This document shows, piece by piece, positions 1 to 64,000 of a DNA stretch of 64,000 nucleotides. The stretch is from the NCBI RefSeq assembly GCF_963921235.1, contig NC_086108.1, positions 77,502,001 to 77,566,000 on the forward strand, given 5' to 3'. The stretch's first letter is position 1. Every line of letters starts with the position of its first letter. The notes beneath the pieces are model-generated. The model was not told where the DNA came from, made no database searches, and worked only from the letters and a program-made list of their open reading frames with translations. This stretch comes from Mobula hypostoma. Taxonomy: Eukaryota. The position numbers and the translations under genes were made by a program.

Positions 1-2419
1 CTGGTATCTATAGTAAGTAAAAATGTTCTTGGTCTTTGTGTAACGAGTATTTAGGAATTCTATCATGTATGCATTTTTAACTAATTACCATTACAGTTTA
101 ATCCTGATACTGTTCCCAGCCTATTGCTTTCTCGATGAGACAACTGATAATTCTCAGAAAGGGCTTTTTTTAGATTGAAAACTGTGTTGAATTTTTCTGC
201 CATCATTCCATAGATAGTGGATTTACACCTGCCTCTGGCGCTTCTAAAAACTTTATTTCAACCAGTTGTTCTATGGCCCATCTGAGAGGCATTTGCAACC
301 CTCAATTTAAGAACTGTTGAATCAGAGCCAACTAAGAAAACTAAGTTTTCTTGTTTCTTGAAACTAAGAAACAGCCATTCATTCATGACTATATAGCAAC
401 AGAAACTGGAAGAGAGATGTGGAGGGAGTTTATTGGATCTGAGTGTCATTGGTGTATAAGTATAGCTTTGCCACACAACTTAGTTAAAGGCTTGTTAAAA
501 TTTATTTTAGATTTTGTTACTTGCCATATTAGCTCATCAGATTCTTATTTTGTGGATATCTCAAAAATAACTTAAATTTCCCCAAGGCTCAGTTCATAAC
601 AAAAACATTAAGTAAAATAGCTTATAGGCACAGTACACAGCCTTATTTATCCTACATGTTCTTTGAAAAGGGCACAAAGGCCTCCCTCATTCACACACCA
701 GATAAGAACTGAACCTCCGAGAAAAGGTGATCTCGACCAGACATGTACGTCTTTGGGTCACCTTCATCCAGAAGGCAGGTGGAGGATGGGACTGTAACAA
801 AGAACAGATCATGAATATTACATCTGACTAAGTTAACTAGAAGAGTATTCAAAGGGGCCAATGCTTGAACAGACTCCAGCTCATGATAAGCATCAGGTAA
901 GCCCTTCATCCAACTACCTTAGCATTGCCACAGGGAGAGTGGCCTAGCCATTTCTAACAAATCCTTCTGTTTTCCTGTCAACATGTAATTCTGCCAGCTC
1001 ATCATGCTGCTGGAGATAACCACCTGCAGCTATAAACCAACATCACTCTGGGAGCCCTTAGTCTGCAAGTATTCTGTAAAATTTCAAACCTTCAAAAGAA
1101 TGAAGAAAATAGCATAGTGTACAGAATTCTTGTGACTCCCTTTTGTCACAGTGATAATTTTCAATTATCCATGCCTAAAATTATCAGGGTTCTAAGAGTG
1201 AGATATCCCTGAGTACTCAGTTCCCAAACCATGAGAACTCCTGAGCTCTCTGGAGATTTAGGGGTTGTGTCCTTTCTGACTTTCACAAGATAGAGTGATA
1301 TTTTTAAACTACTTTTCTCGTCTCTCTTTCTGTAATTAAACTGATGATAATATTTTGAGATAAACATTTTGAATTTTCCCTCAAGTTACTAACTTGTATC
1401 ATTATTTTATGGAGAAATTATACCTGTTTTTTTCCTGCCACAATGTGTAAGATAATTCAGATCCTTTTATCCCAAAAGCTCTGTAATCTGTATCATTCAT
1501 GCAGTGACTCTAAATGAGGTTGGTCAGGCTTTTTAGATATTTAGCTTCTGGGGAACTGAGCACATACGAAACCTTCTGTAGTTTAGGGTGCACCTGGGTG
1601 CTTTTAATGTGTCAAATGCCCATTGAAAATTAGCCTGATTACAGTGCCCATGGCTGGGTGTTTATATTAAATGTCTGAAATTTACTTGATTGCCCAATTT
1701 CCACAAAACTGGCAGGATAAACTTTTGATTAATGCACATAGCAGAACACAACAGTACCTCTGTAAAATACCTCTGGATATTCCTCTGTATTAACAATGCT
1801 ACATATATTAAAGCCATTGCTGTAGTTGAATGCAATATAATAGAAATAGATATCACAGAAAGGATGATACAGCATAATAGAAAATAGTAGCACAGCTTAT
1901 GACAAGGCTCCTCTCCCCCACTTTCTCTGCTACTGAAAACAAACATGATTTTTTCTCTTTCCCAGTTCCGATGAAGGATCCTGGATTTAAAACATTATGG
2001 TTCCAGCATTTTCTCTTTTTATCCCAATAAATCTCTTTTGGATTCTGATGGTTTATCTCATGCCATACTAACAATTTCCACCTGCTGATTCCGACTCATT
2101 TCTGAATTGTGACTCACTCACTTCAGGTTTCAAAGTTACACTCAGGCAGAACTAATGATGCTAAAGCGGATGCTTTGGTAATATTCTAACTTGTGTGTTG
2201 CACTGCTGTTCAAACACAATCAGCAACATCTTTAAAGCTTGCGGTGTGTGTGTTTTATTCCATTTTGTGACTAGAGATTGCCTATGACTCTGTCATCTTG
2301 ATCCAGAGGAGTTATATGCAAAGTTCAACAGCAGGACTCTATTTTTAAGGAAAATGGTCTTTTGATTGGTATTTCAGCAGCACGTGTTATGTTACACAGA
2401 CCAATAAAGTCTGGGTCCA

Positions 2420-2800
2420 AGTTATCAATGAGACTCCTGCCTCTGAGTGAAATGGGTATGTGTTCGCACACTGCTCCAACGATCTTGCCTTAATGCTCCA
2501 ATGCATATAGAGGGAGTGCTGTGCTATCAAATCTACTCTCTTTTAGAATAGAAGTCAAATTGAAATACTGTCAGTTTTCTTGAGGTAATCATAAGGCACA
2601 CCACTGAAGAACAGAATATTGGCTAGAAAACAATGTTTGACATTTATCTCAAAATGTGCATGACTGGAGATCACATTGTTGCTTCTGCGGTTTTGTTGTA
2701 TTCAAATTTTTTGCAGCACTCCCTACATTATAACACTACCCTTCAAAAGTACTTTGTTATCTGTGAATTCTTTAAGATCGCTTTAGGTTTAGAAGGTGCT
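2420..2800 (+). mobile_element. Ancient Deu-domain SINE remnant (SacSINE1/AmnSINE-like)
   Basis: Blocks GAGGGAGTGCTGTGCT, ATCACATTGTTGCTT and CCTACATTATAACACTACCCTTCAAAAGTACTT resemble the Deu-SINE core and L2-type tail as I recall them. Highly diverged. Confidence 0.55.
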
Positions 2801-3094
2801 GAAAGCCTGCACGCATCCAGGATTGTGAGGAGTATTCCACTGCAATTTGAAATGAAGGTGAGAAGTCCAGGAAAAGTTCAGCAGGTGAGACAGCCTCTGT
2901 GGAGTGTGAAGCAGTCAATTTTTCAGGCCAATAATCTTTCAAGAGAATTCACGTCTTTGTACTAGAATATAGACTCCTTATCTCAGAAGACCCACTTGGT
3001 ACTTCCAGCATCTTCTGTCCTTGATGACCCTTCTGAATCATTACTTCTGTCATTCTCTTCACCGGTACTCTCTAAACTGCTGAGTATCTCCAGC

Positions 3095-3690
3095 ATTATA
3101 GAGTCATAGACTCACAGTGTTATATAGCATGGGAATAGGCCCTTCAGCCTAACCTGTGCATGCCAACCAAGTTGGCTACCCTATCTGTGAAAACCTTGTC
3201 CCTCTTAGACTGTGCCCTTTAGTTTTAGACTCCACAATCCTGGGAAAAAGAAAACTGCAACCATCCATGATATCTTTGCTTCTCATGATTTGATATACCT
3301 TTATAAAGTCACTGCTCAGCCTTCTTTGCTCCAGGAAAATCAATATTCACTACCCAGCATTCCTTATAATTTAAGCGCTCCACTGCTGGCAATATCCTTG
3401 TGAGTCTTTTCTGCACTCTCTCCGGTTTAATGAACTGTTATGTGAACTGTACACAGCATTTTGGGTGCAGTATCACTAACGTCATGTACAGCTGTAACAT
3501 GATATCCCATATCTTGTACTCAATGCACTGTCCGATGAAGGCAAACTCGCTTTCTGTCTTCTTTGTCATCATGCCCAATTGTGTTGCCACCTTCAGGGAG
3601 CTACGTACTTGTTCCCCTGGACGTACCTATTCCACAACACTCTCCAGGGCCTGGTCATTCACTGCCTGTGTCCTATCCTGGTTTAACTTT
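3095..3690 (-). mobile_element. Degraded CR1 LINE 3' fragment
   Basis: Begins with an ATAGAGTCATAG tail and GGCCCTTCAGCC, like the other minus-strand CR1 3' ends in the window. Confidence 0.55.
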
Positions 3691-3827
3691 CTGTTCTTGT
3701 TTCTGCACAATGGTTTTTTAAATGAGTGATTTGATTCAAATATTGATGTTTACAGTCTTGATGATGTTTATGAAATTGGAGATGCTATTGGCTTTGTTTT
3801 GTTCACGTTAATGTTTCTTACAGCATG

Positions 3828-4050
3828 AGAGTGGTGGGTGCGAAGAATGCACTGCCAGTAACCGTGGTGGAAGCAGATACAATAGGGTCTTTTAAGAGAC
3901 TCTTAGATAAGTGCATGGAACTTAGAAAAATAGAGGGCTATGCGCTAGGGAAATTCTAGGCAGCTTCTAGAGTAGGTTACATGGTTGGCACAGCATTGTG
4001 GGCCGAAGGGCCTGTAATGTAGAGTAGATATCTATGTTCTATGTTCTATG
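3828..4050 (+). mobile_element. Short CR1 3' end
   Basis: End of ORF2 plus GGGCCGAAGGGCCTG and a (TTCTATG)n tail. Similar to 33037-33260 (minus). Confidence 0.8.
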
Positions 4051-4204
4051 AATGTTAGCTGCTTGTACCTAGCCAGATATTGATAATTCTTTCACTATTA
4101 GCAGTATTGAGAGTGAAGCTGACTGCAGAAGATTTTAGCAACATCCACAATCCTGACCTTTCATTTAAAGGATGGAGTTTGAAATACTTAATAATGCTGA
4201 GATA

Positions 4205-7200
4205 TAGTCATAGAGTCTGAGAACACTGCAGCACAGAAACAGGCACCTTGGGCCATCTAGTCCATGTCAAACCACTAATCTGTCTAGCCCCATCGACCAG
4301 CACCTGGACCAGAGCCCTCCATACCCATCCCACCCATGTACCTATCTAAATTTCTCTTAAATGTTGAAATCAAACCCAAATCCACCACTTTGGCTGGCAG
4401 CTCATTCCACACTCTCACCACCCTCTGTGTGAAGTCGTCCTCCCTCAAGTTCCCCAAAACATTCCACCTTTCACCATTAGCCTCAGTAGAAAAAGCGTGC
4501 AGTTACCCTAATCTATACCCTTCATTATTTAGTATACCTCGATCAAGTCTCCCTTCAATATTCTACATTCTAGAGAATAAAAGTCCTCACCTATTCAACA
4601 TTTCCCTATAGCTCAGGTCCTCAAGCCCTGGCTACATCCTTGTAAATCTTCTCTGTATTCTTTCAATCTTATTTACATCTTCCCTGAGGGTACGTGAACA
4701 AACTGTGCACCATATTCCAAATTAGGTCTCACCAACGTCTTGTACAATTTCAACATAACATCCCAAATTCCTGTACTCAATACATTAATTTATCAAGGCC
4801 AATGTGCTAAAAGCTTTCTTTATGATTCTATATTCCTATGACACCCATTTCAAGGAATTATAGATACCTGTTCCCAGATCCTTCTGATCTACCATACTCC
4901 TCAGTGTCCTACTGCACACCATGCAAGGTCTACCCTGGATGGTCCTCACAAAGTGCAGCACCTTGCTCTTACCTGCATTAAATACTATCTACCAATTTTC
5001 AGCCCATTTTCCATCTGGTCCAGATCCTATTGCAAGTTTTGATCGTTCTCCTCGCTATCCACTACTTCTCCATTCTTGGTTTCATCCACAAACTTGATTA
5101 TCTAATTTACCATGTTATCATCATTGATGTAGATGACAACCAAACCAACACCAATCATTGTGGCAAACCACTAGTCCCAGGCCTCCAGTCAGAGAGGCAA
5201 CTATCTACTACCAACCCCTAGCTTCTCTTGCAAAGCCAATGTATAATCCAATTTACTATCTCATTTTTAAAGCCAAGCAACTGAACCTTCTTGACCAACC
5301 TCCTCTGTGGGACCTTGTCAAAGGCTTGGTAAAATCCATGTAAACAACATCCGCTGCCTTGCCTTCATCCACTTCCCTGGTAACTTCCTTGAAAAACTCT
5401 ATAAGATTAGTTAGACATGACCTACCATGCACGCAGCTATATTGACTATCCTTAATCAGTCCCTGTCTATGCAAATACTTATATATCCAGTCCTTGAGAA
5501 TATCTTCCAATAACTTTCCCATTACTGATGTCAGGCTCACTGACCTATAATTTCCTGGCTTATTCTTAGAGCCTTTCTTAAACAATGGAAAAACATTAGC
5601 TATTCTCTAATCCTCTGGTATCTCACCCGTGGTTAAAGATGTTTTAAATATCTCTCCTAGAGCCTCAGAAATTTTTCCATTAGCTTTCGACGGGGTTTGA
5701 GGGAACACTTGTCAGGCCCTGGGGATATATCCACCCTACTTTGCCTCAAGACAGCAAACACCTCCCCCTCTATAATCTGTATAGGATCTATGACCTCACT
5801 CCTGCTTTGCCTCACTTCTATAACTCTGTCCCATGTCTTGAGTAAAGACAGATGCAAAAAAATCTATTTAAGATCTCTCTCATCTCTTTCAGCTCCACGC
5901 GTAGATTACCATTCTGATCTTCCAGAGGGCCAATTTTCTCCCTTGCAATCCTTTCGCTCTTAATATATCTGCAGAAGCCTTTTGGATTCTTCTTTACTTT
6001 GTCTGTTGCAACAAACTCATGCCTTCTTTTAGCCCTCCTGATTTCCTCCCTAAGTGTTCTCTTGTTTTTCTTATACTCCTCAGGTACCTCATTTGTTCCT
6101 GCCTGCCTATACCTTCCTATGCACCCCCTCCTCTTTTTTAACCGGGACTTCACTATCTCTCAAAATCAAGGTTCCTTAATCCTGTTATGCTTGCCTTTTA
6201 CTCTAACAGGGACATACTAACTCTGTACTCTCAAAAATTTCACTTTTGAATGTCTCCTACTCACCAAGTACACTTTGCCAGAAAACAGCCTGTCCCAATC
6301 CACACTTGCCAGATCCTGTCTGATTACATCAAAATTAGCCTTTCTCCAATTTAGAATTTCAACCCAAGGACCAGACCTATCTTTTTGCATACTTCCTTTG
6401 AAACTAATGTCATTCTGATCACTAGATGCAAAGTGTTTCCCTACACAAACTTTTGTCACTTGCCCTGTCTCATTCCCGAATAGCAAATCTAGTATCGCAC
6501 TCTCTCTAGTTGGGACCTTTATGCACTGACTAAAGAAAGTTCCTTTAACATATTTGACAAACTCTTTCCCATCCAGCCCTCTTACAGTATGGGAGTCCCA
6601 GTCAATATGTGGAAACTTCAAAGATCACCTACAATCACAACCTTATGTTTCTTGCAGAAGTCTTCAATCTTTCTACCTATTTGCTCCTCTAAATCCCATG
6701 TTCAATTAGGTGGTCTAGAATATAATCCAATTAATGTGTCATACCTTCCTTATTCTTTACTTCTACAAATAAAGCCTCACTAAATGAGCTCTTCAGTCTG
6801 TCCTGTCTGACCACTGCTGTGACATTTTCTCTGACTAGTAATGCCACCCCTCCTCCTGAATTTCTTCAACTCAATCACGTCTCAAACAACAAAATCCTGG
6901 AACTTTGAGCTACTAGTCTTAACCCTCCTGCAACCAAGTCTCCCTAATGACTACAATGTCATTATTTTACATGCTGATTCATGCCCTAAACTCATATAGA
7001 GTGCTGTATGAGGTCATTCTTAACCTCAGCCATTAGGTTCTTTAATGAGTTAACCTATAGACAGGGAAGTGATGACCCCCTCCTGTTAGACTGTTTGTGG
7101 TAACTTATTTTTTATTCTTTCTACTTCTCTCTTAATATTTATATCTGTGCATTTGTAATGCTACTGTGACACTGTAATTTCCTTTGGGATCAATAAATTA

Positions 7201-7590
7201 TCAACCTATCAATCTAACTATCTGCCTTCCCTTGCATTGAAATACATGCAGCTCAGAACTTTAGTCCCAACATGCTAAACCTTTTGATTCCTGACTTTGT
7301 ATGCAGACTTAACAATATCTTTCTCCAGAACTTCTGCACTATCTGTTCTGGTTCCCATCACCCTGCAAATCTAGTTTAACCACCCCCCCCCCCACGTCCC
7401 CATGCAGCACTAGCAAATGTTCCTGCTAGGATATATGTTCCCTCTAGGATATTTGTCCCCTCCAGTTCAGCTTCAATCTGTCCCTTTTGTACAGGCCCAT
7501 CCTCTCCTGAAAGAGAGCCCAACAGTCCAAAATTCTAATACCCACCCTCCTGTACCATCTCCTTAGCACCTGTTAAACTGTATGATCTTG
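4205..7590 (-). mobile_element. Degraded CR1 LINE (ORF1 end plus ORF2)
   Basis: Minus-strand fragments FKKGSKNKPGNYRSVSLTS, DVVYMDF and PTRESAILDLLFGN are homologous to the intact ORF2 at 49911-52943. Many stops and frameshifts. Confidence 0.9.
6996..7223 (+). mobile_element. Rex1-like LINE 3' end inserted in CR1
   Basis: Ends TTTCCTTTGGGATCAATAAA plus an (ATCT)-like tail, as in the Rex1 end at 18178-18227. CR1 sequence resumes on both sides. Confidence 0.7.
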
Positions 7591-8464
7591 TTATTTTTAG
7601 ATATTCTGAAGTAGATTATTTGATATAAACTTAGGACATAGTACAGCAAATTACCAGGTCCTTTGCCCACCCATCATGATGTAGAATTAATCTATCTACT
7701 GCAGCTATATATGAACCAGGTGCCCTTCCAGGCACCTACCACTTATCCAGATTTATCCATATTTGGAAATCAAACATCCAAACCCAGATTTATCCAGAGT
7801 TACTGCCATTTTGGATAAATTTGAGGAAATATCACTCATTCATGAAGAAAATATAAAGATAAAATTTTAAATTGTGAAGAGCTGGAAACTCATTTGTGGT
7901 CTCAACATCAGCAAAACCAAAGACTTGATTATTGACTACAGGAGGAAGAAAACAAAGGTCCGTGAGCCGGTCCACATTAATGGACTGGAGGTAGAGTCAG
8001 TCCGTAATTTTAAATTCCTTGGCATTATCATATCAGAGGATCTGTCTGGGGACTAGCACACAAATGCCGCCACAAAGAATGCAGGACAGTACCTCCACTG
8101 TCTTCGAAGTTTGTGTAGATTTGGTATGTCATCTAAAAGTTTGACAAACTTCTATTGATGCACAAGAGTATCCCAACAGATCGCATCATGGCCTGGTGTG
8201 GAAACACCAATGTCCAAATACAGAAAAGCCTACAAAAAGTGGTGGACACAGCCCTGTTCATCAAAGGCAATGCACACCCCACCATTGAGCACATCTACAA
8301 GGAGCGCTGCCACAAGAAAGCAGCATCAATAGTCAAGGACCAGGTCCTGGTCCCACACCACCCTTCAACCATCAGGCTCCCGAACCAGCCTGGATAACTT
8401 CACTCACTTCAATTCTGAACTGATTTACAACCTAAACAGTCAGGGCCCCAAACAGTCCTTCCAG

Positions 8465-8791
8465 GTGAGGCAACACTTCACCTGTGAGTCGGCTGGGGTG
8501 ATATACTGCGTCCGGTGCTCCCGATGTGGCCTTTTCTATATTGGCGAGACCCGACGCAGACTGGGAGACCGCTTTGCTGAACATCTACGCTCTGTCCGCC
8601 AGAAAAAGCAGGATCTCCCAGTGGCCACACATTTTAATTCCACATCCCATTCCCATTCTGACATGTCTATCCACGGCCTCCTCTACTGTAAAGATGAAGC
8701 CACACTCAGGTTGGAGGAACAACACCTTATATTCCGTCTGGGTAGCCTCCAACCTGATGGCATGAACATCGACTTCTCTAACTTCCGCTAA
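8465..8791 (+). CDS. PLE GIY-YIG endonuclease domain (C-terminal fragment; the start is not native)
   Basis: VIYCVRCSRCGLFYIGETRRRLGDRFAEH ... HF ... GMN: GIY-YIG signature with the PLE CxxC/H/H residues. Confidence 0.85.
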   Translation: MRQHFTCESAGVIYCVRCSRCGLFYIGETRRRLGDRFAEHLRSVRQKKQDLPVATHFNSTSHSHSDMSIHGLLYCKDEATLRLEEQHLIFRLGSLQPDGMNIDFSNFR

Positions 8792-9081
8792 TGCCCCACC
8801 TCCCCCTCGTACCCCATCTGTTACTTATTTTTATACACACATTCTTTCTCTCCCTCTCCTTTTTCTCCCTCTGTCCCTCTGAATATACCCCTTGCCCATC
8901 CTCTAGGTCCCCCCCCCTGTCTTTCTTCCCGGACCTCCTGTCCCAAGATCCTCTCGTATCCCTTTTGTCTATCACCTGTCCAGCTCTTGGCTCCATCCCT
9001 CCCCCTCCTGTCTTCTCCTATCATTTTGGATCTCCCCCTCCCCCTCCAACTTTCAAATCCCTTACTCACTCTTCCTTCAGT

Positions 9082-9119
9082 TAGTCCTGACGAAGGGTCG
9101 TGGCCTGAAACGTCGACTG
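9082..9119 (+). ncRNA. Minimal type I hammerhead ribozyme (PLE-associated)
   Basis: TAGTC-CTGACGA-AGGGTCGTGGCCT-GAAAC-GTC-GACTG: conserved CUGANGA and GAAA boxes, GUC cleavage triplet, helix I UAGUC/GACUG. Confidence 0.75.
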
Positions 9120-10039
9120 CACCTCTTCCTACAGATGCTGCCTGGCCTTCTGCGTTCACCAGCAACTTTTATGTGTGTTGCTTACAACCTATGAACTCAC
9201 TTCCAAGGATTCTACAACTCATGTTTTCAGTATTACCCATAGGAAAATACATTTTCTTCTTTGCATTTTAACAGTTTGCCATCTTTATCATATTGGTTTT
9301 TTGTTAGTCTCTATGGTAGATTTTCATTATATCTGTTATATTTCTTCATTCTACTGCGAATATCTGCAAGAAAATGAACCTCAGGGTAGCATATGGTGAC
9401 GATAATGTACTTTGAACAGGCTCCTGAACCAGCGAGGGTAACTTCGCTCTGCTCAACAAGGAATTGATCATTGAGCACAACCAGTGGACTCACTTTCGAA
9501 GACTCTACAACTCATGTTTTCAGTATTATTTATTTATTTATTTGTTTGTTTGTTTGCATTTGTACAGCTTGTCCTCTTTTGCATATTGGTTGCTTGTCAG
9601 ATTTTATGTGTCGTACTTCATTGATTCGACTGTATTTCTGCTTTCTACTGTGAATGCCTGGAAGAAAATGAATCTCATGGTGACATTTATGATACTTCAA
9701 TGATAAATTTACTTTGAACTTTGAGGAGGTACTCCTACTTTTGATGTGGGAACATTTTCTTAAATATAGAGATTCTCTTAGAAAATTTCTCAGTTAGTAA
9801 CTTTTAAAATAATATTATAAAAATAATATAATACTTCAAAACATCCTGAAACACATTTGGCACATCTGATTTACTTCACTATAATTAAGCGATGGTTCAA
9901 AATGTTACCCATTACATTATTGCTTCCCTCTCTGAGAACCGAGATAATAAAATATATGGTGTTGACTGAGCTAACTTAAGAAGTAAATCTTAGATGAAAT
10001 ACCGTAAAAATTGAAATGAAACACTGACATATTTCGCAT

Positions 10040-11930
10040 TAGAACAGTACATCTCAGGACCAGCCCATTTGGCCCACCATATCTGCACTGATCATGTCGC
10101 CAAAATAAATTAATCACATCTGCCTGCACATGCTCCTCATCCCTCAATTCCCTGCCCGTTCATGTGTCTGTCAAAGTGCCTCTTAAACATTGTTTTGGAT
10201 CTGCTTCCATCTCCTCCCCTGCAGCACTTTCCATGTACATAACATTCTCTATTTTAAAACAAAACTCGTCTCACAAATTTCTATTAAACTTTCTTTTTCT
10301 TGCTTTAAATCCAAGTCCTTTAGTATTTGACATTTCCAATCTGGGAATAAGACATTGACAATCAATCTTATTTATGCCTCTCATAATCTCACATCCTTTG
10401 CAGATTTCACTTCAGCCTCTCCGCTCTAGAGAAAACCACTAAAGTTTTTCAACTTCTTTAATCCGGGCAGCATAATGGTTAATCTTTTCTGTTCACCCTA
10501 CCAAAGCTTCCATATCCTTCTTATAATATGGAGTCAAAACTGTATAGAATACTCCAAATGCCGCTAACCAAGGTTTTATATACTTGCAACATTCTTCCTG
10601 ATTCTTAATATCAATACCCTGACCAAGGATGCCTGGCATGCCCCATGCCTTCTTTATCAGTATATCCACTGGTGTTATCACTTTCAGCAGCACCCTACAA
10701 TCTGTCCATACGTCTACGGTCCACTTACTTAATATTTTCTTCTTGCATTTGACCTCCTAAGATGTATCATCTCACACTTGTCTAGATTAAACTCCATCTG
10801 TCACTCCTCCTTCCAGAATTTCCAGCTGAAATATATCCTGCTATACCCTTTGACAACCTTTCTCATTATCCAGAACGCCACCACTTTTTGTATCATCTGC
10901 TAACTTATTAATCAAATCTACATTTTTATTTGAATCATGAATATTGATTACGCAAGATGGAGGTCCCAGCACTGATCCTTCTCAAATGTTTTATTAAAGT
11001 CCATGCTGACAACTTCCAATGTTATACCCTCATCAATCATCTTCATCACTTCCTCAAATAACTCAATCAAATTTGAGAGACATGACCTCTGCCACAAAAA
11101 AAATGCTGACTTTCCCCAATAAGTCCATGCTTTTTCAAATGCAAATAAATCCTTCTTCTTCAATAATTTCCCTATCATTGATATAAGTCTTACCAAGCTA
11201 TTAGATTAGATTATGGGACACACAGTCCTCTTTTATTGTCATTTAGTAATGCATGAATTAAGAAATGATACAGTGCTCTTCCAGAATGATATCACAGAAA
11301 CACAAGACAAACCAAGACTGAAAAACTGACAAAAAAAACACAATTATAACATATAGTTACAACAGTGCAAAGCAATACCGTAATTTGATAAAGAACAGAC
11401 CGTGGGTACGGTAAAAAAAAGTCTCAAAGTCTCGAAAGTCCCATCACCTCATGCAGACGGTAGAAGGAAGAAAAACTCTCCCTGCCATGAGCTTCCAGCG
11501 CCGCAAACTTGCCGATGCAGCATCCTGGAAGCACCCGAATTCAGCTGACTCTTGAGTCCGTCCGAAAACTTTGAGCCTCCGAACAGCCCTCCGATACCGA
11601 GCACCATCTCTGCTGAGTGCTTCGACCCCAGCCGCAGCAACAAGCAATAGGCAAAGCCGAGGATTTGGGACCTTCCTCTCCAGAGATTCTCAATCGCACA
11701 GTAGCAGCGGCAGCGAACCGGGCATTTCAGAAGTTTCTCCAGATGTTCCTCTGTGCTTCTCACTTCTGTCCCCATCAAATCAGGATTGTGCATGGTACCC
11801 ACTTACAAATACGATATCATTTTGGAGCGGCTGCGTGCGCTGCGTCGTGCCGCCATCTTCTCCTCCTGGTTTGTCTCTGTTGTTCTTAAACAAAGGAATG
11901 CCTTTGGCCATTCTCCATTCCTGAGCATTG
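10040..11930 (-). mobile_element. Old CR1 LINE fragment interrupted at 11201-11866
   Basis: SCLSNLIELFEEV...VSMDFNKTFEK (10948-11196). CR1 sequence resumes at CCTGGTTTGTCTCTG after the insert. Confidence 0.75.
11201..11866 (-). mobile_element. ~650-bp non-autonomous retroposon, copy 1
   Basis: Homologous over its length to 22914-23546 and 31513-32203. 5' GGAGGAGAAGATGGCGG, 3' AATAAA plus (TAATC)n. Confidence 0.85.
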
Positions 11931-12567
11931 ATTGTTGCAAGGTTTTAACATATGCCATGAGTCAGGCAATAAAGAAGACATTAATGAGATTTTAAAAACT
12001 GCAAAATTATCTGATTGTTATAGTTTTGCTACGACACAGAAGAGGTCACCTGCCCCAGCAAATCCATGCCATCCCCCATAATAGTAATCCCATCAATCCC
12101 ATTCCCCTATCTATATTTCCCTACAGCATAATAAACTCTCTCTTACATGCCCATCAGCACCCCTTTGATTCATTTGACACCTACCTACAGTAAGGATAAA
12201 TTATCCTTGGGCATGTCACCGTGCCATCATCTTACATCTATTGTTTGTCTGCTAGCCGTAATCTATATTATAAATCCCTTCTGGAGTAGGAAAGACAGGC
12301 ACAGTTACATTATGGAGGGCAGCCAACAGAGAGAAATCAGACCTTTGTGGTCAGCTACAATGAATAAAAAGCAATGGACAGATTAAGAAAATAAGAAAGT
12401 TCATTATTGTTGCACGTTAATGTTTTAATTTTATCTAATGTTTTAAGGCATATAAAATTGTGAAAGTAAGGAAATAAATCATAGAAAATCAAAAACAACT
12501 GGATTAAAAGTAACCTTTTTGAAACCTTTCATCAGTGCTGTACTGTTCTGTGTCAACACCATAAAAA

Positions 12568-12660
12568 ATGACTTGCTCTAACCGAGCTATGTACCAGCTC
12601 AATGATGAACCTCCTGCTGGGGGGGCTGGAGAACCCCGGCTGGGGGAGCCAAAGGCTAAG
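12568..12660 (+). CDS. Candidate host first coding exon (MTCSNRAMYQLNDEPPAGGAGEPRLGEPKAK), gene unknown
   Basis: 31 open codons from AAAAAATGA to AAG|GTTGGT. GC-rich island in non-repetitive AT-rich DNA. No homology recognised. Confidence 0.3.
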
Positions 12661-13567
12661 GTTGGTCCACTGTGCTACTCTGCTAGGCTACAAAGCATCT
12701 GCACACTTTACACTGTTGTACTTTGACAAACAGGGAACGGCAGCACCAATCACTATAATCAAATCTTGGGGAGAGTGAATGGAGACCGAACAAAAACAAA
12801 TTGCAGGTAGTAATGACTGTTTGAAGAGAAGCAATATTTCAAATTGCAAAATTGCTCCAGGTGCTATTAACAAGGGCTGTCAGCAGGTGTGGAATGCTCA
12901 AATGTTTGGTATATGCACAAGCTGAAATTTCCATACAAACTGCATTCAACTCAAACTGACCTTACAAACATCATCATTAATTTTTCTGGAAAGGTTATGG
13001 TCACTTACTTATCCTGCTGATTTCAGTGTCAAATTACAGAGTCCAATAAAATTCTTGGTTCAATTCTTAGTGTGTACTATTTTTTTTCATTTATTCCAGA
13101 CAAGATGACCATAGAGATATTCTCAATACCCTGTTCATGGAAAAAACTACTTAGTATTCTTGCTTGTCAATATTAAATCATAGCATTCCCTTGTCTTCTA
13201 TATTTTTATATTTTCATAGGAAGATACGTTTATTTACATTTATATCTAGTTGGTTTTGAAAAAAAATTGTAATTTGTATGATATTCCAGAAATCCTTGCA
13301 AATCTGTACTAATATGCATCCTCGTATGGATTTCCATCTTGGTTCATTTCTTTGGATGTTATCATTCTGACATTAGCCCCCTGCTCTCCATCACTGAGGT
13401 TCTGTTGGACATTTGTCTCCACCCTCCCCCCCACCCCACCCCTGAATTACTGTGCAGGTCCTGAATGAGGATTTTCAGTAAATGACAAACATACCTTATT
13501 CTATGGTGACACACATAAGAGTTGCTGGTGAACACAGCAGGCCAGGCAGCATCTATAGGAAGAGGTA

Positions 13568-13605
13568 CAGTCGACGTTTCGGGCCGAGACCCTTCGTCAG
13601 GACTA
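13568..13605 (-). ncRNA. Minimal hammerhead ribozyme
   Basis: Exact reverse complement of 14063-14100. Confidence 0.8.
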
Positions 13606-14062
13606 ACTGAAAGAAGAGCTAGTAAGAGATTTGAGAGTGGGAGGGGGAGGGGGAGATCCGAAATGATAGGAGAAGACAGGAGGGGGAAGGGATGGAGCTA
13701 ACAGCTGGACAGTTGATTGGCAAAAGGGATAGGAGAGGGTCATGGGACGGGAGGCCTAGGGAGAAAGAAAGGGGGAGGGGGGAAGCCCAGAGGATGGGCA
13801 AGGAGTATAGTGAGAGGAACTTTTTCTCTCTCTCCTTTTTCTCCCTCTGTTCCTCTCACTATACTCCTTGCCCATCCTCTGGGCTTCCCCCTCTCCCTTT
13901 CTTTCTCCCTAGGCCTCCCGTCCCATGACCCTCTCCTATCCCTTTTGCCAATCAACTGTCCAGCTGTTAGCTCCATCCCTCCCCCCTCCTGTCTTCTCCT
14001 ATCATTTCGGATCTCCCCCTCCCCCTCCCACTCTCAAATCTCTTACTAGCTCTTCTTTCAGT

Positions 14063-14100
14063 TAGTCCTGACGAAGGGTCTCGGCCCGAAACGTCGACTG
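14063..14100 (+). ncRNA. Minimal hammerhead ribozyme
   Basis: TAGTC-CTGACGA-A-GGG-TCTCGG-CCC-GAAAC-GTC-GACTG. Predicted cleavage after C14095. Confidence 0.8.
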
Positions 14101-15436
14101 TACCTCTTCCTATAGATGCTGCCTGGCCTGCTGCGTTCACCAGCAACTTTTATGTGTGTTGCTTGAAATTCCAGCGTCTGCAGATTTCCTCGTGTTTGCG
14201 TTTTATTCTATGGTGAAATACCTTTATTTGTGTTTGTGAGACTATAATAATCTTAACTAACACTGGGATACACTTCTATTTCTCTGTCCTTCTGTGCTGG
14301 GAGCTAAACTTTATGCCTACTTGTGATTGTCCCGAGGGTCAATCTGTTGGTCTAATGAGGCATGACTTCCAGTGACTGACTTTTAAGACTGCTGTAAACA
14401 ATAGAAATGGTAGTTTTTCCTTTAATCTAAGACTATGTTTCACACTCCCCTCCTTTGCTGACCTGAGCAAACATTAATCCATATCTCTTTTCTGTTACAG
14501 TAGGTATTTATCTCAACTGTTTGGTACAAATTTTGATGTTACAGAGTCATAACTTTCAATTGTATTTCAGGGGATTAAACTCAATATCAGTGTTTAAAAT
14601 GGGTTACTCTACTTCAATTATATTTTGCATCAGAATGCATTTCAATGGCATGAATACTCACAAAAAGCTGTACTTCAGCTTCTTAAAATAAAATTTTCAG
14701 ACTGTTTCCTGTGCTGCCATTTGTTGTTAAATTAAGACAACTTCCTATCCACCCCCCTCCTTAGGTATAGTTGGCCGTCCTCTGGTATTGCGAGAGCTCC
14801 ACACCAAACTTAAGCACCTGATTTCTTGTTACAGACCATACAGGTCCTGTATTACACAGATCAACAAGTAGGTAAAGGGTATTTCATTTGAATTTGGGCC
14901 CATGTTGTCATATACAATGGCTGCATATAAACTTTTTTGGACTCCAAATGAGGGGTTCATAGTGTCATTTTCTGAAGTCACATGGCTCAGTAAAAAATTA
15001 TAGGAAGGTACTGAAAGGGAATGATGGGTAAATTTATAACCCAGTTTGGAAATCTGTATAATTGAACCTGAGACTGGAGTTTCAATCCCACCATTACAAT
15101 TACGGGAATCTAAGTAAACAGATGAATAGGCAGAGTTATTGTTAAATAAAACACTTGGGTTGGAAGGTGAAGGAAAAAAGTAAAGGGAATCTGCAATCTT
15201 GGTACAATCTGGGTTCTAGATGAGTTCAAATCTCTCATTTCGGCAGTCTGGGATACCCACCTGCTTCAAACAGGCTTCATTTCTTCTGGTGCCTAAGAAT
15301 AATGTGGTAGCTTGTCTCAATAACCAGTAGCACTTACATCCACTGTGCTTTGAGAGGCTGGTGATGAAACGTATCAACTCCTGCCTAAGAAGTGACTGGG
15401 ATCCATTCCAATTTGCCAACTAGCACAACAGGGGAA

Positions 15437-15622
15437 AGCAAACACGAGGAAATCAGCAGATGCTGGAAATTCAAGCAACACACATAAAAAATGCTGGTGA
15501 ATGCGGCAGGCCAGGCAGCATCTATAGGAAGAGGTACAGTCAACGTTTCGGGCCGTCTACTGTAACTCTTCCTATAGATGTTGCCTGGCCTGCTGCGTTC
15601 ACCAGCATTTTTTATGTGTGTT
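15437..15622. mobile_element. Short fold-back PLE fragment
   Basis: PLE terminus on the minus strand, followed by an inverted ~65-bp copy (about 15478-15541 versus 15559-15622). Confidence 0.85.
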
Positions 15623-16226
15623 AGGTGAATAGCAGGTATCATTTCATTGGCACTTCACTCAACCCTGGAACACCTGGACAGCAAAGATGCATACTTTTCA
15701 TTGACAACAGCTTGACATTCAATACCATCGTCCCCTCAGAACTAATCGATAAGCTCCAAGACCGAGGCCACAATGCCTCCTTCTGAAACTGGATCCTCAA
15801 TTTCCTCACTTGCAGACCCCAGTCAGTTTCATTTGCTGCAAGATCTCCTCCAGAATCTCCATCAGCAGGGGTGCACTACAAGACTGTGTGCTTAGTCTCC
15901 TGCTCTAGACACTTTACACTTATGACTGTGTGGCTACTTATTAACACTAATGTCATATTTAAGTTTGCCGATGACACCACTGTTGTTGGCTGAATCAAAG
16001 ATGGTGATGAATCAGCACATAGGAGGGAGACTGAAAATCTGGCTGAGTGCTGCAACAATAACAACCTCTCATTCAATGTCAGCAAGGCCAAGGAGCTGAT
16101 TATTTACCAGGAGGAGGAAACTCGAGGTCCATGAGCCAGTCCTCATCAGGGGATCAGGAGCGGAGAGGGCCAGCAACTTTAAATTTCTCCTTGTTAGCAT
16201 TTCAGAGGACCTGTCCTGGGTCCAGC

Positions 16227-18065
16227 AAGGACATTAAGGACACCCTGAATGCTAAAAAGAGGGCGTTTAGAGATGGAAATAGGGAGGAGCTGAGGGCAAT
16301 GCAGAGGGACCTGAAAGCCAGGACCAGGGAGGCTAAAGACAGGTACAGGATAAAGCTTGAGTGGAAACTCCAGCAGAACAACATGAGAAAGGTCTGGAGT
16401 GGGATGAGGACCATCACTGGGTTCCAGCAAACTAGCAACAGAGGAGCTGAAGACAGTGTGGACAGGGCCAACGAACTTAACCTGTTCTTTAACAGATTTG
16501 ACATTGTGGCCCCTGCCCATCCCCCACATGAGCCATCTGTTGTCGGCCCCCAACCAACACATATTCCACTCTCCCCTCCTACCCCTCTTCACAGTCCCCC
16601 ACCCTGCTCTCATGACTATACCCCTTCCCCACATGAAACCACCATGGTGGGTTTCACAGTTGAACAGGTGAGAAGACAGCTGAAACGTCTCAACCCAAGC
16701 AAGGCTGCAGGACCGGATGGTGTCAGTACCAGGGTGCTCAAAGCCTGTGCCCCTCAGCTGTGTGGAGTACTTCACCATGTATTCAACCTGAGCCTGATGC
16801 TCCGGAGGGTTCCTGTACTGTGGAAGATGTCCTGCCTTGTCCCTGTGCCGAAGACGCCGCGCCCCGGCGGCCTGAATGACTACAGAACGGTGGCATTGAC
16901 CTCCCACATCATGAAGACCCTGGAGAGACTTGTTCTGGAGCTGCTCCGGCCTATGGTCAGGCCACACTTAGATTCCCTCCAGTTCGCCTACCAGCCCCGA
17001 ATAGGAGTTGAGGATGCCATCGTCTACCTGCTGAACCATGTCTACGCCCACCTGGACAAGCCAGCGAGCACTGTGAGGGTCATGTTTTTTGACTTCTCCA
17101 GTGCGTTCAACACCATTCGCCCTGCTCTGCTAGGGGAGAAGCTGAGAGCGATGCAGGTGGATGCTTCCCTGGTATCATGGATTCTTGATTACCTGACTGG
17201 CAGACCACAGTACGTGTGCTTGCAACACTGTGAGTCCGACAGAGTGATCAGCAGCACTGGGGCTCCACAGGGGACCATCTTGTCTCCCTTTCTCTTCACC
17301 ATTTACACCTCGGACTTCAACTACTGCACAGAGTCTTGTCATCTTCAGAAGTTTTCAGATGACTCTGCCATAGTTGGATGCATCAGCAAGGAAGATGAGG
17401 CTGAGTACAGGGCTACGGTAGGAAACTTTGTCACATGGTGTGAGCAGAATTATCTGCAGCTTAATGTGAAAAAGACTAAGGAGCTGGTGGTAGACCTGAG
17501 GAGAGCTAAGGTACCGGTGACCCCTGTTTCTATACAGGGGGTCAGTATGGCCATGGTGGAGGATTACAGATACCTGGGGATATGAATTGACAATAAACTG
17601 GACTGGTCAAAGAACACTGAGGCTGTCTACAAGAAGGATCAGAGCTGTCTTTATTTCCTGAGGAGACGGAGGTCCTTTAACATCTGCCAGACGATGCTGA
17701 GGATGTTCTACGAGTCTGTGGTGGCCAGTGCGATCATGTTTGCTGTTGTGTGCTGGGGCAGCAGGCTGAGGGTAGCAGACACCAACAGAATCAACAAACT
17801 CATTCGTAAGGCCAGTGATGTTGTGGGGATGGAACTGGACTCTCTCACAGTGGTGTCTGAAAAGAAGATGCTGACTAAGTTGCATGCCATCTTGGTCAAT
17901 GTTTCCCATCCACTACATAATGTACTGGGTGGGCACAGGAGTACATTCAGCCAGAGACTCATTCCTCCGAGATGCAACACAGAGCATCATAGGAAGTCAT
18001 TCCTGCCTGTGGCCATCAAACTTTACAACTCCTCCCTTGGAGGGTCAGACACCCTGCGCCAATAG
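16227..18065 (+). pseudogene. Rex1 reverse transcriptase frame with a single in-frame TGA at 17583-17585
   Basis: Track ORFs 16131-17585 and 17694-18065 are in the same frame. The intervening codons read IDNKLDWSKNTEAVYKK. Confidence 0.85.
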
Positions 18066-18227
18066 GTTGGTCCTGGACTTATTTCATAATTTACTGGCAT
18101 AATTTACATATTACTATTTAACTATTTATTGTTCTATTACTATTCATTATTTATGGTGCAACTGTAATGAAAACCAATTTCCCCCGGGATCAATAAAGTA
18201 TGACTATGACTATGACTATGACTATGA
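16227..18227 (+). mobile_element. Young 5'-truncated Rex1/Babar LINE
   Basis: RT motifs KAAGPDG, QFAYQP, FFDFSSAFNTI, GAPQGTILSP, KFSDD. Tail GGGATCAATAAAG(TATGAC)n. Confidence 0.92.
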
Positions 18228-19569
18228 AATGCCATTACAAAGAGAGCACAACAGCGCCTCTACTTACTTAGAAGTTTGCACAGATTCAGCATATTATCTA
18301 AAACTTTGACAACCTTCTATACTTAAGATGTGTAGTGGAGAGTATACTGACAGATATGGAAACACCAATGCCCTTATATGGAAAAGTCTTCAAAAAGTAG
18401 TGGATATGGTTCAGCCCATCACAGTTAAAGTCCTCCCCAACACTGCACACATCTACATGGAGTGTTGTTGTAGGAAAACAGCATTTATAATCAAGGACCC
18501 CTGCCTTCCAGGTCATGCTCTTTTCTTACTGCTGCCATCAGGAAGAAGGTAAAGGAGCTGCAAGACCCATTCGATTAGGTTCAGGAACTGCTTTAACTCT
18601 CAACCATCATGCTCTTGAACCAGTCGGGATAATTTCACTCAACTTCAATCACCTTCACTGAAATGTTCCAACAACCCAAGGACTCACTTTGAAGGACTCT
18701 TCATCTTATGTTCTCAATACTATTTTTTATTTATCATTATTATTATTATTATTTTATTATTATTATTATTTCACTTTCCTTTTGTTTTTGCACAGTTTGT
18801 AAGGGTTTTATTTGGAGTTTGGTCATTTGTCCACCCTGTTGGGTTCTGTCATGCATTGATTCGATTGTGCTTCTTGTATTTACTGTGATTGCCCGCAAGA
18901 AAATGTATCTTAGGGGTGTATGTGGTGATATATATTTCCTTCGATAAAAAATTTACTTTGATATTTGAAATTTGAATCAAGAAGCAGCAAAGTATTGGCT
19001 CAACTACTCTTCAAATGATCGATTAATTCATTCTATTTAAATTGGAGATAGACAATAAAGTTGGCTCTTGTCTGATGTTACATGATTGAATAATAAATCA
19101 TGTACTGCTGAATTAGCTGATCTCAGATGGACTGGCAATAGTTCGACTAAATCTGAACTAGGCACCCCAGGAAAAGTGGTTAGGTATCTGGCTCCCTGTT
19201 AGTGACAAGGGAATATCCATTGGATGCTGTATCTGCATGTTGAGCAAGGAAAAATATAACACACATGAGCAGACAGCCTACTCACACTCACTGTTTAGAC
19301 TTAAGCACAAAAATACTGCCTACAAACTATTGTCTAAGTTATTGGTGCATTAATTTACTATGATAATTTTAATAAATTGATATCAATCATTGAAGTTCAT
19401 GCTGACCATATTATTAGTGTTCCAATTTCAACCTCCTGGGTTATGCCAATTCCTTTGCCTGCTAACATGTTTTATTATATGCACAGACGTGGACAATAGT
19501 TCAGTGGTCTATACACATTATTAAAAGTCTGCAAAATGTTTCATAATGCAACAAAATATTCACAATGCT

Positions 19570-19705
19570 GATTCCTGATGAAGGTTCTTGGCCCAAAATA
19601 TCAACTGTTTATTCCCATCCATGGATGCTGCCTGACCTGCTGAGCTCTTCCAGCACATTGGGTGTATTGCTCTAGATTTCCAACATCTGCAGTACCTCTT
19701 GTGTA
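19570..19705 (+). repeat. Old PLE-terminus-derived short repeat with decayed hammerhead
   Basis: CCTGATGAAGGTTCTTGGCCCAAAA...GATGCTGCCTGACCTGCTGAG. A similar copy lies at 44124-44250. Confidence 0.7.
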
Positions 19706-19814
19706 TTTGACAATACTGTTTTACAGTCAGCACTTTGATCACTTAGCATTAAAATTGGCTTTACGTTTTGTTCTAGTAATGCTGCTACTTGTAAAAATTG
19801 TGCATAATTCCGGT

Positions 19815-20590
19815 CAAGATGGTGCCTGCATACAACATTCCTTTGTTGGACATCATCTGGATAAACCACAAAACCACTTATTTCAATTTCTCTTCTTTTT
19901 CGTCTGTTTTTCATCTTGAATATGTTTCTGGAACTGCTAGGGGCTGCAATTTCCAATTTGGAGACCAATTAAGCAACCCAGCACTTTACTGTCTCTGAGA
20001 AAATGCTGGGAAGCAGCAAATGCGAACCTCACAGCAAAGCAACTACGAGGTGTGGCGCAATCTGAGATTCAGCTCCATTTCTCCAGTTAAAGCTTCCAAT
20101 ATTCAACGATAAATGAGGCAAGGAAGACTGAAACGTCGAGGCAAATGAGGAGTGTGAGCGCTGATGGCTTGCTGATCTCAGGTGGGATCGCTCTGCTGCC
20201 AAAGAGGAAGCTAGTGTGGCCTATCGCTGTGCCTAAAGTCTCTCTCTTTCAATAATGTTGCTGAATGTTAACAAGGTTTCTGTGTATGGATTTTGGGCTA
20301 TGAACTATGGACATATTTTTCAGCATTATGGTTTTTACATTCTGTGTTTTCACCGTCTTTCTCTTTGTTTTTAGTGTAGTGGGAGGGGTATTTGAGGGTC
20401 GTTGTTATTGTTATGTTTTGTGCGGGGGGAGAGAGGATTTGAGGGATTGATGATCCTGTTGGTGGGTCTGCTGTTTCTCTCTGAACTGACCTCCATGTTT
20501 TTCTTTGTTTCATGTCTATCTGGGGAAGAAGAGTCTCAGAGTTGTGTACTGCATAAATACTTTGCTGATAACTGAACCTTTGAATGAACC
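19815..20590 (+). mobile_element. Older non-autonomous LINE-tailed repeat (a similar element lies at ~45525-46115)
   Basis: Starts CAAGATGGTGCC and ends with a Rex1-like tail (TACTTTGCTGATAACTGAACCTTTGAA). No ORF. Confidence 0.45.
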
Positions 20591-20979
20591 CTTAATTTAT
20601 GTTTATTTTATGTTCTTTTTATGGATGCTACTTATGTGATACTATGTGCCTGCGATGCTGCTGCAAGGTTTTCAATGCACCTATATATACATATATATAT
20701 ATATAGTACATGTACTTGTGCATAAGGCAATAAACTCAACTTTGACTTTGAAGTAGGTTTTGAATTGTCAATCGTCAAGGTGCCCTTCAGTGACACATTG
20801 AATTCCCTGTGAACCTCAACACGACCGAGTCTCTCACCATTTTACAATATTCTGCCTTTTTTTCTATAATATTCCCCAAAATGGATAACTTCACGGTAAG
20901 TTGGTTTATTATTGTCATATGCACTGTTAGAGTGAAAAAGTTATCTTATAGCTACTGTCTATAAAGATCAAATCATTAG

Positions 20980-23900
20980 TTTCATAAAGAAGCACAGCAC
21001 AGCAACAGCCCCTTCAGCCCATCTAGTCCATACCAAAACCATGTATGCTGCCTTCTCCCATTGACTTGTACTGTGACCATAACCCTCTGCACCCCTACCA
21101 TCCATGCACCTATCCGAACCACTAAAATCGAGCTTGCAGGCACCATTCACTCCACACTCTCACGACCACTTGAGGCAAAAAGGTTCCCCTCATGTTCCCC
21201 TTAAAGTTTTCACCTTTTGCTCTTAACCCATGACCTCTTGTAGTCCCACCCAACCTCAGTGGAAAAAGCCTGCTTGCATTTACCCTGTCTATACCCCTCA
21301 TAATTTTATATACCTTTAATCAAATGTCCTCTCAATCTTCTACATTCTAAGGAATAAAGTCCTAACCTATTCAATCTTTCCTTATAACTCAGGTCCTCTA
21401 GACCCGGCAACATCCTTGTCTGTACTCTTTCAACATTAGTTACATCTTTCCTGTAGGTAAGTGACCAAATCTGGACACAGTACTCTCAACTAGGCCTCAC
21501 TGATGTCTTATACAACTTCAACATAACATCCCATCTCCAGTATTCAATACTTTGATTTATGAAGGCCAATGTGCCAAAAGCTTTCTTTATGACCCTATCT
21601 ACCTGTGACGCCACTTGCAATGAATTATGGACCTGTATTCCCAGATCTCTTTATTCTACCACACTCCTCATTACCCTTCACACTTGTCTGCATTAAGATC
21701 TATCTGCCATTTTTCAGTCCATTTTTTCAGCTGGTCCAGATCCCTCTACAAGCCATGATAGCTTTCCTTACTGTCCACTACACCCCCAATCTGGGTGTCA
21801 GCCACAAATTTTCTGATCCAGTTAACCACATTATCACTCAAATTGTTGACGTAGATGACAAACAACAAAGGACCCCGCACCAATCCCTATGGCACTCCAC
21901 TAGTCACAGGCCTCCAGTCAGAGAGGCAACTCTCTACTACCACTCTCTCTCTTCTCCCACAAAGCCAATGTCTAATCCAATTTACTATCTCATCTTGAAT
22001 GCTGAGCAACTGAACATTCTTGACCAACCTCCCATAAAGAACATTGTCAAATGCCTTGCTAAAGTCCATGTAGACAACATCCACTGCCTTGCCTTCATCA
22101 GATTTCTGGGTAACTTCCTCAGAAAACTGTATGATTGGTTAGACATGACCCACCATGCACGAAGCTAAGTTGACAGTCCTTAATCAGTCTGCGTCTATCC
22201 AGATATTTATATATCTGGTCCTTTAGAATACCTTCCAATAACTTTCCCACTACTGATGTCAGACACAATGATCTATAATTTCCTGGTTTCTGTTTAGAGC
22301 CTTTCTTAAACAACGGAACAACATTGGGCATCCTCCAATCCTCTGGTACCTCTCCTGTTGATAAAAATGATTTAAATATCTCCGCTAGGGCCTGGCATTT
22401 TCTGCACTTGCCTCCTGTAGGGTCCGTGGGAACACCTCGTTAAACCCTGAGGATTTATCCACCCTGATTTGCCTCAAGTTAATCAACACCCCTGTCTTGC
22501 CTCAAGATAGCAAATATCACCTCCTCTGTAAACTGTACAGGGCCCATGAAATTGATTCTGCTTTGCCTCACTTCTGTAGACTCTGTGTCCATCTCCTGAG
22601 TAATTACAGATGCAAAGAATTTAAGATCTCCCCAAACTCTTTCAGCTCCACACATTGATTACCAATTTGATCATCCAGAGAACTAATTTTGTCCCTTGCA
22701 GTCCTTTTGCTCTTAACATATTTGTAGAATCCTTTAGGATTCTCCTTTACCTTGTCTGCTAGAGCAATTTCATGCCTTCATTTGGCCCTCTTGATTTCTT
22801 TCTTAAGTTTTCTCTTGCATTTTCTATTACTCCATAAGCACCTCATTTGTTTCTATCTGCCGATACATGCAATGTACCTCCTTTTTTCTCTTAAACCTGG
22901 GCTTCAATATCTCGGAGGGAGGAGAAGATGGCGGCATGATGCAGCGCGTGTAGCCTTTCCAGTGAAATGATATTGTATTGTTAAATAGGGGCCATGCACA
23001 ATTCTGATTTGATGGAGACAGCCGTGAGAGCACGGAGGAACATCTAGAGTAACTTCTGAAATGCCCGGTTCGCTGCCACTGCTACTGTGCGATCGAAAAT
23101 CTCCAGAGGGAAGTCCCCAAAATCCTCGGCTTTGCCTGCTGCTGACAGAGGGGGGCTGGGGTCGAAGTGTTCGGCAGAGATGGTGCTCGGAGCTCAGTGT
23201 CAGAGGGCTGGTCGGAGCTCGAAGTTTTCGGACGACTCAGAGTTGGACTGTGGTCGGGTATGGCAGGGAGAGTTTTCTTCCTTCTCCCGTCTGCGTGAGA
23301 TGTGGGACTTTCAAGAGACTTTGAACTTTTTACCGTGCTAATGGCCTGTTCTTCATCAAGTTACGGTATTGCTTGCACTGTTGTAACTATATGTTATAAT
23401 TATGTTGTTTTTGTCAGTTTTTCAGTCTTGGTCTGTCCTGTGTTTCTGTGATATCACACCGGAGGAATATTGTATCATTTCTTAATGCATGCATTAATAA
23501 ATGACAATAAAAGAGGACTGTGTGTCCTCATAATCTTATCTAATCTTGAAAATCAAAGTTCCCTGCACTTGTTATCTTTATCTTTTATTCTAACAGGTAC
23601 ACACAAGTTTTGTACTCTCAAAATTCCACTTCTGACGGTCTCCCACTTACCAATTACACCTTTACCAGAAAACAGCCTATCCCAATCCACACTTGCCAGA
23701 TCCCTCCAGATACCATCAAAATCGGCCTTTCTCCGACTTAGAATCTCAACTCGGGGACCAGACCTATCTTTTTGCATATTTACTTTGAAACTAATGGCGT
23801 TGTGATTGCTAGATGCAAAGTGTTCCCCTACACAAATTTTTGTCACCTGCCCTGTCTCATTCGCTAATAGCAGGTTAAGCATCACACACTCTCCCTTTGG

Positions 23901-24535
23901 GACTTCTATGTACTGATTAAGGAAACTTCCCTGAACTCATTTGACAAACTCTGTCCCATCTACTTTTTTTTATAGTATAGGAGTCCCAGTCAATATGTGG
24001 AAAGTTAAAATCACCTACTATAACAACCTTATGTTTCTTGCAAGAGTTTGTGATCTCTCTACAAATTTGCTCCTCTAAATCTTTCAGATTGTGAAGTGGC
24101 CTGTAATATAATCCCATTAATGTGGTCATATCTTTCTTATTTCTCAGATCAACACATAATGCTTCACTAGATGAGTTCTCCAGTCTGTCCTAACGGAGCA
24201 CTGCCATGACATTTTCCCTGACTAGTAATGCCACCCCTCCTGCTTTAACCCCTTCCACCCTGTCGCATCTAGAATAATGGAAGCCAGAATATTCAGTTGC
24301 CAGTCCTGTCCTTCCTGCAACCAAATCTCACTAATGGCTACAATAACATAAGTCCAGGTGTTGATCCATTCTCTGGGCTCATCTGCCTTTCCTATGATAC
24401 TTTTTGCATTGGGGTATATGCAGCTCAGGTCACTAGATGCGCCATGCTCAATTTTTTGGTTCCTGACTTTATCTTAGGCCTTAACATCTGTCTCTACAAC
24501 CTCTCCACTATCTGTTCTGGCACTTTGGTTCCCAT
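20980..24535 (-). mobile_element. Degraded CR1 LINE ORF2, interrupted at 22914-23546
   Basis: DVVYMDFSKAFDNV, NVVPLFKKGSK and IVGDFNFPHIDW fragments. Same subfamily as 4205-7590. Confidence 0.9.
22914..23546 (+). mobile_element. ~650-bp non-autonomous retroposon, copy 2
   Basis: Cleanly interrupts CR1 (CAATATCTC | TGAAAATCAA; compare the empty site near 6150-6170). Confidence 0.88.
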
Positions 24536-24812
24536 TGTTAGAGCGATTTTTGGGTTTAGATCATTTACATTTAGCAAATGGCTTTGGCCACCAGTCTTCT
24601 GTTCCTTGACAATGTACTGTGGATTTAATTTGTAACAATGCATTTCCTAAAAGCTGTGAATACCAGTCCAGATGCTGCTGGCGCCTGTGGGATGGATGTG
24701 AACCAGAAGGTGTGAAGTTTGCATGCAGTATCGATGACAGCATCATCTATACTTTGTAAATATAGATTGTCCTTCATGTTAAGCACCTAAAATACCAAAT
24801 AAATGTATTGTG

Positions 24813-25024
24813 GCAAACATGAGGAAATCTGCAGATGCTGGAATTTCAAGCAACACACATAAAAATTGCTGGTGAACGCAGCAGGCCAGGCAGCATCTAT
24901 AGGAAGAGGTACAGTTGACGTTTCGCGTCGAGACCCTTCGTCAGGACTAACTGAAGGAAGATTTAGTAAGAGATTTGGAAGTTGGAGGGGGAGGGGGAGA
25001 TCTGAAATGATAGGAGAAGACAGA
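24813..25024 (-). mobile_element. PLE terminal fragment with mutated hammerhead (24912-24949)
   Basis: Reverse complement of ~13990-14200. Helix II is disrupted. Confidence 0.85.
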
Positions 25025-25944
25025 ACCTTCTTCAGGACAATGACTGCTTTCCTGAACGCCTCCATTCAGTCCATAAGTGGACTGGGAACTTCTAGTTGTC
25101 TGACACGTTGATTCTTCGTCTGACTTATACTCTGACCTCTCTCTTCAGTCATTATTTTCCTCCAGTGATGGCTAATGTAATCTCAAAGGACAAACCCTCA
25201 TTTTCTATCTGATCTTTTATTTCAGCTACTGTACTGAACATAGAATTTAACAATTTCTGACAACCATGCCCAATTTTTCATTACCTGCATGATGTTAATG
25301 AATATTTCACCTTCAGTCTGTTCCTTTTCTTCTCCCTTCAGCTGCCACTGTTGAAATTAATAGCTTCCTTGACAATTGGTGTTGACACCTGATCATGCAC
25401 ATTCCCACTGTCTTCTCTACCTCACCTCCCTTTTGCAACTTGGGACATGCTACTTTCCTCATTTTTTTTCAGTTAATGCTTTCTTATTTGTGTATGGCTA
25501 TGTGTGTGTTCCTGTTCAAATTCCTTCGTCTGATTCTTTTGATATCATTCATCTTTGGGTTCTTTTCAAATGGTTCCGTCTTTATATATCTCTCTTGAGT
25601 TGATTCTCCAAGCTATTACCTACCACTATCAGCGCTTCGCTTGGAAAATCTCTCAATTACTTCTTAAGGGGGCATTTTCACATTCCTGCTACCATTCTAA
25701 TGTTTGTTTGACTCTTCGTCATTGTTTGCAAAGCCAAACTGAAATAGACTTATCAATAGAATATCCACTGTTGAAGGCAATAACTTCCAAGTAATACTAG
25801 TGCCTTATACAATAATTTGCCAGAAGTCTAAACAGCTGGTACAGCCATGCCTAAGTGTAGTAGAGAAAGAGAAATAAAGATAATTAATGTCACTTTGCAT
25901 GTGCAAAACTTTCTACCATCAGGCATGATACTCTGATGCATAAA

Positions 25945-26305
25945 GACAAGAATGGTTAGGATGGTAAGACAGTTTCTTCCCTCAGGGAATTAGGCTTCTG
26001 AACACCCTGCCATATTAACCAATTTTCCCCGGGATCAATAAAGTATGACTATGACTATGACTACTATATCATATTCAAAGTGTCACTAGCTAATCTGTTC
26101 TGTACCTTACAATATTTAATTTATGCGCTTCAGTTCTTTTTAAATTTGTGTGTAATTCATCTGTAGATTTCACCCTTAATTTCATACGTTACTATGTGTT
26201 ATGTATACTACAATACTGTACACCATGGTTTGGAAAAACGTTGTCTCATTTGACGGTCTGCATATGTGTAGTTAAATGACAATAAACTTGACTTGTCTTG
26301 ACTTT
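25945..26305 (+). mobile_element. Rex1-like 3' end containing a ~45-bp tail of the young Rex1 family (26017-26062)
   Basis: CCCCGGGATCAATAAAG(TATGAC)3 matches 18182-18227. The outer tail ends AATGACAATAAACTTGACTTG. Confidence 0.7.
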
Positions 26306-26639
26306 TCAGTCATAATTTGTGACTATTTTCCTCTGTGGATACTTGGCTATGCACAATATGAAGGGTAGTTATGTTGATTTGAAATGGAATGACATGTTTA
26401 ACTGTGTATAATTTAAATGTACAAGTTCTTAATTTGTTGTGACAAATAAATTATGAATTTCATTTAGTTTAATGACATTCATCCAGCATGAAATACCAGA
26501 CTCAATGATTCAGAGCATGGCAACTTGAGGAAGTTAATTTAATGTTGAGAAGGAAGTTAATTTTAGCTTTGAGGAAAGATTTCAAATGCAGGGCTGTTTT
26601 CTTTGGAACTGAGGAGGTGAAGGGGAAATTTAACTTTTT

Positions 26640-26830
26640 AGCTCACTCGTGGGATTTAAATATCTCTGGTAAGCCAGCAGTTTTTGCTCATGCCAAATTG
26701 CCCTTGAACTGAGCAGCCATTTCAAGGAGTGATTAAGAATAAACCTTACTGCTGTGGGTCTGAAATCCTAGAGGCCAGGCTAGGCAAGGATCCTCAAAAG
26801 GCAGTACAGATGGGTTTTCTCACAATTTCT
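26640..26830 (-). repeat. Ancient SINE-like remnant (related plus-strand copy at ~32340-32560)
   Basis: ATTGCCCTTGAACTGAG...TGCTGTGGGTCTG here and TGGTTCACCAATGTCCTTCAGGGAAGGAAATCTGCC at 32472 resemble one old chondrichthyan repeat as I recall it. Confidence 0.45.
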
Positions 26831-28084
26831 GAATGGTCCATGAATCCATGAACACTATCTCACTATTTGCTCTCTTTTTGCACTATTTATATATTATGTA
26901 TTTATTATTGTAAGTTGTAATAATTTTCTATGTATTGCACAGTACTGCTGCCATAAAACAACAAATTTCACAGCATATGTCATTGATAATAAACTTAATT
27001 CTGATTCTGATTTTGACAATTCAACAATTTCATGAACTACATTACTGATGTCAACTCTGACCTCTGGAGCATTAGTCCAGATCTCTGGGTAATTGACACA
27101 GTGCTTTTGCATCAAACTTGAGGTAAGTAAAATTATGAGAGATGATCATGGTTATCACATTTGATTCAGCAGTTAAATGGATAACTACATGCTTAACATT
27201 CTGTTGGGAATTAAAGGGAAGTTATAGAAAACTGTTATCCCCTCTGAAAAACACTGCCTGAAAAAGAAAAGGAGGGATAAATCCTCACTAGTGTACATTC
27301 ACCTTTCTTTTACGCCTTTGATCCAGTTATTTTAAAATTCTACTTGTCTCTTGTATGTTTTTTCCCATCAGCTATTAAAATTGTGAAAATTTGATTGAAA
27401 GCAGATGAGTTTGCATTACTACTTGAATTTAAGCAGATGAGTTTGCATTACTATTTTTATTTACTTGAGACTGATGAAGTTCAGCAAGAATGGAAAATGT
27501 TTCATGTACAAGAGAGCTGAGGTAAATCATATAGCTGTTTCTACTCCAGTGCGACATGGAAGACTTTGACTATTTTCAGGTTAGAGTCTGTCCTACACTT
27601 GAACTACAAGGGAATCTAGGGCTTATGGGGGGAAATTGGTATTGAAGCCAAGGTTAGCTCAATAAGATCTCATTCAATGCTGGGGCAGGCTCAAGGGGCA
27701 AATAGCCTATTCCTGTTCTGGTTTCTTACATTCCAAAGCAATATGCTGTGACAATAATCTCTTCTAAGTTCCCCATTAAGTGTGTCCCAGTAAAATTATT
27801 TCAAAATTGTTATTCTTTTCATTCATAAAGCACGCAATAGGGTACTTCCCCATTGCAATACTGATCTAATCCATAGTGAAGATTCAGTATAATTGCTCCA
27901 TACACAATACCATTTTCCTTTTCAGTTATTATCTCCTGAAATTGAACAGTAGCAGAGAAGCATATGAAGGTAACAGATTAATGACATATTGCTGTCAATC
28001 TCTGCATCTCATATGTCTAGACCATCTCCAAACAAATTTGAACATTTCATTCCGTTATTAGAAAATGCTAATAATGTTCACTCT

Positions 28085-30878
28085 ATAACATGAGATGGTA
28101 AAGATAAAGTCAGATATATCAGTACTGCAGTGGAGTAAAGGGAATTACAGAGACATGAGAGAGGAGTTGGCTAGAATTGATTAGAAAAGAAAACTGGGCT
28201 GGGTCAAACAATGTTTTTGCCAAAACCTAATGAAATTGAAATTTTAATTCAAAAAGGGAAAATTAAAAAATTTATTTCTTGTATGTATAATTTGATTCAA
28301 GAACAGACAATTAAACAAGGAACCCATAAGTCAAAGCAAAAATGGGAAACAGATCTGAATATTATTATTGATGAAACAAATTGGTCAAGACTTTGTCTTG
28401 ACAGTATGACAAATACAATAAATGTTCGACTGAGATTAGTACAATATAATTTTTTACATCAATTATATATTACACCGCAAAAAATAAATAGATTAAATTC
28501 AAATTTTTCTGATAAATGTTTTCGGTGTAATCAAGAAATTGGTACTTTTTTACATTCTACTTGGTCTTGTTTTAAAATTCAACCCTTTTGGATAAATTTA
28601 AGAATCTTATTGGAACAAATTAATGCAATTCAACTTCCACATAACCCTGTATTATTTTTATTAGGTGATATTGAAGGGATAAAACCGAAACTTAAATTGA
28701 ATAAATATCAGAAAGAATTTATAAAAATTGCATTGGCAGTAGCTAAGAAGACTTACAGCAGTTACTTGGAAATCTGATTCGTATTTAAGTATGGATCGTT
28801 GGAATAATGAAATAGCTAGTTCTATTCCACTTGAAAAAATTACTTATAATTTAAGAGATAAATATGTAACATTTTTGAATATTTGGCGCCCTTATTTACA
28901 AAAGATAGGATGGCATATTTAAGTGCTCCGATAAAGACTTTGGTCACTTGGGGAAAGTAATGAATAATTATACCAAATTCATTTTGAATCCCATGGAGCA
29001 AGTGGAAACCTTCCAATACCCAGGCGGTTCTTTTCTTTTTTTTTCTTTTTAGGTAGGACTATATATGGGGGGGGAGGGTTAAGGGGAGGGGGTAGGGTAG
29101 ATTCTTTTTTTCATGTATTCTTTTTGAAAATTCAATAAAAATTATATTAAAAAAAAGAAAAGAAAACTGGCAGGGATGACAGCAGAGCAGCAAAGGCTGG
29201 AATTTCTGGAAGTAATTCAGAAGGCACAGGATATATACATCCCAAAGAGGAGAAGTATTCTAAAGGAAAGATGACACAACCATGGCTAACAAGAGAAGTC
29301 AGAGCCAAAAGCCAAAGAGAGGGCATATAACAAACCAAAGATTAGTGGGAAGTTAGAGGATTGGGAAGCTTTTAAAAACCAACAGAAGGCAACTAAAAAA
29401 GTCATTAAAAAGGTAGAGATGGAATACAAAAGAAAGCTAGCCAATAATAGTAATGAGGATACCAAAAGTTTCTTCAGATACATAAAGTGTAAAAGAGAGG
29501 TGAGAGTGGATATTGGACCAATGGAAAATGATGCTGGAGAAGTAGTAATAGGGGACAAGGAATCGGTGAATTAATTGAGTAAATATTTTGCATCAGTCTT
29601 TGCTGTGGAAGACACTAGCTGTATGATTCAAGTTACCATTACTAGAGAGAAGGTTCTTGGGAAACTGAAAGATCTGAAGGTAGATAAGTCACCTGGATGA
29701 GATGGTATACACCACCCCAGGTTCTAAAAGAGGTGGCTGAAGAGATTGTGGAGACATTAGTAATGATCATTCAAGAATCATTAGATTCTAGAATGGTTCT
29801 GTAAGACTGGAAAATTGCAAACGTTACTCCACTCTTCAAGAAAGGACAGAGGCAGAAGAAAGGAAACTATAGGCCAGTTAGTCTGATCTCAGTGGTTTGG
29901 AAGAGGTTGGAGTCAACTATTAAGGATGAGGTTTCAGGGTACTTGGAGACACAGGATAAAACAGGCTGTAGTCAGCATGGTTGATAGCTTTGTTGCAAAG
30001 TTTACAGATGATATGAAGATAGAGGAGGGGCAGGTAGTAAAGAGGCTACAGAAGGACTTAGACAGATTAGGAGAATGGACAAAGAAATGGACAAAGTGTT
30101 GGGACGTGTATGGTCATGCACTTTGGTAGGAGAATGGAGAGAGGATACAAAAACTGAGGTACAAATGGACGGGAGTCCTTGTGCAGGATTGCCTAAAGGT
30201 TAATTTGCAGGTTGAATGTCTGGTGAGGAAGGCAAATGTGATGTTAGCATTTATTTCAGGAAGACTAGAACATAAAAGCAAGGATGTAATGTTGAGACTT
30301 TATAAAGCACTGGTGAGGCCTCACTTGGAGTATTGTGAGCAGGTTTGGACCCCCCTTATCTTAGAACGGATGTGCTGAAACTGGAGAGGGTTCAAAGGGT
30401 CACAAAAATGATTCCAGGATTGAATGGCTTGTCATATGAAGAAAGTCTGATGGTTCTGGGTCTGTATTTTCTAGAATTCAGAAGAATGTGGGTGACCTCA
30501 TTGAAACCTATCGGATGGTGAAAGGCCTTGATAGAGTGCATATGGAGAGGATGTTTCCTACGCTGGAAGAGTCTAAGACCAGAGGACACAGCCTCAGAAT
30601 AGAGGGGTGCCCTTTTAGAATGGAGCTGAGGAGAAATTTCTTTAGCCAGAAGGGGGTGAATCTGTGGAATTCTTGTCCACAGGCAGCTCTGGAGGCCAAG
30701 TCTTTATGTATATTTAAGGCAGAGCTGATAGATTCCTGATTAGTCAGGGCATGAAGGGATATGGGGAGAAGGCAGGAGACTGGGGTTCAGAGAAAAATTG
30801 GATCAGCCATGATGAAATGGCGGAGCAGACTCGATGGGCCAAGTTGCCTAATTCTGCTCCTATATCTCATGGTCTTAT
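28085..30878 (+). mobile_element. Degraded CR1 ORF2 and 3' end, split by L1
   Basis: KFTDD, LYKALVRPHLEYC and TRGHSLRI fragments, and the GATGGGCC...CCTAATTCTGCTCC 3' end. Confidence 0.88.
28198..29155 (+). mobile_element. 5'-truncated L1-clade LINE with 15-bp TSD
   Basis: ORF 28211-28777 has the L1 C-terminal CCHC motif CFRCNQEIGTFLHSTWSC. G-rich UTR, AATAAA and poly(A). AGAAAAGAAAACTGG occurs at 28183-28197 and 29156-29170. Confidence 0.92.
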
Positions 30879-31512
30879 AACATTCAAATTTATACCATTT
30901 ATTACATAGAACTGAATCTCAGCTTACCAACTAATGTAATTTATTTCAAGGTTAACTATTGTCCACTTCAGCAGACATCCACATTACACCATCCCTTATT
31001 TTAGATTGAAGCTCAGAAACTTTACACACGCCTTGTCCCCAGGTTATCTGTAATGAGCACCCATATACCATTCTGCATCTTTGTGCATTCCCTATACTCT
31101 ACAATTAAAGTCATAATTCTCCCCACCCTGTGTCAATTAGGGTTAAGTATGCTTTATCAAACTTAACATGACTATGTTACATATGCATGAGTTTATTGCT
31201 GTCAACCACTGTGAAATTCCATTAAGAATGCACTTTGTGTTACTTCGTTGGGAGAAGAAGTTTTTTTCAGTGAGCTCTCTGAGCATTGCTACTTAATGGT
31301 TGGGACTGTAAAACCATTACATTGATATTATTTCCTTTTAGTTGGTCAATAGTTACTGTAAGAGCAAGAAGGAGGATTAACTTTTCTTTATGAAGGTCTT
31401 TTCTTCCCACTGAAACAGCAGACTGCAAACTGGTGATCAGTTGGTTAAGAGTGTATCATTTTAAAAGGAATTAATATAAAGGTATGGTGCATTAATATGT
31501 TAATATGTACAT

Positions 31513-32203
31513 TAGATTATTAGATTAGTTTATGAGGACACTCAGTCCTCATTTATTGTCATTTAGAAATGCATGCATTAAAAAATAATACAACGTTCCT
31601 ACAGAATGATATCACAAAAAAACACAGGACAAAGCAAGAATAAAATTTACAAAACCACATAATTATAACATATAGTTACAACAGTGCAAAGCAGTACCAT
31701 AATTTGATAAAGAGCAGACCATGGGCACAGTAAAAAAAAGTCACAAAGTCCCAATAGCCTCATCATCTCACACAGGCAGTAGAAGGGAGAAACTCTCCCT
31801 GCCATGAACCTCCAAGCACTGCAAACTTGCCAATGCAGCACCATTGGAAGTATCCGACCGCAGCGGACTCTGAGTCTGTCCGAAAACTTCGAGCCTCCGA
31901 CCAGCCCCTCTGACAGAACCTCTTCGAGCACCATCCTCTGCCGAGCGCTTTGACCCTGCCCCAGTCGCCAAGCAACAAGCAAAGCCGAGGACTCAAGGCC
32001 TTCCCCTCTGGAGACTCTGGACCAAACAGTAGCAGCAGCAGCGAAGCAGGCATTTCAGAAATTTCACCAGATGTTCCTCCGTGCTCTCATATTCGTCTCC
32101 ATCAAATCAGGATTGTGCACGGCACCCTACTTGACAAATAACAGACATCACCATCGGAATGGCCGCGGCGAGCTGCGTCGCGCTGCCATCTTCTCCTCCC
32201 GCC
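31513..32203 (-). mobile_element. ~650-bp non-autonomous retroposon, copy 3
   Basis: Homologous to copies 1 and 2. Flanked by TTAATATGTACAT at 31500-31512 and 32222-32234. Confidence 0.85.
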
Positions 32204-32599
32204 TTATGTACATATTATATATTAATATGTACATAAATTCCAGTTTTGACTTTAATTAATACTGCCAGCTCTCCGGAGGAAAAGTCTAGAATAAACAGTG
32301 CTTAACTATTGGTTTGAAACTCAAAATGCTGAACAATCTAGACTGTCAAATTCAAATCAATCATGGCAAATGTGTAACTTAAATCTGGATTAATGATCTG
32401 GGATTTGGGAGAATAAGCCAGTTTTACTAATAATCATCACAAGGACTACTGGATTTTTGAAATTTTTCATTTGGTTCACCAATGTCCTTCAGGGAAGGAA
32501 ATCTGCCATCATGTGAATCCATAGCGACTTCGTGTGATTGACCCTTGCATGCCCTCTGGTGAAGCTATTCCCGTCAGGCTATTGCCATCCGATTTCTTT

Positions 32600-32845
32600 C
32601 TCAGAATCAGAATCAGGTTTATTATCATTGACATTTGTCATTCAATTTGCTTTGCAGTCCAATATATAAAAAATACTATAACTTATAATAAGAAAATATA
32701 ATAAATAAATAAATACTGCAATAAAAGAGCAAAATAATGAGGGTATTCGTAGAGTAACAGACTGTTCAGAAATCTGATGGGGGAGGGAAAGAAGCTGCTT
32801 CTAAAATGCTGAGTGTGCATCTTCAGTCTCCAATCTTCAAACTGC
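32600..32845 (-). mobile_element. Rex1-like 3' end
   Basis: (AGAATC)n GGTTTATT tail. Minus strand reads FRSSFFPSPIRFLN. Confidence 0.65.
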
Positions 32846-32859
32846 TGGAAAATTATGCT

Positions 32860-34346
32860 GGAGAGCAGCAATGAGGGACAATGAAATGGCAGACAGACTA
32901 CTTTTCATCAGTCTTCACTGTGGAAGACACCAGCAGTATGCCAGAAATTTAAGAATGTCAGGGGGAAGATGTGAGTGTAGTTGCTATTACTATGGAAGAG
33001 GTGCTTGGGAAGCTGAAAGATCTGAAGTTTTGAGATTAGAAACATAGAAAACATAGAAACATAGAAAACATACAGCACAATACAGGCCCTTCGGCCCACA
33101 AAGCTGTGCCGAGCATCCCTATCTTTGAACTACCTAGGCTTCACCCATAGCCCTCTATTTTTCTAAGCTCCATGTAGCCATCCAGGAGTCTCTTAAAAGA
33201 CCCTGTCGTTTCTGTCTCCACCACCGTCGCCAGCAGCCCATTCCACACACTCACCACTCTCTTACCTCTGTACCTACTTCCAAGCACCTTAAAACTATGC
33301 CCTCTCATGCTAGTCATTTCAGCCCTGGGGAAAAGCCTCTGGCTATCCACATGATCAATGCCTCTCATTATCTTGTACACCTCTATCAAGTCACCTCTCA
33401 TCCTCCGTCACTCCAAGGAGAAAAGGCCAAGTTCATTCAACCTATTCTGAAGGCATTAGTAGTGACCTTTCAAAAATCTCCAGACTCTGGAGTGGCTACA
33501 GAGGACTGGAAAATCGCAAATGTTACTCCACTTTTTCAGATCAGAAGGAGGTAAAAGACATGAAATTATAGACCAGTTAGCCTGACTTCAGCAGTTGGGA
33601 AGATGTTGGAGTCAATTATTAAGGATAAGACTTCCAGGTACTTGGAGGCACATGAAAAATAAGCCAAACTCAGCACGGTTTCCTTAAGGAGAAATCTTGC
33701 CTGACAAATCTGTTGAAATTCTTGGACTAAATATGAGGCAGGATAGACAAAGTAGAGTCAGTGGATGTTGTTTACTTGGATATTAAGAAGAACTTTGACA
33801 AGCTACCACTCATGAAGCTGCTAAAAGAAAAGTTAGAGCCCATGGTATTACAGAGGAGATACTAGTATGGATAGATAATTAACAGACTGACAGGAGGCAA
33901 ACAGTTGGAATAAAGGGGGCCTTTTCTAGTTAGCTGCCAGTGACCAGAGGTGTTCTGCAGGGGTTGGTGTTGGGACCACTTCTTTTTGCATTATATGTCA
34001 ATAATTTGGATGACAAGAACTGATGGCATTGTGGCCAGGTTTGTGGACAATACAAAAATAGTGGAAGGGCAGGTAGCGTTGAGGAAGCAGGGAGCCTGCA
34101 GAAGGACTTAGACAGATTAGGAGAATGGGCAAAGAAGTGGCCGATGGAATATGGTGTAGGGAAGTGTACATTCATGGATTTTTTAGAAGGAATAAAAGCA
34201 TGGACTATTTTCTAAACGGGGAGAAAATTCAGAAATCAGAGATGCATAAGAGTTTGGGACTCTGTGCAGGATTTCCTAAAGGTTACCTTGAAGAATGAGT
34301 AAGGAGGTCAATTTCAATATTAGAATTTTTTTTGGAAGGACTAGAA
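32860..34346 (+). mobile_element. Degraded CR1 ORF2 fragment
   Basis: EDWKIANVTPLF and similar blocks. Collinear with 29560-30270. Confidence 0.8.
33037..33445 (-). mobile_element. CR1 3' end nested in CR1
   Basis: (AGAAACAT)n tail and the MRGDLIEVYKIMRGID...GYG ORF. Confidence 0.85.
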
Positions 34347-35372
34347 CAGTGTTTCCCCAGCTTTTTTTTTTAGCCCATCACCCCCTTAAAACATTTTCAT
34401 GCTTGTGAATGCCCCCCTAAAGCACCTTCATACTTTCCAACACCACTCTTAAGCACAAAATAATTTCCAGTGCCCCCCGCATAGTGTGAAAAAACAGTTC
34501 TACCATATGCTAACATGAGAAAAATGATACTGCTTTAAATTTTTATTTGTCTTTAAATTTAGCTTACACAGTACCTGAGCACTGTACAGCAGCTTTGATA
34601 TCAATGTGGTCTTTGAGCTTGATGGTTTTTACCAAGAGGTAAAATATCTGGTTCATATTGTGACAGCAAAAGCTTTAAGTCCCCATGTGTAACAGTGTCC
34701 AAGCAGTTTCGGTTTTTTGAGTATGTGTTTCACTGCACTGAAGCCTTTTTCAACAAGGGAGGAGGATGAAAATACAATGAAGAGCAGTATGGCTTTTCTC
34801 CAAAGGCTAGAAACTTCGAATGACAGTGTAGCCACATACCACAAAAGCCGACAATTTTGAAAAGCATTTTATCTTCTTCATCATTCTGAATATTGATAAT
34901 TTCTTCTTTCTTCTTGCAAGCTCTCTTCCAGTTCTCCCACCTTGCAAAGAAATAGGTTAATTACCCAGGCTGGAATTTCCAGACCATTCAAATCCTTGAA
35001 TTGATTCTGAAAATCCTTCTTCAGTGACTGCAGGTGTGAGCAGTACTCTTACAAATCACCATCTGTGAAAGAGAGTGCTATACTTTCCATGTAAGGAAAC
35101 AGTAAGAACATTCTTCTCCCAATGTTTTGGTTATATATTGCCAATTTTCTGATAAAAGTGGACAATCCACAATTGAAATTCTCATCCTGCAGTTTCATAT
35201 TTAGAACGTTCATTTTGTCATACAGATAGGCTAGGTATGCCGCATCTCCACATAGAAGTTCAGCCTTGTTTCCCAAGCTCTTTTCAACTTTAAGCAAAAA
35301 TTCAACCATGGTGTCAAAAAGATCAAAGAACTGTTTTAAGCAGCATGTCCCTCCATGGTACATCTGAAGAAA
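34347..35372 (-). mobile_element. hAT (Charlie-type) DNA transposon, 3' half
   Basis: Terminus CAGTGTTTCCCCA follows GACTAGAA (CTAG-centred 8-mer target). Transposase fragments AYLAYLYDKMNVLNMKLQ and FSSSSLVEKGFSAV (hAT dimerisation domain). The other end was not found. Confidence 0.8.
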
Positions 35373-35377
35373 TCTCC

Positions 35378-36120
35378 TCTAATTCCTAATGAAATACAGC
35401 CATTGGTGTGCCTTCTTTGTAATTGCACCAATATGTTGGGCCCAGGATAGATCTTCAAAGATGTTGGTACACAGGAACTTGAAGCTGCTCATTCTTTCCA
35501 CTGCTAATCCATCAATGAGAACTGCTGTGTGTTCTCCCAAATTCCCCTCCCAAAATTCCGCTATCGATTCCTTGGTCTTACTGACGCTGAGTTGTTGTTG
35601 TGACATCACTAAACTAACCTAATTATCCCACTCCTGTATGTTACCTCATCACCATCGTGATGCCAACAACAGTCGTGTCATCTGCGATTTTATATATTGT
35701 TTTTGAGCACTGACTAGCCACACTATCATGAGAGTAGAGAAAGCAAGGCAGTAGACTATGCACACATCCTTGACATGTGCTTGTATTGATTGTCAGAGAG
35801 GCGGAGGTATTATTTCCAATCCTCACGGACTGTGGTCTCTGAATGAAGAAGTTGAGTATACAGTTGCAGAAGGAGGTTTTGAAGTTTGTTGATTCATACA
35901 GAGAGGATGCTGGTGTTGAATACTGAACTGTAATCGATAACCAGTAGCCTGACATAGAAATTGGCATTGTCCAGATGATCCATGGCCAAGTGAAAAGCCA
36001 GTAAATTTACATCCATTGTAGACCCATGGTGCCAGTAGGCAAATTGCAATGGGCCCAGGTTCTCTGTCAGGCAGGAGTTAATTCTTGCAATAACAAACCT
36101 CTTAAAGCGCCTCATCACAG
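35378..36120 (-). mobile_element. Degraded Rex1-like RT fragment
   Basis: PLQFAY, DYSSVFN, KIADDTTVVG and FKFLCTNIFEDLSW. Confidence 0.8.
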
Positions 36121-36928
36121 TTCTTTCTCTGTTGTTTATTCTTCCTCTCTTTTTACATGACGGTGATGATACGACTTGGTGGCTCATGGGTTGATCGATT
36201 TAAAATAGCCTTCAGGGATATTTCCTGTCAAGTACAACAGCTCAGGATTCCTTGGTATATGAAATAATCTTTAAATCTTATCTCCAATCAATTCATATTT
36301 AACATTTCTTCCTGTGTTTTTTCATATTTTGTCTCAACGTGCCTTTCGTTAAATTTCACTTTTTTCAACATCATTTTATCCAGGAATTTCCTTGAAGCTG
36401 CCATGTTAATAAGGATTTCTCACACGTCTATGAATACCAAGATGATCAAGTGGATAGGCTCCAAGGAAATATCTTACAGATTAAAATGGGATGGACCAAT
36501 CGTCGGATGGAATATCTTCACCTGAAGGACTGAAACAATTCAAGAAGGTAGTTCACCACCATCTTCTCAAAAGTAATTAGAAATGGGCATTAGATGCTTG
36601 CCATGACAAATTTTTAAAAAAGGGGAAGAGGTTAGATCCATTGTGGACATCTCATTTCTCCTTCCATTCCCCTGCATTTGTCTTTTATACTTCTTCCTAC
36701 ACCAGCTGCTCATACCTGGCTCCCTTTCTGCTTCATTCACTCTGATCAATCCCCAAATACTCCAGTGTCTTTACCACCCTATTGCAACTGTTTTTCTCTC
36801 CATTCCAAGCCATTATTATTTCCATTTAGCTAAATGAAAAAGGAAAGAAAACTTGTTTTCAAAATTATTACATTTTTATTTTAATATTTATCTATGTACA
36901 GAGAGAACACTACTAAATTTGGGGTAAA

Positions 36929-37081
36929 CAACAGGAATTCTGCAGATGCTGGAAATTCAAGCAACACACATTAAAGTTGCTGGTGAACGCAGCAGGCCAG
37001 GCAGCATCTCTAGGAAGAGGTGCAGTCGACGTTTCAGGCGAAGGGTCTTGGCCTGAAACGTCAACTGTACCTCTTCCTAGA
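36929..37081. mobile_element. Short fold-back PLE insertion with 15-bp TSD
   Basis: TAAATTTGGGGTAAA occurs at 36914-36928 and 37082-37096. The strand switch is at ~37039. Confidence 0.88.
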
Positions 37082-37599
37082 TAAATTTGGGGTAAAAGTA
37101 TATAAAGAAGCTAAAAAGGAATGTCGATAAGTTAAGTGGATGGGCAAAAATAGGGCAAGTAGAGTACAATGCAAAAAAATACAAAATTGTCAATTGAAGC
37201 TAGAGGCATGAATGGAAGCACATGAGACATTGTGGAACCCTGAAATGCAGAGATCTGATTGTCTTGGGTCATATTTCACAAGAGGCTATTCTAGGTACAG
37301 TGGGTAATAAGGAAAGCTAAGCAAAATATCATTCTCTATTGCTCGGGGAAGTCATTACAAAATTTGGAGATAATGCTTCATTTATGTAGGAAAAGAGAAA
37401 CCACATCAAGCATTTTGCACACAGGGTCACCTTACTCATGGAAGATGGTGGATGCATTGGAAGCATAGAATAATATCTCTGCACCATTGACATTAACTCT
37501 CTCCTTCATTCAAGCCTTTCGTAGACTCAAATCTCAGGACTAAGACTACACTTGTCTACAAAGCCAAGGAAGAGGGGTAGATTAATCTGCTAGAAATGT

Positions 37600-37656
37600 G
37601 CTGATGAACTCCGCCATAGATAGTCCCAAGCCCAGCAGCAAAAAGAGGAGGGTTGG
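37600..37656 (+). ncRNA. Decayed twister ribozyme motif in an RTE-derived repeat (~37590-37815)
   Basis: AACTCCGCC...GTCCCAAGCCC...AAAAAGAGGAGGGTTGG has the twister conserved blocks in order, but the helices are mismatched. The repeat ends in an (AAG)n tail. Confidence 0.6.
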
Positions 37657-37819
37657 ACATGGGCTAACAACCAGATCCTGAAAAGACCCAGAGCTGCAGG
37701 ATTACCCACAGAAGCTACAAAGACTTCATCCTGTGAGAGGAAGGATACACTGAGAAGATCCATCACCAGCAGCCTATGCCCCAGTAGGGGTGATAGACTT
37801 AAGAGGAAGAAGAAGACTA

Positions 37820-38185
37820 GAGTTGCCAGTCAGCATTGAACTCAACATAGGACTACCTTAGGGAATCCAGCTCCATATTCTTCCTTCGGGATTACTCCTG
37901 AAGAGTCCCCATGAGTTTGTATAGCCGCGAGGTAGTGGAGTTCTCCTTCTCCGAGATGAGCTGAGCTGCCAACCATGGCTGACGAGCCCAGCTGCCTGGA
38001 TTGACTGATTTAAGGCACCAATAACCCGTCTTTGCCCTTTCTCCTGTCAGTAGAAAAGGTTGCACTCCTGAAGTCCAACAGCTGGACTTTGTTGTCAGAA
38101 GCTATTTGAGACGCATGCCACTGGGAATGGGAGCTTATCCCTACTAGTCCCTCCATTCACTCCTCACCCCCACCGGCTATGAAAT
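37820..38185 (-). mobile_element. RTE-like 5' UTR-derived repeat
   Basis: Reverse-complement homologue of 48255-48565 (ATAAGCTCCCA, CTCAAATAGC, CCATGGTTGGCAGCTCA, GGAGAAGG). Confidence 0.6.
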
Positions 38186-38869
38186 CTTAATGAAGAGAGC
38201 ATAAACGTGGTTACATGAACTCGACATAAAGTGCAACAGTCGGAATGTGACAAGCTGAGCGTGAGGCCTACAATTCTCACTAATCATATAAAGCGAATAG
38301 AAACAAATTTAATCGAAGAGGAAAAAGAACAAATGTCGAACAGCTAATTGTTAACAGAATCAGGTCAGAGAATTCTGTGTGAAAACTTCCCTGAGCAGAA
38401 GCATCGAACCAAAATCACAGATTTAAGTCAGGAATGAAAAAAGGAGCAAGATTAGTAGAGAATATAAATTAATAGGAAGCAGCAGCAAAAGTGGAGTCAC
38501 AGTAAAACCCAGGCTCCTGTAAATAAATTGTCTTTGGCCCAGGAGATTCCTATCCAGAACACACCGCATCCACAGAGCAAAGTTCAGAAATATGTAATGG
38601 AAACTTGTGCTGCAATAATCTTGGGTATGTCAGGGAGGTAAGATGAGAGATGTTAATTTTCAAGCACCAGTGTATCGCTGCTTAGCACAGACATATTCTC
38701 CAGCCATCGGAATATAATCACACAGTGTGCTTGTTGTCCAGCTTTGGTTAAGGTTTGGCTGATTTTTGCATTCCTTCCTTGGAGTGTAACTCAAAGACCA
38801 AATACACAGTATAGATGGTGGGTGGGTGGGGGGCAAAGACTATGACATTGTGTTAAACATCAGACCAGG

Positions 38870-39098
38870 AATATGTAGTGTTTGAATAATGGAAATGTGT
38901 TTTTGATTAAGTATTATTGTTCTTTTAAATAATACAATATTGATTATATGTGAAAATGAGCGAATTGCATATGTCATAACGTTACCACATAATATGTGTG
39001 CGCCTTGCTTAAAGTAAAACAGAAAGTTAGACTCACATTTCAAAATTCCGTCCTTTCCTTTTAATTAGATTAATGTTTTGGAATCGCAAAACATAACA
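38870..39098 (+). repeat. 5' LTR (left boundary approximate)
   Basis: Shares AAGTTAGACTCACATTT and TTTCCTTTTAATTAG..TAATGTTTTGGA with 42156-42392. Ends ...CATAACA. Confidence 0.8.
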
Positions 39099-40245
39099 GT
39101 GACGATGAGGTATTTTTAAAATGAACCCGAGATGATTACCTGCCTTTGGAAGCGCAGTGAGACATTTGAATTTAAAAAAAGCAATGCAGCACATGTTCTT
39201 CCAAAGGAAAGACACGATTGAATAAAAACAGAAGCGGAAAACCCAATTCATGGGTTCATAAACAGTGAGTACCGGGTGATAATAATCATAAAGGAAAGAG
39301 CAGAAATGGCTGGCTACATCAGGAAGATTAATGTGTTTGATTACACAACGGGTTGAAAAAGCAACTTGACTTTTTATCCTTTTCTTTTCCCTGTACAGTC
39401 CACTTAGTTTTTGTCTGCCTGACATACTCTTCCGTATGTCCTACCTTGTTGCATTTTCCGCAAGTTTCACCTTTAAACCTGCATTTTAAACCTGGATTTT
39501 GTATACTAAATGGATCGAGCATATTTTAAAGCAAATGGAATAGCCAATGAGAAACAAACAGAAGTTTTGCTGAGTGCATTGGATTTAAAGGCATACAGTT
39601 TGCTTAGAAATTTGATTGCTCCAACCAATTTGATGCTATCATAAAAGTAATGCAGGGACATTGAGAATGGAAACCTTCGTTGATTGCAGAACACTCTAGA
39701 TTTCATAAGCAGAATTAAAAGAAATTTGAGTTCATTTCATCACGTTTGGCTGAATTGAAAAGATTGCTTGAGTATTGTCAGTTTAGTGATTGGCTTAATG
39801 ACATACTGACAGATAATTTAGTTTGTCGAATCTTACAAGAAGGTATTCAGAAACAGCTCCTAATTAATTGAGTTGCGGTCAGGAATGAAAGTGAGCATGA
39901 ACAAAATTGTATTGTCTAGACAGAAACCTGCCTAGCCGAGCAAATTGTATTACCGTTGTGGCTGGATCTTGCATACACCAGACCAATGCAGGTTTAAAGG
40001 TGAAACTTATGGAAAATGCAACAAGGTAGAACATATATAAGAGTATGTCAGGCAGACAAAAACTATATGGACTGTACAGGGAAAAGAAAAAGATAAAAGT
40101 CAAGTTGCAGTTTCAAAAAGAGCACTAAACTAGCATGCTGTTGATGAAAAATCTGGTAATGATGCGATTAACGCAGTACTGAGTACCCTCGAGAGTTACA
40201 ATGTGAAAGCTAACAATAGACAAGCAATATGGCTTACGCCAGAAA

Positions 40246-40824
40246 TGAACAAGGAGGTTATGCTGCAACTGTACAGGGTACTGGTGAGGCCGCACCTGGA
40301 GTACTGCATGCAGTTCTGGTCCTCTTACTTGAGGAAAGATATACTGGCTTTGGAGGCAAGGCAAAGGAAGTTCATCAGATTGATTCCAGAGGTGAGGGGG
40401 TTAGACTATGAGGAGAGATTGAGTCACCTGGGACTGTACTCACTGGAATTCGGAAGAATAAGAGGAGATCTTGGAGAAACATATAAAATTATAAAAGGGA
40501 TGGATAAGATAGAGGCAGGAAAGTTGTTTCCATTGGTAGGTGAGACTAGAACTAGGGGACATAGCCTTAAGATTCAGGGGAGTAAATTTAGGATGGAGAA
40601 GAGGAGGAACTGCTTTCCTCAAAGAGTGGTGAGTCTGTGGAATTCTTTGGTCAATGAAGCAGTGGAGACTACCTCAGTAAATACATTTAAGACAAGGTCA
40701 GATAGATTTTTGCATAGTAGGGGAATTAATTCCATGGCCAGATCAGCCATGATCTTATTGAATGGTGGAGCAGGCTCGACGGGCCAGATGACCTACTCCT
40801 GCTCCTAGTTCTTATGTTCTTATG
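40246..40824 (+). mobile_element. CR1 3' fragment inserted in the Gypsy protease region
   Basis: LYRVLVRPHLEYCMQFW ORF and a (TTCTTATG)n tail. The Gypsy frame resumes at LDTG. Confidence 0.9.
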
Positions 40825-41169
40825 TAATTGAAATGAGATTGGACACTGGCTTGGCTTGTTCAGCCATTCCACAAAATGAGTTCCAATGGCATTTCAAGGA
40901 TGCTAAACTGAAGCCTGTAGATGTCCAACTAAGAGCTTATATTGGAGAAAATATAACCCTTGTGGGAATGGCATTTGTAATCGTGAAATACAACAACCAA
41001 CAAGGTACATTGGGCTTGTATGAGGTAAAAACAGCAGGACCAGCATTGTGGGGTTGTGAGTGGCTGAGATAACTTGACTGGAAATCCATCCACAGTTTGT
41101 ATGCCACATCCCCTGTAATAAAATCAACTGAAAACAAATTTAGGAAAGTACTCTATGATGCCAAAACTG

Positions 41170-41858
41170 TCTCCATGTTGTACACCATGAAACGTGACAC
41201 AACACAGGGCAATCAAGTGTTGATACCTTCTTCTGTGCTTCTGTTTAGAAAGTATATTGTACCAATGCAAGATCATGCTGCTCAGTGGAATTGTGAAAGT
41301 GACAAAAGCAGTTGTCTGACTACAATAGTTTTTAAAGGCAACATATTGGAGAAAGCTTCCGATATGTTAATCAAGCAGTTACTTCCAAAACATGGATTGG
41401 GTTTAAGCAGGAAGAGAGTTCAAGGAGCTTCAGAAAAGTTGTATGCATTTGGGTTTTGTGAGTATAAAGAACCAGAATCTACTCTGCATGCATTAAGGTT
41501 ATTGCATGAGCTTCAAGTGGGAGATGAAAAGCTGCCTTTAGAAGTAGATGCAAAAAATAAAGCCCAGCTGGATGAATAGATGGCCAAAAATAAATGAGTC
41601 AACAGAGGATTTGAGGAAAACAGAGGATTTGTCAGATGATGCTGTGGATGTAGAAGCTAAGAGGAGAGATCAGATTGTAAAGGGAGCAGTAATAAGAAGA
41701 TATTCCAGTGAACTAACTGCACCTTCCCAAGATCAAAATGCTCATCTTAGAAAGAAGAAAGGGAAGAAAAAGAAAGAGACCAAGAGCAGGATAAAGAGAT
41801 AAAGAAGCAAGACTGGGAGAGAAGCAAGGATCAAATTGATCCAGAGAGAAAAGCAAAG
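41170..41858 (+). pseudogene. RBM25: Processed RBM25 fragment (RRM, downstream helix, part of the RE/RD-rich region)
   Basis: VFKGNILEKASDMLIKQLL...KRVQGASEKLYAFGFCEYKEPESTLHALRLLHELQVG...VDAKNKAQLDE and KRRDQIVKGA..YSSELTAPSQ closely match vertebrate RBM25 as I recall it. No introns; has a stop and indels. Confidence 0.9.
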
Positions 41859-42155
41859 CAAAGGAGCAAAAACGTGTCCAGAGATGTCAGAACCACTTCC
41901 TGCAATCTCAGAGTCAACCCCTACAACCACCACGGAGGAGGCCCCAAAACTTGAGATTGTTTCAAGTGAACCCTCTTGTCAGGAGAGACATTACCCCACA
42001 AGAGCAACAAATGCTCCATAGCAATTAAATCTTCAGGTCTGAATGGGACAATTTATGGTGTGGATGTCTGTATAGTAGTCATATGATGTAGTCTACTGTG
42101 TATGTAGTTAAGGTGCATTCTATATTGAGTTGGAGTTATAGCTAAGCAGGGGGAG

Positions 42156-42392
42156 TGTCGTGTATTTAATATTCCAGTAGTATTTGAATAATGTTGCTGA
42201 TTAAACATTCTTGTTAATTTAAATATTTCATTATGGGTTGTATGTAAAAAGTAAGTGAATTGTATACATCATGACATTGCCATGTGAAATGTGTTTGCCT
42301 CGTTTGAAGTAAAATGCAAGTTAGACTCACATTTTGGATTCCTGTCTTTTCCTTTTAATTAGTTTAATGTTTTGGAGTTACAACGCATAAGA
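42156..42392 (+). repeat. 3' LTR
   Basis: Starts TG immediately after the polypurine tract. Diverged direct repeat of the 5' LTR. Confidence 0.85.
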
Positions 42393-43414
42393 GAATTGCT
42401 CCAAAAATAATGAGTTGCGAGCTTTCCAAAAAGTGCCAACAGGACAAATGCTCTAATCATTGTCTCAGTGAAACACAAAGAATGCATTGTAAACAGACAC
42501 CATCTTGTGATCCTAAACATGTGACAAATTACTTTCCTTAACAAGAACATCACTATTGTCAAAGGGTCAAAGGTTACAAATATTAATATCCTTTACCTCA
42601 AAGGACAGAAGTTCCTCTCTATTTTTTCAGTTGAAGCGTAATGTCTTTATAACCTCACAGGGCATTTCAAACAGATCTTAAGGAATGTTGGGCATTTTCC
42701 CTAATACATTGATTTTAAAATATTAATAGATATTTTAATCTGATTTAAATCCTTCAGTTAACCTCACACAACAGCAATAATAATATCAAACAGAATGCTG
42801 ATTTTTACATGCCTATGATTATTGTCTTTAATGTTTATTCCCCTCCCTTTCTATGTAGGAAATGCTGAATAGTTTGGGTCAGTGATTTTTCTTGATATTT
42901 TACGTCACTGAACATTTAAAATTGTACTACTGAGATGAAGTAATGATACTAAAAATAACAATCTTGGTTCAGAATGTTTGGAACTTAATCCTAATTCTAA
43001 CTCCATTCCATTTTTCTCTGTCTTACTTATTTTCCTTAATGTTATTTTTATGCTGCTGTTTTAAGTACAACAAACATTTTACTGTAATTTGCTTGTTGTC
43101 GTCAAACTTTGCCAACTTAATTCCCATTTTTGAATAGGAATGCATTGCTCTTGAAACTGACTGTAGTTCTTTCCAGTAAACGTACCTAGCAGACATTTCA
43201 GTTTTAAACTAATGGGTGACAAATATATTAAGTGAAATTATGCTGATTATTTGGTACCAAAATGAAATAATAAACACATAAAAGATCATTTCTTATCGTT
43301 TTTTAAAAGAATAACTTGACTGAAGATTAATCTTTTTTTTCTTTAAAGTGTGCGTGAGGGGATACATCAAAGATATTTGGAATTGTTATTATTTTTCTCA
43401 CTTAGTTTTAACAT

Positions 43415-43743
43415 CAGGGTGACACAGTGACATAGCAGTTAGCTAAATGGTTTGCAGCTGTGAGATTGGGAATCAATTCCTGAAATAGTCTGTAAGGAGT
43501 TTGTACCTTCTCCTCGTGATGTGTGTGTTTTCTCTGGGCACTCTGGTTTTCTCCCACATTCCAAAGATGTACAGTTAGGGTTAGCAAGTTGTGGGCAATG
43601 CTGTGTTGGTGGGCAGAAGCATTGTGATACTTATGGGCTGCTAGCAAAATCCTCACTGATTTGATCTAATGCTGAATGACATATCTCACTGTATGTTTCA
43701 TTGTACATGTGACAAATAAAGCTAATCTTTAATCTTTAATCTT
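43415..43743 (+). mobile_element. V-SINE
   Basis: V-domain-like TGTAAGGAGTTTGTACCTTCTCC...CTCTGGTTTTCTCCCACATTCCAAAGA. Tail AATAAAG(CTAATCTT)-like repeats. Confidence 0.8.
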
Positions 43744-43984
43744 AAGTACAAAGTGCTCCAAAATCAGATATGACAGATCTGGTGTGCAGTTACACTTCAT
43801 CAACTCGGCCCTGTGGAAGAGGAAGGTTAACTTCATGATGTAAGCTTTGGCACCAAAACTGAGTGGGTTTGGCATTTGAGCGACTCTCCCAGAGGGATTA
43901 GAGAATGCCTTGTGACTCTGGCTAACTTCATTATATTATGTTCTGATATCTTCAATCAGCAACTTACAGATATCAGAACATACT

Positions 43985-44520
43985 GTAAGCTCCAACTCTG
44001 GAATCTATAAATAGACTAAGAAAAACTTCTACAACTTTGAGAAAACTCTAGTCTGCATTCCAGAAGGGGATAAATTGATCCTCCTGTGTGACTTTAGCTC
44101 AGAAGTAGGAAGGCTCAACCTATCCTGATGAAAGGTCTCAGCCTGTAAAATTAACTATATCTTATCCATAGATGCTACCTGTTCTGCTGAGTTCCTCCAG
44201 CATTTTGTATGCGTTGCTTTGATTTCCAGCATCTGCATATTTTCTCTTGCTTTTGAAGCTCAATCTCTGGTGAGTTATGATAAGCAAGGAGGGAGAAGAA
44301 AGAGGTACCTCCAACAGGATCCTCTTGTCAAAATACTTGACTTGCTGTCTTATTACAGCCCTCGTTTACTAGGGAGAAAAGGACAAGATTTCATTGCAAC
44401 ATCTGAGGTCCAGAGTGAAAAACAGGAAGAACATTTTCACCATCGATGCCACAACAATTATTGACAACTGTTGAACTAATCACTGCCTAATCCACTGTCC
44501 TTCATCTTAAATCCAATTTA
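43985..44520 (+). mobile_element. Very old RTE endonuclease fragment, interrupted by a PLE-derived repeat (44124-44250)
   Basis: APTL...IPEGDKLILLCDFSSEVG resembles the RTE APE motif LLGDFNARVG. Confidence 0.55.
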
Positions 44521-47310
44521 ATGCCACAGAAAGATCAATGTTGAAGCTCTCAAGCACCCTACAAGGGTAAGCCTTTTTAGTGAACTGGAAGCAACTGTGC
44601 ACAACAAAGCAATATAGTTGGAAGTTTGTGATTTTATGTGGCAGCTGCTTTGTTTAGAAAGCAAGGTGAGCAAACAACTTCTTGGTAAGCCTATTACCAT
44701 TGTATAAAAGAACACACAAGACATAGTAAGATGGATGGTTTCTAAAATCAAATATGTAAACCATGATAGTATAATGCCATCTTTAGCAGTGGACAACATG
44801 AACAACATATTTACAAAGTACATTACATAAAATCTTAAGAAACGTATACATATCTAAAGGCTGATCAGGGAAGTTCCTGCTCTTCACTCTTCCAGAGTTA
44901 AAGATGAACCAGAGGAACAGGTAAAAAGGTGAGGACAAGGCAGTATCCAAAGCAGTCATAGTCATGCAAATGATAACCCATAGTATTGTAGATCAGGTAT
45001 GGGAGTTAACAGATTCTTAGCAGTGGAGCCATTATATAAAAAGCAGAAGTCATCAAACTTCCATCCTTGCAAGCTTCAACATTTTAATAGAAGGAGCAAA
45101 AACAATAATTTCAATGGCTAGGGAAATTGCCCATTAAAAAAAAACAAAAAAAAACCTTCAACCCAATTTAAGGTAGCATCCATCCACCCAGAAACTCAAT
45201 TCCCTGCTGCAGAGGCTAACCTTGCAACTCTGGAAAAGGTCTTAGCTATAGTTGTAGCTAGAATGTTAAGCCAGTCAGGGTCTTAATATGAGTCTGCAAA
45301 GGAAATTTGTAAACAAAGATGCCTCACTTTTCTAATTGTGTCAATTCACTTATTTTTGTAATGTATTGATTAATATTCTTCTTATTTAACCAAGATTCTT
45401 CGAGCCATTGTTGACAAATATCAAGTCCTTCTAGAACATTCTTTGGTACATCTACCATAAGTTGTTCCTTAAAAATGGAGTCGCATTTCTGTCTTGAGAT
45501 ATGTGACATAGATTACTCGAAGAGTTAAGATGGTGCCAAGTGGCCTCCTCTTCGAGCTCAAGCTGTGTTTTTTTTTAATGGTGGATCATTTCCCAACATT
45601 CTCCAGGTGTGGCCCTGAGTGCCTCTGTGGATGACTGATTTCAGGTTGGTTTTGCTAACTGAGGCATCGCGAGAGATGGAACGTCAGGATTTCACAGCAG
45701 TGGACCTATGGAAAAGCGATGCGGTAGACTGTAATATCTTGACAGTCACCGTCAGTCTCCCCTTTTGCTGGGAAAATAGGCGATATCTCTCTGTACCTCT
45801 TCTAGTGAGAGAGAGTTTGTAGCACGTCAAACTGTTGGGTCCACAATAGTTTTTGTTGGTGCAGATCATGGTCTCTCTTTGGGTGCGTTGCTGTTGCTTA
45901 GTGGGAGTTGGGCACTGACACTTTTTGCTGAAACAAGCGGGGGAGGGGAGGTTGTTGGGCTGATACTTGCTGCTTGTGCAGGGTGGGGGGAGAGGGGTTT
46001 TGGGGTTCTAATGTTTTTCTGTCTTTCATTCTTTTGGGGTACTTCTGTTCTTCATGGATGTCTGCAAAGACAAATATTTTGGTTTGTATACTGTATATAT
46101 TCACTGATAATAAATAGAGCCACTTCCTCCGTGAACCTTAAAAAGTGGGTGATCCTCTAATAACAGTATGTCAAGTGCACCGAAGGATCACATTGGTGCT
46201 ATTATGAGAATGAGCACTTTCAAGGCTTGGCTGTAAAGGAAATTTTACTCCAATATTTTTTTAAATCTTGAAAATTGTTTTGGGCTGCATCTTTTTTTCT
46301 CTCTGCTCTTTGATGATATCACCATGTGAATATGCAGCAGTAACTGAAGGCTTGTCTGTGTATGTAACATTTTCTATTTGGCAAGAAATATTATCTGTTA
46401 CCCCAGAATTTAGCATTATCAATTGGTCTCCAGCAGTAAAATTTGTCACAGGCAATTTTTCAACTTGTAGGAATTCATAAGGACACCAATAATTTCGAAC
46501 TAATTTTCATCAGAAGGTATTATTCGCACAGCTGCACCAACTATTCACAACTGTTTGATTAAGGGCAAGTAGGAAATCTGGGTAGATACAATAATCTATG
46601 GACTAAAATCTCATAAAGGCTTACGGGAGTTATCAGTTTTGGTGGGTGAAAAAAAATTATATTAGCTTCTGCTTCAGTGTATCTTTCCATCTCATCTTCC
46701 CATGCAAAAACCTGGATCAAATGTTTCACTGGGCCATTTAGAACATAATCCAAAAATCCAGAAAACTATCATGTTACCTTGAACATTAACAATGGAATGG
46801 AATAATGGTCATAACTGAAGAAATGGAATTGTCTAAGATCTTTGTCGTAAGTACTTGTTAGCAATAAAGGGAAATATCCCCGTGGATCAGGATTAAGATA
46901 TGGGTCACCAGATTCTATCACGTAAGCATGTGGTGCTAGGTGTACATCTAAAAAGGGGCCAATTTGTTGTCTCCAGGCAAAAACTATTGCTACATTCTTG
47001 GGATCTGGTACATATTGTGATGATCAGAGTCTAGGAGGTCATACAGCGTGGTTTGGTCTGTCTAATCTGCATTTTGTTCTATGTTCTATCCTTTCATCAC
47101 TCCAGTCCCTGACTTGAACAATAAAATATTCATTACGGTCAATTGGAGAGGTAGTTGGGTCTTATCCTATATTTGTAGTATATTATTAACGCACTTAATA
47201 TCGACCAGCATTTGCATAAACTGCTACTGGAAACAAGGATGTCGACTATTTTAGGGGTGTGCTGTAGCACTTGTTGAGAGTGCTCTGAATTGGACTACAG
47301 CTAAACGCTG

Positions 47311-47800
47311 CTATTGAGGGAGTGCAGCGTAGGTTCACAAGGTTAATTCCCGGCATGGCAGGACTGTCATATGTCGAAAGATTGGAGCAACTGGGCTTGT
47401 ATACTCTAGAATTTAGAAGGCTGAGAGGGGATCTTATTCAAACATATAAGATTATTAAAGGATTGGACACGCTGCAGGCAGGAAGCATGTTCCCGCTGAT
47501 GGGTGAGTCCAGAACCAGAGACCACAGTTTAAGAATTAGGGGTAGGCCATTTAGAACGGAGCTGAGGAAAAACTTTTGCACCCGGAGAGTGGTGGATATA
47601 TAGAATGCTCTGCCCCAGAAGGCTGTGGAGGCCAAGTCTCTGGATGTTTTCAAAAAAGAGATGAATAGAGCTCTTAAAGATAGTGGAATCAAAGTTTATG
47701 GGGATAAGGCAGGAACTGGATACTGATAGCGGATGATCACAGTGAATGGCGGTGCTGGCTCGAAGGGCCAAATGGCCTACTCCTGCACCTATTGTCTATA
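47311..47800 (+). mobile_element. CR1 3' fragment
   Basis: QRRFTRLIPGMAGLSY ORF and the GAAGGGCCAAATGGCCTACTCCTGC end. Confidence 0.9.
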
Positions 47801-48254
47801 AATATTAATTCTTTCTGAATTAATACTTTTGATAAAACATCACCATGTCAGGCGCCAGCTATGATGGTACTGGGTTTGCTGACCACAAAGTTCGAAACTC
47901 AGATGAAGACCTTAATCCCTATTTGATATAAACTACCACAAGTACTCTCACTAAAGGGATATAATATCGCAACTACCCAATCTTCAACGACTTGTTCACT
48001 TCCTAGTTTATTGTCCACAGCGGATTTAACTGCCAATACCCGCTATTTGAGTGGTGTGTTCATTCCCCCCCCCGCCCCACCGAGAAGGTACTTCCAGCTA
48101 ACAAAGTACCTGTAGTGCAAAACACTGTTATTTTATTTTCAGTGATACACATTTAAAGCCATTCTTAATACACATTTAAAATTCACTGATGATTTCTATC
48201 TTAAACATTTCCAAAGTACAAAGCATTTCTAAAACACAGTTCCTTAAGGTTGTC

Positions 48255-48565
48255 ATAACCGGGGGATGTAGTGGAAATAAGCTCCCACTACCTATTAAAT
48301 GCTTCCAATAGCATGCATCTCAAATAGCCTCTGACAACCAAGTCAAGCTCTTGGCCTTCATGGGTGGCTTAGTTATTAAGCCCATGGAACTGTTTCTACT
48401 GACCTGAGAAGGGACGAAGGCCGGTTACTGGTGCTTTAAAACCTGTCACTTCGGGCAGATGGGGCTCATCAGTCATGGTTGGCAGCTCATTTAGGAGAAG
48501 GAAAATGCTGATTTCAAACCTCCACTGCCTTGCAGCCATATCCACTCATGAGGATGGCTTCAGAA
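48255..48565 (+). mobile_element. RTE-like 5' UTR-derived repeat
   Basis: TAGGAGAAGGAAAA..CTGATTTCAAACCTCCACTGCCTTGC block. Homologous to 37820-38185. Confidence 0.6.
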
Positions 48566-49910
48566 TTAAACCATATCGTACTATCCCGCGGGCATATCAC
48601 ATAGACAACTAGGATGTAATATCTGTATTTGAACCTGACCAACGGAGGGCCTCCAAAACACAAGGCGTAAAGATCAAATTATTTCCAAACTACAGGTACA
48701 ATTCCTATAAACTAAAAAGACATGCCAACAAGTTGCAGATGAACAAATCTTCCGTCATAAAAATTCTTTACCCTAATGAGTCTAATAGGGTAATTCCTAA
48801 TAAGTCTGAACTGTCCTTTTCACTTATATCCTTTTTCTCCAATAAGGGGACTTCACACATACATATATTAAATTTTCTCAGGTACCCGTTTTACACAAAT
48901 GGTCTAAAAACATCTTGGAGACTTAGGTCTCAGGTAATGCTGTAAATACCGTAAAACTAACCTGCTTGAGTACATAAAACTTCAAACATTATTAGATCAT
49001 TCATTTGATATGCTAAACGTTTGTTTCCATCTGGCCTGCAAACTTCCATGAATCAAACAAATAAGAGTCAGCTTGCCTGCTTCAAAAGAAGCCAAATTAA
49101 ACAACCCATTGTCTTATACTGTGCTTTAAAAATCAATAAGCAAGGTGCAGTGAGCATCATCGTACTTCTCAATGGTAGATTATCTGTGCTATAAACTGTT
49201 CCCACCTCCCAACATATACAACTCCTACTCTATCAGTGGGTCACATATTGGCCTAAGAGTGACCTCAAAACCCACCAATCCAGAGTAGAAAAACGTCATG
49301 CAGCACCCAGTCGGAGAAATCGGAAGCTTGAGAAGACGCAATTCACTCAGGTTCACCGACTGAGTAGAGAAGGCAGCGACTCGCAGCAGTTTGGTGCTTT
49401 GAACAGCAGCCAATCAGTGCTCAAGATTGACTGGCAAGAACAAATTAAAGTAAGGCAGGGGCAAGCGGGGCAGCCATTGTCAGAGTGGCCGTTGTTGGAT
49501 TGGACAGAGCTAGAGTGGAGATTTTGAGGCTTTAACTCTTCAAGGCTTCATCAAGGAGAGACCTCAGTGAGAGAAGGCAAAAAAGCTGTAGGTACAGTTT
49601 ATTCTTCTTCCTTCTTTATAATTTCTCAGTTAGAACAGTAGGATAGTAGAATGCTCCTCTTGCGAGATGTAGGAAGGGAGGGAGACTTCCAGTGTCCCTG
49701 ATGACTACACCTGCGAGAAGTACATCCAGCTGCAGCTTCTAGCACTCTGCGTTAAGGAGTTGGAGCCAGAACTCATTGAACTCTGGTTCATTCAAGAGGC
49801 TGAGGGAGTGATATAGAAACATAGAAACATAGAAAATAGGTGCAGGAGTAGGCCATTCGGCCCTTTGAGCCTGTACCACCATTTATTATGATCATGGCTG
49901 ATCATCCAAC

Positions 49911-52900
49911 TCAGAACCCCGCCCCAGCCTTCCCTCCATACCCCCTGACCCCTGTAGCCACAAGGGCCATATCTAACTCCCTCTTAAATATAGCCAATGA
50001 ACTGGCCTCAACAGTTTCCTGTGGTAGAGAATTCCACAGATTCACCACTCTCTGTGTGAAGAAGTTTTTCCTAATCTCGGTCCTAAATGGCTTCCCCTCT
50101 ATCCTCAAACTGTGACCCCTCGTTCTGGACTTCCCCAACATCGGGAACAATCTTCCTGCATCTAGCCTGTCCAATCCCTTCAGGATCTTATACTTTTCAA
50201 TCAGATCCCCCCTCAATCTTCTAAATTCCAACGAGTACAAGCCCAGTTCATCCAGTCTTTCTTCATATGAAAGTCCTGCCATCCCAGGAATCAATCTGGT
50301 GAACCTTCTTTGTACTCCCTCTATGGCAAAGATGTCTTTCCTCAGATTAGGGGACCAAAACTGCACACAATACTCCAGGTGTGGTCTCACCAAGGCCTTG
50401 TACAACTGCAGTAGTACCTCCCTGCTCCTGTACTCGAATCCTCTCGCTATAAATGCCAGCATACCATTCGCCTTTTTCACTGCCTGCTGTACCTGCATGC
50501 CCACTTTCAATGACTGGTGTATAATGACACCCAGGTCTCGTTGCACCTCCCCTTTTCCTAATCGGCCACCATTCAGATAATAATCTGTTTTCCTATTTTT
50601 GCCACCAAAGTGGATAACTTCACATTTATCCACATTAAATTGCATCTGCCATGAGTTTTCCCACTCACCCAACCTATCCAAGTCACTCTGCATCCTCTTA
50701 GCATCCTCCTCACTGCTAACACTGCCACCCAGCTTCGTGTCATCCGCAAACTTGGAGATGCCGCATTTAATTCCCTCATCCAAGTCATTAATATATATTG
50801 TAAACAACTGGGGTCCCAGCACTGAGCCTTGCGGTACCCCACTAGTCACCGCCTGCCATTCTGAAAAGATCCCGTTTATTCCCACTCTTTGCTTCCTGTC
50901 TGCTAACCAAATCTCCACCCACACCAATACCTTACCCCCAATACCGTGTGCTTTAAGTTTGCACACTAATCTCCTGTGTGGGACCTTGCCAAAAGCCTTT
51001 TGAAAATCCAAATATACCACATCCACTGGTTCTCCCCTATCCACTCTACTAGTTACATCCTCAAAAAATTCTATGAGATTCGTCAGACATGATTTTCCTT
51101 TCACAAATCCATGCTGACTTTGTCCGATCATTTCACCGCTTTCCAAATGTGCTGTTATCACATCCTTGATAACTGACTCCAGCAGTTTCCCCACCACCGA
51201 CGTTAGGCTAACCGGTCTATAATTCCCCGATTTCTCTCTCCCTCCTTTTTTAAAAAGTGGGGTTACATTAGCCACCCTCCAATCCTCAGGAACTAGTCCA
51301 GAATCTAATGAGTTTTGAAAAATTATCACTAATGCATCCACTATTTCTTGGGCTACTTCCTTAAGCACTCTAGGATGCAGACCATCTGGCCCTGGGGATT
51401 TATCTGCCTTTAATCCCTTCAATTTACCTAACACCACTTCCCTACTAACATGTATTTCACTCAGTTCCTCCATCTCACTGGACCCTCTGTCCCTTACTAT
51501 TTCTGGAAGATTATTTATGTCCTCCTTAGTGAAGACAGAACCAAAGTAATTATTCAATTTGTCTGCCATGTCCTTGGTCCCCATAATCAATTCACCTGTT
51601 TCTGTCTGCAGGGGATCTACATTTGTCTTTACCAGTCTTTTCGTTTTTACATATCTATAAAAGCTTTTACAGTCCGTTTTTGTGTTCCCCGCCAATTTTC
51701 TCTCATAATCTTTTTTCCCCTTCCTAATTAAGCCCTTTGTCCTCCTCTGCTGAACTCTGAATTTCTCCCAGTCCTCAGGTGAGCCACTTTCTCTGGCTAA
51801 TTTGTATGCTTCTTCTTTGGAATTGATACTATCCCTAATTTCTCTTGTCAGCCAAGGGTGCACTACCTTCCTTGATTTATTCTTTTGCCAAACTGGGATG
51901 AACAATTGTTGTAGTTCATCCATGCAACCTTTAAATGCTTGCCATTGCATATCCACCGTCAATCCTTTAAGTGTCATTTGCCAGTCTATCTTAGCTAATT
52001 CACGTCTCATACCTTCAAAGTTACCCCTCTTTAAGTTCAGAACCTTTGTTTCTGAATTAACTATGTCACTCTCCATCTTAATGAAGAATTCCACCATATT
52101 ATGGTCACTCTTACCCAAGGAGCCACTCACGACAAGATCGCTAATTAACCCTTCCTCATTGCTCAAAACCCAGTCCAGAATAGCCTGCTTTCTAGTCGGT
52201 TCCTCGACATGTTGGTTCAAAAAACCATCCCGCATACATTCCAAGAAATCCTCTTCCTCAGCACCTTTACCAATTTGGTTCACCCAGTCTACATGTAGAT
52301 TGAAGTCACCCATTATAACTGCTGTTCCTTTATTGCACACATTTCTAATTTCCTGTTTAATACCATCTCCGACCTCACTACTACTGTTAGGTGGCCTGTA
52401 CACAACTCCCACCAGCGTCTTCTGCCCCTTGGTGTTACGCAGCTCTACCCATATCGATTCCACATCTTCCCGGCTTATGTCCTTCCTTTCTATTGCGTTA
52501 ATCTCTTCTTTAACCAGCAACACCACCCCACCTCCCCTTCCTTCATGTCTATCCCTCCTGAATATTGAATATCCCTGAACGTTGAGCTCCCATCCCTGGT
52601 CACCCTGGAGCCATGTCTCTGTGATCCCAACTATATCATAATCATTAATAACAATCTGCACTTTCCATTCATCCACCTTATTACGAATGCTCCTTGCATT
52701 GACACATAAAGCCTTCAGGCGCTCTTTTACAACTCTCTTAGCCCTTATACAATTATGTTGAAAAGTGGCCCTTTTTAATGCTTGCCCTGGATTTGTCAGC
52801 CTGCCACTTTTACTTTTCTCCTTTGTACTTTTTGCTTCTACCCTCACTTTACACCCCTCTGTCTCTCTGCACTGGTTCCCATCCCCCTGTTGTGAACTAA

Positions 52901-52943
52901 CCTCCTCACGCCTAGCCTCTTTAATTTGATTCCCACCCCCCAA
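49911..52943 (-). CDS. CR1 ORF2: APE endonuclease plus reverse transcriptase, 1010 aa
   Basis: NARS, ITETWL, GDFN and SDHN (endonuclease); YLDFQKAF, GVPQGSVLGP and KFADD (RT). Uninterrupted. Confidence 0.95.
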   Translation of the reverse strand: MGGGNQIKEARREEVSSQQGDGNQCRETEGCKVRVEAKSTKEKSKSGRLTNPGQALKRATFQHNCIRAKRVVKERLKALCVNARSIRNKVDEWKVQIVINDYDIVGITETWLQGDQGWELNVQGYSIFRRDRHEGRGGGVVLLVKEEINAIERKDISREDVESIWVELRNTKGQKTLVGVVYRPPNSSSEVGDGIKQEIRNVCNKGTAVIMGDFNLHVDWVNQIGKGAEEEDFLECMRDGFLNQHVEEPTRKQAILDWVLSNEEGLISDLVVSGSLGKSDHNMVEFFIKMESDIVNSETKVLNLKRGNFEGMRRELAKIDWQMTLKGLTVDMQWQAFKGCMDELQQLFIPVWQKNKSRKVVHPWLTREIRDSINSKEEAYKLARESGSPEDWEKFRVQQRRTKGLIRKGKKDYERKLAGNTKTDCKSFYRYVKTKRLVKTNVDPLQTETGELIMGTKDMADKLNNYFGSVFTKEDINNLPEIVRDRGSSEMEELSEIHVSREVVLGKLKGLKADKSPGPDGLHPRVLKEVAQEIVDALVIIFQNSLDSGLVPEDWRVANVTPLFKKGGREKSGNYRPVSLTSVVGKLLESVIKDVITAHLESGEMIGQSQHGFVKGKSCLTNLIEFFEDVTSRVDRGEPVDVVYLDFQKAFGKVPHRRLVCKLKAHGIGGKVLVWVEIWLADRKQRVGINGIFSEWQAVTSGVPQGSVLGPQLFTIYINDLDEGIKCGISKFADDTKLGGSVSSEEDAKRMQSDLDRLGEWENSWQMQFNVDKCEVIHFGGKNRKTDYYLNGGRLGKGEVQRDLGVIIHQSLKVGMQVQQAVKKANGMLAFIARGFEYRSREVLLQLYKALVRPHLEYCVQFWSPNLRKDIFAIEGVQRRFTRLIPGMAGLSYEERLDELGLYSLEFRRLRGDLIEKYKILKGLDRLDAGRLFPMLGKSRTRGHSLRIEGKPFRTEIRKNFFTQRVVNLWNSLPQETVEASSLAIFKRELDMALVATGVRGYGGKAGAGF

Positions 52944-52948
52944 CCATT

Positions 52949-53881
52949 CTAGTTTAAAGTCACCTCAGTAGCCCCCGCTAATCTCCCTGTCAGGATATTG
53001 GTCCCCCTAGGATTCAAGTGTAACCCGTCCTTTTTGTACAGGTCACGCCTGCACCAAAAGAGGTCCCAATGATCCAAAAACTTGAATCCCTGCCCCCTGC
53101 TCCAATCCCTTAGCCACGCATTTATCCTCCACCTCATCGCATTCCTACTCTCACTGTCGCGTGGCACAGGCAGTAATCCCGAGATTACTACCTTTGCGGT
53201 CCTTTTTCTCAACTCCTTTCCTAGCTCCCTATATTCTCCTTTCAGGACCTCATCCCTTTTCCTACCTATGTCATTGGTACCTATATGTACCACGAGCTCT
53301 GGCTCCTCACCCTCCCACTTCAGGATATCTTGGACACGATCAGAAATATCCCGGACCCTGGCACCGGGGAGGCAAACTACCATCCGGGTCTCTGGACTGC
53401 GTCCACAGAATCGCCTATCTGACCCCCTTACTATCGAGTCCCCTATCACAACTGCCCTCCTCTTCCTTGCCCTACCCTTCTGAGCTACAGGGCCAGACTC
53501 TGTGCCGGAGGCACAGCCACTGTCGCTTCCCCCGGGTAAGCTGTCCCCTCCAACAGTACTCAAACAGGAGTACCTGTTGTTAAGGGGCACAGCCACCGGG
53601 GTACTCCCCATCACCTGACTTTTCCCCTTCCCCCTCCTAACCGTGACCCACTTGTCTGCCTCCCGTGGCCCCGGCGTGACCACCTGCCTTCCACTCCTCT
53701 CTATCACCTCCTCACTCTCCCTGACCAGACGAAGGTCATCGAGCTGCAGCTCCAGTTCCGTAACGCGGTCCCTTAGGAGCTGCATCTCGATGCACTTGGC
53801 GCAGATGTAGACGTCCGGGAGGCTTGGAGACTCCAGGGCCTCCCACATCCGGCACCGAGAACAGCAAACTGCCCTCTCACT
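52949..53881 (-). CDS. CR1 ORF1: zinc finger, coiled coil, SGNH esterase (native ATG apparently lost)
   Basis: CSRC...CAKC, a leucine heptad, and the SGNH blocks GDSIVRG, HIGTND and DGLHLN. Confidence 0.88.
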   Translation of the reverse strand, partial: SERAVCCSRCRMWEALESPSLPDVYICAKCIEMQLLRDRVTELELQLDDLRLVRESEEVIERSGRQVVTPGPREADKWVTVRRGKGKSQVMGSTPVAVPLNNRYSCLSTVGGDSLPGGSDSGCASGTESGPVAQKGRARKRRAVVIGDSIVRGSDRRFCGRSPETRMVVCLPGARVRDISDRVQDILKWEGEEPELVVHIGTNDIGRKRDEVLKGEYRELGKELRKRTAKVVISGLLPVPRDSESRNAMRWRINAWLRDWSRGQGFKFLDHWDLFWCRRDLYKKDGLHLNPRGTNILTGRLAGATEVTLN

Positions 53882-56800
53882 ATATAGGACATATAGAGAG
53901 GTAGTTACAACCAAGGTGCAGGGTACAGAAAACTGGATGAAGTCAGGAAGGGGAAAGGGGTTATACAGCCAGAGCAGAGTACCCCTGGGGCTACCCCTCT
54001 CAACAACAGGTATATCACTTTGCATATTGTTGCAGGGGTGGGGGTTGGGGTGACCTAGCAGAGGAAAGTCATTTGGATCATTGGGCTCTCTGCCAGGGAT
54101 TGTACAAAAGGGATGGTTTGCACCTGAACTGGAAGCTGACTAATATACTAGCAGGAAGGTTTATGAGTGCCTCATGGTAGGGTTTAGACCAGAGTTGCAG
54201 GGGGATGGGAACCAGAGTGCCAGAGCAGTTAGTGGAGAGTTGTAGAGGTGCATATTTTTTAAGACAAAGTCAGGAACCAAAATGTTGAACATGGTGTGAC
54301 TAATGTCCTGAACTGCATGTATTTTAATGCAAGATGTATCATAGGAAAGGTAGATGAGCTCAGGGCATGGACAACACCTGGAATTATGATATTATAGCTA
54401 TTACTAGTCAGGGAAAATGTCACAGCAGTAGTCAGTCAGGACAGGCTGGTGAGGCATTACAGGTGGAACTGAGAAATAAGAAAAGTACATCCATGTTAAT
54501 GGGGCTACATTGCAGACCAACTAACAGTCCGTGGAGTTTAGAGGAATAAATTTGCAGAGAGATCACAGACTGTTGCAAGAAACAGGAAGTTGTTACAGTA
54601 GGTGATTTCAACTTTTCTCATATTGACTAGGACTCACATACTGTAAAAAGGACTAGATTTGATAGAGTTTGTCAAATGTGTTCAAGAAAGTTTCCTTAAT
54701 AAATATGTAGAAGTCCCAATGAGAGACTGTGTGATACTTGATCTGCTATAGGGGAACGAGACAGGGCAGGTGATAAAAATTTGTGTAGGGGAACACTTTG
54801 CACTGAGCAATCACAATGCCATTAGTTTCCAAGTAGATATGCAAAAAGATAGGTACAGTCCACAGGTTGAGATTCTAAACTGGAGAAAGGCCAATTTTGA
54901 TGGTATCAGGAGAGATTTGGCAAGTGTGGATTGGGATAGGCTGGTTTCTGGCAAAGGTGCACTTGGTAAGCGAGAGGCCATCAAAAGTGAAATTTTGAGA
55001 GAACAATGCTTATATGTGTCTGTCAGAATAAAAGGTAAAGATAACAAGTTCAGGGAACCTTGGTTTTCAAGAGATATTGAGGCTCTGGTTAACAAAAAAA
55101 AAGGAGATGCATAGCAAATATAGGAAGGCTGGAACAAATAAGGTACCTATGGAGTGTAAGAAATGCAAGAAAACACTTAAGAATGAAATCAGGAGGAATT
55201 AAAGAAGGCAAGGGTTTTACCTGGCAGGCAAGGTGAAGGGGAATCCTAAGGGATTCTACAGATATGTTAATAGAGAAAGGATTGCAAGGGGCAAAACTGG
55301 TTGTCTGGAAGATCAGAATGCTAATCTATGCGTGGAGCCAAAAGAGATGGGGAAGATCTTAAATGAACTTTTTGCATCTGTATTTTCTCAGGAGATGTCA
55401 CAGAGTCTATAGACGTGAGGCAAAGCGGAATCAACTTCATGGACCCTGTACTGATTACAGTTTGCTGTCCTAAGGCAAGTTAGGGGGGCTAACCCCCCAG
55501 GGCCTGGCAAGGTGTTCCCATGCCTGTAGAAGGCAAGTGCAGAAATTGCTGGAGCCCTAGCAGAGATATTTAAATCATCCTTAGCGGTAAGTGAAGTACC
55601 AGATAACCGGAGGACAGCCAAAGTTGTTCCACTGTTCAAGAAAGGCTCTAAAAATAAACCAGAAAATTATAGGCCAGTGAGCCTGAAGCAGTAGTGGGAA
55701 CGTTATTAGCAGGTATTCTAAGGGACCAGATATATAAACATTTAAATAGCCATGGACTGTTAAGGATAGTCCATATAGCTTCATGCCTGGTAGGTCACAT
55801 CTTACCAATCTTATAGAGTTTTTCAAGGAAGTTACCAGGAAACTTGATGAAGGCAAGACAATGGATGGTCTCTACGTGGACTATGCTAAGGCTTTTTGAC
55901 AAAGTCCTGTTTGGGAGGTTGGTTAGGAAGATCCATTCGCTTGGCAATCAAGTTGAGGTAGTAAATTAGATTAGACATTAGCCTTGTGGGAGAAGCCACA
56001 GAGTGGTAATAGATGGTTGCCTCTTTGACTGGAGGCCTGTGACTAGTGGAGTCCTGCAGGTATCAGTGCTGGGTCCATTGTTGTTTGTCATCCATATCAA
56101 TGATCTGGACGACAATGTGGTTAACTTGATCAGCAAATTTTCAGATGACACCAGGACTGGGGGTACAGTGGACAATCAGGAAGACTATCATGGATTGCAG
56201 TGGGATCTAGACCAGATGGAAAAATAGGCTGAATGGCCAATGGAATTTAACACAGACTAGTGTGATGAGTTGCACTTTGGTAGGACTATGCTTAGGAGTT
56301 TTTACACAGTGAATGGTAGGGCACTGAGGAGTGTAATAGAACAAAGGGATCTGGGATTAGAGGTCCATGATTCATTGAAAGTGGCATCACAGGTAGATGG
56401 GGTCTTAAAGAAAGCTTTCAGTACATTGGCCTTCATAAATCAAAGTTTTGAGTACCAGAGATGAGATGTTATGTTGAAGTTGTATAAGGCATTGGTGAGG
56501 CCTAATTTGGAGTATTGTGTCCAGTTTTGGTCGCCTACCTACAGAAAGATGTAAATAAGTTTGAAAGAGTACGGTGAAAATTTACGAGGCTGTTGTTGGG
56601 TCTGGAAGACGTGAGTTATAAAGAAAGATTAAATCGGTTAGGACTTTATTCCTTGGAATGTAGAAATATGAGAGATTTGATAAATGTATACAAAATTATG
56701 AGAGTAAAATTATCATGTTTAAGGAGAACATGAGGGGAAACTTTTTCACTCAGAGTGTCGTAAGAGTGTGGAATGAGTTTCCAGCACAAGTATTGTATGC

Positions 56801-57529
56801 ATGCTCGCTTTCAATGTTTAAAAAAAGTTTGGATAGGTACATGGCTGGTAGAGGTATGAGGGGCTGTGGTCCCAGTACAGATTGATGGGAGTAGGCAGTT
56901 TAAACGGTTCGGTATGGACTGTGTCTGTGCTGTACTTTTCTATGACTCTATGACTCCAAATCTTGGCGAAGAAGGAGATTCAGTTCTATCACTGTTCTTG
57001 GATGAAAAGTTCAGTTCAATACCATTTAAAACATCATCATGTGGAAGAGAAATTTAGAAATATCGAGGATAGGAAAAGAGCCTGGAACATAATAAGTCAT
57101 TATGTTTTGGTTGTAGGCCGAACCCAGCAAAGTTCAGCATGCAATTGTGTCCTACTGAATGACCCTACACACTTCCACTTGGATGTGGCACCATTGTAGA
57201 ATGTGCATCTTCGTCATATAAGTTTATTCCATGACCGATACTACCTAAGTCACAGGGAGAAACAGCTGGCATCAGAGCCTTGGTTGTATGTGAATCAAAG
57301 GTGTGATTGGTCAATTGGTCAAGTAATTAGTTAAGGAATACAGAGCTAGAAATGGTTTTGGTGGTTGGGGTTCTGGGTATCAGTACCGTGGTGCTGATGG
57401 GTTTGAAGAGGAAGAGGAAATACATGAAGACATCACTTGAGTAAGGGTATTATATTTGTTTGGGCCCTGTTTCAGAACTGGCAGTATTAGAATGTGACTG
57501 TCCTCTCTGTAAGTAGATCTTTGACCTCT

Positions 57530-59915
57530 TGATGGAAAGACCTCAGTCAGTCCTAGATGGCAGCAGCATCTCAAGCTTCATCGCACTGAGCACTGGTGCC
57601 CTGAAAGGTTGTGTGCTCAGCCTGCTGGTGTTCACACTGCTGGCTCACAAATGCACTGCCAGATTACGCTCAAACTGTATCATTAAGTTCACTGATGATA
57701 CGACAGTGGTTGGCCTCATCAACAACAATGATGTATCGGCATACAGACAGGAGGTAGAGAGGCTTGTCAAATAGTATGAGAACGACGAAGGTTCATTTTA
57801 TTATCAAAGTATATATGCTGAGTACATTTCTGAGATTTGACTTCTCCGGATTGCCATAGAAAAATAAAACCATATAAGACGACATTAGTCTCAGTGTGGA
57901 CAAGACAAAAGAGGTTATTGTAGACTTCAGGAAGACACATGTCCACCACTTTCCATTGCACATCAATGGCTTTGCCATGGAGAGAGGGAAGAGCATGAAG
58001 TTCCTTGATGTGCACATCACAGATGAACTAACTTGGACTCACAACATCTGCTCACTAGTCAAAAAGGCACAGCTGCGTCCATACTTTCTGAGGAGAATGA
58101 GGCATGCAAGGCTCCCCGCCCCCAGTCTGACAGCTTTCTACAGGAACACCACCGGAAGTGTCCGGTCTGGCTGCATCATTGTGTGGTCCCGACGGCGCAA
58201 GGCATCAGACCACAATATTCTACAGAGGTCCGTAAAAACTGTCGAGAGGAACATCAGGGTCTCCCTCTCCCCTATTTGTGACCTTTACTGGGAGCATTGC
58301 AGATGAAGGGCCCAAAGCTTTGCTGAGGATCCCTACCACCCATTCAATAATTTTGAACCACTACCACCAGGAAAGAGGTACAGTAGCATCCTTCATCAGG
58401 GACCTTCACCACCCAGATCATGCTCTCTTCTCACTGCTGCCATCAAGAAGAACGTAGAAGAGCCTCAGGACTCACACCACTAAGTTCAGGAACAGTTATT
58501 ACTCCTCAGCCATCAGGCTTTTGAACCAAAGGAAATAACTTCACTTTTCCTGTTACTGAAATGCTCCAACAACCTATGGACTCACTTTCAAGGACTCTTC
58601 TTCTCATGTTCTTAATACTTATTGTTTATTATTATTATTACTATTATTATTATTGGCTCAATGGAAGAAGGCAAAGAATGATAGTGGAGGATTGTTTCTC
58701 TGAGTGGAGGCCTGTGACTAGTGGTGTGCCACAGGGATCAGTGCTGAGTCCATTGTTATTTGTCATCTATATCAATGATCTGGATGATAATGTGGTAAAT
58801 TGGATCAGCAAATTTGCTGATGATACAAAGATTGGAGGCGTAGTGGACAGTGAGGAAGGTTTTCAAAGTTTGCAGAGGGATTTGGACCAGCTAGAAAAAT
58901 GGGCTGAAAATGGCAGATGGAGTTTAATACAGACAAGTGTGAGGTATTGCACTTTGGAAGGACAAACCAAGGTAGAACATACAGGGTAAATGGTAAGACA
59001 CTGAGGAGTGCAGTAAAACAGAGGGATCTGGGAATACAGATACAAAATTCCCTAAAAGTGGCGTCACAGGTAGATAGGGTCATAAAGAGAGCTTTTGATA
59101 CATTGGCCTTTATTAATCAAAGTATTGAGTATAAGAGCTGGAATGTTATGATGAGGTTGTATAAGGCATTGGTGAGGCCGAATCTGGAGTATTGTGTTCA
59201 GTTTTGGTCACCAAATTACAGGAAGGATATTAATAAGATTGAAAGAGTGCAGAGAAAGTTTACAAGGATGTTGCCGGGACTTGAGAAACTCAGTTACAGA
59301 GAAAGGTTGAATAGGTTAGGACTTTATTCCCTGGAGCGTAGAAGAATGAGGGGAGATTTGATAGAGGTATATAAAATTATGATGGATATAGATAGAGTGA
59401 ATGCAAGCAGGCTTTTTCCACTGAGGCAAGGGGAGAAAAAAACCAGAGGACATGGGTTAAGGGTGAAGGGGGAAAAGTTTAAAGGGAACACTAGTGGGGG
59501 CTTCTTCACACAGAGAGTGGTGGGAGTGTGGAATGAGCTGCCAGACGAGGTTGTAATTGTGGGTTCTTTTTTAACATTTAAGAATAAGTTGGACAGATAC
59601 ATGGATGGGAAGCGTATGGAGAGATATGGTCCATGTGCAGGTCAGTGGGACTAGGCAGAAACTGGTTCCGCACAGCCAAGAAGGGCCAAAAGGCCGTTTC
59701 TGTGCTGTAGTTTTTCTATGGTTTCTATTATTATTATTAATTTATTTCTGTACTTGCACAATTTGTTGCTTTTTGCATATTGGTTGTATTCCCATTTTCA
59801 TTGATTCTATTACGATTATTGGATTTATTGAGTATGCCCACAGGAAAATGAATTTCAGGGTTGAATATGGTGACATGGATATACCTTGAGAGTAAATTTT
59901 CTTTGAACTTTGAAC
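57530..59915 (+). mobile_element. Degraded Rex1-like LINE fragments, 3' UTR split by CR1
   Basis: KFTDDTTVVGLI, DKTKEVIVDFRK and a TTTGAACTTTGAAC tail. Confidence 0.75.
58655..59727 (+). mobile_element. 5'-truncated CR1 (RT C-terminal half, one frameshift) inserted in a (TAT)n tract
   Basis: GVPQGSVLSP and KFADD, plus a 245-aa ORF at 58917-59654. CTATTATTATTATT occurs at 58641-58654 and 59725-59738. Confidence 0.9.
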
Positions 59916-60924
59916 AGAGGCATAAGGTCCAGGACTGCCAGACTCTATAACATCTTCTTCCCTCAGACTGTGAGACTAATGAATATCTTGCCACCACTGA
60001 GGTCTCAGCATCAGGTCATTGAGCTGTTTACTGTTTACCTGTGGTGTTTACATGCATTTTGAATTATATTTTATTAATTTCTTTATGGTATAATATTTTG
60101 GTTTATGTGCTGTGCATGATGTATGTTGTGTGGGTGCACTGTGGTCCAGAGAAACATTGTTTCATTTGGTTGTACCTCTGCATAGTCAGATGACAATAAA
60201 CTTGAACTTGAATGCTAGTGATGAAACTTTGGAGCAATATGACATAATTCCGCAGTCTAAAGGAGCATTGCCAAGGGAAATAAATGCCATTCCATGTAGG
60301 AGGAAAGCACAGCACAATTTGTGAAAAGAAATGCCCTATTAAATTTGCTTCGTGCCCAATTTGACTTGTAATTATTGCAACATTTCTTGTTCAGGCATCT
60401 TGGAAAAAACAGAGCATTGCATATGAATTACTGGGCCCAGATCAGCAGTGCAATGAAGGATTCATGTTTTTACACAGAAGCTCCTCAACATCCAACAATA
60501 GCGCAAACAGTTATCGGCCTTATATGTGGCATTTTTATTTTATGTTGCAGTTACTACTCACTAATCGAGAAGATCATATTCTTTCATCCCAGAGCAACAC
60601 ACACAACTTTGGACATCTATGGAAAGGAATAAGCACTTGACGTTTTGGGCCGAGGTCTGGAAAGCAAGGGGGGAGATACCAGAATAGAAAAGTGGGTGGA
60701 TGGGAACGAGGACAAGCTATAGGATGATAGGTAAAGCCTCTGCAGAATCTCTTGTGTTCTTTCATCCTACTTGTTTTCATCAGGATCACTTTAACAATAC
60801 TATTTAATACTTTATATTCCAAAGGGCTCAGAGGGTAAGAACTTGCATCCTATCTTCGCCAAACCGCCAATGTAGACAAAGTGACTCAACATCCTTACAG
60901 CCCATCGTGCTTTGTTACAAATAC

Positions 60925-61440
60925 CCACTGAGTGTATGTTTGTGATCTTCTTCAGCCCATGCCTATCTACCTTAATTTTTGTGGCGTGTGTTCAGAGATG
61001 CTCTTCTGCACACCGCTGTTGTAATGAGAGGTTATTTCAGTTACTGTCACCTTCCTGTCAGCATGAACCAGTCTGGCTATTTTCCTCTGACCTCTAATTA
61101 GCAAGGCATTTTCACCCACAGAACTGCTGCTTACTGGATTTTTTTTGTGTTTTACACCATTCTTTGTAAACTCTAGAGACTGTTGTACTTCAAAATCCCT
61201 AGATATCGGCAGTTTCTGAGATACTCAAACCACCTTGCCTGGCACCAACAATCATTTCACGATCAAAGTCACTTAGATCACACTTCTCCCCAATTCTGAT
61301 ATTTGTTCTGAACAACAAATAAACCTCTTGACCGTGTCCATATGTTTTTATGCATTAAATTGCTGCCACGTGCATGGCAGAATAAATACTTGCATTAATG
61401 AGGAAATTTACAGTTGTACCTAATAAAGTCGCCACTGAGC
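60925..61440. mobile_element. Tc1/mariner-derived non-autonomous fragment
   Basis: Ends GTACCTAATAAAGTCGCCACTGAG, resembling a fish-type Tc1 terminus. CCACTGAG also occurs at 60926. Confidence 0.6.
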
Positions 61441-61494
61441 AGAGATGCAAATTTCTGTGGATGACTTGAAGAACCAGGAGTTGAAGGAGATGTA

Positions 61495-62430
61495 GGGGAT
61501 TCTGCAGATGCTGGAAATTGTGAACAATGCACACAAAATGCTGGAGGAACTCAGCAGGTAAGACAACATGCATTCAGACAATGAACAGTTGACATATCAG
61601 GCCAAGACCCTTCATCAGGACTGGAAAGGAAGAGGTCAGCACCCAGAATGAACAAGGCAGGGCAACAGGGTGGAGAACAAGCCAGCAGCTGGTAGATGAG
61701 TCCAGAAGAAGGGTAAGGCAGGTGAGAGAGGAGATGAAAGGGAATGATATGAGAATCTGGGAGGATGGGATGGGATAAGGGGGCCATAGGAAAGAAGGAA
61801 GACCAAAAGGGTGGGGAAAACAAAGGGGTGTAGTTACCAGATAATAGAGCAATTGCAAAAATAAGTTCATGATCATGTTCTCTAACTTCCGATAACCACT
61901 CTCTTCTGTTTTCCTTCACTCCCTCCCTTTGATTTCATTCATTCCAGTGAGTCCTTACCTCTTCTCTTTTCTTTCCTCACCTCACAACCTGTCCATCATC
62001 TGCTTCCCCAGCTCACACTCCTTCTCTTCATTCCATGATCTACAGTGCTTTCCCATCAGATTCCTTCTTTTCTCAGCCCTTTGCCTCTTCCACCAATCAC
62101 TCCACCATCTCCCCAACCGGCTTCTCACATCATAAACACAAGAGATTCTGTGGATGCTGGGAATCTTGAGCAACACACACTAAAATGCTGGAGGAAGGCA
62201 GGGAGCATCTTTGTTCCTACTCCCCAACCACCCCCACCACCACCTTCTCCCTCAGCTGGATTCACCTGCTGTCTGCCAGCTTGTGCTTTTCCCCCTTCCG
62301 CTAACTTTTTATTCTGGTTTTTGCCCTCTTTCTTTCCAGTCCGAATGAAAGGTCTCAGCCCAAAAAGTCATCTATCTGTTCACTTCCCTCCATAATATGC
62401 TTACTGACCTGCTGAGTTTCTCCAGGATTT
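61495..62430. repeat. Cluster of old PLE terminal fragments in alternating orientation
   Basis: TTCTGCAGATGCTGG...GACCCTTCATCAGGACT (minus, ~61500-61622), purine/pyrimidine tracts, and a decayed hammerhead at ~62338-62370 (plus). Confidence 0.6.
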
Positions 62431-63419
62431 AGTGCATAGTTCTCAGAGATTTGAGCAAATGCACGAAGAGAATCATGACGTATGACGTGAAATTATTCTG
62501 CTCTTTTATTGTCAGAACTCACTTGTGCTTGCAGCAAAACTTGGATTGGTGCCATTTGCAAAATAATCCTTTTGTGTCATCTTCCATCCAGTTTAGCCTT
62601 CACAGTCACAATAGGTAAATCTACACTTAACCACAAATAGTTAATAAATAGAGAAAAGAGACAATAGAAAACAATTTCTGTTTGACCGGCATTTTCCGCA
62701 ATCCTTGATCTGACAAGTTCTCAAAAACCTTGGAAGTCTTTTGCACTTTTGCCAGAGAGTCATCTGTTGGAAGAATTTATCACTCAATTGCTATTGTTTT
62801 AAAACAAAAGATTACACTGACTGGCTTTAAACCACAAGAAAACAAAACAAAAGAATACCTAATGCAGGATGTCTTTTAACAATGCACTTGCCATGATACC
62901 ACTAATTTTGACTTCAGGGGGGAATTTTCAAATGCACAGTGCACCTGGTGTTCATTTTAGTTTTTATTTGGCTAAGTTCCAGTGACGGGGGGTGGGCTAC
63001 ACTGAAGTTCAAAAGAAGGAACAGGGTGCCTTTGCTCAGTGAAACAAACAAGAATGACATTGTTATTTAACTGTCAGAAATCTAACCATAACCTAGCAAT
63101 TCTCCCGATTCTCACTTAGCCAGTTGCATTCCAGTTAATCTCTAGAAAAAGTGTAACTCTCAGCAGCCGTCATGCAAAGATGATAAATAACAGAAAATAC
63201 TTGATCTATGAATTGAGTCTGTCAGTGTTTTTAAAAAGAAATAAATGTTAAATGTTTTTTATAAAGGTCTGTAGGAAAATAAGTTCAGCAATGGACATAA
63301 GGAGACTACAAGATGATATACATTGGGGTTGGCAAACCTGTCTGAAAGGGATTGGTGATCATCTTCTTAAAAATTTTCTTGCATGCTGTGGAAATTTTGA
63401 TCAGAGATTACCTTTGATT

Positions 63420-63660
63420 ACTACATTAGAAGTAATAATTATGTTTTTTAAAGGGAAATGATGAGTTCTGTTGTTTATTTACAAGTGGTCATTGCTTTAC
63501 TATTAATGAAAGTATAACAGAGGCAGATTGACGTAAATAATGTATTTTAGAAAACCAATTCAAAAATTAAGAATCAAGGGGCAGTATTGTATGCCGTGTG
63601 CCAACAAAATTTTAGCATGTGCCATCTTGGTCATGCGTGCCATTGGTTCACCACCCCCTG
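63420..63660. mobile_element. hAT-like terminal fragment within very old CR1 sequence
   Basis: TGTGCCA..GG.CATGCGTGCCATTGGTTCACCACCCCCTG resembles hAT subterminal sequence and terminus. Confidence 0.45.
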
Positions 63661-64000
63661 ATTTATACAGAAAGACTACATGTGGTCTGGTGATTGGAGT
63701 CTAACATGGAAAACTGCAAAACTATCAGTTTTGATGGGAAATATGAGAGGTTGCAGAACTTTGAGATACAAAGAGATGATGCATGATTGCAAGGTGATGG
63801 TCAAATGATACACCAAATAATTAAGAAAACTGACAGAATATTATTATTTATTGCTGATAGAATTGAGAACAGAAGTAGAGAGATTGTGGCTCCCTTCAGT
63901 ACAGTTTTGGTCTCCCTATTTAAGCAAGAAAAATGCACTGGAAGAAAATCAGAGAAAGCTTACTAGAACACTGTGTATTTAGAATGGATAGATTGTTTTA

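Follow-up and report, generated by a model that had tools for sequence, protein, structure and literature searches.

Positions 38874-42392 of the window, i.e. of the stretch of 64,000 nucleotides of Mobula hypostoma DNA analysed here, are confirmed as a Gypsy LTR element in which spliced sequence of RBM25, a conserved host splicing-factor gene, replaces reverse transcriptase (RT), RNase H and integrase. A sequence-only reading of the same DNA had proposed an element with the order LTR, primer binding site (PBS), gag, protease, polypurine tract (PPT) and LTR, and every part that it listed was found in the window. The features are:

38869..38873, no strand: left copy of the target site duplication (TSD); four of five letters identical to 42393-42397, TSD length taken from the family
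38874..39098, plus strand: 5' LTR, TG...CA, with a 20-nt deletion close to its start
39099..39110, plus strand: PBS, pairing with the 3' end of tRNA-Ser(GCT) in ~9 of 11 letters
39306..40250, plus strand: decayed gag with zinc-knuckle region, start codon set by eye
39352..39487, minus strand: inverted gag self-copy of 136 nt, source at ~39985-40115, absent from the sisters viewed
40250..40825, plus strand: 5'-truncated LINE (CR1-like) insertion between gag and protease
40826..41158, plus strand: protease region with DTG motif, in the RBM25 frame, one stop
41159..41165, plus strand: 5' switch point, 7-nt microhomology, in frame, one mismatch in the window copy
41159..41872, plus strand: captured spliced RBM25 cDNA, 714 nt, host CDS nt 147-751 and 1093-1218
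41860..41874, plus strand: 3' switch point, 9-nt microhomology of the family, decayed in the window copy, out of frame with pol
41873..42023, plus strand: C-terminal tail of pol past the integrase core, last ~50 codons
42144..42155, plus strand: PPT, directly before the 3' LTR
42156..42392, plus strand: 3' LTR
42393..42397, no strand: right TSD copy, partner of 38869-38873

Results

The window copy is dead, as had been stated: gag is disrupted by stops and frameshifts as well as by a ~66-nt deletion near position 39866 and the inverted self-copy, a LINE is inserted, and the two LTRs differ by 22% over 216 aligned sites. The insertion at 40250-40825, which had been called CR1, proved to be a 5'-truncated LINE; we keep the name CR1 as an assumption. 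A tRNA-Ser(GCT) complementary to the PBS occurs in the same genome, and sister copies gave a weak zf-CCHC match (L176; E 0.0014, under the cut-off) and weak aspartyl-protease matches (L004). The source of the inverted 136-nt copy lies ~500 nt downstream of it; the copy is ~92% identical to this source and ~80% identical to the sisters, and likely arose by templated repair after the element had inserted. A stop-free frame of 224 codons (40134-40808) runs from the end of gag into the tail of the inserted LINE and is probably fortuitous.

The captured piece had been recognised correctly as RBM25, while its length, estimated at ~690 bp, turned out to be 714 nt (41159-41872). Its first 10 nt close one exon and are followed by a 48-nt in-frame exon; the piece includes the RRM, keeps six exon junctions and lacks host nt 752-1092, with ~82-86% identity to the host in each of its blocks. 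The open reading frame at 41073-41579 (stop to stop) matches RBM25 with E 8.9e-36 and 64% identity, and Pfam RRM_1 with E 0.0027, which is under the curated cut-off; a PDB search returned generic RRMs only. Protease and RBM25 share one frame with a single stop between them, in agreement with the proposed fusion to the preceding Gypsy codons. What had been called an integrase C-terminal tail is indeed the tail of pol, yet it comprises only the last ~50 codons and is entered out of frame.

The intron-bearing parent gene maps to G000:C1 (minus strand, ~99.79-99.84 Mb) and was located with the C-terminus of RBM25; a Pfam PWI search gave three matches, none of them RBM25. All 11 donor sites of the mapped exons are GT, and AG acceptors precede all 10 internal exons. 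The family's captured segment corresponds to host CDS nt 147-1218, i.e. ~1.07 kb of mRNA with eight exon junctions drawn from ~29 kb of the gene, and is nearly full in copies L013, L053 and L054. Its first 10 nt are the end of one exon and its last 28 nt the beginning of a later one; it stops mid-CDS, about half of the coding sequence short of the stop codon. The 48-nt in-frame exon (G000:C1:99832586-99832633, L040) occurs in a shark isoform as well as in the captured mRNA, and is missing from the bony-fish and frog proteins viewed; a shark RBM25 isoform was also the top protein match of a sister frame. Host and most copies differ in 27 of 594 columns, 22 of them synonymously. At one non-synonymous difference, read by eye, the copies agree with the shark protein, which suggests that the host sequence changed once the capture had taken place. 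An earlier form of the host mRNA, with the 48-nt exon, survives in the copies. Two LTR-only matches of the family (L045, L047) lie upstream of the parent gene, at G000:C1 ~99.877 and ~99.906 Mb.

Both borders of the RBM25 piece coincide with short stretches common to host and element. At the 5' junction, pol-bearing sisters and host mRNA have 7 nt in common in the same frame; at the 3' junction, pol and host mRNA have 9 nt in common, and the pol tail that follows is not in the frame of RBM25. By chance, 7 nt were reached in 0.064% and 9 nt in 0.005% of 200,000 random junctions. Inspection of the RBM25 borders found neither poly(A) nor TSD, as had been claimed; the entire element is flanked by a 5-bp TSD with one mismatch. 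At the 5' point where the chimera enters RBM25, pol-type sisters go on into RT, and their integrase side reaches the chimera's 3' point; the pol core said to be missing exactly where RBM25 sits, i.e. RT, RNase H and integrase core, is carried there by the sisters. From the protease, 13 of 29 picked loci lead into RBM25 and 15 into pol, with one cut by an insertion; RBM25 was likewise present in 21 of 29 loci picked by the tail. Of 68 loci examined, two of them seen twice, 30 have both anchors, and none of these 30 shows the same deletion without RBM25. The replacement of pol by RBM25, the microhomologies and the lack of poly(A) and TSD at its edges together argue for gene capture rather than a LINE-made retrocopy, in line with the earlier proposal.

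The chimeric junction is not confined to a single locus. A 24-letter pattern of the 5' junction, searched with up to 2 mismatches, occurred at 782 places and the pol-type pattern at 2,013, with no matches of the reversed control patterns; the chimera makes up ~28% of the junction-bearing family matches (782/2,795). These 782 matches, the differing flanks and the TSDs of individual copies bear out the suggestion that the element spread as a non-autonomous family. Among copies chosen independently of the pattern, it recovered 13 of 46, and among those chosen by means of the window stretch 14 of 30; from these rates we estimate 1,700-2,800 chimeric copies. A DNA search yielded 4,387 candidates, with the 5' junction spanned in all 40 that were scored, and a search with one host exon alone yielded 2,365. 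Both outer ends were present in 13 of 60 extended copies; six of these 13 have a TSD matching in at least 4 of 5 letters, a level reached by 1.9% of mismatched control pairs, and seven match in 3 of 5 letters or fewer, which counts against our best reading. Insert lengths, available for 42 of the 60 copies, form classes from ~580 to 1,020 nt in all three frame classes and, two copies with later insertions excepted, are due to recurrent deletions in the RE repeats. We read a common deletion of host nt 737-855 as an RT slip and not as splicing, since no donor site lies at its start, although its end, judged by eye, is an exon boundary.

LTR, gag and protease are common to the chimera and its pol-type sisters; within gag-protease, just 8 of 1,062 columns tell the two apart. 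The sisters hold pieces of RT, RNase H and integrase: L175 has the protease region, RNase H and the integrase zinc finger in order, while RT was found in L178 and the integrase core in L179. The domain order PR-RT-RH-IN (pieced together from sisters), the CCHC gag, the PBS and the PPT are those of a Ty3/Gypsy element. Short LTRs, a tRNA-Ser PBS, one gag-pol frame, a 5-bp TSD and, in the sisters, the order protease, RT, RNase H and integrase are further likenesses to this group, from which the chimera departs in lacking RT, RNase H and the integrase core. The element may belong to a Mag-like clade. None of ten extended pol-type sisters was an intact helper, and the family was absent from the best 30 integrase-zinc-finger loci. 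Five pol-type sisters (L118, L130, L134, L140, L151) carry other large pol deletions, with anchors 854-1,356 nt apart versus 2,127 nt or more in longer ones, and indicate that deletion derivatives spread without RBM25.

Recombinant structures were also observed. Copy L173 (6033-7105) passes from pol to RBM25 at a shared stretch of 9 nt and L147 (981-1943) from RBM25 back to the integrase end; together with L167 and L122 they are mosaics or alternative 3' junctions between RBM25-type and pol-type copies. Such mosaics would be expected if both RNAs were packaged together. None of the sequencing runs listed with family sequence is recorded as RNA. Run X22, the RNA nature of which is guessed, has a contig that spans the 3' junction of a family copy, which cannot show transcription.

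Regarding the age of the family, the two LTRs could be paired in 24 of 60 copies, and the 19 pairs with at least 120 sites gave K2P distances of 0.15-0.32 (mean 0.22). For sequence comparison, 86 of 117 loci were used (30 were too short or without RBM25, one was a duplicate); they differ from the host by 13.2% on average, the closest pair is 10.5% apart, and no young copy is among the 86. In three other organisms (B, C and E), contigs bridge the end of the 3' LTR of the window copy and the unique sequence that flanks it, and show 20, 47 and 63 differences over ~840-870 nt, respectively; in B and C the bridge includes only 32 letters within the LTR. In addition, 8,800-11,100 contigs align to the element in each of the three runs. 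Shared bridge and contigs indicate that both the insertion and the family predate the splits from these organisms. We also considered a pedigree-based shark mutation rate of 7e-10 per generation, as given in PMC10587355; with this rate, 0.11 substitutions per site would need ~1.6e8 generations, and we rejected the dating as the rate is not transferable.

Does the captured part bear traces of selection? Omega of the RBM25 part was 1.05 (0.95-1.15; 86 copies) and 1.03-1.05 across tests, with frame controls at 1.08 and 0.96, figures that carry low power for earlier selection, since most variation arose after insertion, and little power for selection during the active phase, given a near star-like history with its closest pair at 10.5%. 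Four of five variants common to at least 20% of copies are non-synonymous, and indels in multiples of three number 41 of 240 in the RBM25 part versus 18 of 149 in a non-coding control. A role for the captured RRM is not supported, omega being ~1. For gag-protease, omega was 0.84 (0.75-0.94) in RBM25-bearing copies, with off-frame values of 1.08 and 1.13, and 0.91 (0.78-1.02) in pol-type copies, which shows weak constraint on this region. In an alignment of 68 of 81 upstream regions, 444 codon columns cover gag up to the junction; in none of them do stops exceed 40% of copies, compared with 45 and 37 columns in the other frames; the natural copies are thus consistent with the ancestral Gag-protease-RRM frame that had been proposed.

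Stop codons gave a less uniform picture. In-frame stops in the RBM25 part were below expectation (0.74; 0.61-0.89), which counts against a passenger role; a second test gave 0.72 with off-frame controls of 0.90 and 0.93, and a matched test gave 0.81 (0.65-1.01). By pick set, the ratio was 0.67 and 0.78 in RBM25-picked copies and 1.18 (0.89-1.54) in 28 Gypsy-picked copies. Of 5,555 protein-match candidates, the best 150 include no conspicuous conserved retrogene: top identity was 80% over long matches, 13 were stop-free within the match, and the longest such frame had 311 aa. An intact frame with omega below 1, as required of a functional retrogene, was not found, omega being 1.05. Among proteins of 124-396 aa searched in other species, no annotated protease-RBM25 fusion was present, the best coverage being 64%.

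Discussion

Taken together, we consider it quite probable that the family originated by capture through two RT template switches, was copied in trans by pol-bearing relatives and carries RBM25 as a passenger, the window holding a dead copy. A host mRNA would have been packaged in a virus-like particle, where RT would have left the element RNA just after protease, copied ~1.07 kb of host mRNA and come back near the end of pol. The product would have retained LTRs, PBS, PPT and gag-protease, such that helper enzymes could copy it. Since no intact helper copy was found, mobilisation in trans is what we infer. Later slips in the purine-rich RE repeats may have led to the shorter subfamilies, to which the window copy would belong. 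The RBM25 piece is most likely a passenger, and the family probably became extinct long ago. Our best reading is a non-autonomous family with a passenger cDNA that decays neutrally.

But what if the stolen piece of a splicing factor was useful to the retrotransposon, either within a Gag-protease-RRM fusion that aided replication or as a shield against small RNAs? We regard such a benefit as rather improbable overall. In its protein form, which appears unlikely, a Gag-protease-RRM protein would have been made, and the RRM or the open frame would have aided RNA packaging, export or stability during replication. The in-frame 5' junction, the 444 columns free of common stops compared with 45 and 37 off-frame, the gag-protease omega of 0.84, the depletion of RBM25 stops in two of three pick sets and the common deletions, which take RE repeats and spare the RRM, all speak for it. 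However, an in-frame junction has a chance of one in three, amino-acid omega lies at 1.03-1.05, insert lengths occupy all three frame classes, the best 150 protein matches contain no conserved outlier, and the RRM is partly or wholly lost in L117, L122, L131, L147, L167 and L173.

As a shield, RBM25 RNA would blunt the host response, because small-RNA silencing of the element would also hit host RBM25 mRNA; the idea exists for maize (bioRxiv 10.1101/777037). It could account for the ~28% share of the chimera among junction-bearing matches, and the 22 of 27 synonymous host-copy differences would fit an escape of the host. Yet synonymous drift is usual in any conserved host gene, LTR, gag and protease are common to the pol-type family and would be targeted anyway, and pol-deleted sisters without RBM25 spread too, so that we judge this possibility to be very unlikely. 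Least plausible, to the point of being hardly credible, is an RBM25 retrocopy that a LINE placed in a Gypsy copy, with pol and the insertion marks erased by deletions before the spread. LINEs are abundant here and the route is described for bat Helitrons (PMC4224331), but the RBM25 piece ends mid-CDS, its edges lack poly(A) and TSD, and both lie on microhomologies with pol.

The mechanism behind our preferred reading, LTR-mediated capture followed by non-autonomous spread, is known; its scale here is unusual. As described by Tan et al. 2016 (PMC5131818), two template switches inside a virus-like particle explain such junctions. Like the present family, the LTR-mediated retrocopies of that study have a partial mRNA in place of part of an internal ORF, both LTRs, no poly(A) and further non-autonomous retroposition, and they show microsimilarity at both switch points (median 6 bp, compared with 7 and 9 nt here). 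Secondary copies reported there are few, with two fly retrocopies at more than one site and nine retrocopies amounting to 18 sites, in contrast to the estimated 1,700-2,800 copies, the deletion subfamilies and the mosaics with the helper type in the RBM25 family; its species included no cartilaginous fish. Maize Bs1, as summarised in PMC5131818, is similarly an LTR element with captured exonic host sequence and switch points common to all copies, but it has 1-5 copies and three donor genes and reportedly may be a functional gene, unlike the RBM25 family with one donor, hundreds-fold more copies and a captured part without protein constraint. Bat Helitrons (Thomas et al. 2014, PMC4224331) resemble it as a vertebrate case of captured host sequence at high copy number (12,382 copies of sequence from 54 genes and 16 non-genic regions) and differ as DNA transposons with another capture route; their mRNA-derived cases are described as LINE-1 insertions with poly(A) and TSD, 118 copies in all.

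In the literature searched, we found no comparable copy number for a vertebrate LTR capture and no description of the RBM25 family, which Repbase, Dfam or supplements may hold; RBM25 does not appear in the main text of two ray genome papers or of PMC3597677. The family provides an unusually clean and large record of vertebrate LTR gene capture, with switch points, donor, helpers and recombinants in one genome. Roughly two thousand RBM25 pseudo-fragments can confuse annotation of the RBM25 gene and RNA-seq mapping, and shared insertions are usable as lineage markers. If the captured piece did prove useful, the family would count among the rare examples in animals of a transposon that benefits from part of a host gene and, likewise if true, would be a retrotransposon counterpart of a transducing retrovirus, with thousands of germline copies.

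Other elements are present in the window as well. A young-looking LINE on the minus strand (49911-54139) has an ORF1 of 396 aa with a GDSL esterase and an endonuclease-RT frame of 1,017 aa. A GIY-YIG frame and further RT-bearing LINE remnants were noted at 8333-8791, 16062-18065 and 57878-59654, the GIY-YIG frame being likely a Penelope-like remnant.
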